From Bigelowiella natans CCMP2755 (lineage: Eukaryota > Protista > Cercozoa): a stretch of 64,000 nucleotides of DNA. Below, piece after piece: positions 1 to 64,000 of the stretch. Made by a program: the position numbers and the translations under genes. Location: NCBI GenBank assembly GCA_000320545.1, contig ADNK01002290.1, forward strand, positions 198,345-262,344, written 5' to 3'. The notes beneath the pieces were generated by a model. It did not search any database, had not been told where the DNA came from, and saw nothing but the letters and a program-made list of their open reading frames with translations. Position 1 is the stretch's first letter. The number at the start of each line of letters is the position of its first letter.

Positions 1-1091
1 GGGTGGGATTTTCCACCCGCGAAGCTTGCACACTCAAACAGCATTCGCACCAAACTTGGAAAAAAGAAATTGAAAGCAAGTCCGTGTTTGGAGTGTCTGA
101 AGTGCGGGAAAAGCAAAGGTGGTCATTGGAATTTCAAGGTGCAGGGAACAAACGGAGGACTTCGTGCATGCTTGGGAGGAGCACCATCCCGAGGATTGGA
201 ACACCTCATTGGAAGTGGACCGCGCGTTCATCAGGGCACTCACGTTGCGAACCTGATGCGTTGAGGGCGGAAGCTCCGTGGATGGGACAAGTGCACCGCG
301 GCAAGCAAAACGTTCCACGGGACTCTCTGATGTCGGCAGAATGCACAAACGAAGATGAGGCCATGATGAAAGTTGGCCAAACGCAGTCATTTGAACTCAC
401 TGAAGGTGATGCCCCCCCACGGTGTGCACCTGGTGCCCCAAAACTCGACCAGCAAAAAAAAAGAGGAGGCGAATTGGTGTTCAAGGAAGGAAAAGATGGG
501 AAAAAAATGCCTGTCATGGAGAAGGAGGGCTGGCTAGGAAAGGCTGAAGGGAGAAAACAAACTTCACGGGAAAGGGGACTGTGGAAAGAAGGCACGACAG
601 CAGACGGAAGATCATCGAAGTGGGCAGGCGAGCGTGAAGACACGAGTGCTGCAAAAACGCTCGCAAAGTGCAGAGACTTTGCGAGTGAAGAATCAGCATT
701 GAAAAAATTCTTTGAAGAACACGGACATGCATTGGTCATGAGTCCGAAGGGCCACTCTGAAGTGGCTGGATCAGGAACAGAACGTTCCTGGGGAAAGACC
801 AAACGTGACCGGCGGAGGATGCCCATTGAGCAACGCACAAGTTCTCGCTTCTGCCAGGACTTGAACAAGCTGTTCCACAAGAACTCCCCACCTTTGGAGA
901 GAACGTGGAAGTGTGCACGTGAGGCAAGAGACTGTCGCCGCACGTGTCAAAAACTGGCAGAAGAGAAACCTTTGGAAAAGAGTGAATTGCACGAAATGGA
1001 AAGGATGATGGCCGAACAAAAATGCCATCGGTCTGTCCTGAGTTCCCACGTGTCACACTTGCGAAATGCACAAATTGACAACGTGACGTGA
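1..1091 (+). mobile_element. Degenerate IS630/Tc1-mariner-like DDE transposase relic (5' part outside window, frameshifted, hypermutated)
   Basis: Motifs across frames: LKCGKSKGGHWN (family YGK..GYW), D.SSGHS, GKAEGRKQTSRERGLW (KGLKQ.L.ERGL), CRDFASEESAL, GHALVMSPKGHSEVAGSGTERSWGKTKR (GH....PK.H.E..IEY.WG..K), RDCRRTC. No Tyr in the 362-aa ORF. Confidence 0.75.
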
Positions 1092-1390
1092 CGTGTGAAA
1101 ACACGTGCACATGGCACAGCACTTGTGTCCTCTTGTGTCGCCAAAAATCCTCTTGAGCGTGCTTGGATGGTCGAACTCACGCCCCAAAAAAACAAATGGA
1201 ATGGCCTGCCAATCGCACCCACCTGCTTCGTGGCATCCCCTCTTCAAGCTCCGCCCTGATGTGGGCTCTGCGATGGATGATGCCGCCCAACGATGCGTCA
1301 CACACACACGAAAGGACGAAGTTTGAGTCCATTTTCAAAAATCCCCTGCAATCGATGCGTTTTTTTTTTTTTTGAAGTTGGGATTTTTTT
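1..1390. other. TpA-depleted block 1
   Basis: Manual scan finds one TA dinucleotide in 1-1390, inside CTAG at 534-537. Confidence 0.9.
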
Positions 1391-1963
1391 GCTACATGCA
1401 AACATTTAGTGCAAATGGAACACAAATGTCATGTGTTTGTGTCTTCGTCAAGTTGACATGACGTGAATTTGCAGGGTGCGACTTGCAATCAAATGCTTTC
1501 TTTCTCGGCTATTCATTTGCTTTTTGGTGTGTCGCTGTTTGACAACTTTTCGATCGAACCACCCTACAGGTAGTAGGACATTAGGTCAATACCCTAGTCA
1601 TCTAAATACAGTGTTCACAATCACGTTGTCGCCACATGAAAGTGAAGTCATCATTAGCACAGATCGGGTTGTGAATTTTATCGTGCGACAATAACAAATG
1701 GGTGAAATCGCCAGTATGAAATCCCAGAGTCGGAACGTAGGAAAGAGACAGCTCCGAAAGGCAATGTATTTACAGATGCAGATCACGATTGCGTTTTGTG
1801 TTGTTTGCGGGGATGTGAGTAGCGTGCGCATGCAGCGATAGCAACAACTGATTTGATTAGACTAATATACTCACATGTTCAATCATATTGAGACTGCGGT
1901 TTGTTGTTCCATACTGTGCGTAGACACACAAAGCCCGTTGAGGACAACATAACTTAGCTCACG

Positions 1964-3794
1964 ATGAAATTCGGAAAGAAGCTGTGTAAGTACATGCAGT
2001 TGAATGAGGACTCCGCAAACATGCTAATAAACTACAAGTCCCTGAAGAAAGCCATAAAAGAGATGCAGGCGGGGGACAAATCCGAGACTGATCGTGAGGA
2101 GAAGGAAATATATTTCGGCCACCTGCTGCTCAGTGAGATCAAGAGAGTCGACGCAAACTTTCATCAGACAATTTCTTCACTGGCTCAAAAGAAATCGGCA
2201 ATAAACCCTCCATCAGACGAAGGCAAAGATGTGTCCTCGGATGACGAACAGCTTGATCAGAGTGCAAAACAGCTAACGAACTACGCGCACCTCAACACTG
2301 AAGCCGTTCGTAAAATAGTAAAAAAGTTCAAGAAGAAAGTCCTGGAGGAACCGTCACCAAGGATCGAAGCGAAGCTCAGCAATAACGTATTGGCCCCTGA
2401 TATGAAGCTGTCCAGCCCTGGCAGCCCATCCGCGTTGGATCGAATAATCAATCGCGCGCGTGAAAGGTCCTATTTCTCAAAAGCAGCATCAACAATACGA
2501 TATAGACCCAGGATCGATAGAGAGGCGAGCACAGCGTTGTTGCCCGCACAGTCGACAGTAGATAAAAATGGGGGATTCACTGGGGGACAAACAGTATCCA
2601 TTCGGCCGTCAGCTTTGGCATATACAAAGGTTGGGATTAGCTTCTCGCTGTTGATGGTTATGATTTACCAGTTAAGTATTGACCTGGGTGTCAATGGAGA
2701 ATATGACTCACTCGGCCAAATTGAGAGCTATGCGGTATTTCGCTCGCTCGGCCTGTTATGTCTCTTGGGCTTTTTTTGGACGATTACTCGCATCATCTGG
2801 AAGCTCTCAAGAGTTGGTATATTACTTCACTTTGGTATAATATGATCTGTTCTTCGCTGACGTTCTCCGTACTCATTCTTGTTCAGATGAAGAGGAGATC
2901 ATAGTGTGCGCATGGACTGAGACTCCTGCGCACACAATTGAGTGGTGGCTCAGCATGTTCATCACCTTCGCTTTGACGTTTGTGTTGTATCTGTCTGCCT
3001 CCCACTGGTCCGTTGGCAACAAGCACTTGCACATCTTTCCTCTCGTTCTATTATTGCTGTTCTCCATCGTCGGACTCTCGCCTTATCGGAGATTCAGGTT
3101 CTATAATATGGCAGGATTGAGCATATTTGAATGTGGTCTCATGCTGCCCGGATTCCATGCAAACCCTTTCAGGAACACGCTAGGCTACCTTCAAAGAGTA
3201 TTCCTATCTCCATTTAGGTCGTATTCAAGTATCACATTTGTTGCTATGGGTGCATGGCCAAAATTGTACTCTGAACATATATGGTGAAAGTCTCTATGAT
3301 CTTTGTGGGATGATGTTCTCTCTTAACGCTCGAATATGATTCTTCTCTTGTGGTCACAGCGAACCTTCGTTTACAGCGGTCCTCGTGGCCGATGTCATGA
3401 CCAGCCTTTCACCAATATTCGCGGATCTTGTTTTCACTTCGTGTTACTACGGGAGTAGCATGTTCCAGCTAAATTTTCCTTCATCTCGAAGGAATATCTG
3501 TTGGCGCTCCAGATTTGGGATAAGAGGTGTAGTTATGGTGATTCCCTTGTGGCTTCGATTGGCTCAATGTTTCAGGGGCTACTACGATGCAGGAGAGATA
3601 AAAAGCCTCCTGAATGCTGGTAAGAGGCGTTGTTAGGGGCACAAGATCATCACTATGCTCATCTCTCATAACGATTCAGGCAAATACTCCTCGTCCATCC
3701 TGGTGGTTGCACTAGGGGCTTTCCTAGACAAGGAAAAGTCAGCCCCTATTCGGATCACGGCTGCTATATTTAAGTGCGTGTGCTTGTCTATCGC

Positions 3795-3838
<44 letters not shown>

Positions 3839-4477
3839 CTCTCTCTCTCTAGGACGACATGCCATTCATTTAGTTTTGTGCGGTGTCATCAGTACCATGT
3901 TCGTCACATATTGGGACTCCGTAAGGGATTGGGGGTTATGCTCGTGCCAGCACCGGATGCTAAGACAGAGGCTCAAATTCCCGCAATGGGTATACAAGCA
4001 AATACTTGTTGATACCGTGAATGGAGAGCTTCAATTGCTATGCGTCAGGTGTATTACTTCGCGCTTTGTACGAATCCTGTTCTCCGGTTGCTCTGGACTC
4101 TAGTTCTCGTCAACTTTCGATTCGAAGAGGATAGCGATTTTTCGCAGGTAGAACTATGCACCGATCCGCCCATTCGTTTCCACATGGGGTTTCAGACTTG
4201 ACAGAGGGGGGGAGCTCTTTATGACTATTTTGCTGTCCCAGGCTTTCTATCTGCCAATTCTAGCAGCCTTTGAAATTTATCGGCGTTCACAATGGTAAGG
4301 AACTGTATTCTTTGTGAAAGCACGTTATTGGAGATCTCTCATGATAGTGTGTTTCATTCCAGGATGGTGTTGCGCGTCGAGTGGGAAAATGCCAAAAGGG
4401 AGATAAGCTCACAAGATCAAAACAATAATGCTTTACAGAATTCTTTCGTGGAGTCGACAGAGATGTGCAGATTGTGA
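1964..4477 (+). CDS. SPX-EXS phosphate exporter (PHO1/XPR1/SYG1 family), about 8 exons
   Basis: N-terminal MKFGK..., INYKSLKKAIK and LNTEAVRKIVKKFKK (SPX). TM exons with ADVMTSLS, PLWLRLAQCFR, LLNAGKYSS, YWDSVRDWGL, EIYRRSQW|MVLRVEWE (EXS). GT-AG introns restore the frame. Confidence 0.92.
3798..3850. repeat. (CT)n microsatellite in intron
   Basis: Direct reading. Confidence 0.95.
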
Positions 4478-4559
4478 AAAAAATCATATACATGTGCCGT
4501 CGCACACATAATGCCAAAACATATCAACAAACACTTGTAAACTTAACGTCTGCCTTGAT

Positions 4560-6300
4560 TGAATTTCATTGTCATTTGCATTGCATTGTTGCAATCTAGC
4601 AATCATAACAGCCACATGCTAGCATGGCCGGACGTCTCTAGATTTTGCCAATCATTTGTTTGCCGCACGCAACGCGTTGCGCTCATGCATTCTTCATCTC
4701 TTAGTCATTCATTCAGGCATTCAGTTGCATTGTCTGACAGCATGCAGATGATGCAGCCTAGCTTGGCATGAATCTGAGGCCGTGCGCGGGTTGTTGCTTC
4801 ACTGCAGTAGGCAGAAGAGCTGTGACTTGGGGCATTGACAAGTTTGTTGCCACGCCGTGTTTCAATGGTTTTTCAAAGAATCAAACGACAAATCCATTGA
4901 ACAAAAAAAAACGCAAAAAAGAGCTTGAACAACAAACACTTAACGATCACCATGTGAACGAACGCTTCGGCGTGAAAAGTGTGTGTTGCTAGTGTTGTTG
5001 TGTGTGCAGTGTGTGCGTTTCCAAGCAAAAAGTGTGGCGCGCAGCGCCCTGTCTCCAGCCTCCAGCCTCACACACACAGCGTGCGCAGCCCGCAACTTTT
5101 TCAGGGGCCATTGCAACCTCTGTGCGCAGTTGAACAGGGGTCATTGATGAGCTCTGTTGCGCATTGACGGAGGCCAGTGGAGCGCGAACAGAGGTCACCG
5201 TGGCCCATCCTCCGTTTGCCAAGCGGTGTGCCAAGGACATTCGACCCTGGAGTCTTTGTGTGCAAAGGAGAAACCGGCATCTGCATCATCAGATCATGGA
5301 TCGACGACCTCATTGTTGTTTGCGACAACCCCAAGTTGCGAGAGAGACTTGTCTCTGCTCTCAATGCCAAGTTCGGCGCAAAGGATCTGGGTGGACGAAC
5401 CAAGCTTGGTGTTCAGGGATGCAAGTTCGAAAGACAAAGAAGGTGATTGTTGCTTGTTGAACCAACAACCGCTCATCGAGCGTTTGGTCAATGACTTTGT
5501 GGAAGACGGTGAGAAGCACTGTTCACTGCCAATGGATCCTCGGATGAAACTGTGTTCTGCAGGACATGCCAGCATGGGGACATTGCGCGCGCGCGTGTGT
5601 GTGTGTGTGTCATGTGACACGTGTGCCACGCTGAAAGACATGGATCATCTCCTTCCATGCAAGAAGTGTGAACATCAACAGCTCAGATCAAAAAACCAAT
5701 TGACGGCCATGATGAATCGCAATGCGACGAAACGAAGCGTCTGACAATGACAGAACACGAGAAAAAAGGGCTCGCATCGCTGCACGCACTGCGCGCACCG
5801 CCCGACGACATCGACGACATCGACGGCAGGACAGCAATGCTTTCAAATGCATGCAACGTCTGATGCAAGAAACAAATGGACTTGACCCAAGCGCCATGGC
5901 TGCTGCTCCGCACAGCTCCATTGGGATGACCATTGAAAATTTTTGATCATTTCATTGCACCCGTCTTGCACATCTAGGCATGCTAGCATGTGCAGATTTG
6001 TGTGTGTGTGTGTGTGTGTGCACATGCATGTGCATAATGGACATCACATTGCTGTTGCTGTGTCCATTGTCCTGTGTGACATGGGACATGCGAACACGGC
6101 CATAGACGGTGGCGCCTTGCCCAGTTATTAGAGCACATTGACGATGCATGACAATGGACATGCATGCACATGATGTGCACTGTGTCCATGGTGCGAGGCA
6201 ACATGTGATGCTCTAGATGCTGTGATTTCACCCCATGAATTCATTTCACACAAGGAGCCAAGGAAAGCCTAATCCATGCTGGCCACATCTAGATGTTTGG
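4560..6300. other. TpA-depleted block 2 (between convergent genes)
   Basis: No TA between CTAG 4989-4992 and CTAG 5974-5977 by manual scan. Surviving TAs on the flanks are mostly CTAG/TAG. Confidence 0.9.
5240..5552 (+). mobile_element. Ty1/copia reverse transcriptase (RVT_2) relic, frameshifted
   Basis: FDPGVFVCK...IIRSWIDDLIV...LNAKFGAKDLG then LNQQPLIERLVNDF...PMDPRMKL. This matches the copia order DPC.Y...YVDD...F..KDLG...L.Q..YI..L...F...PM. Confidence 0.8.
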
Positions 6301-6317
6301 GCGATTATCAACTGCAT

Positions 6318-9300
6318 TTAGATGCGCTTGAATGACAGCACAGCTAGAAATCCACATTGTAATGGCCTGAGGGGATGAAGCATTCTCCTAGCATGAGGGT
6401 TTAGAAACTTAGTCAGTTTGAATCCTGCTATGGGGTCTACTTTGGATCTTTGACAGATGAATCCCAAACTATCACCAGCTTTAGCACAATGTATAGAGAA
6501 TGAAACTGTGCGCAAAGAGTTGTGACAAATTTTGCATTCACCTGGTTCAAGAATTGGCCAATCAAAATCGTAGTCAATGGGAGTTAGAATGCTTTCTAAA
6601 CTTCGGTCGTCATCTTCGCAGTATCTAATGTTGGCAAGATCCTCATCTCTATCAAGAGCAGCAGCCCCGAATAAAAATTCGCGGATTGTTTTGGCTTTCA
6701 ACAGCAAAACTTTCTTCTGGATAAATTTTTGGAAACTTTCTGTCATCTTGCATTTGCAGGACACCGAAGCAATTAGAATTTCAGAGAGCTTTAAAAAGGT
6801 TTGTCCAGGAGTGTCGGAATCATCAAGCTCGTGTTGCACATGCGGAAGAATCTTGGTGAGGTTCTAGATTAGACAGGATTTTCCATTCGATGTTGTAATC
6901 AGTGTAAATATGCAATGTATGTGAATAAGGATCAAGTCAGAAATCTTCTAAATTTTTTGTAAACCTTGCCACATTCTGCCTTCATCATAGAAGAAACCTC
7001 TTCGATGAGCACCTGGAATGCATGATCGCCATAAATCATTGGCGATACTGAAATATGAGAATCCAAAATGAGTGCTTTAGTGGAGCGAATCTCGTTCGTT
7101 GACCCTCCATCATCTTTCAACTTCGGCGAGAAGCTAACATACGCAGCAATCTGAAACAACAATCTAAGTGAGGTAAAGGAAGTATTCTTTGAAATATGTA
7201 TAATTAGGCATAGGTACAACTATTTTAGTACATCAACCCTAATGAAGCTCTCAAATCTATATTTAAGATCTTTTATCCAATGATCAATTCCATGTTGAAG
7301 CCGATCGACCTCACTAGAGTCAAATTCACTTTCAGAATCATATTCATCGCTACTTCCGTAGATATATTGATCATCCAGGACGCACTGTACCCATTGCGCG
7401 GCAACTTCATCGTCATCTATATTTTCAGGAACATCATTTAAAAACCCTAAAATCTCACATCGATTGCGGACTTCTTTACAAATTTTTTTCCCGAGAATTT
7501 GAAGAATATGCTTAGCCACTTTAAAAACTAAAGGCAAGTATTCCTTGTTCCCACAGCATATAAGGTAATAACAAAGACTTTCAATGCCATATGAATGAGT
7601 TCCAACATCCAAGTGTGATCCTTTCTCTCTGTACGACCTCAAAGTGACGTGGAGCATGTGCTTCGCAAACTTCACATCATTTTTGTCGATGACAATTTTA
7701 GCAAGAAGTTCCCAGGTTTTTGACGGTCGCATATATGAAGAGAACACAGAGCTGCTTAATTCCATCCTAGATGCTTGTTGTCCCCTTTCTAAGAGCCAAC
7801 CCTTTAGTTGGGATTCGATAGATTGCTTATCATCATTTGTGCAACAAAATCGAAGGGCCTGTGTTGGAAAGAAACATGCCGACGTAAATTTGCAGGGAAA
7901 TATAGTTCTTGTTTTTGCATCAATGCCCAGTCCAATGTTTAATGTTCAAAGTATCGATTACTTTCTCATAAAGAAACACGGTGGGAGCCCGCATGAAACG
8001 AGCTACAATCTTAGTGCAAAAGATATGCTTCAAGTCTGAAGAAAGTACGCTGCCGTTGTCCGTTCTTATAGCGTTGAATCCTTTCCCGTCGAAATCTATC
8101 TGCTTATATCATCTTTATCAATATGACTAATAGACTGAGCAGTATGATGTAATCTTTACCTTCTCAGCCAAAGATACCCAATTAGACAGTTTCTCGGGGG
8201 AGAGTACGATCTCAGCAAGGTTGAGTATCAATATCCAGCTACTCCAAACCTCGAGAGATGAAGTGAGAAGCAGTGAGAAAAATGGGAAGGAAGGAAAAAC
8301 AACTACGGAAAAATCAATTATTGCTTCTCTAACTGAGGGCACACACATGAGGGTATCATACTTGTTGCCAAATTGGATTCCGTTTGCAGCCATCGAAACT
8401 AAAATTTGGATCATGATAGTTTATAATCCATTGCTTGGAGTGCCCTAACGAAGTAAATTACAGGGTATTAAAATGAAATAGACGACTCTCAATTGTGGAT
8501 TTGGCTTGTTTTAACAAGAATCTAAAGATCTAAAGATTAGCACCGTTTAGGACACTTAGTTCGTTGTGCAATGTTTCCATAACAAAGAGATGATACTCGA
8601 CCATATTTTCATCTAGAATGAGGTAGAATCATTTATTGCAAAGGTAGATGCGTTTTCCTCGCAATTATTAGTTAATCATATAAGCGTACGAAACCTCGGT
8701 CATCTTTCCTTGTTTGCTCTTCACAGAAAATTTTAATGTGCTCCAAAAGTTTAAGTATTTCGTCGCATAGATTGAACATAATCTGATGTTCCATCTTGGG
8801 GTTCATTTTGAGATTCTTTTGTAGACTGAGATGAATTAAATTTCAGCCCCAAGTTTCGACGCAACATTTGTTCTAAATGTAAGAATGTGTACCGTATAAA
8901 TAACTCCGTGACGATACTTTTTAGGTTCTGATCGGATTGTTTCCTGTACACAATTTTCCTTATCCTTTTTCGATTCCCTTCTTTCTTGAGAATTGAAAGA
9001 TTTAAAGGTATTTCGTTATCCCCTTGATCTAAATTCTCATTACGTCTGGCTTTAGCGGCTTGAGCATATGCTCTTGTGTTTGTGTGACAACAAAATGAAT
9101 GAGAGAAAGCCCAGCAGATTGTATACAAGAGAAATGAAAGGAAAAAGGAGGATTTTCTCCAAATGACAAATGACATCAAGACATGAAGAGCTGCATGTAG
9201 ATGCAGTAGATACTTGTTACCCACAGAGTGGTGTCACGTATGTAAAAGGATCATGAAATCATGAAATGAACACATATAAAATGGAAATGAAAACATTCAC

Positions 9301-9887
9301 GAAACAACTAAAGGAAAGATGTAGAAGCCAAAAGCAAGGACATGGATGTAGATAACCTCGCAGCTTCTTCGGCTACCGCAAAATAACCCAGGTAGTAACT
9401 GTGATTTCGCAATTTATCATTCTTCATTGAAAGTGTCAAAACAAAGTAGACCAAAATTCACATGAATACATCCATTGAATAGCTCAAAAAATTCTATTTG
9501 ACATTTAACATTTGTTAAATAGACCTTTTTCCTTTGATCACGATTTTAGCTCCGAATTTTCTATATTGTTTTTTGTAATAAACACCGAGGTACTAGATGT
9601 CAACAAATTCCATGTCAGAATGATCAGAAACAACATCAACACAACGAACAGATGTACGATGTACACGCTGGAACCTTAGCTGCAAGAGCTCTTTCTTCCT
9701 CAATGTTCATCACATTTTCCTTAGGTTTCATTTTTTCCATTAGATGCTTTGGCTGGGGCATTGATTGATTTGGAGTTTGAATGGGAATTGTAGTAGATTC
9801 CATGACACCAACAACGAGTGTTCGCGTTGACAAAAACGGTGGCAAAAGTGTCTGAATTTTGTTGTTTTTCCTTGTCGTAACTGCCAT
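6318..9887 (-). CDS. AP2-domain DNA-binding protein with long uncharacterised C-terminus, multi-exon
   Basis: Splicing small exons (ending 9675, about 9592-9525, about 9398-9357, from about 9072) gives AAK|YLGVYYKKQYRKFGAKIVIKGKS|YYLGYFAVAEEAAR|AYAQAA, the AP2 signature with consistent phases. ORFs 7220-7765, 6932-7219 and 6318-6839 link by GT-AG introns. Start uncertain. Confidence 0.75.
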
Positions 9888-9889
9888 TC

Positions 9890-11170
9890 AGGACGTGTCA
9901 ATTTTTCGAGAAGAAACGTCTTCGCGGGGATTCACATCAATCAATCAATCGTTCCATCTTTGGAATTTCTTGCAGTGCACGTCAGTTGGTGCCAGTTCAA
10001 GCTCCCACTTCATTCATTCATTGAAGCATCCTCGCATTGCGGTGTCTGTGGATGGACACTTGCGAATTGTGCCTCGCATCCATTGGTTGGTGAGATGCCA
10101 TCAAGTGAAGGCGGGCATCGGAGAATTGATCTCACTCTTCCTGTTCAGACCACCTTCTCCATTGGATGGGTGAGGAGCGAAGATCTCGATCTCAGTTGCT
10201 CACTTTTTGCACGACGTTCGTTTTGGTTTGTGAATTTGAATCGCTCATTTTTGGTTGTCGCACGCCCAAGATGAACAAGATCCACGCATGCACTGGTTTT
10301 TTGTCGTCACGGCCGGCAACTGAATTGTGTCCATTTTCACCCTTTTGTTCAGATGTTGCGGCTGGTGCGAGCATCCTCATCCGGCAAACGCGGGCTCAAT
10401 GGCGGCTCCATCAAAGACGTTCTTCGCGCCGTGAACGACGAGGTAGTGGAACCGTTGGGTGTTGGGCAAGAAACACAGAATGTGTTGCAGGGCAGGCGCA
10501 GTGGCGCACCAGTCCAAGGAAGGAAGGCCTACTTCGAGGTGATCGGCCTCGACAGGACAAGAACGTGCAAGGCCAGATTGCAATGATTGCATCGGAGAAA
10601 GATCTGATGAATGAGAGAATTGACTGGCTTTTCTGTTCCAGGACCAATGTTTCGACTCGTGCGAATGATCATCAGAGGCTGTGAAAGAAAAAGCAGCTTC
10701 AATGTGGTGCGGGTCACATGGCCATCCATTTGTCCATTCAAACTGCTGCGCGCACGTCACAGCTGAATGACCACCGCTGTGTTGTGTGCGTGCTGAACAC
10801 CTGCACCACAGCTTGCTAGCTTGACAGCTAGACAGCACTGGCTCCAAACCTGCAATTTGTGAGAATTTTTGTGCAATTAGCCAGTCCTGCATGCTGCATG
10901 GCATGCCTAGATGCGTGCACAGCGCACGCGCGAAACATGTGTAACCGCACAGACACAGTGCACATTGTGTGCATTGCACGTGTAATCACTCCTTGCACAC
11001 TTTGGCACGCTAGCACGACAGTGCCTGCTCCAGTGCTGTGGTTGAAAACACATTGCACTCGTGGAAATCTCAGTTGCGCAAATGTGCACAGTGCTGAACT
11101 TTTGTTGTTTTGTGCACGTTTTCCAGAACTTGTCGATGCTTCAGTGCATTGAGTTGTTCGCAGCACAACT
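9890..11170. other. TpA-depleted block 3 (unidentified decayed sequence)
   Basis: About ten TAs in about 1.3 kb, half in CTAG (10816, 10828, 10907, 11010, 11169). Overlapping ORFs on both strands, consistent with loss of TAA/TAG. Confidence 0.85.
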
Positions 11171-13721
11171 AGAGAGAATGGATTAGATCTGACATTGAGG
11201 TGGGCGCTCTTGAAGGTACAGGTGACTCATGCTTTTTGTCCATAGCGCCACTTTTTGAGGCATCAGCGTTGCCATCATTAGCTCTATTCTTTCGTTTCCC
11301 TTGTCCATGTTTGCGTTTTTTCAATAATTTACTCAATCTAGCTTTCATTCCTTTCCCCCATCTTTCGAAGCTACCAGCCATTGTCACTGTGATAGTATTC
11401 GTTGAAATGTCATGTAGTCATTTTAATGCATTTCAAGTAGAAAATATTGATGTTATAAATTACGTTCGCAAAAGGCTACAGTAACCGCAAAGGATGTGAG
11501 GATCGTTGATATTCTCAGGCTTTTCCTTGGTTCCATATCCTGCAGTAGATGATAATCAATATTGTGTCGTACATCACCCAAGTCTCGAGTCGTATTAAAG
11601 TAAATGTTTCACAAGCTAAAATCTTATCTTACATCTCCTTTTCTTCCTTACACATGCAATTATTTTACCTTACTATTAGCTGCAACTGATGCTCCTTCTT
11701 CAGCTTGAACATCTAAAAAATAGCTGCTAGAGCTTTTTGCTCTTACCGTAGTTACCGTTGGTGATTTTTTGCTCTCAGCATTATCTTTTTGATCCCCGAC
11801 GAATGCTCTACCGGCTCGCTGAAGTATAATAAATGCATTTCCTTCATTGCAAAAGCTGTTGTTGAGAGTTGCATGGATTGTGTTTTTACAAAGACACTTG
11901 AAGTGGTCCTTTGCTCCGGTAAAAAATATAGAACGGATGCACAACAACAAAAACCACAAAATGCGACTTTAAGAACACCTGAAGGAAAGCCGCGAGAGGC
12001 TGCTCCTGCCACTGCCATTGTGTAGTACCTGTGAAGAGACAAAAAATGGTGAGGATGACAACACAGATCCATAATCTAAATTCCAAAGTGTCAGGACTGA
12101 AAGTTGATGATAGCTAATACTTTTCCACAGTCTGTGACTTTTGAAACAACGAAGCGGTACTGATTATTTTAGTATTTATATTTATATAGTTACTGCTGCT
12201 GCCCTTGTAGGAATGTTCAACCGATCTGCCATTTTCTGTTTTGATATAATCAGCAGCATCAGTAGAGAGCGAAGTGCTGATTGTCGCATTTGATCCTTCC
12301 TCAGCTGTTCCTCCATCCTCTTGCTCTTGTCGCCCTCGCTTTATGTAGTCTACCAGGTCCCCAAGTGTCAAAGACGTAGCTTTCCTCACAACCGTCAAAA
12401 TACGTTTCGCTACAGCATTAGGTAGACTTTTCGCTGCGGCTTCTCCCAGACTATCAGATTCTTCCCATCCCTCCTCCATTCTTCTCAAGTTTGCTGGTGG
12501 TGATAATGAAGAAGAAGAAAATTTAGGATCAGGGTCGTTGTTATCGATCATGTTAGCATGAACTCCGACTGGTGCAGGAGATTCGCACTTCCCCTCCCTC
12601 TCATCACTGTTGTCGGAGACTGACGGGTTATAAGTTCGGTTCTCACAAATAGTTGAGAAAATGTTCAAGTCTCCTCTTTGCTCTTCTTGCTCCTCTGTCG
12701 TCGCCTGTTGTCGAAACCTAACTACTTTATCCATGCTTTGACCCATAAAATTACGGAAAGATGCCGGTAGCTTGGCGCAAGTGTCTCCTATCCTTTTTGG
12801 AATACGTCCTAAATAGTCCAGATGGTTTTTGAAAGTGCCACCACCAAGCCCTTCCCCAGAAAAATATGGAGAGCTGATGGCAGAATCCTGTTCTCGCTGT
12901 TCTTTAAGCTGCGCTGGCGTGAAGAGGAAGAATTGGCTGGCTCCGTTGGTTACTATGATTCGACGACGTACCGGGGGGGGATGAGGCCCTGCCTGGTGCC
13001 TATTTGATGCCAATACTTCCATGACGCGGCCTTCCTTCGAAGAACGAAGAGAACGAGTGATATCTTGACCACTGTCCTTCATCACCATTCTGCTTTCAGC
13101 ATTCCCCTTTTGAAATTGCATTATAGCAAACAGGCCGCCCGGCAGCAGTGCCGTGCGTTTCTCTTCCTCCTTTTCTTCTTTACTTGAGTAGCCCCAGCCC
13201 CCCACGTCCTCTTCGTCCAGGCTTCTTTCGTCTCGTTGAGCTGAGCTATAGGGGGCTGCTGTCTTTGTGTCCATGCCTAGTAGCATCGCTGTAGTTCTCC
13301 ACCTTTCGCGCAGCCACTGCGATATGCCACCGTCCTTTCTGGCACAACCACTTTCACGATCACCGTCATGGCCAAATGATGATGATGATGGTGGTGATGA
13401 TGATTGTGATAATTCAGGATTGTTATTGCTACTGCGGTGGTCAAAGTAGTTCTTCAAACTATTTTCGGCCCATTCGTCACGGCTGCCGCCGCTATCTACA
13501 TTACTGCTGTTACTACTTCCGTCTCCTCTTTGCCTTGAACTCAACAGAAATACTGCAGCAGTTTGATTTCTTACATTTCTGTTGTCACCGGTTTTGTCGC
13601 GATCAGACCCATCGATAACGACGTCTTTTGCATCCCCCCTTCAGGAAGAAAAACAGGAGTGATAAATGTACAAAATGATGATGCACACCCAACTAAGTAC
13701 GAGCTTAAACTGTGGCCAACT

Positions 13722-13756
<35 letters not shown>

Positions 13757-14837
13757 CCCCCCCCCCCCCCCTTCATACTCCTCCCCTTTCTTCCTCTTTT
13801 TGTATTTCCTTTTAATCAAATTTACCCAAAGAGTGTGGAATCTTGTTCGACGTCATGATCTTCTTCGTCGCTGTTTTTTACATGTTCTACTCTATGGACA
13901 TGATCGTTGGGAGACGTGAAGCGTGTGAAGGCGTGGCGAGTGACAGTGAAGTTGTTTGGTGGATTGCCTTCGATACGCACGAAGCTAACATTCAGCACTC
14001 CGTGCATGCTGCCATCATCATCCCTTTTTGCGCGAAGTAGCCTGGTCTGTGCGCTACTATCTACGGTGGCAAATCGAAGATGAGCGCCATCATCACCATT
14101 ATCTTCATCATCTTCTTCAGTGAAACTCCCCTCTTTCTGCGATATTGCGTATGGTGTTGCTGATGATGATGTAAGCTGATGGTGATGACGAAGTATCAAC
14201 ATCTCTCTGAGAGCCTTAAATTCCGCTTCAGTCTCGTTGAGGCGTTTGCGAAGCTCTTCGCTGTGCCGCCTCCTCATCTCCCGCAATTGTAGTAATCGGA
14301 GGAAAGGGTCATCATCAGAGCTACCACCTTCTTTATCTACGTTGCTACCATCGAGTCCGACAAAGCCAGCAGCATGATGAGAAGATGGTGATGGTGGTGA
14401 TGATAATGATGCTAGTTGGGTGCTGTTGTTCATCCAATTTTGATTATGTTGTCGCCTAAGATCGATAAGCCTTTGCCATTCTTTATCTTCAACGTGGTCT
14501 TTGAGAACATCCTGTAGTGGGTTGTGTAAGCTGTTCTCCTCCCTCTCCTCCTCCTCCTCCTCATCATCCTCCTGCTGCTGTTGAATATGAAAACGGCGAG
14601 GTTGCAATGGCTGTGGGTCTTGTCGAGAGTGCTCATCGGTACTTTCCTTCTGAAGGGGGTTACTGCCTGAAGTAGCCGTTGGAAGGGGGGGAAGCGAGGG
14701 ATGGAATGGCTGCATCGAACTTCGTTGCGCCAAAAGTGCATTAAGCATTCGCTCATTTTGCTCAATCAGGTGACGTATCAACTGGGACGGAGAGGTGATT
14801 TATGAGAAGGGGGGAGTAGTAGGAGAGGAGGGGGGGA

Positions 14838-14868
<31 letters not shown>

Positions 14869-15886
14869 AGAAAGGTCAAACTACTTATTGTGGTAATAAT
14901 AATGGTAATGGCAGCAGTTGAATGAAAGTAGATGTTGAATTTTGATTTTTTCTAAACGATTCTCAACGTTTCAATTTTATTTTTGGTTTCCTTCCCATAT
15001 TATATTTCCATTGCCCATCGTCTCCATCATCTTCACCACCATTATCCTCAACAGCAAACATCAACAATATAATTATTGTTTGCGTTATCCGTACCTCTGT
15101 CTGCTCGGAGGTCACTTGAGTGCCCACAGGAGAAGGGGAAGAGAAGGCAGCAGAAGTGGAGGGAGGAGGGGAGGATTGGTGATGAGCAACGAAGCCATGG
15201 TGAGACTGCTCAGGGGTCGACGAATAGGAATGCTGCTGCTGCTGCTGCCGCTGCAAAGACTTTTCGTATTGGTACTTGTAAGAAGAAGCAGCGGGAGAAG
15301 TATCTGACGCTGAAAGAGGTGAAGGCGGAGAAGAATAGAGTTGCTGCTTCTGCTGTTGTTGTTGTTGCGAGATATTAGACGCCAACAGCGACTTGCCTGC
15401 CTCTTCTGAGAACGAAGGTGACGCTGACACTAATCCTGAATGTGCCTCGACCTTCATACTTGCGCCACCACCCCCCCCCGCACTGCCACTGCCACTGTTA
15501 GCACCATTAGGACGAGAAATCCCCTCATTGCCCCCTTCCCCCTTGCGTCTGTTCTCAGAAAATAGTGCAGCAGAAATAACATCTTCACATTTTGGTTTGC
15601 AGCTACTACTCTCCTGATTCAGATCAGTTATTTTGGCTGCGACGTTGTCGCTCCTTTCTTCCTCATCATCATTATCATCCATATACTTCCCAGCATCTAA
15701 GGATGGGGCGTTGGGCTGTTTTCCACTCTTGTTCTTCTCTTCCAAGGAGAAAAGTTTTGATTTCGAATCACTACCAAAGGCAAGAGATTTACTACGCTGA
15801 GCGTCATCGACAGCGGTGGTAGCAGAAATACTTGGGTCTGACGTCGCATTAAAAGATGATTCGAAGGTTGCTTGCTGGTTCTGCAT
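11169..15886 (-). CDS. Large low-complexity protein with probable C-terminal TM segments, unknown function (may extend to about 16040, may be more than one gene)
   Basis: Co-oriented ORFs 14963-15886, 13822-14781, 12114-13544, 11660-12086 and 11169-11387 separated by microsatellite-containing GT-AG introns. Hydrophobic LWICVVILTIFCLF segment. Confidence 0.55.
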
Positions 15887-17017
15887 TGCGCTGAAGAAAC
15901 GGTGGAGCGTCGACTTGACCTTGCCTGCAAGTAGGAAAAGACGAGAGATTCTTAAAGATATACGATGGCGAAGTTGTCTTCTTCTTTGCCTAGAATTTTA
16001 CCTGTCTTTGACTCTTCTTCCTGCTGCACAGCTGACAAGCCATTGTCCACAGCAGCAGCAGCCCCTGTTAAAACAAACATGCAGCAAACATATGGGAATG
16101 CAAAAACCAGTGTCATTCGTCTTTAGTCGTGGAGTCATCCGCATGCATGCTAGATGAAACCAGCATTATCAATCTGTGATAGATAAGGCACCTTGTTCAG
16201 CGACGACGGCCTGATGAGTTAAGGCCCATGCCTAAGAAAGTTGTTAAAAATGATTGTTGCGGGTATGTCGACATCTCATGCGATAATTTGATGGTTCCGA
16301 CAACGAATTTAAGGCACGCAGCCAGTATCCTATGTAATAGTCCAGTACAAAATCATTTCGAAGCTGCACATAGCGGTTCCGCGGTTAATTTCTGCGGCGA
16401 CTCAGTTGAAGCGCATAAAAAACCCTAGACAATTAAACCACGAGTGCTTCCTCACCGTAAGCAAAATAAGCAGCATTTCGTTCTTCGGGAGCACAGGAAC
16501 GAGATCAGCCCACCCTCCTTTCAAAATAGGTAGGTTGGGTGGACAGGGAGATAGCCCCAAATGCTCAGCGCCCCGTGCTGTTCTCTTATTTCAATAATTT
16601 GAATGTGTAGGCCGGTAGCGCATCGGAAGATAGTGGCCCCATTGTTATTATCAGCATCAAACCTACTACAAACTGCTTGCCTTGGGAATGGGAGAGTGGA
16701 CAACACTTTTCGGAACAATCGGAATAGAATATGTATTTTACGATTTTCTCTGCATGAAAAATGATCTATAAACATGTCGAGGCAATGTGCCCGAGCAACA
16801 ACAGGTGAATTAGACCAATTTGGTAGGGTTATTGCCCGTATAAAAGTTGATCTTGGTACTACTAATCTCTGTGCTAATGAATAAATTAAAAAAATTTAAA
16901 TTTCAATTATCGAAAAATACCTTCGATAATCTTCCATCATTTTCATGCTGAGACTTTCTCCTCGATAGAATTACACGCAGCTGGAAGTGCTGTCTACGTG
17001 GCAGGCGCAGCAGCCCG

Positions 17018-18819
17018 ATGTGGATGCTCAAGGGCCTCACCACCGCCCTAGGTTGACTTAAAGCTAGCCTCGGCAATGAATCTAGCTTTCTTTTCGAGGA
17101 ATATCCATGTTTTCATTTCTGGAAGTGGATCGTTTGGTCTAAGCCTACAATAACTCATGTAGGGCTGGTGGTTCTAACAAGCGGGAAGTCGCTGCTCAGT
17201 CGCAGGCTTTTGCCAAGGGGACGAGGTTTTGCGAGAGTGCCCCATCACCTGAAGCCTGCTTTGGGTCACTCGACGCTGCACCGTAAGTACATTTGTTAAG
17301 AGAAACGCGCCCACGCCTTCATTCGAAGCATCACATAGGCTCCAGAGCTGTTATAGCTACAGAAGTGATGGAAAATGAGCTGCGATTACGATCGCCGGAG
17401 CTTGGCATTCCCTTGCATTGGATGGAAGTAGGCTATAGCGACGTTTCACAGACGGATGAGCCTGTGATCATATTACATGGATTGCTGGTAGTAACCTATG
17501 AGGCAGCTACTATGTGAAAAATGGCCGTTTATGGATTCCATTTGTGAGCCCTCTTTTCTTTTTTATGTGTATACACTGAGCGTGAAGATAGAAGGGGTCA
17601 TGTAAATCATATTACCTTATGACTATCATGCTTATTTTTAGGGAAATAGCATGAATTTCAATACTTGGGCAAAGGATCTTTTCAAATCTCTAGACACAAA
17701 CCGTCGAATCATAATTCCAGATCTCAGGAATCATGTCAGCATACCAGTGATTCAATTATACTCCGAACCAATCTGACAGCCTCCTCTACTACCTATCAGG
17801 GTCAAAGTAGTCATGTATCTAGCATGAACTACAGAGAATTGATGGAGGATGTTTTACGGCTGATGGATGATCAGGGGATTGCAAAAGCTGAGGTTAATAC
17901 AGTGGCCGAAGCTAATCGCAAGATTGAGATGATATAATGGTAGTTTTTTTTTAAGTTCATCGGGCATTCTCTGGGAGGGAAAATTGCTTCGGGAATTGCC
18001 CTCTGCCATCCAGAGAGAGTCAAATCTCTAGCTGTTTTGGATATTGCCCCTGTAAAATATTCGGAAGAGGTGAGTTTTGTAAATATAAATTTCGAGTATA
18101 AAATGGAAGAAAGAAAAGAGACACCTATTATCATCAGGACGCAAGCTGGTGGCAAGTGGATTCGGTTGTGGATGCAATGGCTTCTTTATCGCTCGACGTG
18201 AGTTTTACTTTGTTTCAAACCGAAATTAATTGAAAACGAAGATTTTTGCTTCGGCCTCTTCAGACAATAAGGAGTAGAGAGGAAGCCAATGAGCTCCTGA
18301 AGACGAAGATCGACGACCCAATATTAAGACGATTTGCGCTGACGAATATAATTTTTGATTCGCAAGCGAACATTTGGAAGTGGAGAATAAATATACATTC
18401 AATTAAGAAGCATTTGCAGTCTGTTCGAGACTATGATATAGGGCAGGGTAACCAAAATCTAGAGGATCTTGGTCTACGATACGAAGGTACATGGGTTAAT
18501 GTCTACCCCAAAACGTATCACAGACTATCTCTCATTACTTTATCTTTACAGGTGAAGTATTTTTTGTTTCTGGTCGCCGATCAAAGTACATCGGCACTAG
18601 GCATCTACCTACAATTGCCAAGTTATTCCCAAAGTACAGGATGGTAACGTTGAAGAACGCAGGACACTGGGTAAGTAGATAAAATCATGTTTTTTTATTG
18701 CACTATTTGCGCCCCGATGATCGTCCACTTTTATGTTTTCCCCAACATTTCAGGTGCATTCTGAAGCTCCGGAGGAAACTGTGAAGTACTGTAAAATATT
18801 CTTGGATCGTGGATATTAG
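17018..18819 (+). CDS. ABHD11: ABHD11/YbfF-like alpha/beta hydrolase with possible organellar presequence, multi-exon
   Basis: PVIILHGLL|G, DLRNH|GQSSH, GHSLGGK nucleophile elbow, VLDIAPV, WKWRIN, AGHW|VHSEAP. Start approximate. Confidence 0.88.
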
Positions 18820-19861
18820 ACGTACAGCAAATGTCTATAAATGCTCAAACAATTTAAGTCGGTTTCACGGATTTCTGAGCTCTAGATACTGAACTAGATT
18901 CTCGCCGATAGAAACCATACAATGTGCGTGATAATAATGATGAACATGAGAATGAAGCAGTATGTATGTATGTATTCTCCTAGAAATATCGATCGAAGTC
19001 CAGAGTGAGTAGTTTTCAGAAAGTCAGCGATGCCAATAAGTGTGCACTCTTGCGTTGAGGCTGCTACATGTGCTGGATGAGGCTGTAAGCTTCTTCGCGA
19101 CGAATGTATGCAGTCCGATACAGAAGCGTTGCCTTAACGCAAGTGTATTACTTAGCCTAGCACAGCTGACGAATGATGCCGTCTTTGCATTGTTTGTGTA
19201 TACTCCATTACTGCATGATGTGTGGACAGGCCAAATGGTACGACTGACTATGTTATGTCTATGGCATTATAGCATGGCTATATGTGCATGAGGATGATGA
19301 CGCGTATGCACCCCATAATAGCCTGTGCGATGCCACGCTCTAGCACTGTCGCTGGATGTTCGCATCGAACCAGCGAGCGTGTGTACATCTAGTATACTCG
19401 AGATTGCAATGTGTGTGAGTGTACGTACGATATAGTTACGCTCGCGTGTTATAGTGTCTATATAATGATGCAGTTGACATTGAATTAATTGACAGTATCT
19501 GACTCGAGATGATAGTAGACATGCAATTCGAGCTGTACAACGACAATGCGCGCGATAGATAGCAAGACCCGCACTAGCCACAGCACTGAGCATAATAGGC
19601 CGCATGTGTATATGTGATATATCGTCTGCCAGTCATGTATGCTGCAGCAGTAGGACTGTTCAAATAGCAACGCACATGTACTACCCTTATTGAGATGCGT
19701 ACTAAGATTAAAATTTGATGCAATCAAGATGATTTCATCCATCATTGTTCAAGGTTCATCAGCAAGAAGAACCCTGATCATAGTTTGTGTTGTTATTACG
19801 TGGCTTAAAACATATCACCTCGCGTGGCGCGGACAGTAAGCCTTATAAAGATTCTATAAAT

Positions 19862-21540
19862 TTAAAGTTCATTATTCAAGATGAACCGGTTGCCTTCTGA
19901 CTGTGCTCCATGGTACCGAACGTGGCCCTTAGCCAGATATCTAGGTAAACAATATCGACCAGAATTAAAGGATTTCAACGAAATAATTATTCATTAAATA
20001 TCATAAAAATGTGCAATCTTTAGGAATTAAAGGAGTACGCTGCAGGCTTTTTTGGAGGAGAGAATTTTTTCTTCTGGAGAACTGCAACTTCCCTGCCATC
20101 GTCATCCTGGAAATACGAAAGTATATGTGCTTCAGGGAGGTGCATCCTAGTACACTAAAAACTCGAAAAAATCCTACTACCTCGGCATCAGATTTCATCA
20201 TCACATACAGATTTTCGCCTTGCTCTTGAGCTCTTTTCCGTTCATTGTTCGACACAGGAGTTGCGTCTAGAAGCTTCAACTTTGGGAGCATATAAATGAT
20301 TAACAATCTGGAAAAATTAAATCGGACATATTAAGTGTTGTACCAATTGTACCAAATTTTTTGCAAACACACAGAACTAAACTACTCGATTGATACACAA
20401 AACTCTCTCATTTCCGTCGCTCTCACCCGGCGACCACAACTATTGCATACCAATGCAACACCTGTTTTAGTTGGTATTTCTACCTGTAGCGCTTGTATGC
20501 ATTATCTAATGATCCATCTTTAAAGTACATTTCTGGACATAGTGGGTTCTTCATCATGCTCAAATATGTTAAGTTCGGCGTCTGAGAGCACAGGAAATTC
20601 ATTAGAACTAAGACCAACAAGGAGACGATAAGAAGAAAGTAGAAATTATTTAATTCACCGCCTGATATCAAGTGCACTTAAGTGCTACTAGCAAATACTT
20701 TTTTAATTGTATACATTCGTCTCATATCCATCATCGCAATTCCAACCAACAGTCAGTAAACAAACTATCTGCTTCTTATAATACTTCTACCTGTTTTTTC
20801 AAGATGTCCATTACGCCGGTGATGCTACTTAACTGGTTATTGTTCAACCAGAGAGTTTGGAGGGATGGTATTTCCGGAAATCCTTTTAAATTCTTTATTC
20901 CATTCTTATCAAGAATCTGATATCAAATCAAAACCTTACTGGGATATGATTAAACTGCTAGTCTTATTCTGTGTATTCTTTTTATCAATCACTCAATATT
21001 AATTCCACTATCTATTCAGGGCAAAACCAGCCGCTTGAGTAATGTGGTCTTGGCCAAGATTGAAAAGTTCTGAATGGAGTTCTCTGTAAGATCCAAGTGG
21101 TTGCAGGACTTATCAATATCCGAGGGAATAGCTTTTAGCTTCCTTTCCCGTAGGGATACCTAGCCCATCGCCATACATGTCGGTCAATCCTCCCACATTT
21201 CACATATTCTCACGAGAAGCAATTTTCTAATCATTTTACAGAATCATAGAATTGGGGTTCGAAATACGAGAATAGCCTTCTGAAAACATGCCTATTAAGT
21301 TATCTAATCGTCGATACTTTTTTTTTTTAAACACACTTGGACAGTGCTAACGATCTTAATCGGGAAAGGAAAAATCACACAGGAGCGAGGTAGTTATTAT
21401 GAATTCTGTGACGCAATTTTTTTGGTTGTATATGCTGCAAAGTGGTAAAGAAGATTTCTAAGGTTCCACAGTATTTTTGGAGCGATGAACCCAGGAACAA
21501 AAGTGTAATGCTAAGCGTTAATTACTACCTTATTGGACAT
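19862..21540 (-). CDS. LRMDA: LRMDA (C10orf11)-like leucine-rich repeat protein, multi-exon
   Basis: LQTLWLNNNQL, PNLTYLSMMKNPLCP...YKRYR, YMLPKLKLLDATPV..NER, and C-terminal RYHGAQSEGNRFILNNEL* like the LRMDA tail Y.G..SEGNRFI. Confidence 0.8.
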
Positions 21541-22569
21541 GTTGGACGTTGGGTCGAGTTTTGAGGCGGACTGTATCAGTATAAACTAGCGACAACATTG
21601 TAATTTTGTCTCTAGTGTAAAATCTATAATATTCAATGAAATATGAAATATGGACATGCATTCATAAAACGACAAAGTTTACACGTTGTCTTCATACAAA
21701 AGAATACCCTGTTTTACGTTCTACCCCGACTTGTTTCTTGCAAAATTCTGATGCTTCAAATAATAAATGTCCTCAACATATATCTAAGCGACAACCCGCA
21801 CAGTTGGCTGCAACGATATCAAGGATATTCAGGAAGATATCCTATTGGATTTCTGCGGAAAGAAGATGCCATTACAAGCTCCTTTATCAAATCATTGTTC
21901 AAATCGTACAATCTTGGCCTATTTTAGAGTATCTTCAAGAAAATATTGAACCAATTTGCAGAGAATATATCTGAAATATTATTATCTCTCCGCGGTAGCC
22001 TGCAAGATTTTCAAGGTGGTGCTTGCCGATTAAAAAAGGTATGGCACTTTTCTTCAGATACCTGTGACTAATGATGTCGTACGTGTAATATACACACCCT
22101 TTTCCCCAAAAAACACGTGCGTTATTCTCGCCTCCAGAACCTACCAGGAGCGAGCACACAAACACACACCCATATCTTGCTTGTCGCTCCCCCCCCAGCA
22201 AAGCAACACACATCGAAACCGAGACGGATGTATCAGAGCACGGATTGGGAGGCGAAACGTGCTGTCGATGGGTCCAGGTACAATCCGGAACATTTCTCGC
22301 ATGTTAATATTTACCGAAAGAGCCCGGTTATTATCACGTCGAGCTGCGATGAACAAAAGTCAACATTGCACTGTTGTTCCTTGCACTCTTTTTGCACCGT
22401 TTTTTTTAACGGCACATGTTGTCACTGTACTTAAATATCACCTCTCAGATACTGGTACAGTCCCGGCCTGAACAAGTACTCTTGGGCTGTTCCAGAGGAA
22501 CTGAAAACACAGGTCACTTTTTTCGTTTCATCAAATAATTTGGTGTGAGTATGATTCCTTACTCGTAAG

Positions 22570-23169
22570 GCCGATCGAAATCGTGAGGCTGGTGAATGGT
22601 ACTGGCTAGAGCATCCAGAGCATGGCTATGTGCCCGCAAAAAAGAACCCTGGAAGCGGGTAAGATTTATTAAGTGCAGAGAATGGCCTAAATATTAACAA
22701 CACCAACAACATAACAGGTATAAAATCGCCTCTGGTGAAACAGTATATGTGAAGAAGGGTGCAGAGAAGCCGCGGAGATTGAACTGTAATAAGCCTAAAT
22801 TTTTTGGCCATAACTAGCTAATCCCCAGAATCTTGACGACAAGAAATGATTTCCACTCTTCTGCTGTCCTTTCTCCGTTTTCTACTTGTACTAGGGTTGA
22901 ATCTTACGAACTCTGAAAATGACCTTGTGATGCTTGAGAACGTCAATCCCGCTGTGATCTTATTCCACGTCAAGCAGCGATACCACACAAATCAGGTGTG
23001 ATATGTTTTGATTGTGTGATTGGCTACTGTGTGGCGGTTGTGCAACACAATGGAGACAAAAAGAAACGTCACGCAAAATCGTGCTCACGTGAACGTTTTC
23101 ATTTGATTTATGTCCGTGTACGTATTTATATATGTTTACATTTGCACGTGTGTGTTTATATATCTATGT

Positions 23170-23207
<38 letters not shown>

Positions 23208-24356
23208 GTTTGTGTGCATATGCGCGCAAGCTTTACCCTGATCATGTGATAAAATTTCCAGATATATTCATTCGTTGGCCCAATTTTGATATCATGCAAC
23301 CCCTACAAACTCCTTCCTCTATACACCCCTGCGATTCTTAATGACTACATCAAACGGTAGTATTAGTATTATCACTATTGTAGTAGTAGTCTACTCGAGT
23401 AATGGCAAATTGGTCTAAAATATTACGGATGATGATGATGATGATGATGATCAACGAATGACTATAAAGGGACAATCGCTATCTGGAACCTCACGTATAC
23501 TCAGTAGCAAACACAGCGTACAGGGATTTGGTATCGCATTCCTTGTCGCAGAGTATTGTCATCTCTGGTGAATCTGGTGCAGGAAAGACCGAATGCACGA
23601 AGCAGGCCCTCCAATTCCTGGCGGAAATAGCAGAATCAAACGAAAACATCGAGCAGATGATTCTTATGGCTAACCCTGTATTAGAAGCTTTTGGAAACGC
23701 TAAAACGGTATTAGTATGTACTGATACTATCCCCAAAGAAAAATAGTAGGATCAGTCTAAAATCTTAAAGATTTAGAGAAAATTTGAAGAAAGATTTAGA
23801 CACGAGGCAAGCGTCATGTTCTTCCCGGATAAGCCTCTTCCTTCAATTTCCTTCCTCCTTCCCCTCCTTCTAATATCTTGCCATCGGACTTCATTCAGGT
23901 GCGTAACAACAACTCATCTCGGTTTGGCAAGTACCTAGAGGTGTTCTTCAACCAGCGCAACAACATCGCTGGCGCTAAGACAACCAACTACCTCCTGGAG
24001 AAGAGCCGCGTGTGCTTTCAGGCGAAGGGAGAGCGCAACTATCATGTTTTCTATCAACTTGTGGCTGGAGCATCGGCACAGCAAAAGAAGTGGTTTCGTA
24101 TCAAAGAGATGCAAAGCTACCACTATCTTAACCAGAGCGGCTGCGACAAGGTTGCCGGCGTGCCAGATGGCCGACTTTTTAACGAGGAGCTGCTGCCTTC
24201 CATGCGCCAACTCGACTTCAAGGAGGATGAGATCAACAGTAGATAACTAACCAACATCCAACTGATATAATGATGATGATGATGAGGATGATGAGGATGA
24301 TGTTCGACAACAAAAACATCCTAATTACATGAATGCTGATTATAGTCAGGGGCGTG

Positions 24357-24397
<41 letters not shown>

Positions 24398-27300
24398 CGC
24401 ATACGCATTCAAACGGTGTTTAATTCATATATAAAGGCATCTTCCGCATCACCTCTGGAGTACTGAAGATCGGGAATATCAGCTTCAACACGATCGGCGA
24501 GCGCAAGTGCAAGGTGGTGGCTCAGGAGGAAGTGCGGGACGCTGCCAGCTTGCTCGAGGTAAATGCCAAGGACTTGAACGAGGTGGTTACGAAGACAAAG
24601 CTCAAGGTCATCGGCCAAGCGCCCATTTCCGTAGGCCTTAGCGCCCAGCAAGCTACCTCTGCCCGCGATGCACTTGCAAAGTTTGTGTATGAGAAGATGT
24701 TTGACTGGCTGGTCAAGAAGGTCAACGCTGTGGTTGAACCCTCCGGAGCAACACGCTACAGCATTGGAATCCTTGATATCTTTGGCTTCGAGATCTTCGA
24801 GGCCAACAGCTACGAGCAGCTCTGCATCAACTTCACAAATGAAAAGCTGCAGCAGTTCTTCAACTTCCATACTTTCAAGCAAGAGGAGAAGTGCTACCGC
24901 GAGGAAGGCATCAAATACAAGAAGGTGCCCTACATAGACAACCAACCTGTTTTGGATCTTATCGAGAAAAAGCCCAGCGGCATCTTGCCTATGATAGATG
25001 AGGAGCTCATCGTACCCAAGGGCACAGACCTCACTCTGATCAAGAAGATGCATTCCAAACATGGCAACGATGCCAACTACCGAGAGGAGCGCAAGAAGCG
25101 TGTTGATCTCTTCACAGTTCTCCACTACGCAGGGGAGGTTACATACGACTCCAGAGGCTTTTTGGAGAAGGATCGTGACCGTCTCAACGATGAAGCGTAA
25201 GAATAATAATCACAATTTTCAAATACGCACTCATATTACTACTGCTGCTGCTGCCAAGCTGATAATTATAATAATGATAATAATGATAACAACAACAACA
25301 ACAACAATATTAATGCATAAATGTAGTAGAGTGGTACATAAAGTTGCATCTCATCATATTATGATTGATCAGGTATGCTCTCCTTTCGAAATCTACTTGC
25401 AAGTTCCTCTCCGCAATGTTCCCTGCCAAGAAAAAACGCAAGTCCGCAAAGCAGAGCACGCTAGGCTATCGTTTCTCGAAGCAGCTCGGGACATTGATGA
25501 AGGCACTTCATGCGACAGAGCCGCACTACATCCGCTGCATCAAACCTAACCCTAATAAAGCCCCCCTGCAGTTCTGTGGCAAAATGAGCTTCGACCAGCT
25601 GCGTAACTCTGGAGTATTCGAGGCTGTCAAGATTCGTAAGGCAGGCTATCCTTTCCGCTACACGCATACGGAGTTCTTCTGGAGGTTTTCATGCACGATG
25701 CCCGAAAATCGAGGCAAATGGGGCCGTGATATGATCGGGAACTGCACTACCCTCATCAAGAACTTTGGCCTTGACACCAAGGTAGTGCAGATTGGGCGCT
25801 CCAAGGTCCTTTATCGAGCGCCACAACATCGATTAATGGAATCGAAGCGACAAATTGCCGTGGAGCGCGTCGTCCGTTTCCTACAAAGAGTGTCACGTGG
25901 GTTCATTGCACGATGCCTCTTTAAGAGGATGAAGAAGATCATTCCCGTCTTGGAGCACGCGCTCAAAGTTCGCAGTACGGACGCTCTCAAAGCCGCTCTC
26001 GCCCAAGCTGACACAGTTGGTTTCGAAATGAAGTTGATCAAGGACGCGCGTTGGCAATTGCATGTCTTCGAAGAGGAGGAACGGGTCGAGAAGCTCTTGC
26101 AGACTCTTGTGCATGAAAATCCAGAGGAGTGCTTCGGAGAGCTCGCTGCCACACTCAAGACGTGCGAGGAGATCAAATACAGCTCCCCAATAGTCGAGCA
26201 GGCACGCAAAATCTTTGTGGTAGCACGCAAAGTGCGGGATGAGATCGATGAGGAGGGTGAAAAGGCTTTGGCATCACTGGAGGTGCACCAGCTGAAGAAC
26301 ACTCTTGACAAGGCGAATGCGCTCAAATTCCCACATCGCTCCCCAACGATCAATAAAATCATCGAGCTTTTGTACAACACCGCAAAGGATGAATTCGTCA
26401 AGCTGCAACTCAAGGCGTCTCTCAAACAGGGTGACAAGGCCCGGTTCATTGCTACCACAATAAAGTTGAGAGAACTATCGCTCAATCGCACCAAAGAACT
26501 GTTCCGCTTCAGCCGTTTCAATCTCCTCTATGATTCAGAGGCCTGGGCCGGTAAGAAGCTCTTTTGCTTTGACAAGAAAGCACTTGCGCAGAGCTATAGG
26601 CGGCACACATCGCAGCCTATCCACCACTCCTTGATCAAGCTGTGGGACGACAAGAAGAATAAGAAGACAGCGCTCGTCCTCTTCAAGAATATCTTAGGCT
26701 ACATGGGTGACCGACGCTATCAACAGGGGCAGGAAGTACTGCTCGCACAGGAAATCCTTAGCATGTGCGTCGATGTAAACGATCTTAGAATCGAGGTCTA
26801 CTGCCAGCTGATGAAACAGCTCACTAGGAATCCAAGACCAGAAAGCATCAATAAGGGATGGGACCTTATGATGCTTTGCGTGTCCACCTTCCCGCCCCCC
26901 CCCGTTATCGAAAACTTCGTCGAGTTGTTTATTCGAGAAAATGCTCCCAAGAAACGGGTGGATCCGATGATAAATAATATGCACCACAAGATGTACGATC
27001 TGAAAGAGTCTGGCAGCACGCCTACCACCCCCTCCGCAAATAAAATGAACGATATCTTGGACGGCCGCTTGAAACGGGGGTCAATCTGTCACGGCTACAA
27101 CACTTCCATCGCAGAGTTCGACCAGATCAAAAAGACCGGGCAACAGGAGGTTACCAACGCCATCAATCTAGGTGCCAACGGCCTACCAACCGCTCCGGAT
27201 CAAAAGCAAACCAAGACTGGTGGTGGTGGTGGTGGCGCGAAATCAATGAAAAGTCGACAACAAGAGCGGCCTGTTAGAGAAGTCATACCACAGAGGCCAC

Positions 27301-27434
27301 CGCGACCGGCAAATCCGCCACCAAATGCTGGGCTGCCACCTAACTGGAAAACGGCTACGGATCCCGAGTCGGGAGATATTTACTACTACAACACAATTAC
27401 CAAGGAAACATCATGGGACAAGCCAACAAGTTGA
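22570..27434 (+). CDS. Unconventional myosin heavy chain: motor, IQ, MyTH4, C-terminal WW (first exon probably further 5')
   Basis: GESGAGKT, NPVLEAFGNAKT, NNNSSRFGK, DIFGFE, EQLCINFTNEKLQ, HYIRCIKPN. MyTH4 NILGYMGDR...EVYCQLMKQLT...GWDLM...TFPP. WW LPPNWK...YYYN...TSWDKP. Confidence 0.97.
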
Positions 27435-28136
27435 AGGAAAAGAAGACTGGAAACCGATTCCTTTGGATGAGCACACACTAGTCTAGCAATGCTCATATAG
27501 TTGCAGTACAATATTTCTACTTTTGTTCGATTCGTCGCATTGAATGTACTACTAAATGTCGCGGAATTCTGATTCCTGGATCACAGTGTATGAGAGTGTA
27601 AGAATGGGCGAGGGGTGACGCTACGTGCTCACAGTCGTTCTCTCCGCTGTCTGAGCTGTGGATTCCGAATCAACATTAGCACACGCACACCGAACATGGC
27701 ATGGCTAGCTCGCTCTAATGCACAACACGCTAGCACGGCTCCATGTATGCAATGCAGCGTCGTAGCTGCTGCGCGTGTACACTGCGCTCCATCCCGCACA
27801 CAGAATGACTGCGATTTTTGTCATGGCATCTACTTTGGCTAGATCGATCGCACACATATCCACATCACACCTAGTTAGCTACTCGGCATGGTGGTTGTCA
27901 CGCGCTGTGCCTTGTGAGTGCGTAGCTCATCATCGTCTCGTATGACATGTGCACATGTGCACATATCAGACGATATCTAGATGTGATGGCAGCGTAGCCT
28001 ATTGTAGACAGATGACTTTCAATCATGACTGCACACAAGGTAGTTGCAGCACGTTGTACAATTGCAACCTTGTTTAATGATAGACAATATAATATATGTA
28101 ACATTTATACATTACTGTGTCTATTATTTTAATTAA

Positions 28137-30716
28137 CTACGTGCGGCATTCCCCACAAGAAGCCATTCGTTTGCCTCCGATAACTGGTGCGAAGTAGTTG
28201 TATTTGGATGACGATGGGTTCTCAAAATCTAGGAAAGCATGCTTTATTGTTATGAGAAGAGATTTCAGCCTCTCCAGAACACCAACAAGATCATCCCGTG
28301 ATGCCAATCCGTTGCTGCAGCAGATGGGCTGGCAAATATCGCCCGTCGTCGTCGTTGTCATCAGATTTGTCCCCGCGTTTGAGTCACTGCTACTATTATT
28401 TAATTGGGCATCATCACCATCTTTGATCCTCCCATCAAGCACCAGCACTCTATGGTAAATCGCATCCCCTAGTTTCTTCGCTGCTTTCTTTAGGGACGGC
28501 AACGTTGTGCCCCTGAATGACTTCTTGCTCTTGTAAGTGCGGATTTTGGTCATCTTCCCATCTTTGTCGCGCATGAACACGAACCGCCTCAGGCCGATGG
28601 CAGATGCCACGATGCTACATGTCTCTGCGATGATTCTGGCGTCCATAAAGCTTATTCTTATCGAAACCATAGCTATGAATTGATCAATTAGCTCCACAGC
28701 GTGTTGAGATGCCAGGTGCTCTTCCTTCGTCGAGTCCGTACGAAGCCATTTTGTCCTTAGTAAATCCTTTAGCACTCGGACCAAAGCAAATTGCAACGCT
28801 GTACTTGTAGTCGCAGCAGTGGTAGTTGTGGCAGCTGTGAGTGCATTATCTAAGGGGGCGAGAAGTAGCGCTTTGTAGAGTCTAGAAACGTGTTTTGGTG
28901 CAATTTCCGCCATAATGCCTTGGATGAGAATTACTTCCTCCCTTGCTGCTTCTGCTTCGCCTACTTCCGTTGATGTATCAAATAAAGCTTCTGAATTATA
29001 ATTCAACATGAGGGCTAATGCTGCTAGAATATCATTGATTCGCGATTCATCGATGACGACGCCAGTCCTGTTCTGCAATTGCACTGTCAACCTACGACGG
29101 AGTAGGCGGAGCTCAGGAAGGTCTTTACCAGAAAGCGTCAATGAGACGATCACCGAGGTCAGCATATGTAAAGCTCGGGGTCTCCTTTCTACCTTCTCCT
29201 CTTGTTGTTGATCTTGCTGCTGGGTTTTGGAGAAATTGGAAGTTTGGCCAATAGCTTTGTCACCCACGTAGCATACGTAGCTCGCCAGTCCCGTCACATC
29301 TAAGTTGGAAGAAGAGAAATACCCGCAGTTATCATTCTGATGATGTTGTTGCTGCCTTTTTGAGTCTTTTGATAGTAAGGCCTTATTTTCTTCTTCGCCT
29401 TCCGTTTCCGTCTGTTGATCTTGGTTGTTAAAGAATGAAAGAGGAAGACCAACGATTTTCTTGAAAATTGATTCCCTATTCCGAACAACGTGATCGTAGC
29501 AAAACCTAAAAGGTTCGATCTTCAACGTTCCGAGCATCTTTGTTGTTAAGTCAGAGAGCCTCTTCATAATTGCATTCTGTTGTTCAGCTGGCCGAAGCAA
29601 TGCACGAAATCTCATTATTATTAGGAGGAGTTTGAGAAAGGCAAGCTTCACCGTGGTCTCCGATTCCTCCATACCATCGCGTTGTAGCTTCGTAAATATT
29701 TCGGATGAAAAATTAACGCTCGCTTTCAAATAACATTTGAAGGAATTCTCGACTGAGTCTCCGAAGCTGACGATATGCCGACTGCAGCTTTCATATGCAA
29801 ATGCATCACCTTGGCTTTTCTTCTTGACCAAAGAGCGTACATGGATTACTGCCTCACGAATTCGCACCAGCTGTAGCTTGATCACTTCGGTAAATGACTG
29901 CAGGTGCATGGATCTTCTTCGTGAAGGTTTCATGATTTTGAACGCTGTCTGAAATAGTAGCAGTGAATCCTCAAACAGAACGGTGCCCCGCACAGCTTCA
30001 TCTACGACCACTGAGCCCTCAACGAAAGCATCTGCATTTCGCATGGCTGATAAACCGTTCTCAAGGAGTAGCATCGTTTCACGAGGAGGACAGTTACGAC
30101 AAAGCCAAAGAAGAGATGACATTGCAGCTTTGCGAATCTCCGGATGCTCGCACGGAGTGTTCATCACCTTTCCCCCTTCTTTTGACTCCGTAGGCTTCGC
30201 CCCTTTTTCTTCGTAATTTGTATTAAATTCTTCGTTATTTGTATCATCATCCTCAGAGTTCCATTCACCCTTAAGGCCACCATGTGTGTCTTCTCCCCAA
30301 TCAGCTTCTTCTTCACCCACGTCCTCATCCCATCTGTCTTCGCTGCTACCTTCCTCTTTCGTGTTGCAGTCGGTTGAAGAATACACTGCACATAACAAGA
30401 TTTCGATTAGTTCGAAACCTAGTTGATGAAATTCCTCCTTTAATAGGTTCTTCGTGATCCATTGAAGCACCGATATGAAACTGGAATGGTGCTCCCTTGC
30501 GTTCCCTAGCGTTTTTTTCACAGTTTGTAATAGCTGGTGGTTGCTATCCCATGATGGTGATGATGCCACGCCATCCACATTCCTGCTTTTATATTCATGA
30601 AGACTTTCCCCCAGCGCCTTCAACATTGGATTCCAGTGGGGGGAGAGCGACCCCGATGCGAGTCCGAATCGACGCCGGCGAGGGGAAGGGAGGAGGAGGA
30701 TAACGAAGGATATCAC
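28137..30716 (-). CDS. Putative glomulin/ALF4/Ybp1-family helical protein (about 860 aa)
   Basis: Long ORF. QLGFELIEIL, CRNCPPRETMLLLE and SAIGLRRFVFMRD resemble the family motifs .IGWDL, CSPRE.L and SALNL.RF. 5' end uncertain. Confidence 0.5.
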   Translation of the reverse strand: MISFVILLLPSPRRRRFGLASGSLSPHWNPMLKALGESLHEYKSRNVDGVASSPSWDSNHQLLQTVKKTLGNAREHHSSFISVLQWITKNLLKEEFHQLGFELIEILLCAVYSSTDCNTKEEGSSEDRWDEDVGEEEADWGEDTHGGLKGEWNSEDDDTNNEEFNTNYEEKGAKPTESKEGGKVMNTPCEHPEIRKAAMSSLLWLCRNCPPRETMLLLENGLSAMRNADAFVEGSVVVDEAVRGTVLFEDSLLLFQTAFKIMKPSRRRSMHLQSFTEVIKLQLVRIREAVIHVRSLVKKKSQGDAFAYESCSRHIVSFGDSVENSFKCYLKASVNFSSEIFTKLQRDGMEESETTVKLAFLKLLLIIMRFRALLRPAEQQNAIMKRLSDLTTKMLGTLKIEPFRFCYDHVVRNRESIFKKIVGLPLSFFNNQDQQTETEGEEENKALLSKDSKRQQQHHQNDNCGYFSSSNLDVTGLASYVCYVGDKAIGQTSNFSKTQQQDQQQEEKVERRPRALHMLTSVIVSLTLSGKDLPELRLLRRRLTVQLQNRTGVVIDESRINDILAALALMLNYNSEALFDTSTEVGEAEAAREEVILIQGIMAEIAPKHVSRLYKALLLAPLDNALTAATTTTAATTSTALQFALVRVLKDLLRTKWLRTDSTKEEHLASQHAVELIDQFIAMVSIRISFMDARIIAETCSIVASAIGLRRFVFMRDKDGKMTKIRTYKSKKSFRGTTLPSLKKAAKKLGDAIYHRVLVLDGRIKDGDDAQLNNSSSDSNAGTNLMTTTTTGDICQPICCSNGLASRDDLVGVLERLKSLLITIKHAFLDFENPSSSKYNYFAPVIGGKRMASCGECRT

Positions 30717-30987
30717 TGAACTGTAGGGGATCTATATAAGACGACAAGCCAGTATATCTGAGATTGGACGAAAATCCCATGTCGTCTGCAGCAGCATTCG
30801 CATTTTTCTCTTCGAATAGAAAGAGCGTTTTGGTGGTGGGCCACGGCTTTGCTTTCATCAGTTGGAAGGAAGGAAGGAACGAACGAAAAAGGAAGCACAA
30901 GACGTCTTTTACATCGAGACAACGAAGAGCAATTGGGGTAAAGCATCTCTACACACAGCCACACGTACAGTCATCGCATAGGACATC

Positions 30988-33579
30988 ATGAAAGCAGTTG
31001 GCGCTGCTTCAAACGAAGAGGAGGCTGGCATGTTCGAGTTGATAAAGACATCGACTTCTCAGTTTCTTGCACTTCAATCTGTGTCTCGGCACGTCAAAAT
31101 TAATGAGGAGGCTGTTGCAAAGTTTGCAGCTACTATCGGGCCAAAAGAACTACAATCTGCGACACGCACACCATTCCCTCTGAAATTTAAGGTCAGTCAT
31201 GCTGCGCAGTCCCAGCGTGGCATAGATGAGTCGAATTTATTTCCCAGCTAAAAATCTAACCGATTTCGTTAATAAATTGATAAATTTTGTCAGGATCGGG
31301 CATCCGAGTTGAATTTTCTCGGGCTTCTTCATGCTCTTAACTTTGGCTCCGGTTACAGGGAGTTGCTGCACCAACACTGTAATCGCGGTGCGTACGAAAC
31401 AATCGCTCACGGCTGCATCGGAGCTCACATCTCCCAGACAATCAATGCGGACTTTCTTCTGAACCTTAAGCTCGTCGATATTCCGCAGCTTTTTGGTATC
31501 CCTTTAGACATGGATGTAGAGATAAAGCCTGCAATTCATTCCACGAAACATAGTCCTGTGCGGCCCCTTGCGGCAAAGATTGTCGCTGTTTGCAATAAGA
31601 TGGGTCGTACAATGCGCGCTCGACAGTGGGAAGGATTCAGCGACTTCGTCATGGAAACACTTGAAGATATACGAGGAGTAGGCCCAGGGGGGCAATCGAA
31701 GCAGCGCAAAGGTAGCAGTCGACCCGCTGCAGACTTCGTGAAAGAGCTTGGCAAAGCTTTCCCCTCCGTTTTCAAAGATGTTTACGAGTTCAAACAGCAA
31801 AGTGGTGATAGTACCAACACCATAGAGGAAGGGAAAGAAAACAAACAAGATCCTGCCTCCACAAGTACCACGGTGGGGATGGTGCACATCTACAAAAAAG
31901 CACAGCTTCTCGTGAACGAGCTGCATAGAAGATTCAAGGACGAAGACCCCTCACTTTTTGACTTCGAGGACATCGATAACATGACTGTTTGCGCTGACAA
32001 CGTGCTGCCTGCCGCTTTGCGTCACTATGGAATATTGGAGTATTCGGAGGAGCTTGGGAGGAGAGTTGACTCACGGTGCCCCCTCAAAAACAGGGAGATG
32101 GAGTGCGCAATGCGTGCCGGGAGCATTGTTGCTTGCGAGATGATTCTGAAAGAGCTGAAGGCACGATCTAGTGATTGGAATACGAAGGTAGCAGTGTTTC
32201 AGAATTAGTGATTTGATGGTAGATGAATGAATGGTCTAATGCATGCAATGTCATCCACCATTCGAGTCTATTTTGCAAGAAATTAAATTCAATCTAACAA
32301 TGCCTTTTGTTTTTTTTCGATTTCATCATCGGGGAACAAGAAGCGGAGAAAGAATGTCGGTGAAAACCCAGGCGGCAAGAAACTTGAGGCCACCTATTCA
32401 CATCCAAAATGTCGACCCCTCTCAGATTCAGATCTCAAGAAAGCAAGTCAAGCATTCTTCATATTCTTTTCTTATTAAATTTTGGTGTTCATCATCATCA
32501 TTATTAGCATCATGAATATCAGTAACAATACTGAGCCAATATTATTCCGTAGGGGAACAACAACTAGAAGAATTGGAAGATCATAGCTACGGCTGCATCG
32601 TGCTATCTTCTTCCGCCTCTCGTTCTTCTAGCGAGAACGAATCTGAACAACAACTGCCGCAGCATACATGCGTGCTGCTAATCAAGCCCAAAAAGACAAG
32701 CAAGGGCTATGTTTTTCCAAAAGGCCATCCTGATCCTGGTGAAAAGATGGAGGATTGCGCATGCCGAGAGACAAGGGAGGAAACTGGGGTGACACCGTCA
32801 GGGCATCTTCAAAGTGCTTATGCTGAAAGGGGCTACAGCTTCATCGGAAAGCTTCATAGCGACAAATGGAAGAAACATGCAGCATACCCTGACGAAGCAA
32901 AGCGGCCCATCCTTGTCGTGCATAAAATCGTTCGTCTATACTTCGCCTGGTGCTCTACATTGGTAAGAAACTGGAATAGATGAGAATCTGTGAGGGGGTA
33001 AGGTTGAGATGGAGGTCTGTGACATTCTGTTGGTCTTATGTTGTTACCGTTGCTCCTTCTGCGCTAATATTTATGAGCCTTTAGTCCATTACTGCTAGAG
33101 AATAAAAAGAAGAAGATGAAGAACAGTCTGGAGGAGAAACAAAGATTTTTTCCTATTTTTATATTTGTGTCATTTTTACTTTGCTACTTTTAAGTGCCGC
33201 CTCCTCCCCCCCCCCTCAGAACACATCTCAACTGCGACCCAATTCAGAGGCTCATGAGGTGGTCTGGGTACCATTACAGGAGGCAGAACAAAAGTTAACA
33301 TTCCAAGAGGATAAGGACATGTTACGAGAAGTGCTTCGTACTAATCAAGTTATGACAAAGTTGAGTGCCCTCAAGTGGGAAATTCCCAAAAAATATCAAA
33401 AGGGAAGTGCAGGTGATAGCAAGCAGGGTGTGGATAACCGTAGAGACGATTTTGAGGATGATCCGAGCAAGCTAGCTACTAGCGATGCCTTGGACTTCTA
33501 CTTGTGGAGGGAAGTAGGCAAATTGCCTCAAGTGCGAAAGGAACCAAGACATCTCATGCAAGATACCGTGTTCTATTGA
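30988..33579 (+). CDS. QNG1: Queuosine 5'-phosphate N-glycosylase (QNG1/C9orf64, DUF2419) with an internal Nudix hydrolase domain
   Basis: SRHVKINEEAV, ALNFGSG, AFPSVFKD, IYKKAQLLV, DIDNMTVCADNVLPAAL...GILEYSEEL, E..MR. Nudix box FPKGHPDPGEKMEDCACRETREETGV. Terminal LDFYLW...PRH...TVFY*. Confidence 0.85.
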
Positions 33580-34304
33580 AGCAAGCTGGCATATCTAGTA
33601 TATGTGTGTGCATATCCACATATGTGAGCATTGTAGTAACTTAGCTAATTCGAAATGTTCTTCACGTAATAGCGTACAGGCGTGTTACTCGAGTTGGCCA
33701 TGCTAGCATGATAGAAGTGCATATGCTCAGTGCATATACTAGACATATGATGCTAATAGTGTACGGTATAGTGTTGCTATCCGTAGATGTCGCAGCTATA
33801 CAGTATAGCTAGCAGTAGTTTCCTAGAATCACAATGCGCGACTATTGCTGACACATAGCAAGATGTAGACCACAGTAGAGTGCGCACGTACATCTAGACA
33901 TGCGCATGACACCTACTCCAAACGAGTGCTGTGTATAGAAATGCACAACACGCGTGCATATTGATCATTGTCTATAGCTTGATAGCCGTACGGACAAAAT
34001 TGTTATTAGCATTGCTAGATTGAAGTATGTTTACATGTGTATGTGTGTAAATGTTCTTTTTTTAATTAATAATGCTTCTCGTACGACGTCTAGACGTACA
34101 CGGGGAAGCCCTAAAGTAATGTGGGATCTATGTGCTGCCCCCCCGTGTTAACTCTTAGGAGTGTTCAGGGTGACGAGAAGGTGTCTAATGGCTATAATAT
34201 TGATGACTGATACAATGAGTATCCAGATACCAGTGTGTAAAACACATATGCCGGCGGTGTTTTGCATGATACGATCTCATTTGATGTTAAACTGCATTTC
34301 AGCA

Positions 34305-34456
34305 TCATCTAGTGGCTAAAGCGTCCGTTGCCAGCTTCAGTGGCACGGAAGACCTTCGTCTGGGTTTTACAGGCGTGTTCAATTTGAGTAACTCGCTCTC
34401 TAATGTGACCTCCTCAGCCAATTTGTTCCTCACTGCATAGTTAACAGAGCACATAC

Positions 34457-34491
<35 letters not shown>

Positions 34492-36884
34492 GCACACAAT
34501 GAAGGCAGATGCTTTCAAATAGGTTCCCTAATTGTGATAGCATTAATCATTACCTAATTTCTGCAAGTTGCTTCGCTCTCCTCGAAGCCGCTGGAGTTCA
34601 TTTTCCAACTCGCACACACGTTGGTGCTCTTGCTTCAGCAGCTAAGAGGAAGCAACAGAGTGACCAAGATCATTATGGCGTTGGAGGACATATTTGTGCT
34701 TTATATCTCTTTACTCATCATTTTGAACACCACTTCTATAAAATTAAAACAGTAGTAATCATGCAACCTGACATCCCTTAGTCTTGAGCTGGTCTAGTTG
34801 TGCTTGGACCCGCTCAGATGCCTATGGTTGTGTTCCATCGGGTATAATAATGTCAACAAAGTCAAAAGACCACAGGTGGCCCAACCACCAGCAGGTGCTT
34901 TCTACGAAGAAACTCGAAGAAGCGTATTGATACAAAAATTACCCCCGAAAAAACATTCCCACACCCACACCCCCACACCAACACCACTAAATCCACAGTG
35001 GAATATACCCCTATCAATTGTCGTAGTAATCGCTGGTAGTAGTTAGTAGTAGTAGTAGTAGTAGTAGTAGTAGCACAAACACATGGTAGAAGTAAAACAC
35101 CTCCTCGCTGCTAGCCTCTTTGATCTGCTGAACGGCATCAACGTGTATGAGAATGTTACTTTTCGTTCTATCGGGCTCTACCCAAGACGTCTTGTTCAGA
35201 GCAGGGTTGAAGTAGTACATACACTCAGTTTTCTCATCCAAGTACCTATTAATAATGATGTGGTGATGAAACAGATGACGTTAGTAGGTAGGGTGTTGGA
35301 TATCGTGTGATATTTCTAAAACATTGACAAATTAAAACTCACGCTCCCCCACCCCCCCCCCCACCGCCCCCCTCTCTTCTCTTGTTCAACCCTATCCATA
35401 TATCCGGTAGTTTGTCCTGACAGGAAAAAGCACATAAATAGTTTGAGGCATATCAGTTGTAAGCAACTTGCAGGATCACACAACTTCAAACGCTATCTTT
35501 CGCAAACTTATTGGTGTGGTTATGTAGTCTTTGGAACTGTAAGGAAAAGAAACAACTCCCGCTCTCTCGCTCTCGCGCGCTCTCTCTCTCTCTCTCTCAC
35601 CGTAACAAGAAGAGGCAACAGCACAATCTAGTGCTTCAACATTGCTTTTGCTGCACTATTGCTGCTACTATTGGCAGTCTACTTTTGCTATTATAATTAT
35701 TATCATCATGCTAATAATCGGATCATTCTCCTCATCTTACCGGGAGACCAAGATCCTCGCTGTCAAAGGAGGCGAGGGAGAACGTAGAGGACATGCGTTT
35801 GTGCCCGACTCCATCAGCCCCTCGAGATGTACTCGACCGCCTCGCGATGGCAGTAGCCGACGAAGACAGCTCTGATCCATCCGAAAGCTGAAAATCAAAC
35901 AGATAAGTTGCTTATATCCTTGAAGTCATCATAAGCCAAGCTAAAAATCACTCTTGGGAGTGCTACAGATTTAGTTGTAACATTCTGAATAGATGCTCTA
36001 CTCATACCACTGAGGGGGGTGCAGACTGCGTCGAGACCTGCGACTTTATGGAGGACGTCAAATCTTGAATGTCTGGAAGACAACATGTCAGCGTCGCTAT
36101 CACTTCATCTCCTATTAATTGAGCTACCTAGATCGCACTCATCACTATTTCTTAAATCGTTTTTACGTTCCGCATTGCTCGGCTCTTGATTGCCATCATT
36201 ATGTCCTGATTCTGGAAGGCAGGCTCATGTCAAACGATGCAAGTGCGTAGAACATAATCATACTGCCTGTAGGTAATACCTTTGTTACTCTTCTTCTCTT
36301 TGTTTGCCACAACAGGCTTAGCTGGGCGGCGATCTCCTTCAGGAGGAGTGCTATTTCCTAGGGCCTCCTGATAAGCCTTAGAGGTTTCTTCTATTTTGTA
36401 CCGAAGACGCTCAATCTAAATAGGACCATAATATCATCACGACAACAGAATGCCCCTCGCCCCCCCCCCACACTCTCTTTCTCATTCACAACCTCTCGCT
36501 CGAGTCTGGCCTCGTTACGTTTTTCTTCACCCAGCATAATTTTGTATTTCTCGACGATAGCATGTAGCCTTTCATTCTGTAATTGCATAGCCACGTTGGT
36601 CATCGTCATGCTTATAAACAGGCGTCTTGAAAAATGATTGCGATCTACAGCTACACAACCTCTTTTGCTTCGTCAAGATTATTGTTGGCAGCATCTCCTC
36701 TCTTGGTTGACCAGGCTTCTTCTACAAGATGGCCCATCATCAGAAATAAATTACTGTGCTTATTATCAGGAGCAGATGCAGAATTACTTCTATAAGATTT
36801 GTAGACAACATATGCCATGGTAGCCATGCCTCCGACAGCAGCGGCTGATACTACCAGAGCTCTGGAGGAGGACCCTATCATCAT
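34305..36884 (-). CDS. Multi-exon protein with N-terminal hydrophobic anchor, coiled coil and WW domain (boundaries uncertain)
   Basis: ALVVSAAAVGGMATMAYVVYK, LQNERLHAIVEKYKIMLGEEKRNEARLERE, and WW-like YLDEKTECMYYFNPALNKTSWVEP. Confidence 0.55.
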
Positions 36885-39148
36885 ACCCTCTTCAAACAGG
36901 AAAGAGCAACAATTAGATATTTCTAGCTGAATCTCTGGAGCTACCGCGTGAATGATGATATATTATACGAATTTTCTTGAACATATTCTCTACTTGAGTT
37001 TTGGAAAAAATATTAGCTACTACTTGGCGAGGAATTGCCGAATGGCATCGTCACGGCGGGTTGCGGGGCTAGAGTAGGTTGTAACTGTGTTATTGTACGA
37101 ACAAAACAATAAAAACGAACGATATGGAGTGATGAGGTCGAATTTGGATTGTATCAGGAGATGACGACGGGGAGGAGAGGAAGACGAAGGAGTAGAGAGT
37201 AGAGAGGACGCTTACACAGGGAGTACATCTCGACCGGAAAGAAAAACAAAGGAGGCATCGTATGAGCAGAAGGATGAGAGATCACCTACTTGCAGCCGGG
37301 ATCTGATCGACAAAGGAGGCTGAAGGAAGGGCTACTGGTCATTCGCGTACATCGAGTGTTCCAACGGTCCTTGGTTGGCCGAAGCACTACCTGTAGTTAG
37401 GAGATATCTCACGAGTATCTCGGGACGTGAAATAAACAAAAGAAGCGTGATCGAGGGGAATCAGGGGGACTATTCGTTATTAACCCACATGCAAAGAACT
37501 CTTAGGTAATTACGTCAGAACATATCCTCAAATAATCTGATCAATACCGGCATTGCCGGGCTAATTCTGGTGTGGTGACCCGTATCCTTTGGGGTAAAAA
37601 GAGTAAGATACATATCTTTCTACTTGTATGTAATATTATTTCATTAAATGACTATTTTAGCCATTTTAGTTACTGACGTTGTAATTTTTACAATTAATTT
37701 GTTGATTACAAGTTTTTTAATGTATATATTCATATCTAGAATTTTACATCCGAAGGATGGAAGCGAGAAAGATTTTCTGTGCACTTTGCACACAAAAATA
37801 CTCTACATTTTTCTTATTAATGCCGAAACAAGATCGATTTATGGTGTAAACGTCATGATCTCGGAGAAGTCCGTGGCCTCGCATCGGATCAAAAATCCTT
37901 CAGAATGCAGCTCCTTTGGGGTAGAGATCATTTTAAAATTAAGACAAATAATGAAACATTTATCTAAATTATGCACCCAAAAACAGTTATTTATGAAAAT
38001 ACTAGAATTAAATTTGGAATAAAAGTCATTAATTTAATTTTATGGTATATTACTTAAGTATTTGAATTCTGAATTGAATTTCTTCAATTCCGTGATATTG
38101 CTCGGAACGCTTGTACAAGAGATTTAAGAGTAATTTGGACAGAGTATACTCAAATATTTTCTATCTTTATTGATATCAGTATGACGACAAAAGATTTTAC
38201 AACAATATTTGCATGTTTCAGGAAGCATTCTGTCATTTACTGAGGTATAATGATATACATCTGAGGAAATTAATTCAAAAAATATAATACTATTTATATA
38301 TTTTTGGACAGTAGTATTGCATTTATGATGTTTTTATCACTCTTATGATTTTGTTTCAATATTTTAAATACTTAAAAAATTATTGACATTTATGAGTCTT
38401 ACAGGTAACGACCATGCAACTTCAGGCACTTTTCAGAGTCAAATGCTTTTCCGATATTCCAATAATTCTGAGATGTCATGTGATTTGATGTAAAAAATAG
38501 TACGGAGCTGATAAATATTAAGTCTCTTCCGAATATTACGAGTCATTACGTCTTCTCTCTCTCTGCTTCAATGTCTGATTTTTTCACTTCCCGCTAGGAG
38601 GATTTCAAGTACCAGGATTTATGTACGAATCATTATAAATCTCCAGAATATGTGATGCGACAACCTAAATATGTAGTCTGACGTGTTTAAAATAATGGCT
38701 TTATGGAGGAAACTATTACAGAGTACGCAATTGGTGGCTGAAAATTGACACCAGCGAGACCGGACCTCGTCTCTCCTTCCCGACCCTTCTCTCGCTTAAC
38801 CCCCCCCAATCTAGTTCGACAGATACAACTTCACATTGAGAGTAATTTTTCAAAAGCAACTTAAGGTACGAATTTAGTCCGGAGAGAAAAGATTGGTCTC
38901 GTCTCTCATTTATCTGGCCCACATCTTAGATCTCGCTTGTGGAGGAAAATAGTTCTGAGGAGTTAGATAGAGAATCGTTCAAGGAACTCGGAACCAAGTT
39001 TCAACTATTTTCCTTTAGCCCTACAATAAACTATCCCGGGCTATTCGCGAACTCCGAGCTTCCCGGAATCACTAATATCCTTTCCGAGTCCTGGAATCTA
39101 AAATTCTCATTTTGAATTACGGATCAACCGAAGATTCGTACTTTTGCT

Positions 39149-40707
39149 ATGAGGAACGGAAACAGCGGCAGTGGCTTCGATTCGTCATCATCTGGATCTG
39201 CAGCTACAACAGCGAGTAATAGTACTATTGATGACACAGATGCTGTCCTCCTCCTAAAATTGCTCCAAAGCCATGATGGTGGCCAGCAGCAGCAACATCA
39301 GCGACAAGAAGGCGAACAAACTGACGATGACCTCACTGATCACGAACCAAATAATGGGTCGACAAATACCGCTTGGACAAAGAGGAGGAAGACAGAGCCT
39401 CAAGTGGGCCAAAAATTGTCTCAATCTTCAACTGTTACCGTGAAAGGAGGAAAGATAGACGGTAGCAAGTTAAGCATGAACTATGGTTATGAGGAAGATA
39501 AAAAAAAAAAATCAGCCATTAATCCTGAATATCAGAAACGAATGAATATTAAATCTCCTAAAACGCAAGGCTCCAGGAGAGAAGGTGGGCACAATTTACC
39601 GCAGCTCTCCAATCCCCGTGTAGCAGCGAAGAGGAAAAGAAAGGGAACGAGATACAGATACACGGTTGGAGCCTGTGCAAGGTGCTATAACAAGAAGCTT
39701 AAATGCGTGGGAGAGTCGGAGGAGTCACGATATCCATGCCAACGTTGTGTATCGGATGGCGTGGCCAGAAATTGCGGTGCACAGGAGGCTGACAGGATAT
39801 CTCTCAATCGCAACAGGCTGAGTGGTAGGCAACAAGTTCTTTTGAATCCATGCAGAGGTTTATTTTGTATTTGCATGTAATAACTTAGATATATTCTCGG
39901 TACTCGCAAAGTGCAAGAGAGTCCTGGCTCCAACAGGGTAATCCATTGATTTACTTCAAGTAGAAGTCTTGCTGAGAATATATTTCTTAGGCCGAGTGAA
40001 GCGATAGAATTGATCGGGCAAGCAGAGGGCATGTTGCATTCAATAACTCCCTATGCATTGTCACCTTTTCCTTCGCCTGAATCCCCTGCCAAGCTGAAGC
40101 GTGCACCAAGCTACAAAGGAGCAAAGAAAGAGGAAACAAAGCCTCTGAGAGCCCCCCGCAACTCCCGGAACCCCATTGAATTCCAACAAGCAGGAGTTCC
40201 GGACCTAAAACCTCCAAAGCGCACCGTGAAGAGAAGAAGCTTCGTTAAGAGAGCCCCGAGAGCCTGCATTAGGTGTCGCAGTCGGAAGGTGCGGTGCAAC
40301 CAGGATGCAAAAGCCCAGTTCCCCTGCCAGAGATGCATTGCAGATGGTTTTGCAAACGAGTGTATGGCTCACGTAAGTTTACCCGAGGCAGCCAAAGTAC
40401 TGGGAATTGTCGTTAAAGATCAGGAGACGCCCCGAGCACTTGCTGACCATAGGAACCGACATCAGGGAATCCAATGTCCGAGGAATAGATTGTGCCTGAG
40501 GCCAGCAAAGCACCCCGGCCATTGCAGGTTACACGGCCAACGCCGTTCCCGCAGCATCAGCAGCACCCTGAACAACACCCTGGAAAGCCCTTCTTCCACA
40601 CCGACCCTAAACGAGAGGAACGTAAGAACTACCAATGAGAGTAGAGGCATCACGGCTGCACCAATTACCCCTCACGAAAGCGAGAATACAAGGGGAGTCG
40701 CCATATC

Positions 40708-40746
<39 letters not shown>

Positions 40747-40797
40747 ACAGCAACCGGGAGGGGGAAGAGAGTCCCCACGAACTACTACTACTCCGAT

Positions 40798-40835
<38 letters not shown>

Positions 40836-40933
40836 CTCCTGTGGCTATGACCCCTCAGTCTCCTCGCGACCCACCCCATCCAACTGTTATTCAGAGACAT
40901 TCAGCAGTTCCCATCCCTTATCAGAAAGCATGA
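39149..40933 (+). CDS. Transcription factor with two Zn2Cys6 binuclear clusters and polyQ/polyA tail (one intron, about 39826-39990)
   Basis: ACARCYNKKLKC...PCQRC...C and ACIRCRSRKVRC...PCQRC...EC. (CAG)n and (GCA)n coding repeats at about 40709-40830. Confidence 0.88.
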
Positions 40934-41442
40934 GGAGGAGGATGATAATTGTATTAGATAGAGATGAAGGAGAAACAAACACTGCTACACTACCTAAATA
41001 CATCTTTTAGTCAGGAAGAATTACCTGAGTGTTTCTCCGTTCGAAAACTATAATAGACTTAAATTAAAAATGGATTTATTTCTTTCCCCTTACTGATAAA
41101 TGTTGAAGGAAATGATGACAGCCACAGACACCTTGAATAAACGGTGCTGTATTCTCTCAGACTATACTTAATTCAAGTGAATTTCCTTTTTCTTATTTTG
41201 GTTGGATTCCACCGCTTGATGAAATTCGTTCCCAAAACGGTAATATTTTTAAGTTGTAGGCATAAATATACTCTACATCTGATCTGGCTATTATAAGTTC
41301 GGCGTTTGATCTATATATGCTGCTGGCCTTGCAAAAAAGTAGTTACATATTTCTAAATTTAGATTAATTGTTCCGCGAACGTTACCAACAGCACTGAACC
41401 CTTAAAATAGATAGTTTATAGACATGTGCATCTTATTAGATT

Positions 41443-41482
<40 letters not shown>

Positions 41483-42459
41483 TGATGTGCCATCTTAACC
41501 ATCAACGTGTATATACATACAAAAGACACTACAAATTACTGTGTCTATAGCAGATAATGGTTTGCCTGCTGATGATGATATAAATTCTAAGTCATCGCAT
41601 AATAAACCTGGCCAGCTGGATTATTAGCTTGTTGCATACACATGCATTTATATCGAAAGATGTGTCCCTAACGTACGCACCTGCGCATGATCTAGTGATA
41701 GTGAGACGGGTGTAATGAAGCAATTCCTTTCTGTCAATTGTCATCTTGATGTAGCTGTTGATTGTGCACGTGTGGTATGCTAGTATGCATCTATTGAGCT
41801 CGGTTGACTGCAATGTATTTGACGCAGCAGCATCGTGCTCTGCACTACGCATGCTAGCTAGCTAGCATGTGTACGTCGCGCCTAACTATATATATAACAA
41901 CAACTAGATAGTAGCCGTACGCTACGCAGTCTCAGATAGAGTGTGCAGCACAAACCGCATGCACGTATGTCCATAGCTAGACATTGCATCGAACATAGCA
42001 AAATGGCATGCACATAGCAATTTGTTGGTTGTGGCCACAATGACGCTACTCGCTCTAGTACTCTAGTACTGCTAGACTGCCCGATGACACATTCTAGCAT
42101 TGCATGTGCAGGCACACAGGCGGTCGTGCTATCTACCGTACCGCGCGCTGAAGTGTGCTAAAATTTGCGTGCGTAATGACTGCATGATCTAGTGATCATG
42201 TTGATGCAACTCTCAACTCAATGAGCTAGTAAGGTTGATTATGAAAAGAAGCTACTACAACTTAACTAGCTTAATCGCATCGCTGTGCAATTTTGTAATT
42301 TGTGCCTGCTGTTGGGTTCGGCTGCAGAGCATGTGCATCCAGTCCTGCAGCTAGTAGGAACTTCTTGTCCCATTTCCATTGTCTACGTATTGAGCTGTAA
42401 CAGCACAAGGTCATAGGCATTTTCTTTGTCATGTGCAATATCTGACGACATTTACTCAT

Positions 42460-44120
42460 TCAGGGTTGCTAACGTGTGGCAGTACCAACATTAGCATGTT
42501 GTACGCCATAAATGAGGGAATGATGGCACATACATTTTTGTTACTTCCTTCCTATACTCTCCTCTTCTGACCTTTCTTTCCCGCATGCCTCTTTTCGAGT
42601 GTCGTGGATATGCACTACAGTTTGTGAGGATATGATTTGAAACAGATCCGATTTGATCGCATCATCTACAAATATTATGAATACACACCAGCCTTGGCAG
42701 CACGTGTTACATTGGAAGTTCTTGCATTGTCTTGCAGCTAGATTTTTGCATGACGCACATACCCTCACGGGTTCACTGGCCTGTGTATATGTGAGACAAA
42801 CCAATCGTGCTGGCACTGCAACGAAAGCAAGGGCGAGGAGCAGCGGCATCACATGAATAATACGTGGCACTTGTGCAAACTTATCAGCAAGGATAGGCAC
42901 TTATGCAGCATGTGTATTCCTTCCAAGAGGCCTTGAAAGCAGAGATTATTTGGCTTCCAGTTTCATCGAAATTACAGCTCATAACTCATAAACTCACAAC
43001 ACGCAGCATTTACGTACCTCTCTTTCATAGACGAGCTCGCTATCGTACACCTGACGGCTCTAAGCATGTTAAGACACGGAGGAGGAGGAGGAGGGTCGTT
43101 ATAGGTACACAGGCTTTGTATAGTGCACACTACATGCTCAAATCTATCTTCTTCTCCTCCCCCTTTTATCTTATTCACCTCACCTGGCTACTGTTAAGCA
43201 CTGTGTAGGCTTCGTTGATGGCCTTCATCCTGTTCAGTAGTTATCATCCTATCAGGCGGCAATGCTCTGCCTCCTGAATTACATCGCATCACCTGTCACT
43301 AGCATTCTCTTTGCCCTGATATTACCATCATATACACTCTTTATGGCAGGCAGGAGGAGGGGCCAACAACAGTAACCAATGATGGCACGTTCGTCATGTT
43401 TTGGTCATTAATAGTAAGATATTTTATTTTTACATCCTCATCATCTCCCTCCCCGATCATCATCGTCGCCACTACGATGACAATCATTGTCAAAATCATA
43501 TCCCATAGAAAATAACAGAGTGTAAGCTCTAGCAATTTGTACCTCCTCTGCTGTCAAGATTACCACTCACTCTAGTGCTCACCGCATCTCCTACTACTGC
43601 TACTGCTACTACTCCTATCCCTAAAACGAATGATAAGAAGAACTCAAAATTCTTTTACTTCAGTGGTCCTTTGCCTATCCGGATGCCACTCCAACGCCCG
43701 CCGTTTGTACGACTCTCTTATCTGTTATTTAGCAGCGTGAAACCACACACAACGCGCTTGAGAATGTGATGGTGGAAGTAAATAACAGCAATTTTCCGAC
43801 TCACCATATGGCCATGAGGTGGTACTGATGTTTCAGTTTTTATGTGCTGCTCCCTTCCTTATCTACCCTCTCTCTAACAACCAAAGCACCATCAAAATCA
43901 AAACCTCGTAGAAGGATGCGGACTCAGCGACTCCAAGAACCTAACCAGAAAGCAATTCAAGAGTATCATTATCGCTGCTGCTGATTGTAGCAGCACTGGA
44001 TTTATGGGAATTGCCATCAGAGTCAGAGATACATCCAATAATAAGTACCATACACGAAGTACGTACCTCATAGTGCGTTTGATTCATGCCCCTCTTCAAC
44101 TCCTCTGCACTGCGCTTCAG
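42460..44120 (-). CDS. J-domain (DnaJ) protein with C-terminal Cys-rich zinc finger, many micro-exons
   Basis: THYE|VLGVAESAS...KLKHQYHLMA...WHPDRQ...MKAINEAYTVL...YD, then CASCKNLAARQCKNFQCNTCC. Ends approximate. Confidence 0.8.
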
Positions 44121-44299
44121 GCTGAAGGACACGCAGCAACAGCGCGACGGTAGCAGAGTTTGAGACAGAAGAAAAAGAAATATAGAGAAGGCAATGGCAG
44201 GTAGGAGAGCGAAGGCATCATGATGATAGTAGGATGTCATTTGACTTTTGAGCGAGTAATGATGACAACTACGATATCAGTAGCCTGGCTTCCTTATGA

Positions 44300-44862
44300 A
44301 AACACATGGTGACCTTGGGTGTAAAGGCGTACAACGTAAAGCGCGCCTAAGGTCGATCAGCGCCTTTTGGAACTCTGGTAATATACAACACATTTTGCAA
44401 AAGAGCTATGTTGAGTACTAAGGGGGTGGATGATAATGATAATAATCAATGGAGTATAACCAGTATCGAGTGTAGTAGCAGCACCACCACCGCCACCAAT
44501 CTCATTATCATCATCATCATCATCATCGTCATCATCATCATACGAAAACACTCCACCACCTCCATGCTTAACGTAACACAGGTGTCTCCGATAGAGAGCC
44601 TAACGACACAGCAATACAGATTATACTATCAAAGAGCAGCATAAGGTTTAAACGGCCAGTCTATGGAACAAGTACCACTATAGCAGGCTAATATCGACGT
44701 TGCGGCAAAGGGATATTGGGTACCTTAACGTTATCACTATCTTCTTGAATTATCGTGCTACACTCCCTACCAAAACCAGAGAATAATCAAGAATGGCTGA
44801 TATTGGCTACAGGAGGGCAACGACGACGAACTCCCACCATCACAAAACAGCAACAACAACGA

Positions 44863-44897
<35 letters not shown>

Positions 44898-45840
44898 GTA
44901 ACATACATCCACCACCACAACCACAACCACCACCATCACAACCGAATACATCCGTAGAAGTCTCCGTTCTTCAATAAGGCGGCACTGAGATTGCCTCGAA
45001 TCTACGCGAATAGAGTATTATCATGATAGCAACGCTAGTGATCATACAATTATCACACGCATCCTCCTTCTTTCTTGCACAGGAACCATGTATATGCGGA
45101 ACCTTTCGAGCTAAATTCGGATGCAGTATATCAGCTCCTAGCAGCCTCTTTGATCTAACGATGGCACAACAGACGAACAATTAAACATATGCTGAGAGCA
45201 ATACAAACGATAAGAGGAGGAGGAGGAGGAGTGGAGCATGGGGGGGGGGGAGCAGGTGTGTGCGTATGTTCTATACTTATGAGCAGTACATTCTAATCGC
45301 CATTGTGTAGTCCTTAGAGTTGAAACTTCTGAACATCTTCCTCTGACGATATTTATCACAAGCAGCATTAACATTGCCATGGTGGTGGTGATGGTGTGAT
45401 GACATCTCCCATTGGCAGCAGCTGCACTCCCCCTTTGAGAATTCAATGATGATGACGAAGTAAGCAGTGCCAATAATGTATAAACTAGATTAACGAGGTA
45501 TAAGACTAGCACTCACCTTTTCCTCAAGAATGTGCTCTACGAGATCTCGGAACACCGAACTTGCATGCCTTCTTTCATCGGTAAGCGCACCTTAAGGGAG
45601 GAGGGTGGGGTGGAGAGGCCGACAAGCCGACAAGGAGTTCAGATTGAGGGGGGGGTTTCCGAAAGTATCCGTGTGATGCGGGGAGGGGGAGGAGGAGGAG
45701 GAGGAGGAGGAGATTGTAGTACGTAGCAAGCTGATAGAAGTCCTTAGATCTTCATTCGCATAGTAATAGTAAACGCCTTCCAAGTAGAGATCATGGTCCT
45801 TATAGCAGCACCAACGAAGTATAAATGATAGCGAGTATTG

Positions 45841-45875
<35 letters not shown>

Positions 45876-46233
45876 TGCTCAATGTCTGATGTACACATGA
45901 TTCATCAAGAGCAATAGGGTACACTACAATGAGATCTTGGTCGTTGATATTGTCTTCCCACAGTTCTTTGCACTCCTCATACTTTCCAACGGCAAGGAGA
46001 AGCCAAACTACTTGCCTGCTAACGGCGACGATTCAGACGATGGGGATAAGAACAAAAGAATAGATATAGGCACTGCTTTGTACTACTGGTTTGCGCTTAC
46101 CTAAATTTAATGCTCCGCTCACTAGTGTGGACGCATTTCTTTATTTCTTCCATGAAAAAGTCTGCTGTACTGGCCAAGTACAAACGTGCTTCCAACAAAT
46201 GACGGCAATGTCGACCTTCCTCGCTACTACTAC

Positions 46234-46270
<37 letters not shown>

Positions 46271-48033
46271 GGTGTGGATTCCTTCATGAAAAAGCTCCAA
46301 CATCCTTCGAGGAAACTCCGACCGAATTATCTCCCAAACCTAAGAAGAAGACCAGCGAAGTTAAGGCGAACATAGTTTTACTATCGGACGATCAGACAGT
46401 CTTCTCTTCCTCTCGTCTTTTCGCTTGATTCATACCAGAGTGTCCCCATGTTCCTTAACCACGTTCAGAATGGAAGATGTCTAAGATAGCAGCAGCAAGA
46501 GCGATGTGATGCAATACACCAGGACGGACGATGGCATATGAACTACGGCAATACTTGCAAGGAAAGGAAAGCGAAAGAAAGAACATGGCAACTTTGAGTG
46601 GAAGACTATCAGCCACTTCTTCATCTCTGCTGCTGATTATTGTTGATATTGTCTTAGAGAATGCGGCGGTCCCATCAGTGAAACGGGCTGCCCCCAACAA
46701 GCATCATACAAGGCACCAATTCTCCCTTTAAGGTACTACAACGACTACAACAACAACAACAACAACAACTACTACTACTACTATTACTACTACTACTACT
46801 ACTACTACTACTAGTACCAGGATTGAGTTGGAAGATAGCCGAGGGACCCTAGCATCACGCTCACAGAATGCTTCCAACAAAGAAATCTCTTTATTGAATT
46901 TATCGTAATCAAAACGGCTGAAGGAACTGCTGCCGCTGCTTCCTGATTTTCTCTCAGAGTTCTTCACTGCGCTTCCTTCACTTTGCTCTTCTTTCTTTTC
47001 CTCGCTCTTCATCATCTCTATCATCTCTTTCGAAAGCAGTTTCTGTGTTTCCTTTCGCAGCTCAGCTCGTAATCGATGCATATCACGGCCACCATTGCCA
47101 CCACCCCAACTGCTTCTACCCACTTCTCTTCCTCCGACTCCCCTCACCATCGATTCCTGATAATAGCATCGCTAATCAGTATACAGTGATAATGATTCTT
47201 GTAACTTTGCCATATCAGCATGATTACTATCACCATCATCATCATCACCACAATCCTCATTATAACTGGCTGAGAGGAATTTAAGTCAATCTTTTCGGAG
47301 ATACGACTCTGACAGCCCTCCCCCCCCCCTCCCTTTCCTACTTCAACTTCACGAAATCACCGGTTACAAAGAGGACAAGGGGTTCTAAGGCACACACCCT
47401 ATTGCTGCTGTTGTCGGCCTTCTTTGGAGCTGTTAACTCCTGATCACGCAATGACCCCGTAGCCGCAGCAGCCTCCGTGCTATTCAGCTTCCGACTATTT
47501 GCTTTGTATTTGCTGCAGATCACAGCCTCCTCCTCCTCCTCCTCCTCCTCCTCCTCCTCCTCCTTTTCCTTTTCCTCTTCATTTTCAATTTTTGTATCTT
47601 TCCCTTGTTCCTCACGACGGGAGGTGCTCAAGGACGACAGATTGCTTTCATCTTGGATCGAGGAAGAAAGACGTAGGTAGGTATTAATACACAAGGATCC
47701 CCGCGAGGGAGTTGACAGTGAAAACACGTGATGAAAAGTACGTTTAGTTTCATTGGCTATTATAGGCTAGAACAAGCAGGTAGATGGGAATAAATGCTGT
47801 TGCAGTAGCTGCAAGGAGCTCGCTAGGATTCTCTACCTTTTTTAGTCCTTTCCCACTCCTCCTCCTCCTCCTCCTCTTCCTCCCCCCCCCCCTCCTCCTC
47901 ATCGTCTTCGTCGTCTTCCTCCTCTTCCTGTTGCTGCTTCTGCAAGATAGCCTTCAACTCATCCTCAAATTTTGAGAGAGTTTCTTTGCCAAAATCTAAC
48001 CCTTATACACATCATCTTAGTTATTGTGGAATT

Positions 48034-48075
<42 letters not shown>

Positions 48076-49480
48076 GCCATTTGCATGGAGCTGCGGCATT
48101 ATGGTCTCAATTCTTAAATAGGGAACCCCAAACAATAATACCGCGATCATAAGGCCAGCCTTACCTGTCATCCTCATTGTTTTCTTCTCTTTCTTTTCTG
48201 CTGCTTTCGACTGAGCAATCGTATTGAGATCGTTTGTAGCGAGTTTCTCTCCCCCTTCTACCTGATCTTCTCCAGAGTACGCAAAATCTGCAGTAGTTTC
48301 ATTGTTGTCTAAACCTGAAGAGAACGAAACTCCTTTTAATTTGGGAAACAGAGTTCTTTCTATCATCAACCAAAGTGCGGTTACAGAAAGGAAACAATTC
48401 ATTAACTGCGTGGAGGCCTCATGCAAGTCGACACTGTGGGATTATTTCTATTGGAGACATGATCGTTGCGACAGTCCTCGTTCCAATCCTTGTGCTTCTT
48501 TTTGATAATAATTGGTTCGGGTGAGAATAAGCTATGTGTGTCGTCATCACTGTGTTTCTCCTGATCTCGGGAGCGTGGTTGGACATTCGATCCGCTGCAA
48601 GTCTTACGCCTCGTTGATACAATGCTTTCGTTTTCAATTACGATTCCTTCGGCAAAAAAGTAGCCGTTGTCGTGTCGTTCGAGGCCTTGACTCACCACCC
48701 GCTCATGATGTGCAGATCCATCTGACATCAAGTCGCCGTTATCACCAAATTCATTGCCATCGTAGTCCTCGCCGTAATCGCTATCTTCATCAGATTCCAG
48801 AAAAAGACGCCCTGTTAAAAAGAAGAATGTTGGCCATCACAGCACTCGTAACACTCGCAGGATTGTTGTTACCACCGAGCCCCCCGTCTACCCGTGCTGC
48901 TACTTGCTCCTTTGAGTCGATGGCACCGTTGACAAACGAAGATGGCAAACAAGTAAAAGGAGAAGAGGATGGTGATGAAATAGTTGAAGGATGCACTTCG
49001 GTAGACCGTACATGGCCAAAACCAAAGCCCAAATATCGTTCCCAGCACAGCTGTACAACACCAACAATGGGTCTTTGAGACTAAGCATGTGGCGAACGGC
49101 AATTTTGAAGAACAAACAGAATTTTGAGGTCTTCATTTACGCTGTAAATCTCACTACCTGGCAGTAGTACTTTTTGTCCCGCTCGTCCATCACCGTGATG
49201 AGGTTCTCCTGATGATGCGATTGTCACCGCTCTTGGCCATCATCATTCTGTTCAAGAACACAAATAGGTACCGAAGAGCATCCTTCGCACCTTGTCCTTC
49301 CCAGTGATGCACGATCGGAGTACACGAACGGAGAGCGCGCTTCCACTCGTCTACGGCTCATCATCCCCTTTGGTCTCTCCTTCGGCCTGTAGTGAGAGAT
49401 GTGACATCGTGTGCACCAATGTGGTTCAGAATGAGACTTTTGCTTCCGATTCTAAATGTGCGACAACCTTAAGCACAACC
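44300..49480 (-). CDS. Multi-exon low-complexity protein(s) of unknown function, possibly the 5' part of the J-domain gene
   Basis: Series of minus-strand acidic/Ser-rich exon-like segments flanked by GT-AG sites and microsatellite introns. No domain recognised. Confidence 0.4.
45845..45873. repeat. (TA)n microsatellite (intronic)
   Basis: Direct reading. A second (TA)n lies at 48036-48071. Confidence 0.95.
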
Positions 49481-50095
49481 ATTTTGATACTTAGAAATAA
49501 TCCCTTGTCGCAGGCTAGTTTTGTTCTGCAAAATCGTTTTGCGATTCAAGTGAGCAATTTATCCTTGTCGTAAGAAGGTTTTGTAGACTAATTTAATCCG
49601 TTACTATACGGTAAATCCTGTCTTTTAAATTAATTTTAGGGAGGATTCAGGTTGTCGCACCATCTATTTCCCCCTGTGCCGCAAATGTGATCATTCGGTA
49701 TCGGCTCGGGCGAGAAGGAAACGTTCATCGTCGACCTGGAAGAATTGGATGCTGTAGTTGATGGGAAGATACATTCCTTGTTTATTATACAAGGAGGTTA
49801 GAACTCGTACAGCAATTTAAATTACACAATATTCGTGGTCTACATTCGGCGGTCTGCGGATCGTCGGACTTGACCCGCCTGGTTCAATGTTCGCCAGCCT
49901 TGCGGCTCGTCGAACTTGAGTTCTGTTTTGATGTTTTGTTTTTTCCGTAGCATGATTTTTGTCGCAATTTGTGCAATTCTGCCACTATAGACGCGTCGCA
50001 GCTCTAGCTAGAGCTTCTCGTTATTGCACATCTAGACATGTGCGACACGCATCCACATCGCCCAGCAAGATCATGTGCGTGTGCAATCACATTGT

Positions 50096-50421
50096 TGTTG
50101 CGCGTAAGGTGTTCACAGGCCGAGGCGCTACGTGCACAAGTAGGCAGGGGGGGGGAAAGGCACGTTTGCTTCCTTTTGAAGAGTTGTGTTTATTTTTATT
50201 AAAGATTATATTTTTATTAAATCGTGCACTGCGTAATCATTCGCGAAGCTTTCGCGAATGCCGCCGCACGTGGGGCAGCACACTTCCGGTGTGCTGCCAT
50301 GAGTCCCGCCGGAACCCACGTGCCTATGCTGTATTAATATCTACGTTATCTATATTCTATATCCGCGACAACCCCTTTGTTGTCGCACGTGACTTGTGCC
50401 CGCGTAGTGGTACGCGCTACA
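50096..50421 (-). repeat. 3' LTR
   Basis: Matches 55486-55811 by eye. 11-bp imperfect terminal inverted repeat TGTTGCGCGTA/TACGCGCTACA. Confidence 0.95.
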
Positions 50422-50430
50422 CCTCCCCCA
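50422..50430 (-). promoter_or_regulatory. Polypurine tract
   Basis: TGGGGGAGG on the minus strand immediately before the 3' LTR. Confidence 0.8.
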
Positions 50431-50472
50431 AGTCACGTTGCTCCTTCCTTCCTTCCTTATTCCCTTAGACCT

Positions 50473-53400
50473 TCATCGCTTTCGGAACTTCACCAACCAC
50501 CAGGTAATAGATTCCTCTCTAACCTTATCTCCTTTGTCGCTTACCCAGAACTCACCTTCGTCCTTAGGTTCGTGTCCATACCAGCCCTCTGCATCAAGGT
50601 CCCCCAGGACCTTATACCAGTGCTCAAAGGGTAAGTCGGGAACAGCTAGGTAGAGTAGCTGATATTTTCCGTCCTTTATTTTCATAGCTACCCTCTCCAT
50701 ATTTCGTAATCCAGGGTAGCCTAGATAGACAATCTTCATGCGCCAATCGTCGTTCACCCTGACCTTATTGTTTCCATATTCCACATCGAACTTAGGTCGG
50801 GGTCCTAAACAAGGCATTGCTCGCTCCCACACAGTAGGGTTTACTTTAACATCCTCTAGGAGCTTCTCACCGATATCATAATTCTTTAGGTGACTGATGT
50901 GGCGCAAGGTGACCCTGTTCCCATCATAGATGTAGTACTGCTTCCTCCCCTTCCTCTCGGTAACCTTTGCAACGCCACCCCAGAAGGGGTCTTGTTTATT
51001 TCTCGATCTCAGATTTACCTTGGCCCTAACATACTGTCCTTCCTTTAGAACTCGGCCATCGTACGGGACCTTCTCGTCTTCGCTCTCGGTATCGTCGTCG
51101 TTGTCGTCGCCTTCTTCCCTCTCCTTATCCTTGATACCTCCCCCAGACGTGAAGGTGTCGTTTACTAACCCTTGTATCTTGTCTGGTGTGGTGCTATTTA
51201 TCCTGCTTAGGTTGGCCAAGGTGCGGTGGAGTCGCTCTACCTTGGAGTTGGACTGGGCATAGTATACAGGTGAGGCATCAATATTAGGGTGTGGTAGCTG
51301 TAGAAGAGAGGTCTCATTATCCACATGTAACTTCTTTGGTATCTTGTTTATGCTAACTTCATCAGGGATAGCCTGGAGCTCAGACTCCCAGGTACGGTAG
51401 CAGTTAGTAAGCCTCTGCTTATATAAGCCTTTGTTCTTCTTAGCAACGTTGACCTTGATAATCTTTTTAACCCAGCACTTTCCAGTGGCCACATCAACGA
51501 AGGTAAGGTAGTGATAGCCATCGTACTTATAAACATCAATTTGCACGATATCTAAGAAGTTCCTTGCTTTGATTTTCTTAGATGCACGGCTCTTGCTGGA
51601 CTCCTTGGTGGCGACGCCTGCCGCCTTCAAGCTGGAGCACCTGCAGCCACGCAGGTATGTCCTTATCTCTTTTAGCTTGTAGGGCCAGTAGTAATGGTAG
51701 AGTAGAGCAGTGATATGGTTTTCTCCTACGTGTGCAGGTCCATGGGCGGTAAAGAGAAGGGCTCCCCTGGTCCGCCGTGGCACGTAGGTACGCCTAACAT
51801 TATTAGTGTATACATATATCCTATCACTAAGTACCTCATGCTTGTGTTTGTATTTATCCAGGTGTTCTTGAAGGTGCTGGAGCTCCTCTGGCTCAGGCAG
51901 GAAGTCGCCGTCCTCGAAGGTAATCGCGTTAACCATAGGGGTGACCTGGGTAGGGACTTTCTTTTCGAACAGCCTGCTGAAATAGTCAGCAAGCTGCTTG
52001 TCTCCTGGTGCGTAGACCACTGTCCTCTTGTCCCTAAACTCTTCCGTGTCCGCCCTCATAGCTGCATACTCATCGTTAGGCGCTTCGAGCTTGCGGTCGA
52101 TGCCTAGGAGGGGCTTGTGGTCAGTCATTAAGGTGAAGCTGGGCACCGACAGCAGGTAGTATCTTAGTTTCCTCTGCGCCTCAGTCATGGCTTTATACTC
52201 TCCTTTTGTAGGGCTGTACTTGGCCTCAGCTGCTGTGCAGGCCCTGCCCCACACCCGTATGATCTGCTGGTCTTGGGTAAGTACAGCAGCCATACCTAGC
52301 TTAGACCAGTCTGTCCATAGGGTAGCTGGTCTAGTAGTGTCTAGCTTAGCATTCAATAGGGTGTTGCTGCATAACTTTATTAGGTTATCGAAGTGGGCAT
52401 CAAGGCCAGCCTTGGCCCACACCTTAGCGAAGCTGAGGCCTACAGAGTTCTCCTTCCGGTAAGCAGTAGTAAAAGCAGCTGCAGTCCTAGCGTAGGTAGG
52501 GGAGAACCTACGTAGTATCCAAGCTGCAGTCTGCAAGAATGACTTTAACTCCTTTGCATTCTTAGGTTTAGGGGCTTGCTGTAGTGCTGCTACTTTCTCG
52601 GGGTTTGGGGTGATGCGGCCTTGCTCCAGGTAATATCCACACCACTTGATTCTTGTAGCTAGGAATGTACACTTCTGCAGTCTAATAGTAAAACCGAAGT
52701 GTGCAAACCTAATAAATATATTTTCCAGGAGGAAGATCTGAGCGACGACTGTGTTGGTACATATTATGTCATCATCCACATACACAAACACAAACACCCA
52801 CAACACAGACGCCATCCCATCATGTGTGTATGCCCTGTAGTTCTGACTACTGAACGCATCCCCTGATATGCTTAGGCCGTAAGGGAATACGACGAAGTGC
52901 CACTTCCTGTGCCTGCTGGAGAACGCGGTAATGGGGCGGGAGGTTTTGTGGATGGGTGTCTGCATGTATGATTCATTTTTATCTAGGGAAGAGTAGTATT
53001 TGTATCCTATGACGTGTTCAATAACGTCATCTATCCTTGGTGTAGGTGTCTGGATCCTCTTTATTACTCGGTTGTGGCGGATGAAGTTGTGAGCCAGGCG
53101 GAAGAAAGGGTAAGTAGGTTTCTTAGCTAGCACATGTCTCACGTTCCATGGTGAGTTGCTTGGCTCTATCTTCCCTTCCTTTGCCCATTCATTGATCTGC
53201 CACTCTATCTTTTCCCAGTCCGCTTCCGGTCGCCTATGTTCTGGGTCATTGATGATGCACTCTTCGTATCCCTTCTTTAGCTCGATCTTTACTGGGGTAA
53301 GCTTGCTGGAGGGCTTCGTCGTCGGCTTGGTGATGTCAGAGTACTTCTCGTTTAATATTTTATTAATGTACTTTTTGCCTTTGTCGATATCCCAATCATC

Positions 53401-55446
53401 AGCTGGGGGGGTCTTGTCCAGTAGCTCCGTTATCTGTCGGATGTTCTTGCCGGGGTTCTTCTTCCGTAGCTCGGTAGGTGTAGGTAGCTTGTTGTCCGCT
53501 AGGTCCATAAACTCTAACGCATTAACGCTTGACTCAGAGGTCCACTCGTCAAGCCGTATCATGTTCTGGCTGATGGTCCTGCCTGACTTCTTTGGCAACT
53601 TAGCAAAGTATATCTTGTGATTGTAGAATGATATGATCCCCCCTAATTTTTCTAGGGCATCCTGTCCGAGGAGTAGTTCCATGGATAAAGTCATGGCTAC
53701 TCGGGTCTTGATTTGGGTCTCCGCGTCGCTGCCAGGTATCTGTAGCTTTAGCATTAGCTCACCGACGGTCTTCATGGAAGAGCTTCCGTCTGCTTGAGCA
53801 TATTTACGTTCTTTCTTAGTCACTTGATCCAATAGTCCTAACCTTCTTACTGTGCTTAGGCTTATGAAGGACTTCGGCATGCTGCCACTATCCCAAAGGG
53901 CAGGTAGTTTCTTGTAGTCTCCGTAGCTGTCTTTAACTTTAACCTTGGTCATAGCAACTTTGATAGTCCTGTTAGCGTCTTCGTCATTAATGTTGCATAC
54001 TCCTAAGTTCTTTATGTCGTCTAGGGTCATGGGCTTGTCTTGGTCCTGCGTTGCTGGTACTGCTGTCTTCGTCGGCGCCTGCTTAAGGTGATCTAATATT
54101 CCGTTTATCTGCTGCTGTATAGCATTGATACTGTTCTGCTTTTTGTTCTTATATTTATTGTTCTTCCCGTTGTTGCTGCCTTGCCATTTGCTGTTGTTAT
54201 ATCCTTGTCCTCTGCCTTTCTTTCTCTTTAACTTCTCGTAGTGTTCGTTGAGCTGCCTGATCGTCATCCTGGGTCGTCCTTCTTTCCTGTCTCTGCAGTC
54301 TTTAGCGGTGTGTTTCCCTTTACGTGAGCAGTATCCGCAACGTCGGTTACCTTCCCTGTCCTTGTACCAGTCTCGCTGCGGCTTAATAGCGTTAATGTTT
54401 CCTATGCCAGGTACCTTAGGGCTGGTAAACTTGCGGTCCTGCTCCTGCTCGCGTAGGGATATAGCCTGCACTGCTGCCTCCATCGTGGTGTAGCCTTTCT
54501 CCGTAACGTAAGTGGATTCCTTTATCTTTAACTTGAACTCTTCAAACCTTGCCTGATCATCACCTGTGTTGTAATTAAAATCATGTAGTTCGTCGATCAT
54601 ATCCTGGAAGCGCGTGGCAAAGTCTCTAACAGGTTCTCTCTCATGCTGCATCATTGCTCTGTATTTTCTAATAGCCTGGGGTAGGGAGTTAGCATCCTGT
54701 TCATTTACAAAAGCCTTCATTATCGCCTCAACGTCTCGTAGCCCACTAACTGTAGTGTGTATTTTCTCTAGCTGCCTGATCCGGGTCCTGCCTGTCTCGT
54801 AAAGGTCCATGGCTTGCTTTATTATAGCTAGCCATTTGAGCTTGTCGTTTTCGGTGGGGTTAGGGGTAAAGTCGCAGAGTATACTCCTAGCGTTCTTCCA
54901 CCACCTCCTTGCCTCACCTCTTTTCCCGTTGTATTTCGTTATCATAACCGGTGCTGTTTTAACAGACATGAACTGGGTGTTCCGCTGTACCGGCTGCTGC
55001 TGCTTGACGGTGCTCTGGGTCGTCCCCCGCGAGGCGCCCAGACCCCCGTCGTTCCTAAACAAAGCTGCCCACTCTGGAGGTAAGTCTGCTTCGTAATCCA
55101 TGATGTCCTGCATGATAGCTGCCCAAACATCATGTGTCTGATACTTGTATTCTATCGATACTTTCAGTTTGGCGTAGTTGCTCGCCCTGGGTCGCAAGGC
55201 TCGTAATGCCATTACGACCTTCTTGCTTTCGGCGGCCACGTCCTCGTCGTCCGCCTCGTAGAAGTTCTCCAGTGCCTCTGCTGCTGCATCTGCTTTCTTA
55301 ATCCCGGGTGCTGGTCCCGGCGGTGCCTGTGGAGGTGTTCCTCCTCCTTCCTTAGCGTCCGTATCGCCCTTCCTTTCCTGTTTCTGCTCGTGCCCTTGCA
55401 CGGCCTGCGAGCCAAAGTCCTGCTGTTCTTCTAGCTGCTGTGACAT
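50473..55446 (-). CDS. Gag-Pol polyprotein (1657 aa) with extra C-terminal Dam-like domain
   Basis: Zn knuckle CGYCSRKGKHTAKDC, protease LWDSGS, RT SLD...PYGL...YVDD, RNase H TDWS...TDHKPL...ADYFSR, integrase H..AH...YYWP...QID...VDN...VER, and SH3-like DPFWGG...RHISHLK. Confidence 0.96.
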   Translation of the reverse strand: MSQQLEEQQDFGSQAVQGHEQKQERKGDTDAKEGGGTPPQAPPGPAPGIKKADAAAEALENFYEADDEDVAAESKKVVMALRALRPRASNYAKLKVSIEYKYQTHDVWAAIMQDIMDYEADLPPEWAALFRNDGGLGASRGTTQSTVKQQQPVQRNTQFMSVKTAPVMITKYNGKRGEARRWWKNARSILCDFTPNPTENDKLKWLAIIKQAMDLYETGRTRIRQLEKIHTTVSGLRDVEAIMKAFVNEQDANSLPQAIRKYRAMMQHEREPVRDFATRFQDMIDELHDFNYNTGDDQARFEEFKLKIKESTYVTEKGYTTMEAAVQAISLREQEQDRKFTSPKVPGIGNINAIKPQRDWYKDREGNRRCGYCSRKGKHTAKDCRDRKEGRPRMTIRQLNEHYEKLKRKKGRGQGYNNSKWQGSNNGKNNKYKNKKQNSINAIQQQINGILDHLKQAPTKTAVPATQDQDKPMTLDDIKNLGVCNINDEDANRTIKVAMTKVKVKDSYGDYKKLPALWDSGSMPKSFISLSTVRRLGLLDQVTKKERKYAQADGSSSMKTVGELMLKLQIPGSDAETQIKTRVAMTLSMELLLGQDALEKLGGIISFYNHKIYFAKLPKKSGRTISQNMIRLDEWTSESSVNALEFMDLADNKLPTPTELRKKNPGKNIRQITELLDKTPPADDWDIDKGKKYINKILNEKYSDITKPTTKPSSKLTPVKIELKKGYEECIINDPEHRRPEADWEKIEWQINEWAKEGKIEPSNSPWNVRHVLAKKPTYPFFRLAHNFIRHNRVIKRIQTPTPRIDDVIEHVIGYKYYSSLDKNESYMQTPIHKTSRPITAFSSRHRKWHFVVFPYGLSISGDAFSSQNYRAYTHDGMASVLWVFVFVYVDDDIICTNTVVAQIFLLENIFIRFAHFGFTIRLQKCTFLATRIKWCGYYLEQGRITPNPEKVAALQQAPKPKNAKELKSFLQTAAWILRRFSPTYARTAAAFTTAYRKENSVGLSFAKVWAKAGLDAHFDNLIKLCSNTLLNAKLDTTRPATLWTDWSKLGMAAVLTQDQQIIRVWGRACTAAEAKYSPTKGEYKAMTEAQRKLRYYLLSVPSFTLMTDHKPLLGIDRKLEAPNDEYAAMRADTEEFRDKRTVVYAPGDKQLADYFSRLFEKKVPTQVTPMVNAITFEDGDFLPEPEELQHLQEHLDKYKHKHEVLSDRIYVYTNNVRRTYVPRRTRGALLFTAHGPAHVGENHITALLYHYYWPYKLKEIRTYLRGCRCSSLKAAGVATKESSKSRASKKIKARNFLDIVQIDVYKYDGYHYLTFVDVATGKCWVKKIIKVNVAKKNKGLYKQRLTNCYRTWESELQAIPDEVSINKIPKKLHVDNETSLLQLPHPNIDASPVYYAQSNSKVERLHRTLANLSRINSTTPDKIQGLVNDTFTSGGGIKDKEREEGDDNDDDTESEDEKVPYDGRVLKEGQYVRAKVNLRSRNKQDPFWGGVAKVTERKGRKQYYIYDGNRVTLRHISHLKNYDIGEKLLEDVKVNPTVWERAMPCLGPRPKFDVEYGNNKVRVNDDWRMKIVYLGYPGLRNMERVAMKIKDGKYQLLYLAVPDLPFEHWYKVLGDLDAEGWYGHEPKDEGEFWVSDKGDKVREESITWWLVKFRKR

Positions 55447-55462
55447 TGTTAGTCAAATCGTT

Positions 55463-55480
55463 TCCCGTGTGTGGAAGCCA
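55463..55480 (-). promoter_or_regulatory. Primer-binding site (tRNA not assigned)
   Basis: TGGCTTCCACACACGGGA begins 5 nt after the 5' LTR and is complementary to a ...GGAAG-CCA tRNA-like 3' end. Confidence 0.7.
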
Positions 55481-55485
55481 AAGGT

Positions 55486-55811
55486 TGTTGCGCGTAAGGT
55501 GTTCACAGGCCGAGGCGCTACGTGCACAAGTAGGCAGGGGGGGGGAAAGGCACGTTTGCTTCCTTTTGAAGAGTTGTGTTTATTTTTATTAAAGATTATA
55601 TTTTTATTAAATCGTGCACTGCGTAATCATTCGCGAAGCTTTCGCGAATGCCGCCGCACGTGGGGCAGCACACTTCCGGTGTGCTGCCATGAGTCCCGCC
55701 GGAACCCACGTGCCTATGCTGTATTAATATCTACGTTATCTATATTCTATATCCGCGACAACCCCTTTGTTGTCGCACGTGACTTGTGCCCGCGTAGTGG
55801 TACGCGCTACA
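55486..55811 (-). repeat. 5' LTR
   Basis: TATA-like tract (about 55736-55752) and AATAAA signals (about 55580-55610) on the minus strand. Confidence 0.95.
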
Positions 55812-56123
55812 TTGTAGATGTAGATGCGCGCTCTATTGTGACGGGGGTGGGCCGGTGCTGGTGACGAGCAATGAACACTGTTGCCTGTTTGCGTGTGATG
55901 TCGCGCGTTGCATCGCAGGTCTAGATGTAGACGGTCTATTCATGGTGCATGTGTATTACGCACTGAATGTAGATGAGCATGTTCCATTGTGATCTCTGTT
56001 GAGGAAAATACAACTAGACATGCACATCTGATCGACAGTCATCCATTTTACGAAAACGATTAACATGCATTTATACACAAATATTCATCAAACCTTCGAG
56101 GATGCCAATAACTTCAGTTCTAC

Positions 56124-57420
56124 TCAAGGCTTGGATTCGCTCCACAGAGATTCAATATCAAATTGGAGAAATGGAGACTCGTAAGCCTTGCGGATATAAT
56201 TGGTTCCGCTCGCATCCGTGATTCCAGTAGAAAAGAAAACGTTATTTTGTCTGACAATTAAAATTTTATTAACATTCTAAAGATTCGCTTATCGTGGCTA
56301 TTAGTGACTGACCCGAGATCATAAATAGCAATGTGGACGTCGCCACTCTGCGTTTGAAGAGGGAAATTCTTGACCACATTAGGGGCGGTGATATTGCCAT
56401 AGAATTTCTTTACAAGATTTGGCAGTTCGGGTTGCACTGAAGGCTAAACATATCGTTCTATTAGATATAATAATTTCATGTTTTTACGTTTCCTACCTGT
56501 GGGTGTTTGTCGATATACGCCACATTTTTAAAACCAGATTGATTTGTACGTGACGGCAGAGACTTGTCGTCATATGCCTAAAAACGGAAAGAGTACATAT
56601 GAGCGAATCGAACTCCTCAGAAAGTACAACGAAAAGTTACGGTTGCATGAGCCTGTTGGTAGTCCATTGCTAAGAACTCCTGGCTGCTGTAGTCTCCAAT
56701 CCCAAGCCACACACCCCAGGTCCGCTTTGCATTCTTCAAAATCATATACATCGCAAATTAATGAAGATTCGGCATTTAGACTTTTCAAAAATCAAACCTG
56801 AGCAATTGCAAGAGCTTCTTCTTTGGTGCTAGCGTGTTGAAGCATGTCGCGAATAACAAAGACGTCGGCCACTCCTGCGTAGCTGCCTTTTGGGTTGCCA
56901 CCACCCTACACAGAATCACAGCAGCAAAATTACAACCCATACTGAATAACACCGCCTAATCAATTATTAATACCGCAAGATCATCAACTTTTTCGCACTG
57001 TGCGATTTTCTCGCTGAGACCAGTAACCTGAGTTTGACCAAATTCCCTCCTGAAATTTGAGGAGCATATGCTAATCAAATGATAGTTACCACTCCAACGA
57101 CGCCTGGGAAGCCCAGAGAAGCGTATGCGATGTTGGTGTCTGTTGGATGGTGGACGATCACAACGCTATTGTTTGCAAAGGGGCCTCCTCCAAAGTCTAA
57201 GGTGCGCATCTGAACAAGTTTTCCGTCGACCGTAGCATCGCCCCATGCACCCATCATTGAGCACTGCATACGAACAAGTTCCGGAAGCATATTCATCACT
57301 CTGACGTAGCGTTTGGCTTGGTTGACATCCTTGCACATGGGAATTGTCTGGTTTGCAACTTGGCACATGCCGACTGCAATCCCGTCCGTCTCATCGAAGA
57401 CATGTCCCTGAAACCAGCAT

Positions 57421-57462
<42 letters not shown>

Positions 57463-58141
57463 AGCACAAAATCGCATTCCTTCACCTCTTTGCAACGAGT
57501 AGGTACGTTCTTGCACGCACACCAATGCATGCTACACCAGCCACCAAGTGGAATGACAACGAAGAATTAAGGAAACCTGCGTTTCGCGGATGAACTTTTC
57601 CTGTCGAAGATAGACATATTCCAGTGCTAAGTGGAAAGCTTCGGGGGCTAGGTCCTTCCCAAGTGCCTTTATTTTGTCTTGAATCCATTTGGGAAGTTTC
57701 CCAAGAGGGATCTGATCGACCTGGGCATATGAAGTCGAAATGTGAATGAACAGTGTCAATCCCGACTGAGTAATTTTCCAAATACTCTTCCAGCAAGCAT
57801 ACCTCTGCCTTGAAGTAATCATTCAAGCCATCGACCATGAAGTCAGAGATAGTTTCTCCTAGGAGTTGTCCTTGTGCCAGACCGCGTTCATACGCAGATC
57901 CGTAGATGTGCAGCTCTAGAATCCTCGTCTCATCCGGAGCTGATTACAAGAAAATTATTACGCGAAGCTCCTAAATGCATCCTAACCCTAAATGATGGCA
58001 CTCACCTTTGATATCATAAAGCTTTCCATTTTCGACTGTTTTCTTAAGTGTGCGAAACTCGGAAGCTTTGTATATCGAGATGGAGTGCACGGCGGCGAAG
58101 CAGAAAAGGAAGAGGGGGGCCATCAGGTTCGCCATCTTCAT
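56124..58141 (-). CDS. Secreted Ntn-hydrolase, dcd1/acid-ceramidase-like, multi-exon
   Basis: Signal peptide MANLMAPLFLFCFAAVHS, then LHIYGSAYERGLAQG, NMLPELVRMQCSMMGAWGDAT...QMRTLDF (Cys nucleophile), RDMLQ, RTWGVWLGLGD. Confidence 0.8.
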
Positions 58142-58896
58142 GATGTGTGTGCCTTTGCGCCAGGTATGTACCGGACAAAATTGAGTGCGACAGTGCCTCT
58201 TCTTTGAACAGTTCCTACAAGCCTTTTTCGAATCACTGCTCAGTCAAAAGAGGCTTAATTTTCTGACCAAATTGACACTCTTTTTGTGCCTGTGTCGCGA
58301 CTTGCCTCAAATCCATCCCGGGCCTCGATAATTTCGGAGCTCAAACAAAGGGGAGCTCGGAACCCAAATGTAAGTTAATTATGCGGTCGGCAGGGAATGA
58401 GATCCACCACACGGAACAACATTGGGAAGATAAGATATTCACAGCAATTTGATGGAAATAAGGATTGTCGCAAGTAATAATATAATTATATCTACAGTTT
58501 TTCTCCTGAACTCATATGATAGGTTCAAGTTTTAGGTTTCACAAAATTATATAATTATTGCTCAAATTGAAGACTAATTTATTCTAATTTTATAAAAATA
58601 ATATGTCGTTATATATAAATTCTTAAAGAATAATTAGCTACGAGCCATCAGATAAATTATATCTTAAAGAGTCACGGCGATTTGTGAACCAATTCCCCGA
58701 TATAAAGCGGAGTGAAGGTAATGGCGGACTAAGCTTCCTGCAAGGGGGGTGTGGGAGAGTGAAGAAGAGAACGAAGAATACAATCATGCATGTAAATAAT
58801 GATGAAATTCAGGCATTGAATGCCTGCATTCCTCTTATTTTTGAATTAAACACTGAACTTTTTTCTATGTATCATCTTCTCCTCAGCACAAGCACC

Positions 58897-59310
58897 ATGG
58901 GACGTGTTCGAACGAAACTCGTTAAGCGTGCATCGCGCCAGATTATCGAAAAATATTACCAGCGCCTGACTTTTGATTTCCACACCAATAAGCGGGTAGT
59001 CGAGGAGGTTGCTACCATTCCTTCCAAACGCCTCAGAAACAAAATTGCAGGCTTCACTACCCACCTTATGAAGCGCATCCAGAAAGGATCCGTACGTGGA
59101 ATTTCACTTAAGCTCCTGGAAGATGAGCGCGAGCGTAGAATGGATACCCTTCCTGAGCAATCTGCCATTGATACCTCAAACATCAAGATCGATAAGGATA
59201 CAGATGAGCTTCTGAAGTCTCTTAACTTCAGAAACATTGAGGGAGTTGCTGTTGACGACAATATGAACAACTACGATAAGCGTGACCGCAAAGACCGCCG
59301 TAAACATTGA
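58897..59310 (+). CDS. RPS17: 40S ribosomal protein S17 (eS17)
   Basis: [21 protein letters not shown]...DFHTNKR...[31 protein letters not shown]. Confidence 0.98.
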
Positions 59311-59707
59311 TAAGAAGCAGTGATATGGCTGGGATTTGAACGTTACTCTCAATAAATTCCTTTATCACAAAAAACTATGCTTCATGACACATGTATAATG
59401 GGACCTATTACTCACACCTAAAAATATTAATTCAAACCAATACCCTACATTTTTTTTGTTGTAATTTGAGGTGGGGGGGGTAACGAAGTGATCACGGTCT
59501 ATAGAAATGTGGGTTCTTTATTATTTATTCGGTACACGGTTGTTGAACGGTCACGGATCGTGAGGGTGGATGGGTGTCACACATTCTTTAAAAACTTCGA
59601 ATGATCAATAACTAACACGTGACGAAAAGATGCGGAAAGGGATGGTTATGAATTGGTGCGATTTGCGGAGAATATCACATGTTTGCTCCGTTACATTTTC
59701 CCTTTAA

Positions 59708-59750
<43 letters not shown>

Positions 59751-60059
59751 AACTCGAGTACTGTGTAACGCGTATTCACATAATGTGATATAGACACATT
59801 GTGAGCGACACACAATCATCATGTATCTGATAGACATGTATACATTGTGTAGCTAAAGCAGCTCATAGCGCCTTGGCTAATGCCATGTGCTAATGTTGCC
59901 ATGTATCGTATACTCTAAATCAGCGGCAGCATGCATATGGCCCCTGCGCGGTGCATGCTATGCGCACGCACGTATCGTAAAATGCGTAGATGGCAGATGG
60001 AATGGTGCAGATGAGGATTGCACATCACGTACATGTCCATCATGTAAAGACACAATGTG

Positions 60060-61560
60060 CGCACATGTAACATGACAGCATGTGCGCTAGCTAGTCTAGT
60101 AGTCTAGTAGTGCGTGCTAGCGTGTGGTGCGATGCGATTTGATGACACGATGTGCGATGCGTGCTGCGCATGTCACATGCGTGGCATGGCCGGCGGTGCG
60201 TCTGCAAGTGCGACCAAGCACACATCTAGACATGCTTGCATCGCACATTCCAGCACAGTGTTGTGTTGATGAACGAATGCTGTTCTGGAGATGCACGCAT
60301 GCACACGCGCTGCTGCACGACAATGGACACAGTGATGTCATGCACATTGTCAACATGCAGACACAGTGATGTCATGCACAACATGCATGTGGTGTCACAT
60401 GTCCATGATCACGATGCGATGATCTAGCTAGCTAGCCAATGATGATGCGCATTTGCTGTCTGTGCATGCTTGACGACAGCAAGCTAGCAAGCAGCAGAGT
60501 GGGCCAACACATTCATGGATGCAGCAGTTGTCCCGCCCACCAGCCAACTTTGCTGGTTTGCGGCACCAACACGCACTGGAACACACTCAACGGGGTCGCT
60601 TTGGTCTTGGCAAAAGAAAGCCCTGCTAGCCTGCGCTTGCTAGCTTGCTGCGCTCGAGCTCCTTCCATTGGTTGTTGGCTGATGGGTTCAAGTTGAACCA
60701 CAAACGGACACGCATGATTCTCGCTTGTCGATGCAGCACCACACGTGCAAATGCCTCTTGAGCTCTTGAGGAACAGAACAACAAACTTTCGCTCACTTTG
60801 ACAACATCACAATGAGTGCACACCACACGAAAGGAGATGGAGGAGGACGAGAAGAACAAGACGAAGAAGAAGAACAAGAAGAAAAAGAAGAAGGAAGGAA
60901 AAGAAGAAGGAAGGAAAAGGAGGTGAGAGAAGCCAGAGGGTCTCGCGTCGGTCGTGGAGAGTTGTCCAATTGTGCCCAGAACGAACGTTGCTTCGTCTTT
61001 CACACTCGATCAAGATGCACACTTGTGCTGCAAACGATTTGAACGCGCCTGAAACAACAAACAGCATGAATGATTGAATGAACGATGGAGCCGGCACACA
61101 GGCTCAAGAAACAAGAAATACCTGATTGTGGAAAGAGTGAAAAAAACTTTGATGATGCTGACTGCACTTCCAAAGTGTCACGTGACACTTGCCAGCTTGC
61201 AAAGTGCGCACAGAAACACAGTGCCTCGAGCTGAAAACAACAAAAACTTTCTGGTGTGAACACCAGCCATGAACAATGAACAATGATGACAAAACACACT
61301 TGCAAAATGTTGCAAACAAGACACTGGCAGTGTGCGAAACGCAGTGCCTCGAACAATGAACAACAACGATGATGAACCATGCACGTGTGGCGCGTGCGCA
61401 TCACACGTGTCACATTGATTAGACTGACTTTGGTGAGGTCTCACTGGTGAAACCTGAAGGAATCAAAAATGACATTCAGGACAGAGAGATCTCCTTCTAG
61501 GACTAGGGGATCTTCTTCTCCGATCCCTCACGAACAAACGTGATGTGGAACTAGCAGCGT
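60060..61560. other. TpA-depleted block 4 with CTAG clusters and a degenerate (GAA)n tract (about 60830-60930)
   Basis: Surviving TAs are almost all CTAG (e.g. GCTAGCTAGTCTAGTAGTCTAG about 60086, CTAGCTAGCTAG 60424, 60626, 60640, 61497, 61504, 61551). Confidence 0.9.
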
Positions 61561-61784
61561 GCAAAATTGGGCAAACCAGTGTTGAGCAGGTTCGCTAATT
61601 GAAAATGCCACAAATTCAATGAGTTTTCCATCTGCGTCAGGTGACTATTGGCAATATTTTGGCCAAAAATCGCCTCATTTTTCCAACTCTCAGGAAGGCA
61701 ATCTCTCACTGGCACGCCTGGCGCACAACCTGCTCCACCTACCTGTGTGTTCCGAACCTCAACACCCCCCCATTAACTGGAGAT

Positions 61785-62332
61785 ATGAGCTCTGGTGACG
61801 GCGAGAACGATGAGGAGCTTGATGCAATGCTTGACGGTTCGAACCTGCGTCCTCCATCTCACCCTTTCCTATTCGAGCTGAAAGCCATGCATTTAGCTAA
61901 TTTGTTTATTCCGGCAATAATTTCGAATCCCTGCGTAAGCTTTGCTCTTCTTTTCGGAAATATAAACGTAGATTAAGCATCGAAAATACATGTATGGATA
62001 CGAGTATAGATGTGGATGGAAGCAATATTTCTAATACTTCCTGAAGCCGCGCATGTTCCGTTTCGGAAGCCGGTCTGGTTCTCACACTGAAATAATGGTA
62101 GACGCTTTGGCGGAGTTCGATGACGATGAGCCGTTGCCAGCAGCCTCTTCGCCTTCTTCTCCTTCTCCTTCTGAACCTACCAACACTGAGAGCGATTCAA
62201 AGAAAGGAGTTCAGGGCGATGCACTAGGAGACGGGAAAAAAAATGGTTAGTGTTGCATGTAGAAGGCGAAGTGTTCTTATCTAAAGTTATCATCTACCCA
62301 TTCAAAACCCAAAGTATCAATATCATATCCCG

Positions 62333-62373
<41 letters not shown>

Positions 62374-63587
62374 TCACTGGAAGACAAAGTTTGTCGTGAT
62401 CTTAGTTAAGAAAGCTCCAGAAAATGAAGGCCTGTTGAAGGATCTCCTTGATCTTCTTCAAAAGGATGGCTCAAAAGAGTCATCTGGAGACAGCTCAGCT
62501 GAAGATGACTTTGTCCAAAGCCTGCAACAGGTGCTTGAAAGAATGAAAGACGAGAAGGGTTCCGTTGACAACGAAGAATTTACAAAGGCAATGAAAGAGG
62601 GTAATCAGTCATTCATCAGCTACACAAAATCCATCACAATTATTGAACATCAAATATCCAGATAGCGAAAGCTTGAAGAAGATGAGGGAAATAATGCAAG
62701 CATCCACTAGTGAGAAGGTTTTTCTAACGAGATGTTTTCGAAAATGCACATTAACAAGCTTATCCATTCCTAAGGGAGGCGCATCTGAGTCTGAAAATGT
62801 CGAGGACATTCTCAAGTCGCTATCTAATGAGCTCAAAAATATGCCGGCACAGTCAAAAGACGATGACGCTCTAAAGATGTTATTAGGAGAATTGGACAAA
62901 TTGGAGATACCGGAAGGTGGTGAGGTAGGGATAATATACTCATATTTTCCATCCCTCTTGCAATTTAACGTAAATGGCCTTCTTCACAGGCCAATGCGGA
63001 CATGGATTCGTTCGTCGACCAAATGATAGGGAAAATGATGTCTAAGGAGTATCTGTATCCTGCTGTTAAAGAGATAAAAGAAAAGGCATACTCATTTAAA
63101 TAAGAGACCCTCTGTATTTTACGCTAACTTCTGATTTTGCCAGTTCCCTGAGTTTCTTAAGAAGAGTGAGGGGAAAAGTTCCGAGGCTGAGATGAAGCAA
63201 TATAAACAACAATACAAGTGTTTCGAAGTAAGTCGGTGCCGGTCACACAATGATTACAAGATATAAATTATTAAACTGCACATTTTGTCTCAGGAACTGT
63301 GCGAAGTGTTTGAAAAAGAAGGTGACACGGCAGAGGCAAACAAGAAAATAATTGACCTAATGCAAAAGGTATTACTACATCCTTCAACTCTTCTGCTTGT
63401 TCCCTTATACAAAATATGGTAATGGGCTATTGTTTCTGACAATTAGATGCAAAGTTATGGCCCTCCACCACAAGAGATAATGTCAGGATTGTTGCCAGGA
63501 GTTCAATTCGACAACGAGGGTATGCCTAGTCTTCCCGGAATGGGTGGCGGGGCCGGGGGTGCTGGAGAGGAGTGCGCGATTATGTGA
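61785..63587 (+). CDS. PEX19: Peroxin 19, multi-exon
   Basis: ELDAMLD|DALAEF N-terminus, MMSKEYLYPAVKE, YKQQY, IIDLMQK|MQSYGPPPQEI, and C-terminal CaaX CAIM*. Confidence 0.93.
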
Positions 63588-64000
63588 TTTATTGCAATGT
63601 ACAATGTAATAGCTGAGTACATATGTGCTATTATACGGTGCGACTTTGATCCTGCATACTGATACGCCATTCTTTGCCATTGCTAGATTGCACAAACGCT
63701 GACATGCATTACGTACTACGATGCGATTTGAGAGATGTGCAACGCAGCAATGGCAAAGAATGGCGTATCAGTATGCAGGATCAAAGTCGCACCGTATAAT
63801 AGCACATATGTACTCAGCTATTACATTGTACATTGCAATAAATCACATAATCGCGCACTCCTCTCCAGCACCCCCGGCCCCGCCACCCCATTCCGGGAAG
63901 ACTAGGCATACCCCTCGTTGTCGAAATTGAACTCCTGGCAACAATCCCTGACATTATCTCTTGTGGGTGGAGGGGCCAATAACTTTTGCATCTAATTTGC
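63441..64000. repeat. Long inverted repeat (arms about 63441-63684 and 63746-64000, 61-nt spacer) duplicating the PEX19 last exon and 3' UTR
   Basis: The right arm is the reverse complement of the left, with single-base homopolymer expansions near the window end. Confidence 0.92.

What the first reader, a model, noticed from the sequence alone, without database searches (positions are those of the whole stretch)
1..1390. Candidate repeat-directed A-to-G hypermutation ('reverse RIP'): TpA erased from a DNA-transposon relic
Seen: one TA in 1390 bp (in CTAG), whereas the neighbouring genes and introns are full of TA. The transposase has no Tyr, and conserved positions read as TA to TG/CA/CG products: YGK to CGK, GYW to GHW (CAT), GIEYSWG to GTERSWG (ACA, CGT at 777-785), RDYRRTY to RDCRRTC. 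Both TG and CA products occur, so both strands are hit. The victim is a DNA transposon, which argues for a DNA-level process rather than RNA editing. Established: fungal RIP and 5mC decay give C-to-T and create TpA, the opposite direction. TadA-derived DNA adenine deaminases prefer TA. Inference: a host defence or chromatin-linked adenine deamination or modified-adenine decay system. Ancestral residues come from my recollection of family motifs. A few changes are T-to-C outside TA, so the bias may be broader.
Basis: partly seen in the sequence, partly recalled or inferred. Interest (0 to 1): 0.92.

Follow-up and report, generated by a model that had tools for sequence, protein, structure and literature searches.

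The report
TpA-erased transposon relic, known mutator

Summary
Window 1-1390 has one TA against about 80 expected. The erased tract is really 3.0 kb (window -1605 to 1392), with 16 TA against 168 expected, all in CTAG, GTAG or CTAC. It holds a degraded DDE-type transposase whose homologues elsewhere have normal tyrosine content. At the 10 conserved Tyr columns the two local copies never read Tyr, mostly Cys or His.

The direction is shown by two copies of one Copia element in this genome, 95% identical. 248 of their 249 differences fit TpA to TpG/CpA, split equally between strands, with no transversions and no strand runs.

This is the TpA-specific hypermutation of Bigelowiella natans reported by Mettrop et al. 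(bioRxiv 2026, 10.64898/2026.01.13.699255). This scan has also noted it many times on other DNA of the same genome.

"Repeat-directed" is not supported. At least 24 near-identical Copia copies keep normal TA, and the two sister copies differ about five-fold in damage.

The chemistry is open, because A-to-G at TpA on one strand is T-to-C at TpA on the other.

Small additions here:
- a CTAG-sparing context gradient;
- a minor ApT (CATG) channel;
- a rate check against the preprint's figures.

The parts
1..1392 (.). Right-hand 1.4 kb of a 3.0-kb TpA-erased tract (continues to window -1605, i.e. G000:C1447:196740-199736)
   Evidence: 1 TA against about 80 expected in 1-1390. The whole tract has 16 against 168, all in CTAG, GTAG or CTAC.
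1..1079 (+). Degraded DDE-type transposase remnant (family without a Pfam model). Homology starts at window -98, with a frameshift between about 135 and 204.
   Evidence: A profile of 23 outside homologues plus the two local copies matches -98..135 (frame +1, profile positions 90-166) and 204..1079 (profile positions 185-463 of 467, E 4e-93). phmmer with the sister copy's ORF found 1,293 homologues. No Pfam or PDB match. A weak language-model lead points to DDE_3.
282..1091 (+). 269-aa open frame present in public protein sets (P0019, EukProt); best read as a pseudo-ORF kept open by loss of TAA/TAG
   Evidence: P0019 is 100% identical to residues 94-362 of the 3-1091 frame. A 245-aa frame is also open on the opposite strand.
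534..537 (.). Only surviving TA of the reported interval, inside CTAG
   Evidence: CTAG is the refractory context.
1080..1308 (+). Non-coding 3' part of the element, shared with fragments on contigs C1631, C2967 and C2945
   Evidence: 79-85% DNA identity. The fragments show TG<->CA doublets, and TA where the relic has TG/CA.
1393..1964 (.). Sharp right boundary and TA-normal spacer upstream of the SPX-domain host gene (ATG at 1965)
   Evidence: TA at 1393, 1407, 1510, 1565 and onward. ORF MKFGKKL....
4809..5975 (+). Second TpA-erased tract, with a Copia reverse-transcriptase fragment at about 5237-5565
   Evidence: 985-bp TA-free gap. tblastx to a Copia element of the same genome, E 5e-17. Weak RVT_2 match, E 0.015.
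9879..10817 (.). Third TpA-erased tract, content unidentified
   Evidence: No Pfam match.
60070..61419 (.). Fourth TpA-erased tract, content unidentified
   Evidence: No Pfam match.

Best explanation
[quoted passage not shown] After insertion it was hit by the alga's TpA-specific hypermutation. At each TpA one of the two A:T pairs is changed to G:C, giving TpG or CpA. Once changed, the site is no longer a target. Hits fall independently, site by site, with equal chance on either strand, so the process acts on chromosomal DNA and not on a transcript. The rate depends on the flanking bases: WTAW is fastest, CTAC/GTAG slow and CTAG nearly immune. ApT in CATG is a roughly 20-fold weaker second target. 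Erasing TA also removes TAA and TAG stops, which leaves long false ORFs.

Shown here: the depletion, its direction, strand symmetry, context rule and sharp edges, and that copy number alone does not trigger it.

Shown by the preprint: the process runs today at about 6e-7 per site per generation in two integrated viruses.

Inferred: the chemistry. Enzymatic deamination of adenine 3' of T, by a TadA/ADAT2-like enzyme, is the leading guess. Also inferred: targeting by local chromatin state or small RNA.
For: Depletion and boundaries.

Ancestral state: 148 of the 150 best homologues have normal Tyr content (median 3.4% across the 150). The only Tyr-free one is this relic's own ORF. The 10 conserved-Tyr columns read Cys 3, His 4, Arg 1 in the sister copy and Cys 3, Arg 1, Trp 1, Glu 1 in the relic. 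Conserved Gly, Arg, Lys, Glu and His are mostly kept.

Direction and spectrum: Copia copy C1213 (12 TA) against copy C3044 (208 TA), 5,165 bp, each with its own 5-bp target-site duplication. There are 249 differences and no transversions. 196 are TpA to CA (101) or TG (95), and none became CG. 19 TG<->CA doublets mark independent hits at one ancestral TA. 14 are ApT hits and 1 is unrelated.

No strand coordination: 97 runs against 98.9 expected.

Context: survival of TA in 27 kb of tracts relative to outside is CTAG 0.53, CTAC/GTAG 0.12, CTAA/TTAG 0.08 and WTAW 0.03 or less.

Preprint: 230 of 231 mutations in the two hypermutable regions are A-to-G or T-to-C, all on TpA. It reports 124 TpA-depleted clusters, with DDE-endonuclease and reverse-transcriptase Pfams enriched.

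My arithmetic from the preprint's numbers: 211 mutations over 6,169 TA and 3,132 generations is about 1.1e-5 per TA per generation. A 94% loss therefore needs about 2.6e5 generations. In that time the background rate predicts about 0.5 other changes in 5.2 kb. One was seen.
Against: No copy of this particular transposon family with intact TA exists in the genome. For the relic itself the direction therefore rests on protein-level inference and on a few fragment comparisons (6 sites of TA against TG/CA and 6-8 doublets). No enzyme is tied to the process. The deaminase inventory found here looks ordinary: one ADAT1-like locus and six loci with TadA/CDA-type domains. I could not test whether this locus is silent or carries a chromatin mark. 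The context figures assume that the elements once used TA contexts as the rest of the genome does.
Confidence: 0.88

Rival explanations
1. Same process, different chemistry. The enzyme acts on the thymine of TpA (for example oxidation or another modification that then pairs with G) and causes T-to-C. Adenine is not deaminated.
For: TpA is self-complementary, so A-to-G at TpA on one strand is the same base-pair change as T-to-C at TpA on the other. No sequence datum here separates the two. The preprint text does not mention thymine or hydroxymethyl bases. From my own knowledge, dinoflagellate 5-hydroxymethyluracil is enriched at TpA.
Against: No Tet_JBP (PF12851) match in a six-frame search of the genome, although that test is weak in an intron-rich genome and the control genomes also gave no match. 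From general knowledge, 5hmU:A pairs are not strongly mutagenic. U33-A34 is the natural context of TadA/ADAT2, which fits T-A.
Confidence: 0.12
2. RIP-like, repeat- or homology-directed mutation: duplicated sequence is recognised as such and both copies are mutated.
For: The victims in this window are mobile-element relics. The preprint itself draws the analogy with RIP.
Against: At least 24 near-identical Copia copies with intact 1,470-1,490-aa frames keep normal TA. One has 100% identical LTRs. Sister copies C1213 and C3044 are 95% identical but were damaged very unequally. The preprint's 186-kb target is single-copy. The relic's family survives only as a few short fragments.
Confidence: 0.05
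3. ADAR-like editing of element RNA, fixed in DNA by reverse transcription.
For: ADARs favour a 5' U (cited in the preprint's discussion). One tract in the window and the test pair are retrotransposons.
Against: The relic is a DNA transposon. In the Copia pair the sense and antisense products are equal (95 against 101) with no runs. Non-element flanks inside tracts are erased too: the L042 tract of 7.5 kb spans several elements. The two LTRs of C1213 carry different post-integration ApT hits. The preprint saw the mutations arise in resident DNA.
Confidence: 0.02
4. No mutator: the elements are intrinsically TA-poor, either from foreign composition or from selection against TA or stop codons.
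For: The LTRs of a young, active-looking Copia family are TA-poor (3 against 18 expected) while its coding part is normal, so some TA-poor sequence is inherited and not acquired in place.
Against: Homologues of the transposase elsewhere have normal Tyr content. The sister copies show the conversion directly. Tract edges cut across unrelated sequence types.
Confidence: 0.02

Closest known systems
TpA-specific hypermutation of integrated viral DNA in Bigelowiella natans (Mettrop et al., bioRxiv 2026, 10.64898/2026.01.13.699255)
   Same: Same organism. Same spectrum: only TpA to TpG/CpA on both strands. Same genomic footprint: TpA depleted, CpA+TpG enriched, clustered. The paper already lists DDE endonuclease and reverse transcriptase among TpA-depleted coding sequences.
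   Different: The paper measured live mutation only in a giant-virus and a virophage insert. It gives no nucleotide-level account of transposons and does not mention flanking-base effects (no 'CTAG'). It considers only adenine deamination. This locus is an end-state relic with almost no targets left.
Repeat-induced point mutation (RIP) of fungi
   Same: A dinucleotide-specific transition hypermutation that riddles mobile DNA and inactivates it.
   Different: RIP is C-to-T (CpA to TpA), creates TpA, needs duplicated sequence and hits both copies. Here the direction is opposite, duplication is neither needed nor sufficient, and sister copies fare differently.
ADAR hyper-editing of double-stranded RNA
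   Same: A-to-G with a preference for a 5' U/T.
   Different: ADAR acts on RNA and gives strand-coordinated clusters. Here the change is in chromosomal DNA, each site is independent, and a G after the A disfavours the hit.
TadA/ADAT2 tRNA adenosine deaminases and TadA-derived DNA base editors
   Same: Their natural target A34 follows U33, so a T-A preference is expected. The preprint names an ADAT2 homologue (Bn78255) as candidate.
   Different: No link between any B. natans deaminase and the process has been shown. The deaminase loci found here look like the usual housekeeping set.
APOBEC3 hypermutation of retroviruses and retroelements
   Same: Host-driven editing that ruins invading genetic elements.
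   Different: C-to-U on single-stranded DNA during reverse transcription, with strand-coordinated runs. Here A:T changes to G:C on resident double-stranded DNA without runs.

Membership tests
B. natans TpA hypermutation footprint (Mettrop et al. 2026) | Changes are almost only A-to-G / T-to-C and fall on TpA | tested here: met
   Copia pair: 248 of 249 differences fit. 196 of 208 TpA changed to CA or TG, with no transversions. In the relic, conserved Tyr reads Cys, Arg, Trp or Glu, never Tyr.
B. natans TpA hypermutation footprint (Mettrop et al. 2026) | TpA depleted together with CpA+TpG enriched, in clusters of at least 3 kb-scale windows | tested here: met
   3.0-kb tract: TA o/e 0.10, TG 1.69, CA 1.45. 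[quoted passage not shown]
B. natans TpA hypermutation footprint (Mettrop et al. 2026) | Both strands hit | tested here: met
   CA 101 against TG 95. Tract TG 297 against CA 286.
B. natans TpA hypermutation footprint (Mettrop et al. 2026) | Same organism | tested here: inconclusive
The identification rests on earlier scan notes, the 91.4-Mb genome size and the relic's ORF being in EukProt. The footprint matches the paper's.
B. natans TpA hypermutation footprint (Mettrop et al. 2026) | Elevated present-day mutation rate at the locus | not testable with these tools
   Only one TA is left in the interval. The one reads call, on a partly mutated Copia, gave only mosaics of the two paralogues.
Fungal RIP | C-to-T at CpA, creating TpA | tested here: not met
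   Opposite direction.
Fungal RIP | Requires duplicated sequence; both copies mutated | tested here: not met
   At least 24 near-identical Copia copies are unmutated. Sister copies are unequally hit.
ADAR-type RNA hyper-editing fixed by retrotransposition | Strand-pure, clustered A-to-G on the transcribed strand | tested here: not met
   Runs test z = -0.27, equal products. The victim is a DNA transposon.
DDE_3 / Tc1-IS630-like transposases | Significant match to the Pfam model | tested here: not met
   No Pfam family for the relic, its sister ORF or six outside homologues, apart from Chromo and SAP add-ons.
DDE_3 / Tc1-IS630-like transposases | Catalytic D, D, E/D with a C-terminal P-x-x-P-[DE]-L-N-P-I-E..W-like motif | tested here: inconclusive
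   The consensus has GQDE, E.D.SSGH and PKCHPELAG.GIEY.WG..K. The resemblance is by eye, plus a 0.76 feature score to DDE_3 clusters, which is a lead only. No terminal inverted repeats were found.

The most novel reading that the evidence does not exclude
The mutator is a new kind of chromatin- or position-targeted editor of double-stranded DNA. It reads a 4-bp context (WTAW fast, CTAG nearly immune, a weak CATG side-reaction) and strikes each site and strand independently. It is switched on by where an element sits and not by what it is or how many copies exist. Two sister Copia copies with roughly one unrelated background substitution between them carry about 94% and about 20% damage, and the heavily hit one lies inside a 7.5-kb erased island. 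The enzyme could be neither ADAT2 nor an adenine deaminase at all.
Probability: 0.3. Interest if true: 0.8.

Novelty: already known. Interest (0 to 1): 0.4.

Why it matters
A natural, dinucleotide-specific A:T-to-G:C hypermutation of resident foreign DNA is the mirror image of fungal RIP. It points to an unidentified DNA editor, which bears on genome defence and possibly on base-editing tools. That discovery belongs to the 2026 preprint.

This locus adds a well-resolved transposon example and some constraints any candidate enzyme must meet:
- strict TpA dependence, with no double hits;
- no strand processivity;
- near-immunity of CTAG;
- a weak CATG side target;
- sharp tract edges a few hundred bases from a live gene;
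- independence from copy number.

It also warns annotators that TpA erasure removes two of the three stop codons and so creates false genes. The relic's 269-aa frame sits in public protein sets.

Tried and rejected
1. Ongoing mutation. I laid three DNA runs and one probable RNA run on the partly mutated Copia copy (L043:1834-6998). The DNA runs showed 38 A>G, T>C and similar 'variants' that differed between runs. All 38 equal the base of the paralogous C1213 copy. They are therefore contig mosaics of the two paralogues, not new mutations. No conclusion on present activity is possible from them.
2. Naming the transposase. No Pfam match, no PDB sequence match and no source names. The only pointer is a weak DDE_3 lead. 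No terminal inverted repeats at the tract ends.
3. Thymine-oxidising enzyme. No PF12851 match, but the test is weak.
4. Unusual deaminases. One ADAT1-like locus, and six loci with TadA/CDA-type domains that read as dCMP deaminase, ADAT3-like, TadA-like and two guanine-deaminase-like paralogues. Nothing stands out and nothing is linked to the process.
5. A simple one-neighbour rate model ('G after the A blocks it'). At CTAA/CTAT and GTAA/GTAT the two strands' products differ only about 2:1. That is too little to explain the near-immunity of CTAG, so both flanks seem to act together.
6. None of 208 TpA became CG. TAT to TGT to CGT through the ApT side channel fits better.
7. The remaining tracts. 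The other two tracts of the window and the 1-kb part left of the transposase gave no protein match.

Full report
**Observation.**
- Window 1-1390 contains a single TA, at 535 inside CTAG. Base composition predicts about 80, and the window's own background (TA o/e 0.74) predicts 59, so P(<=1) is about 1e-24.
- The window is G000:C1447:198345-262344. Reading leftwards, the tract runs from window -1605 to 1392.
- These 2,997 bp hold 16 TA against 168 expected, with TG 297 (o/e 1.69), CA 286 (1.45) and AT 0.82.
- All 16 survivors sit in CTAG (10), GTAG (4) or CTAC (2).
- The right edge is sharp. TA reappears at 1393 and 1407 and is dense from 1510, about 570 bp upstream of a TA-normal SPX-domain gene.
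- Three more erased tracts lie in the window, at 4809-5975, 9879-10817 and 60070-61419.
- The first of these holds a Copia reverse-transcriptase fragment.

**What the relic is.**
- The 362-aa open frame (3-1091) has no Pfam match.
- A better-preserved sister copy on contig C1213 (L008:925-2592, also TA-poor) found 1,293 homologues in a full HMMER scan, 62 of them below 1e-30.
- These homologues come from metagenome assemblies and carry no names. Some carry Chromo or SAP domains. The core has no Pfam model and no solved structure.
- A weak language-model lead points to DDE_3. That fits the Tc1/IS630-like look of the motif PKCHPELAG.GIEY.WG..K. I do not file the family there.
- A profile of the family maps to window -98..135 in one frame and 204..1079 in another (E 4e-93). 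The gene is therefore frameshifted and truncated.
- The frame stays open only because TAA and TAG have been erased. A 245-aa frame is open on the opposite strand too.
- Residues 94-362 are nevertheless present as a 269-aa protein in public sets.

**Was TA lost, or never there?**
- At the 10 columns where outside homologues conserve Tyr, the sister copy has Cys 3, His 4, Arg 1. The relic has Cys 3, Arg 1, Trp 1, Glu 1. Neither ever has Tyr. Conserved Gly, Arg, Lys, Glu and His are mostly kept.
- Of the 150 best homologues, 148 have ordinary Tyr content (median 3.4% across the 150). The only Tyr-free one is this relic's own ORF.
- Short DNA fragments of the family elsewhere in the genome show TA where the relic has TG/CA (6 sites), and TG<->CA doublets.

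**A natural experiment.**
- The genome holds two full copies of one Copia LTR element, each with its own 5-bp target-site duplication: C1213 (L042:1588-6751) and C3044 (L043:1834-6998, reverse).
- They are 95.2% identical over 5,165 bp, yet have 12 and 208 TA.
- Of the 249 differences none is a transversion. 196 are TpA in C3044 against CA (101) or TG (95) in C1213, and no TpA became CG.
- 19 TG<->CA doublets mark independent hits on one ancestral TpA in both copies.
- 14 differences are A-to-G or T-to-C at ApT, half of them in CATG. Only one difference is unrelated.
- The order of TG and CA products along the element is random: 97 runs against 98.9 expected, with no distance effect.
- The process therefore acts on resident duplex DNA, one site and one strand at a time. 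It stops at a site once the TpA is gone.
- The two LTRs of C1213 differ only by two different hits on the same CATG. That places these hits after integration.

**Context rule.**
- I defined tracts only by total TA count, which gave 27 kb in the window and fetched loci. I then compared TA survival inside tracts with outside.
- Survival is CTAG 0.53, CTAC/GTAG 0.12, CTAA/TTAG 0.08, GTAC 0.06, TTAA 0.04, and 0-0.03 for the remaining four contexts, all with an A or T on at least one flank.
- Product ratios at half-protected sites are only about 2:1. A single-neighbour rule therefore does not explain CTAG, and both flanks seem to count.
- Other agents of this scan reached the CTAG rule on other DNA of this genome. 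The preprint does not mention it.

**Already known.**
- Earlier scan notes name the organism as Bigelowiella natans.
- Mettrop et al. (bioRxiv, version of April 2026, 10.64898/2026.01.13.699255) ran a mutation-accumulation experiment. 231 of 302 nuclear point mutations fell in an integrated giant virus and a virophage. Of those 231, 230 were A-to-G or T-to-C, all on TpA, at about 6e-7 per site per generation.
- They also report 124 TpA-depleted, CpA+TpG-enriched clusters and 324 low-TpA coding sequences enriched for DDE endonuclease and reverse transcriptase. They propose an ADAT2-like adenine deaminase.
- This locus is a member of that class.
- My arithmetic from their figures gives about 1.1e-5 per TpA per generation. 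Loss of 94% of TpA then needs about 2.6e5 generations. In that time the background rate predicts about half a substitution in 5.2 kb, and one was seen. The measured rate is sufficient to explain the footprint.

- 'Repeat-directed' is not supported. A young Copia family has at least 24 near-identical copies with intact 1,470-1,490-aa frames, and one copy has 100% identical LTRs.
- That family has normal TA: o/e 1.02-1.14 over the pol C-terminal stretch of 24 copies, and 0.82-0.83 over the whole internal region of two full copies.
- The sister copies above were hit very unequally. The heavily hit one lies inside a 7.5-kb erased island that spans several unrelated relics. The preprint's main target is single-copy.
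- Position or chromatin state therefore looks more decisive than repetition, although a difference in age cannot be excluded.
- 'A-to-G' is a convention. Because TpA is its own complement, T-to-C at TpA on the other strand is the same event. A thymine-directed chemistry therefore remains a rival that no sequence analysis can exclude. A Tet_JBP search found nothing, but the test is weak.

**Dead ends.**
- The single reads call, on the partly mutated Copia, showed run-specific A>G and T>C differences.
- All 38 equal the paralogue's base, so they are contig mosaics.
- The same call shows that a probable RNA assembly covers that copy without a single difference and with one 198-nt GT..AG skip. The partly mutated copy therefore seems to be transcribed.
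- The deaminase inventory is unremarkable.

**Verdict.** It is wrong or unproven on repeat dependence and chemistry. The phenomenon is already published as a preprint and has been noted many times in this scan. Interest is moderate, for the added constraints only.

Noticed in passing
L046:1414-1781 and 8140-8507 (G000:C2164); also L045: A young Copia family (at least 24 copies; 100% identical LTRs in this copy) has LTRs built largely of heat-shock-element-like arrays (alternating GAA and TTC blocks, each separated by two bases). The LTRs have only 3 TA against 18 expected, all three preceded by C (CTAC, CTAG, CTAA), while the internal region is TA-normal. Either the LTR lineage passed through the mutator and survived, or it is intrinsically TA-poor.
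   Followed up: partly
L043:2031-6936 (G000:C3044): A probable RNA assembly (run X1) covers the partly mutated Copia copy with no differences. It shows a 198-nt skip with GT..AG ends at 6379-6578, read on the strand opposite to the Copia ORF. This is a possible spliced antisense transcript over the element's 5' part.
   Followed up: no
window 4615-4626, 5979-5990, 33699-33710; also twice in L044:6502-6539: The 12-base palindrome CATGCTAGCATG occurs 3 times exactly and 2 more times with one mismatch, against 0.27 expected. Two copies bracket the second erased tract. It also occurs in TA-normal DNA, so it is not simply a tract marker. Other scan notes speak of CTAG-containing insertion scars.
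   Followed up: partly
window 206-943 (-), 3-1091 (+); L042/L008: Erasing TpA removes TAA and TAG, so tracts carry long open frames on both strands (245 aa antisense here; 1,590 aa in the erased Copia). At least one is in public protein sets as a gene product (P0019).
   Followed up: yes
L042:1588-6751 within L042:146-7962 (G000:C1213): The fully erased Copia copy is inserted, with an intact 5-bp duplication CCACT, next to or into a second relic of the same DDE transposon family as the reported one. The whole 7.5-kb nest is erased as one island.
   Followed up: partly
L051:1369-1842 (G000:C980) and L052:1444-1863 (G000:C3623): Two paralogous open frames with a guanine-deaminase/TadA-like zinc-deaminase domain (HAE ... 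CEPCPMC). Their function is unassigned and no link to the mutator was shown.
   Followed up: no
window 1965-2830: An SPX-domain membrane protein gene starts 570 bp from the erased tract and has normal TA, so the mutator's edge lies within the gene's upstream region.
   Followed up: no
window 5588-5612, 5995-6022; L008:2200-2330: (GT)n/(CA)n and (GC)n microsatellites are frequent inside erased tracts. One interrupts the sister transposase ORF. They may be former TA-rich simple repeats converted by the mutator.
   Followed up: no
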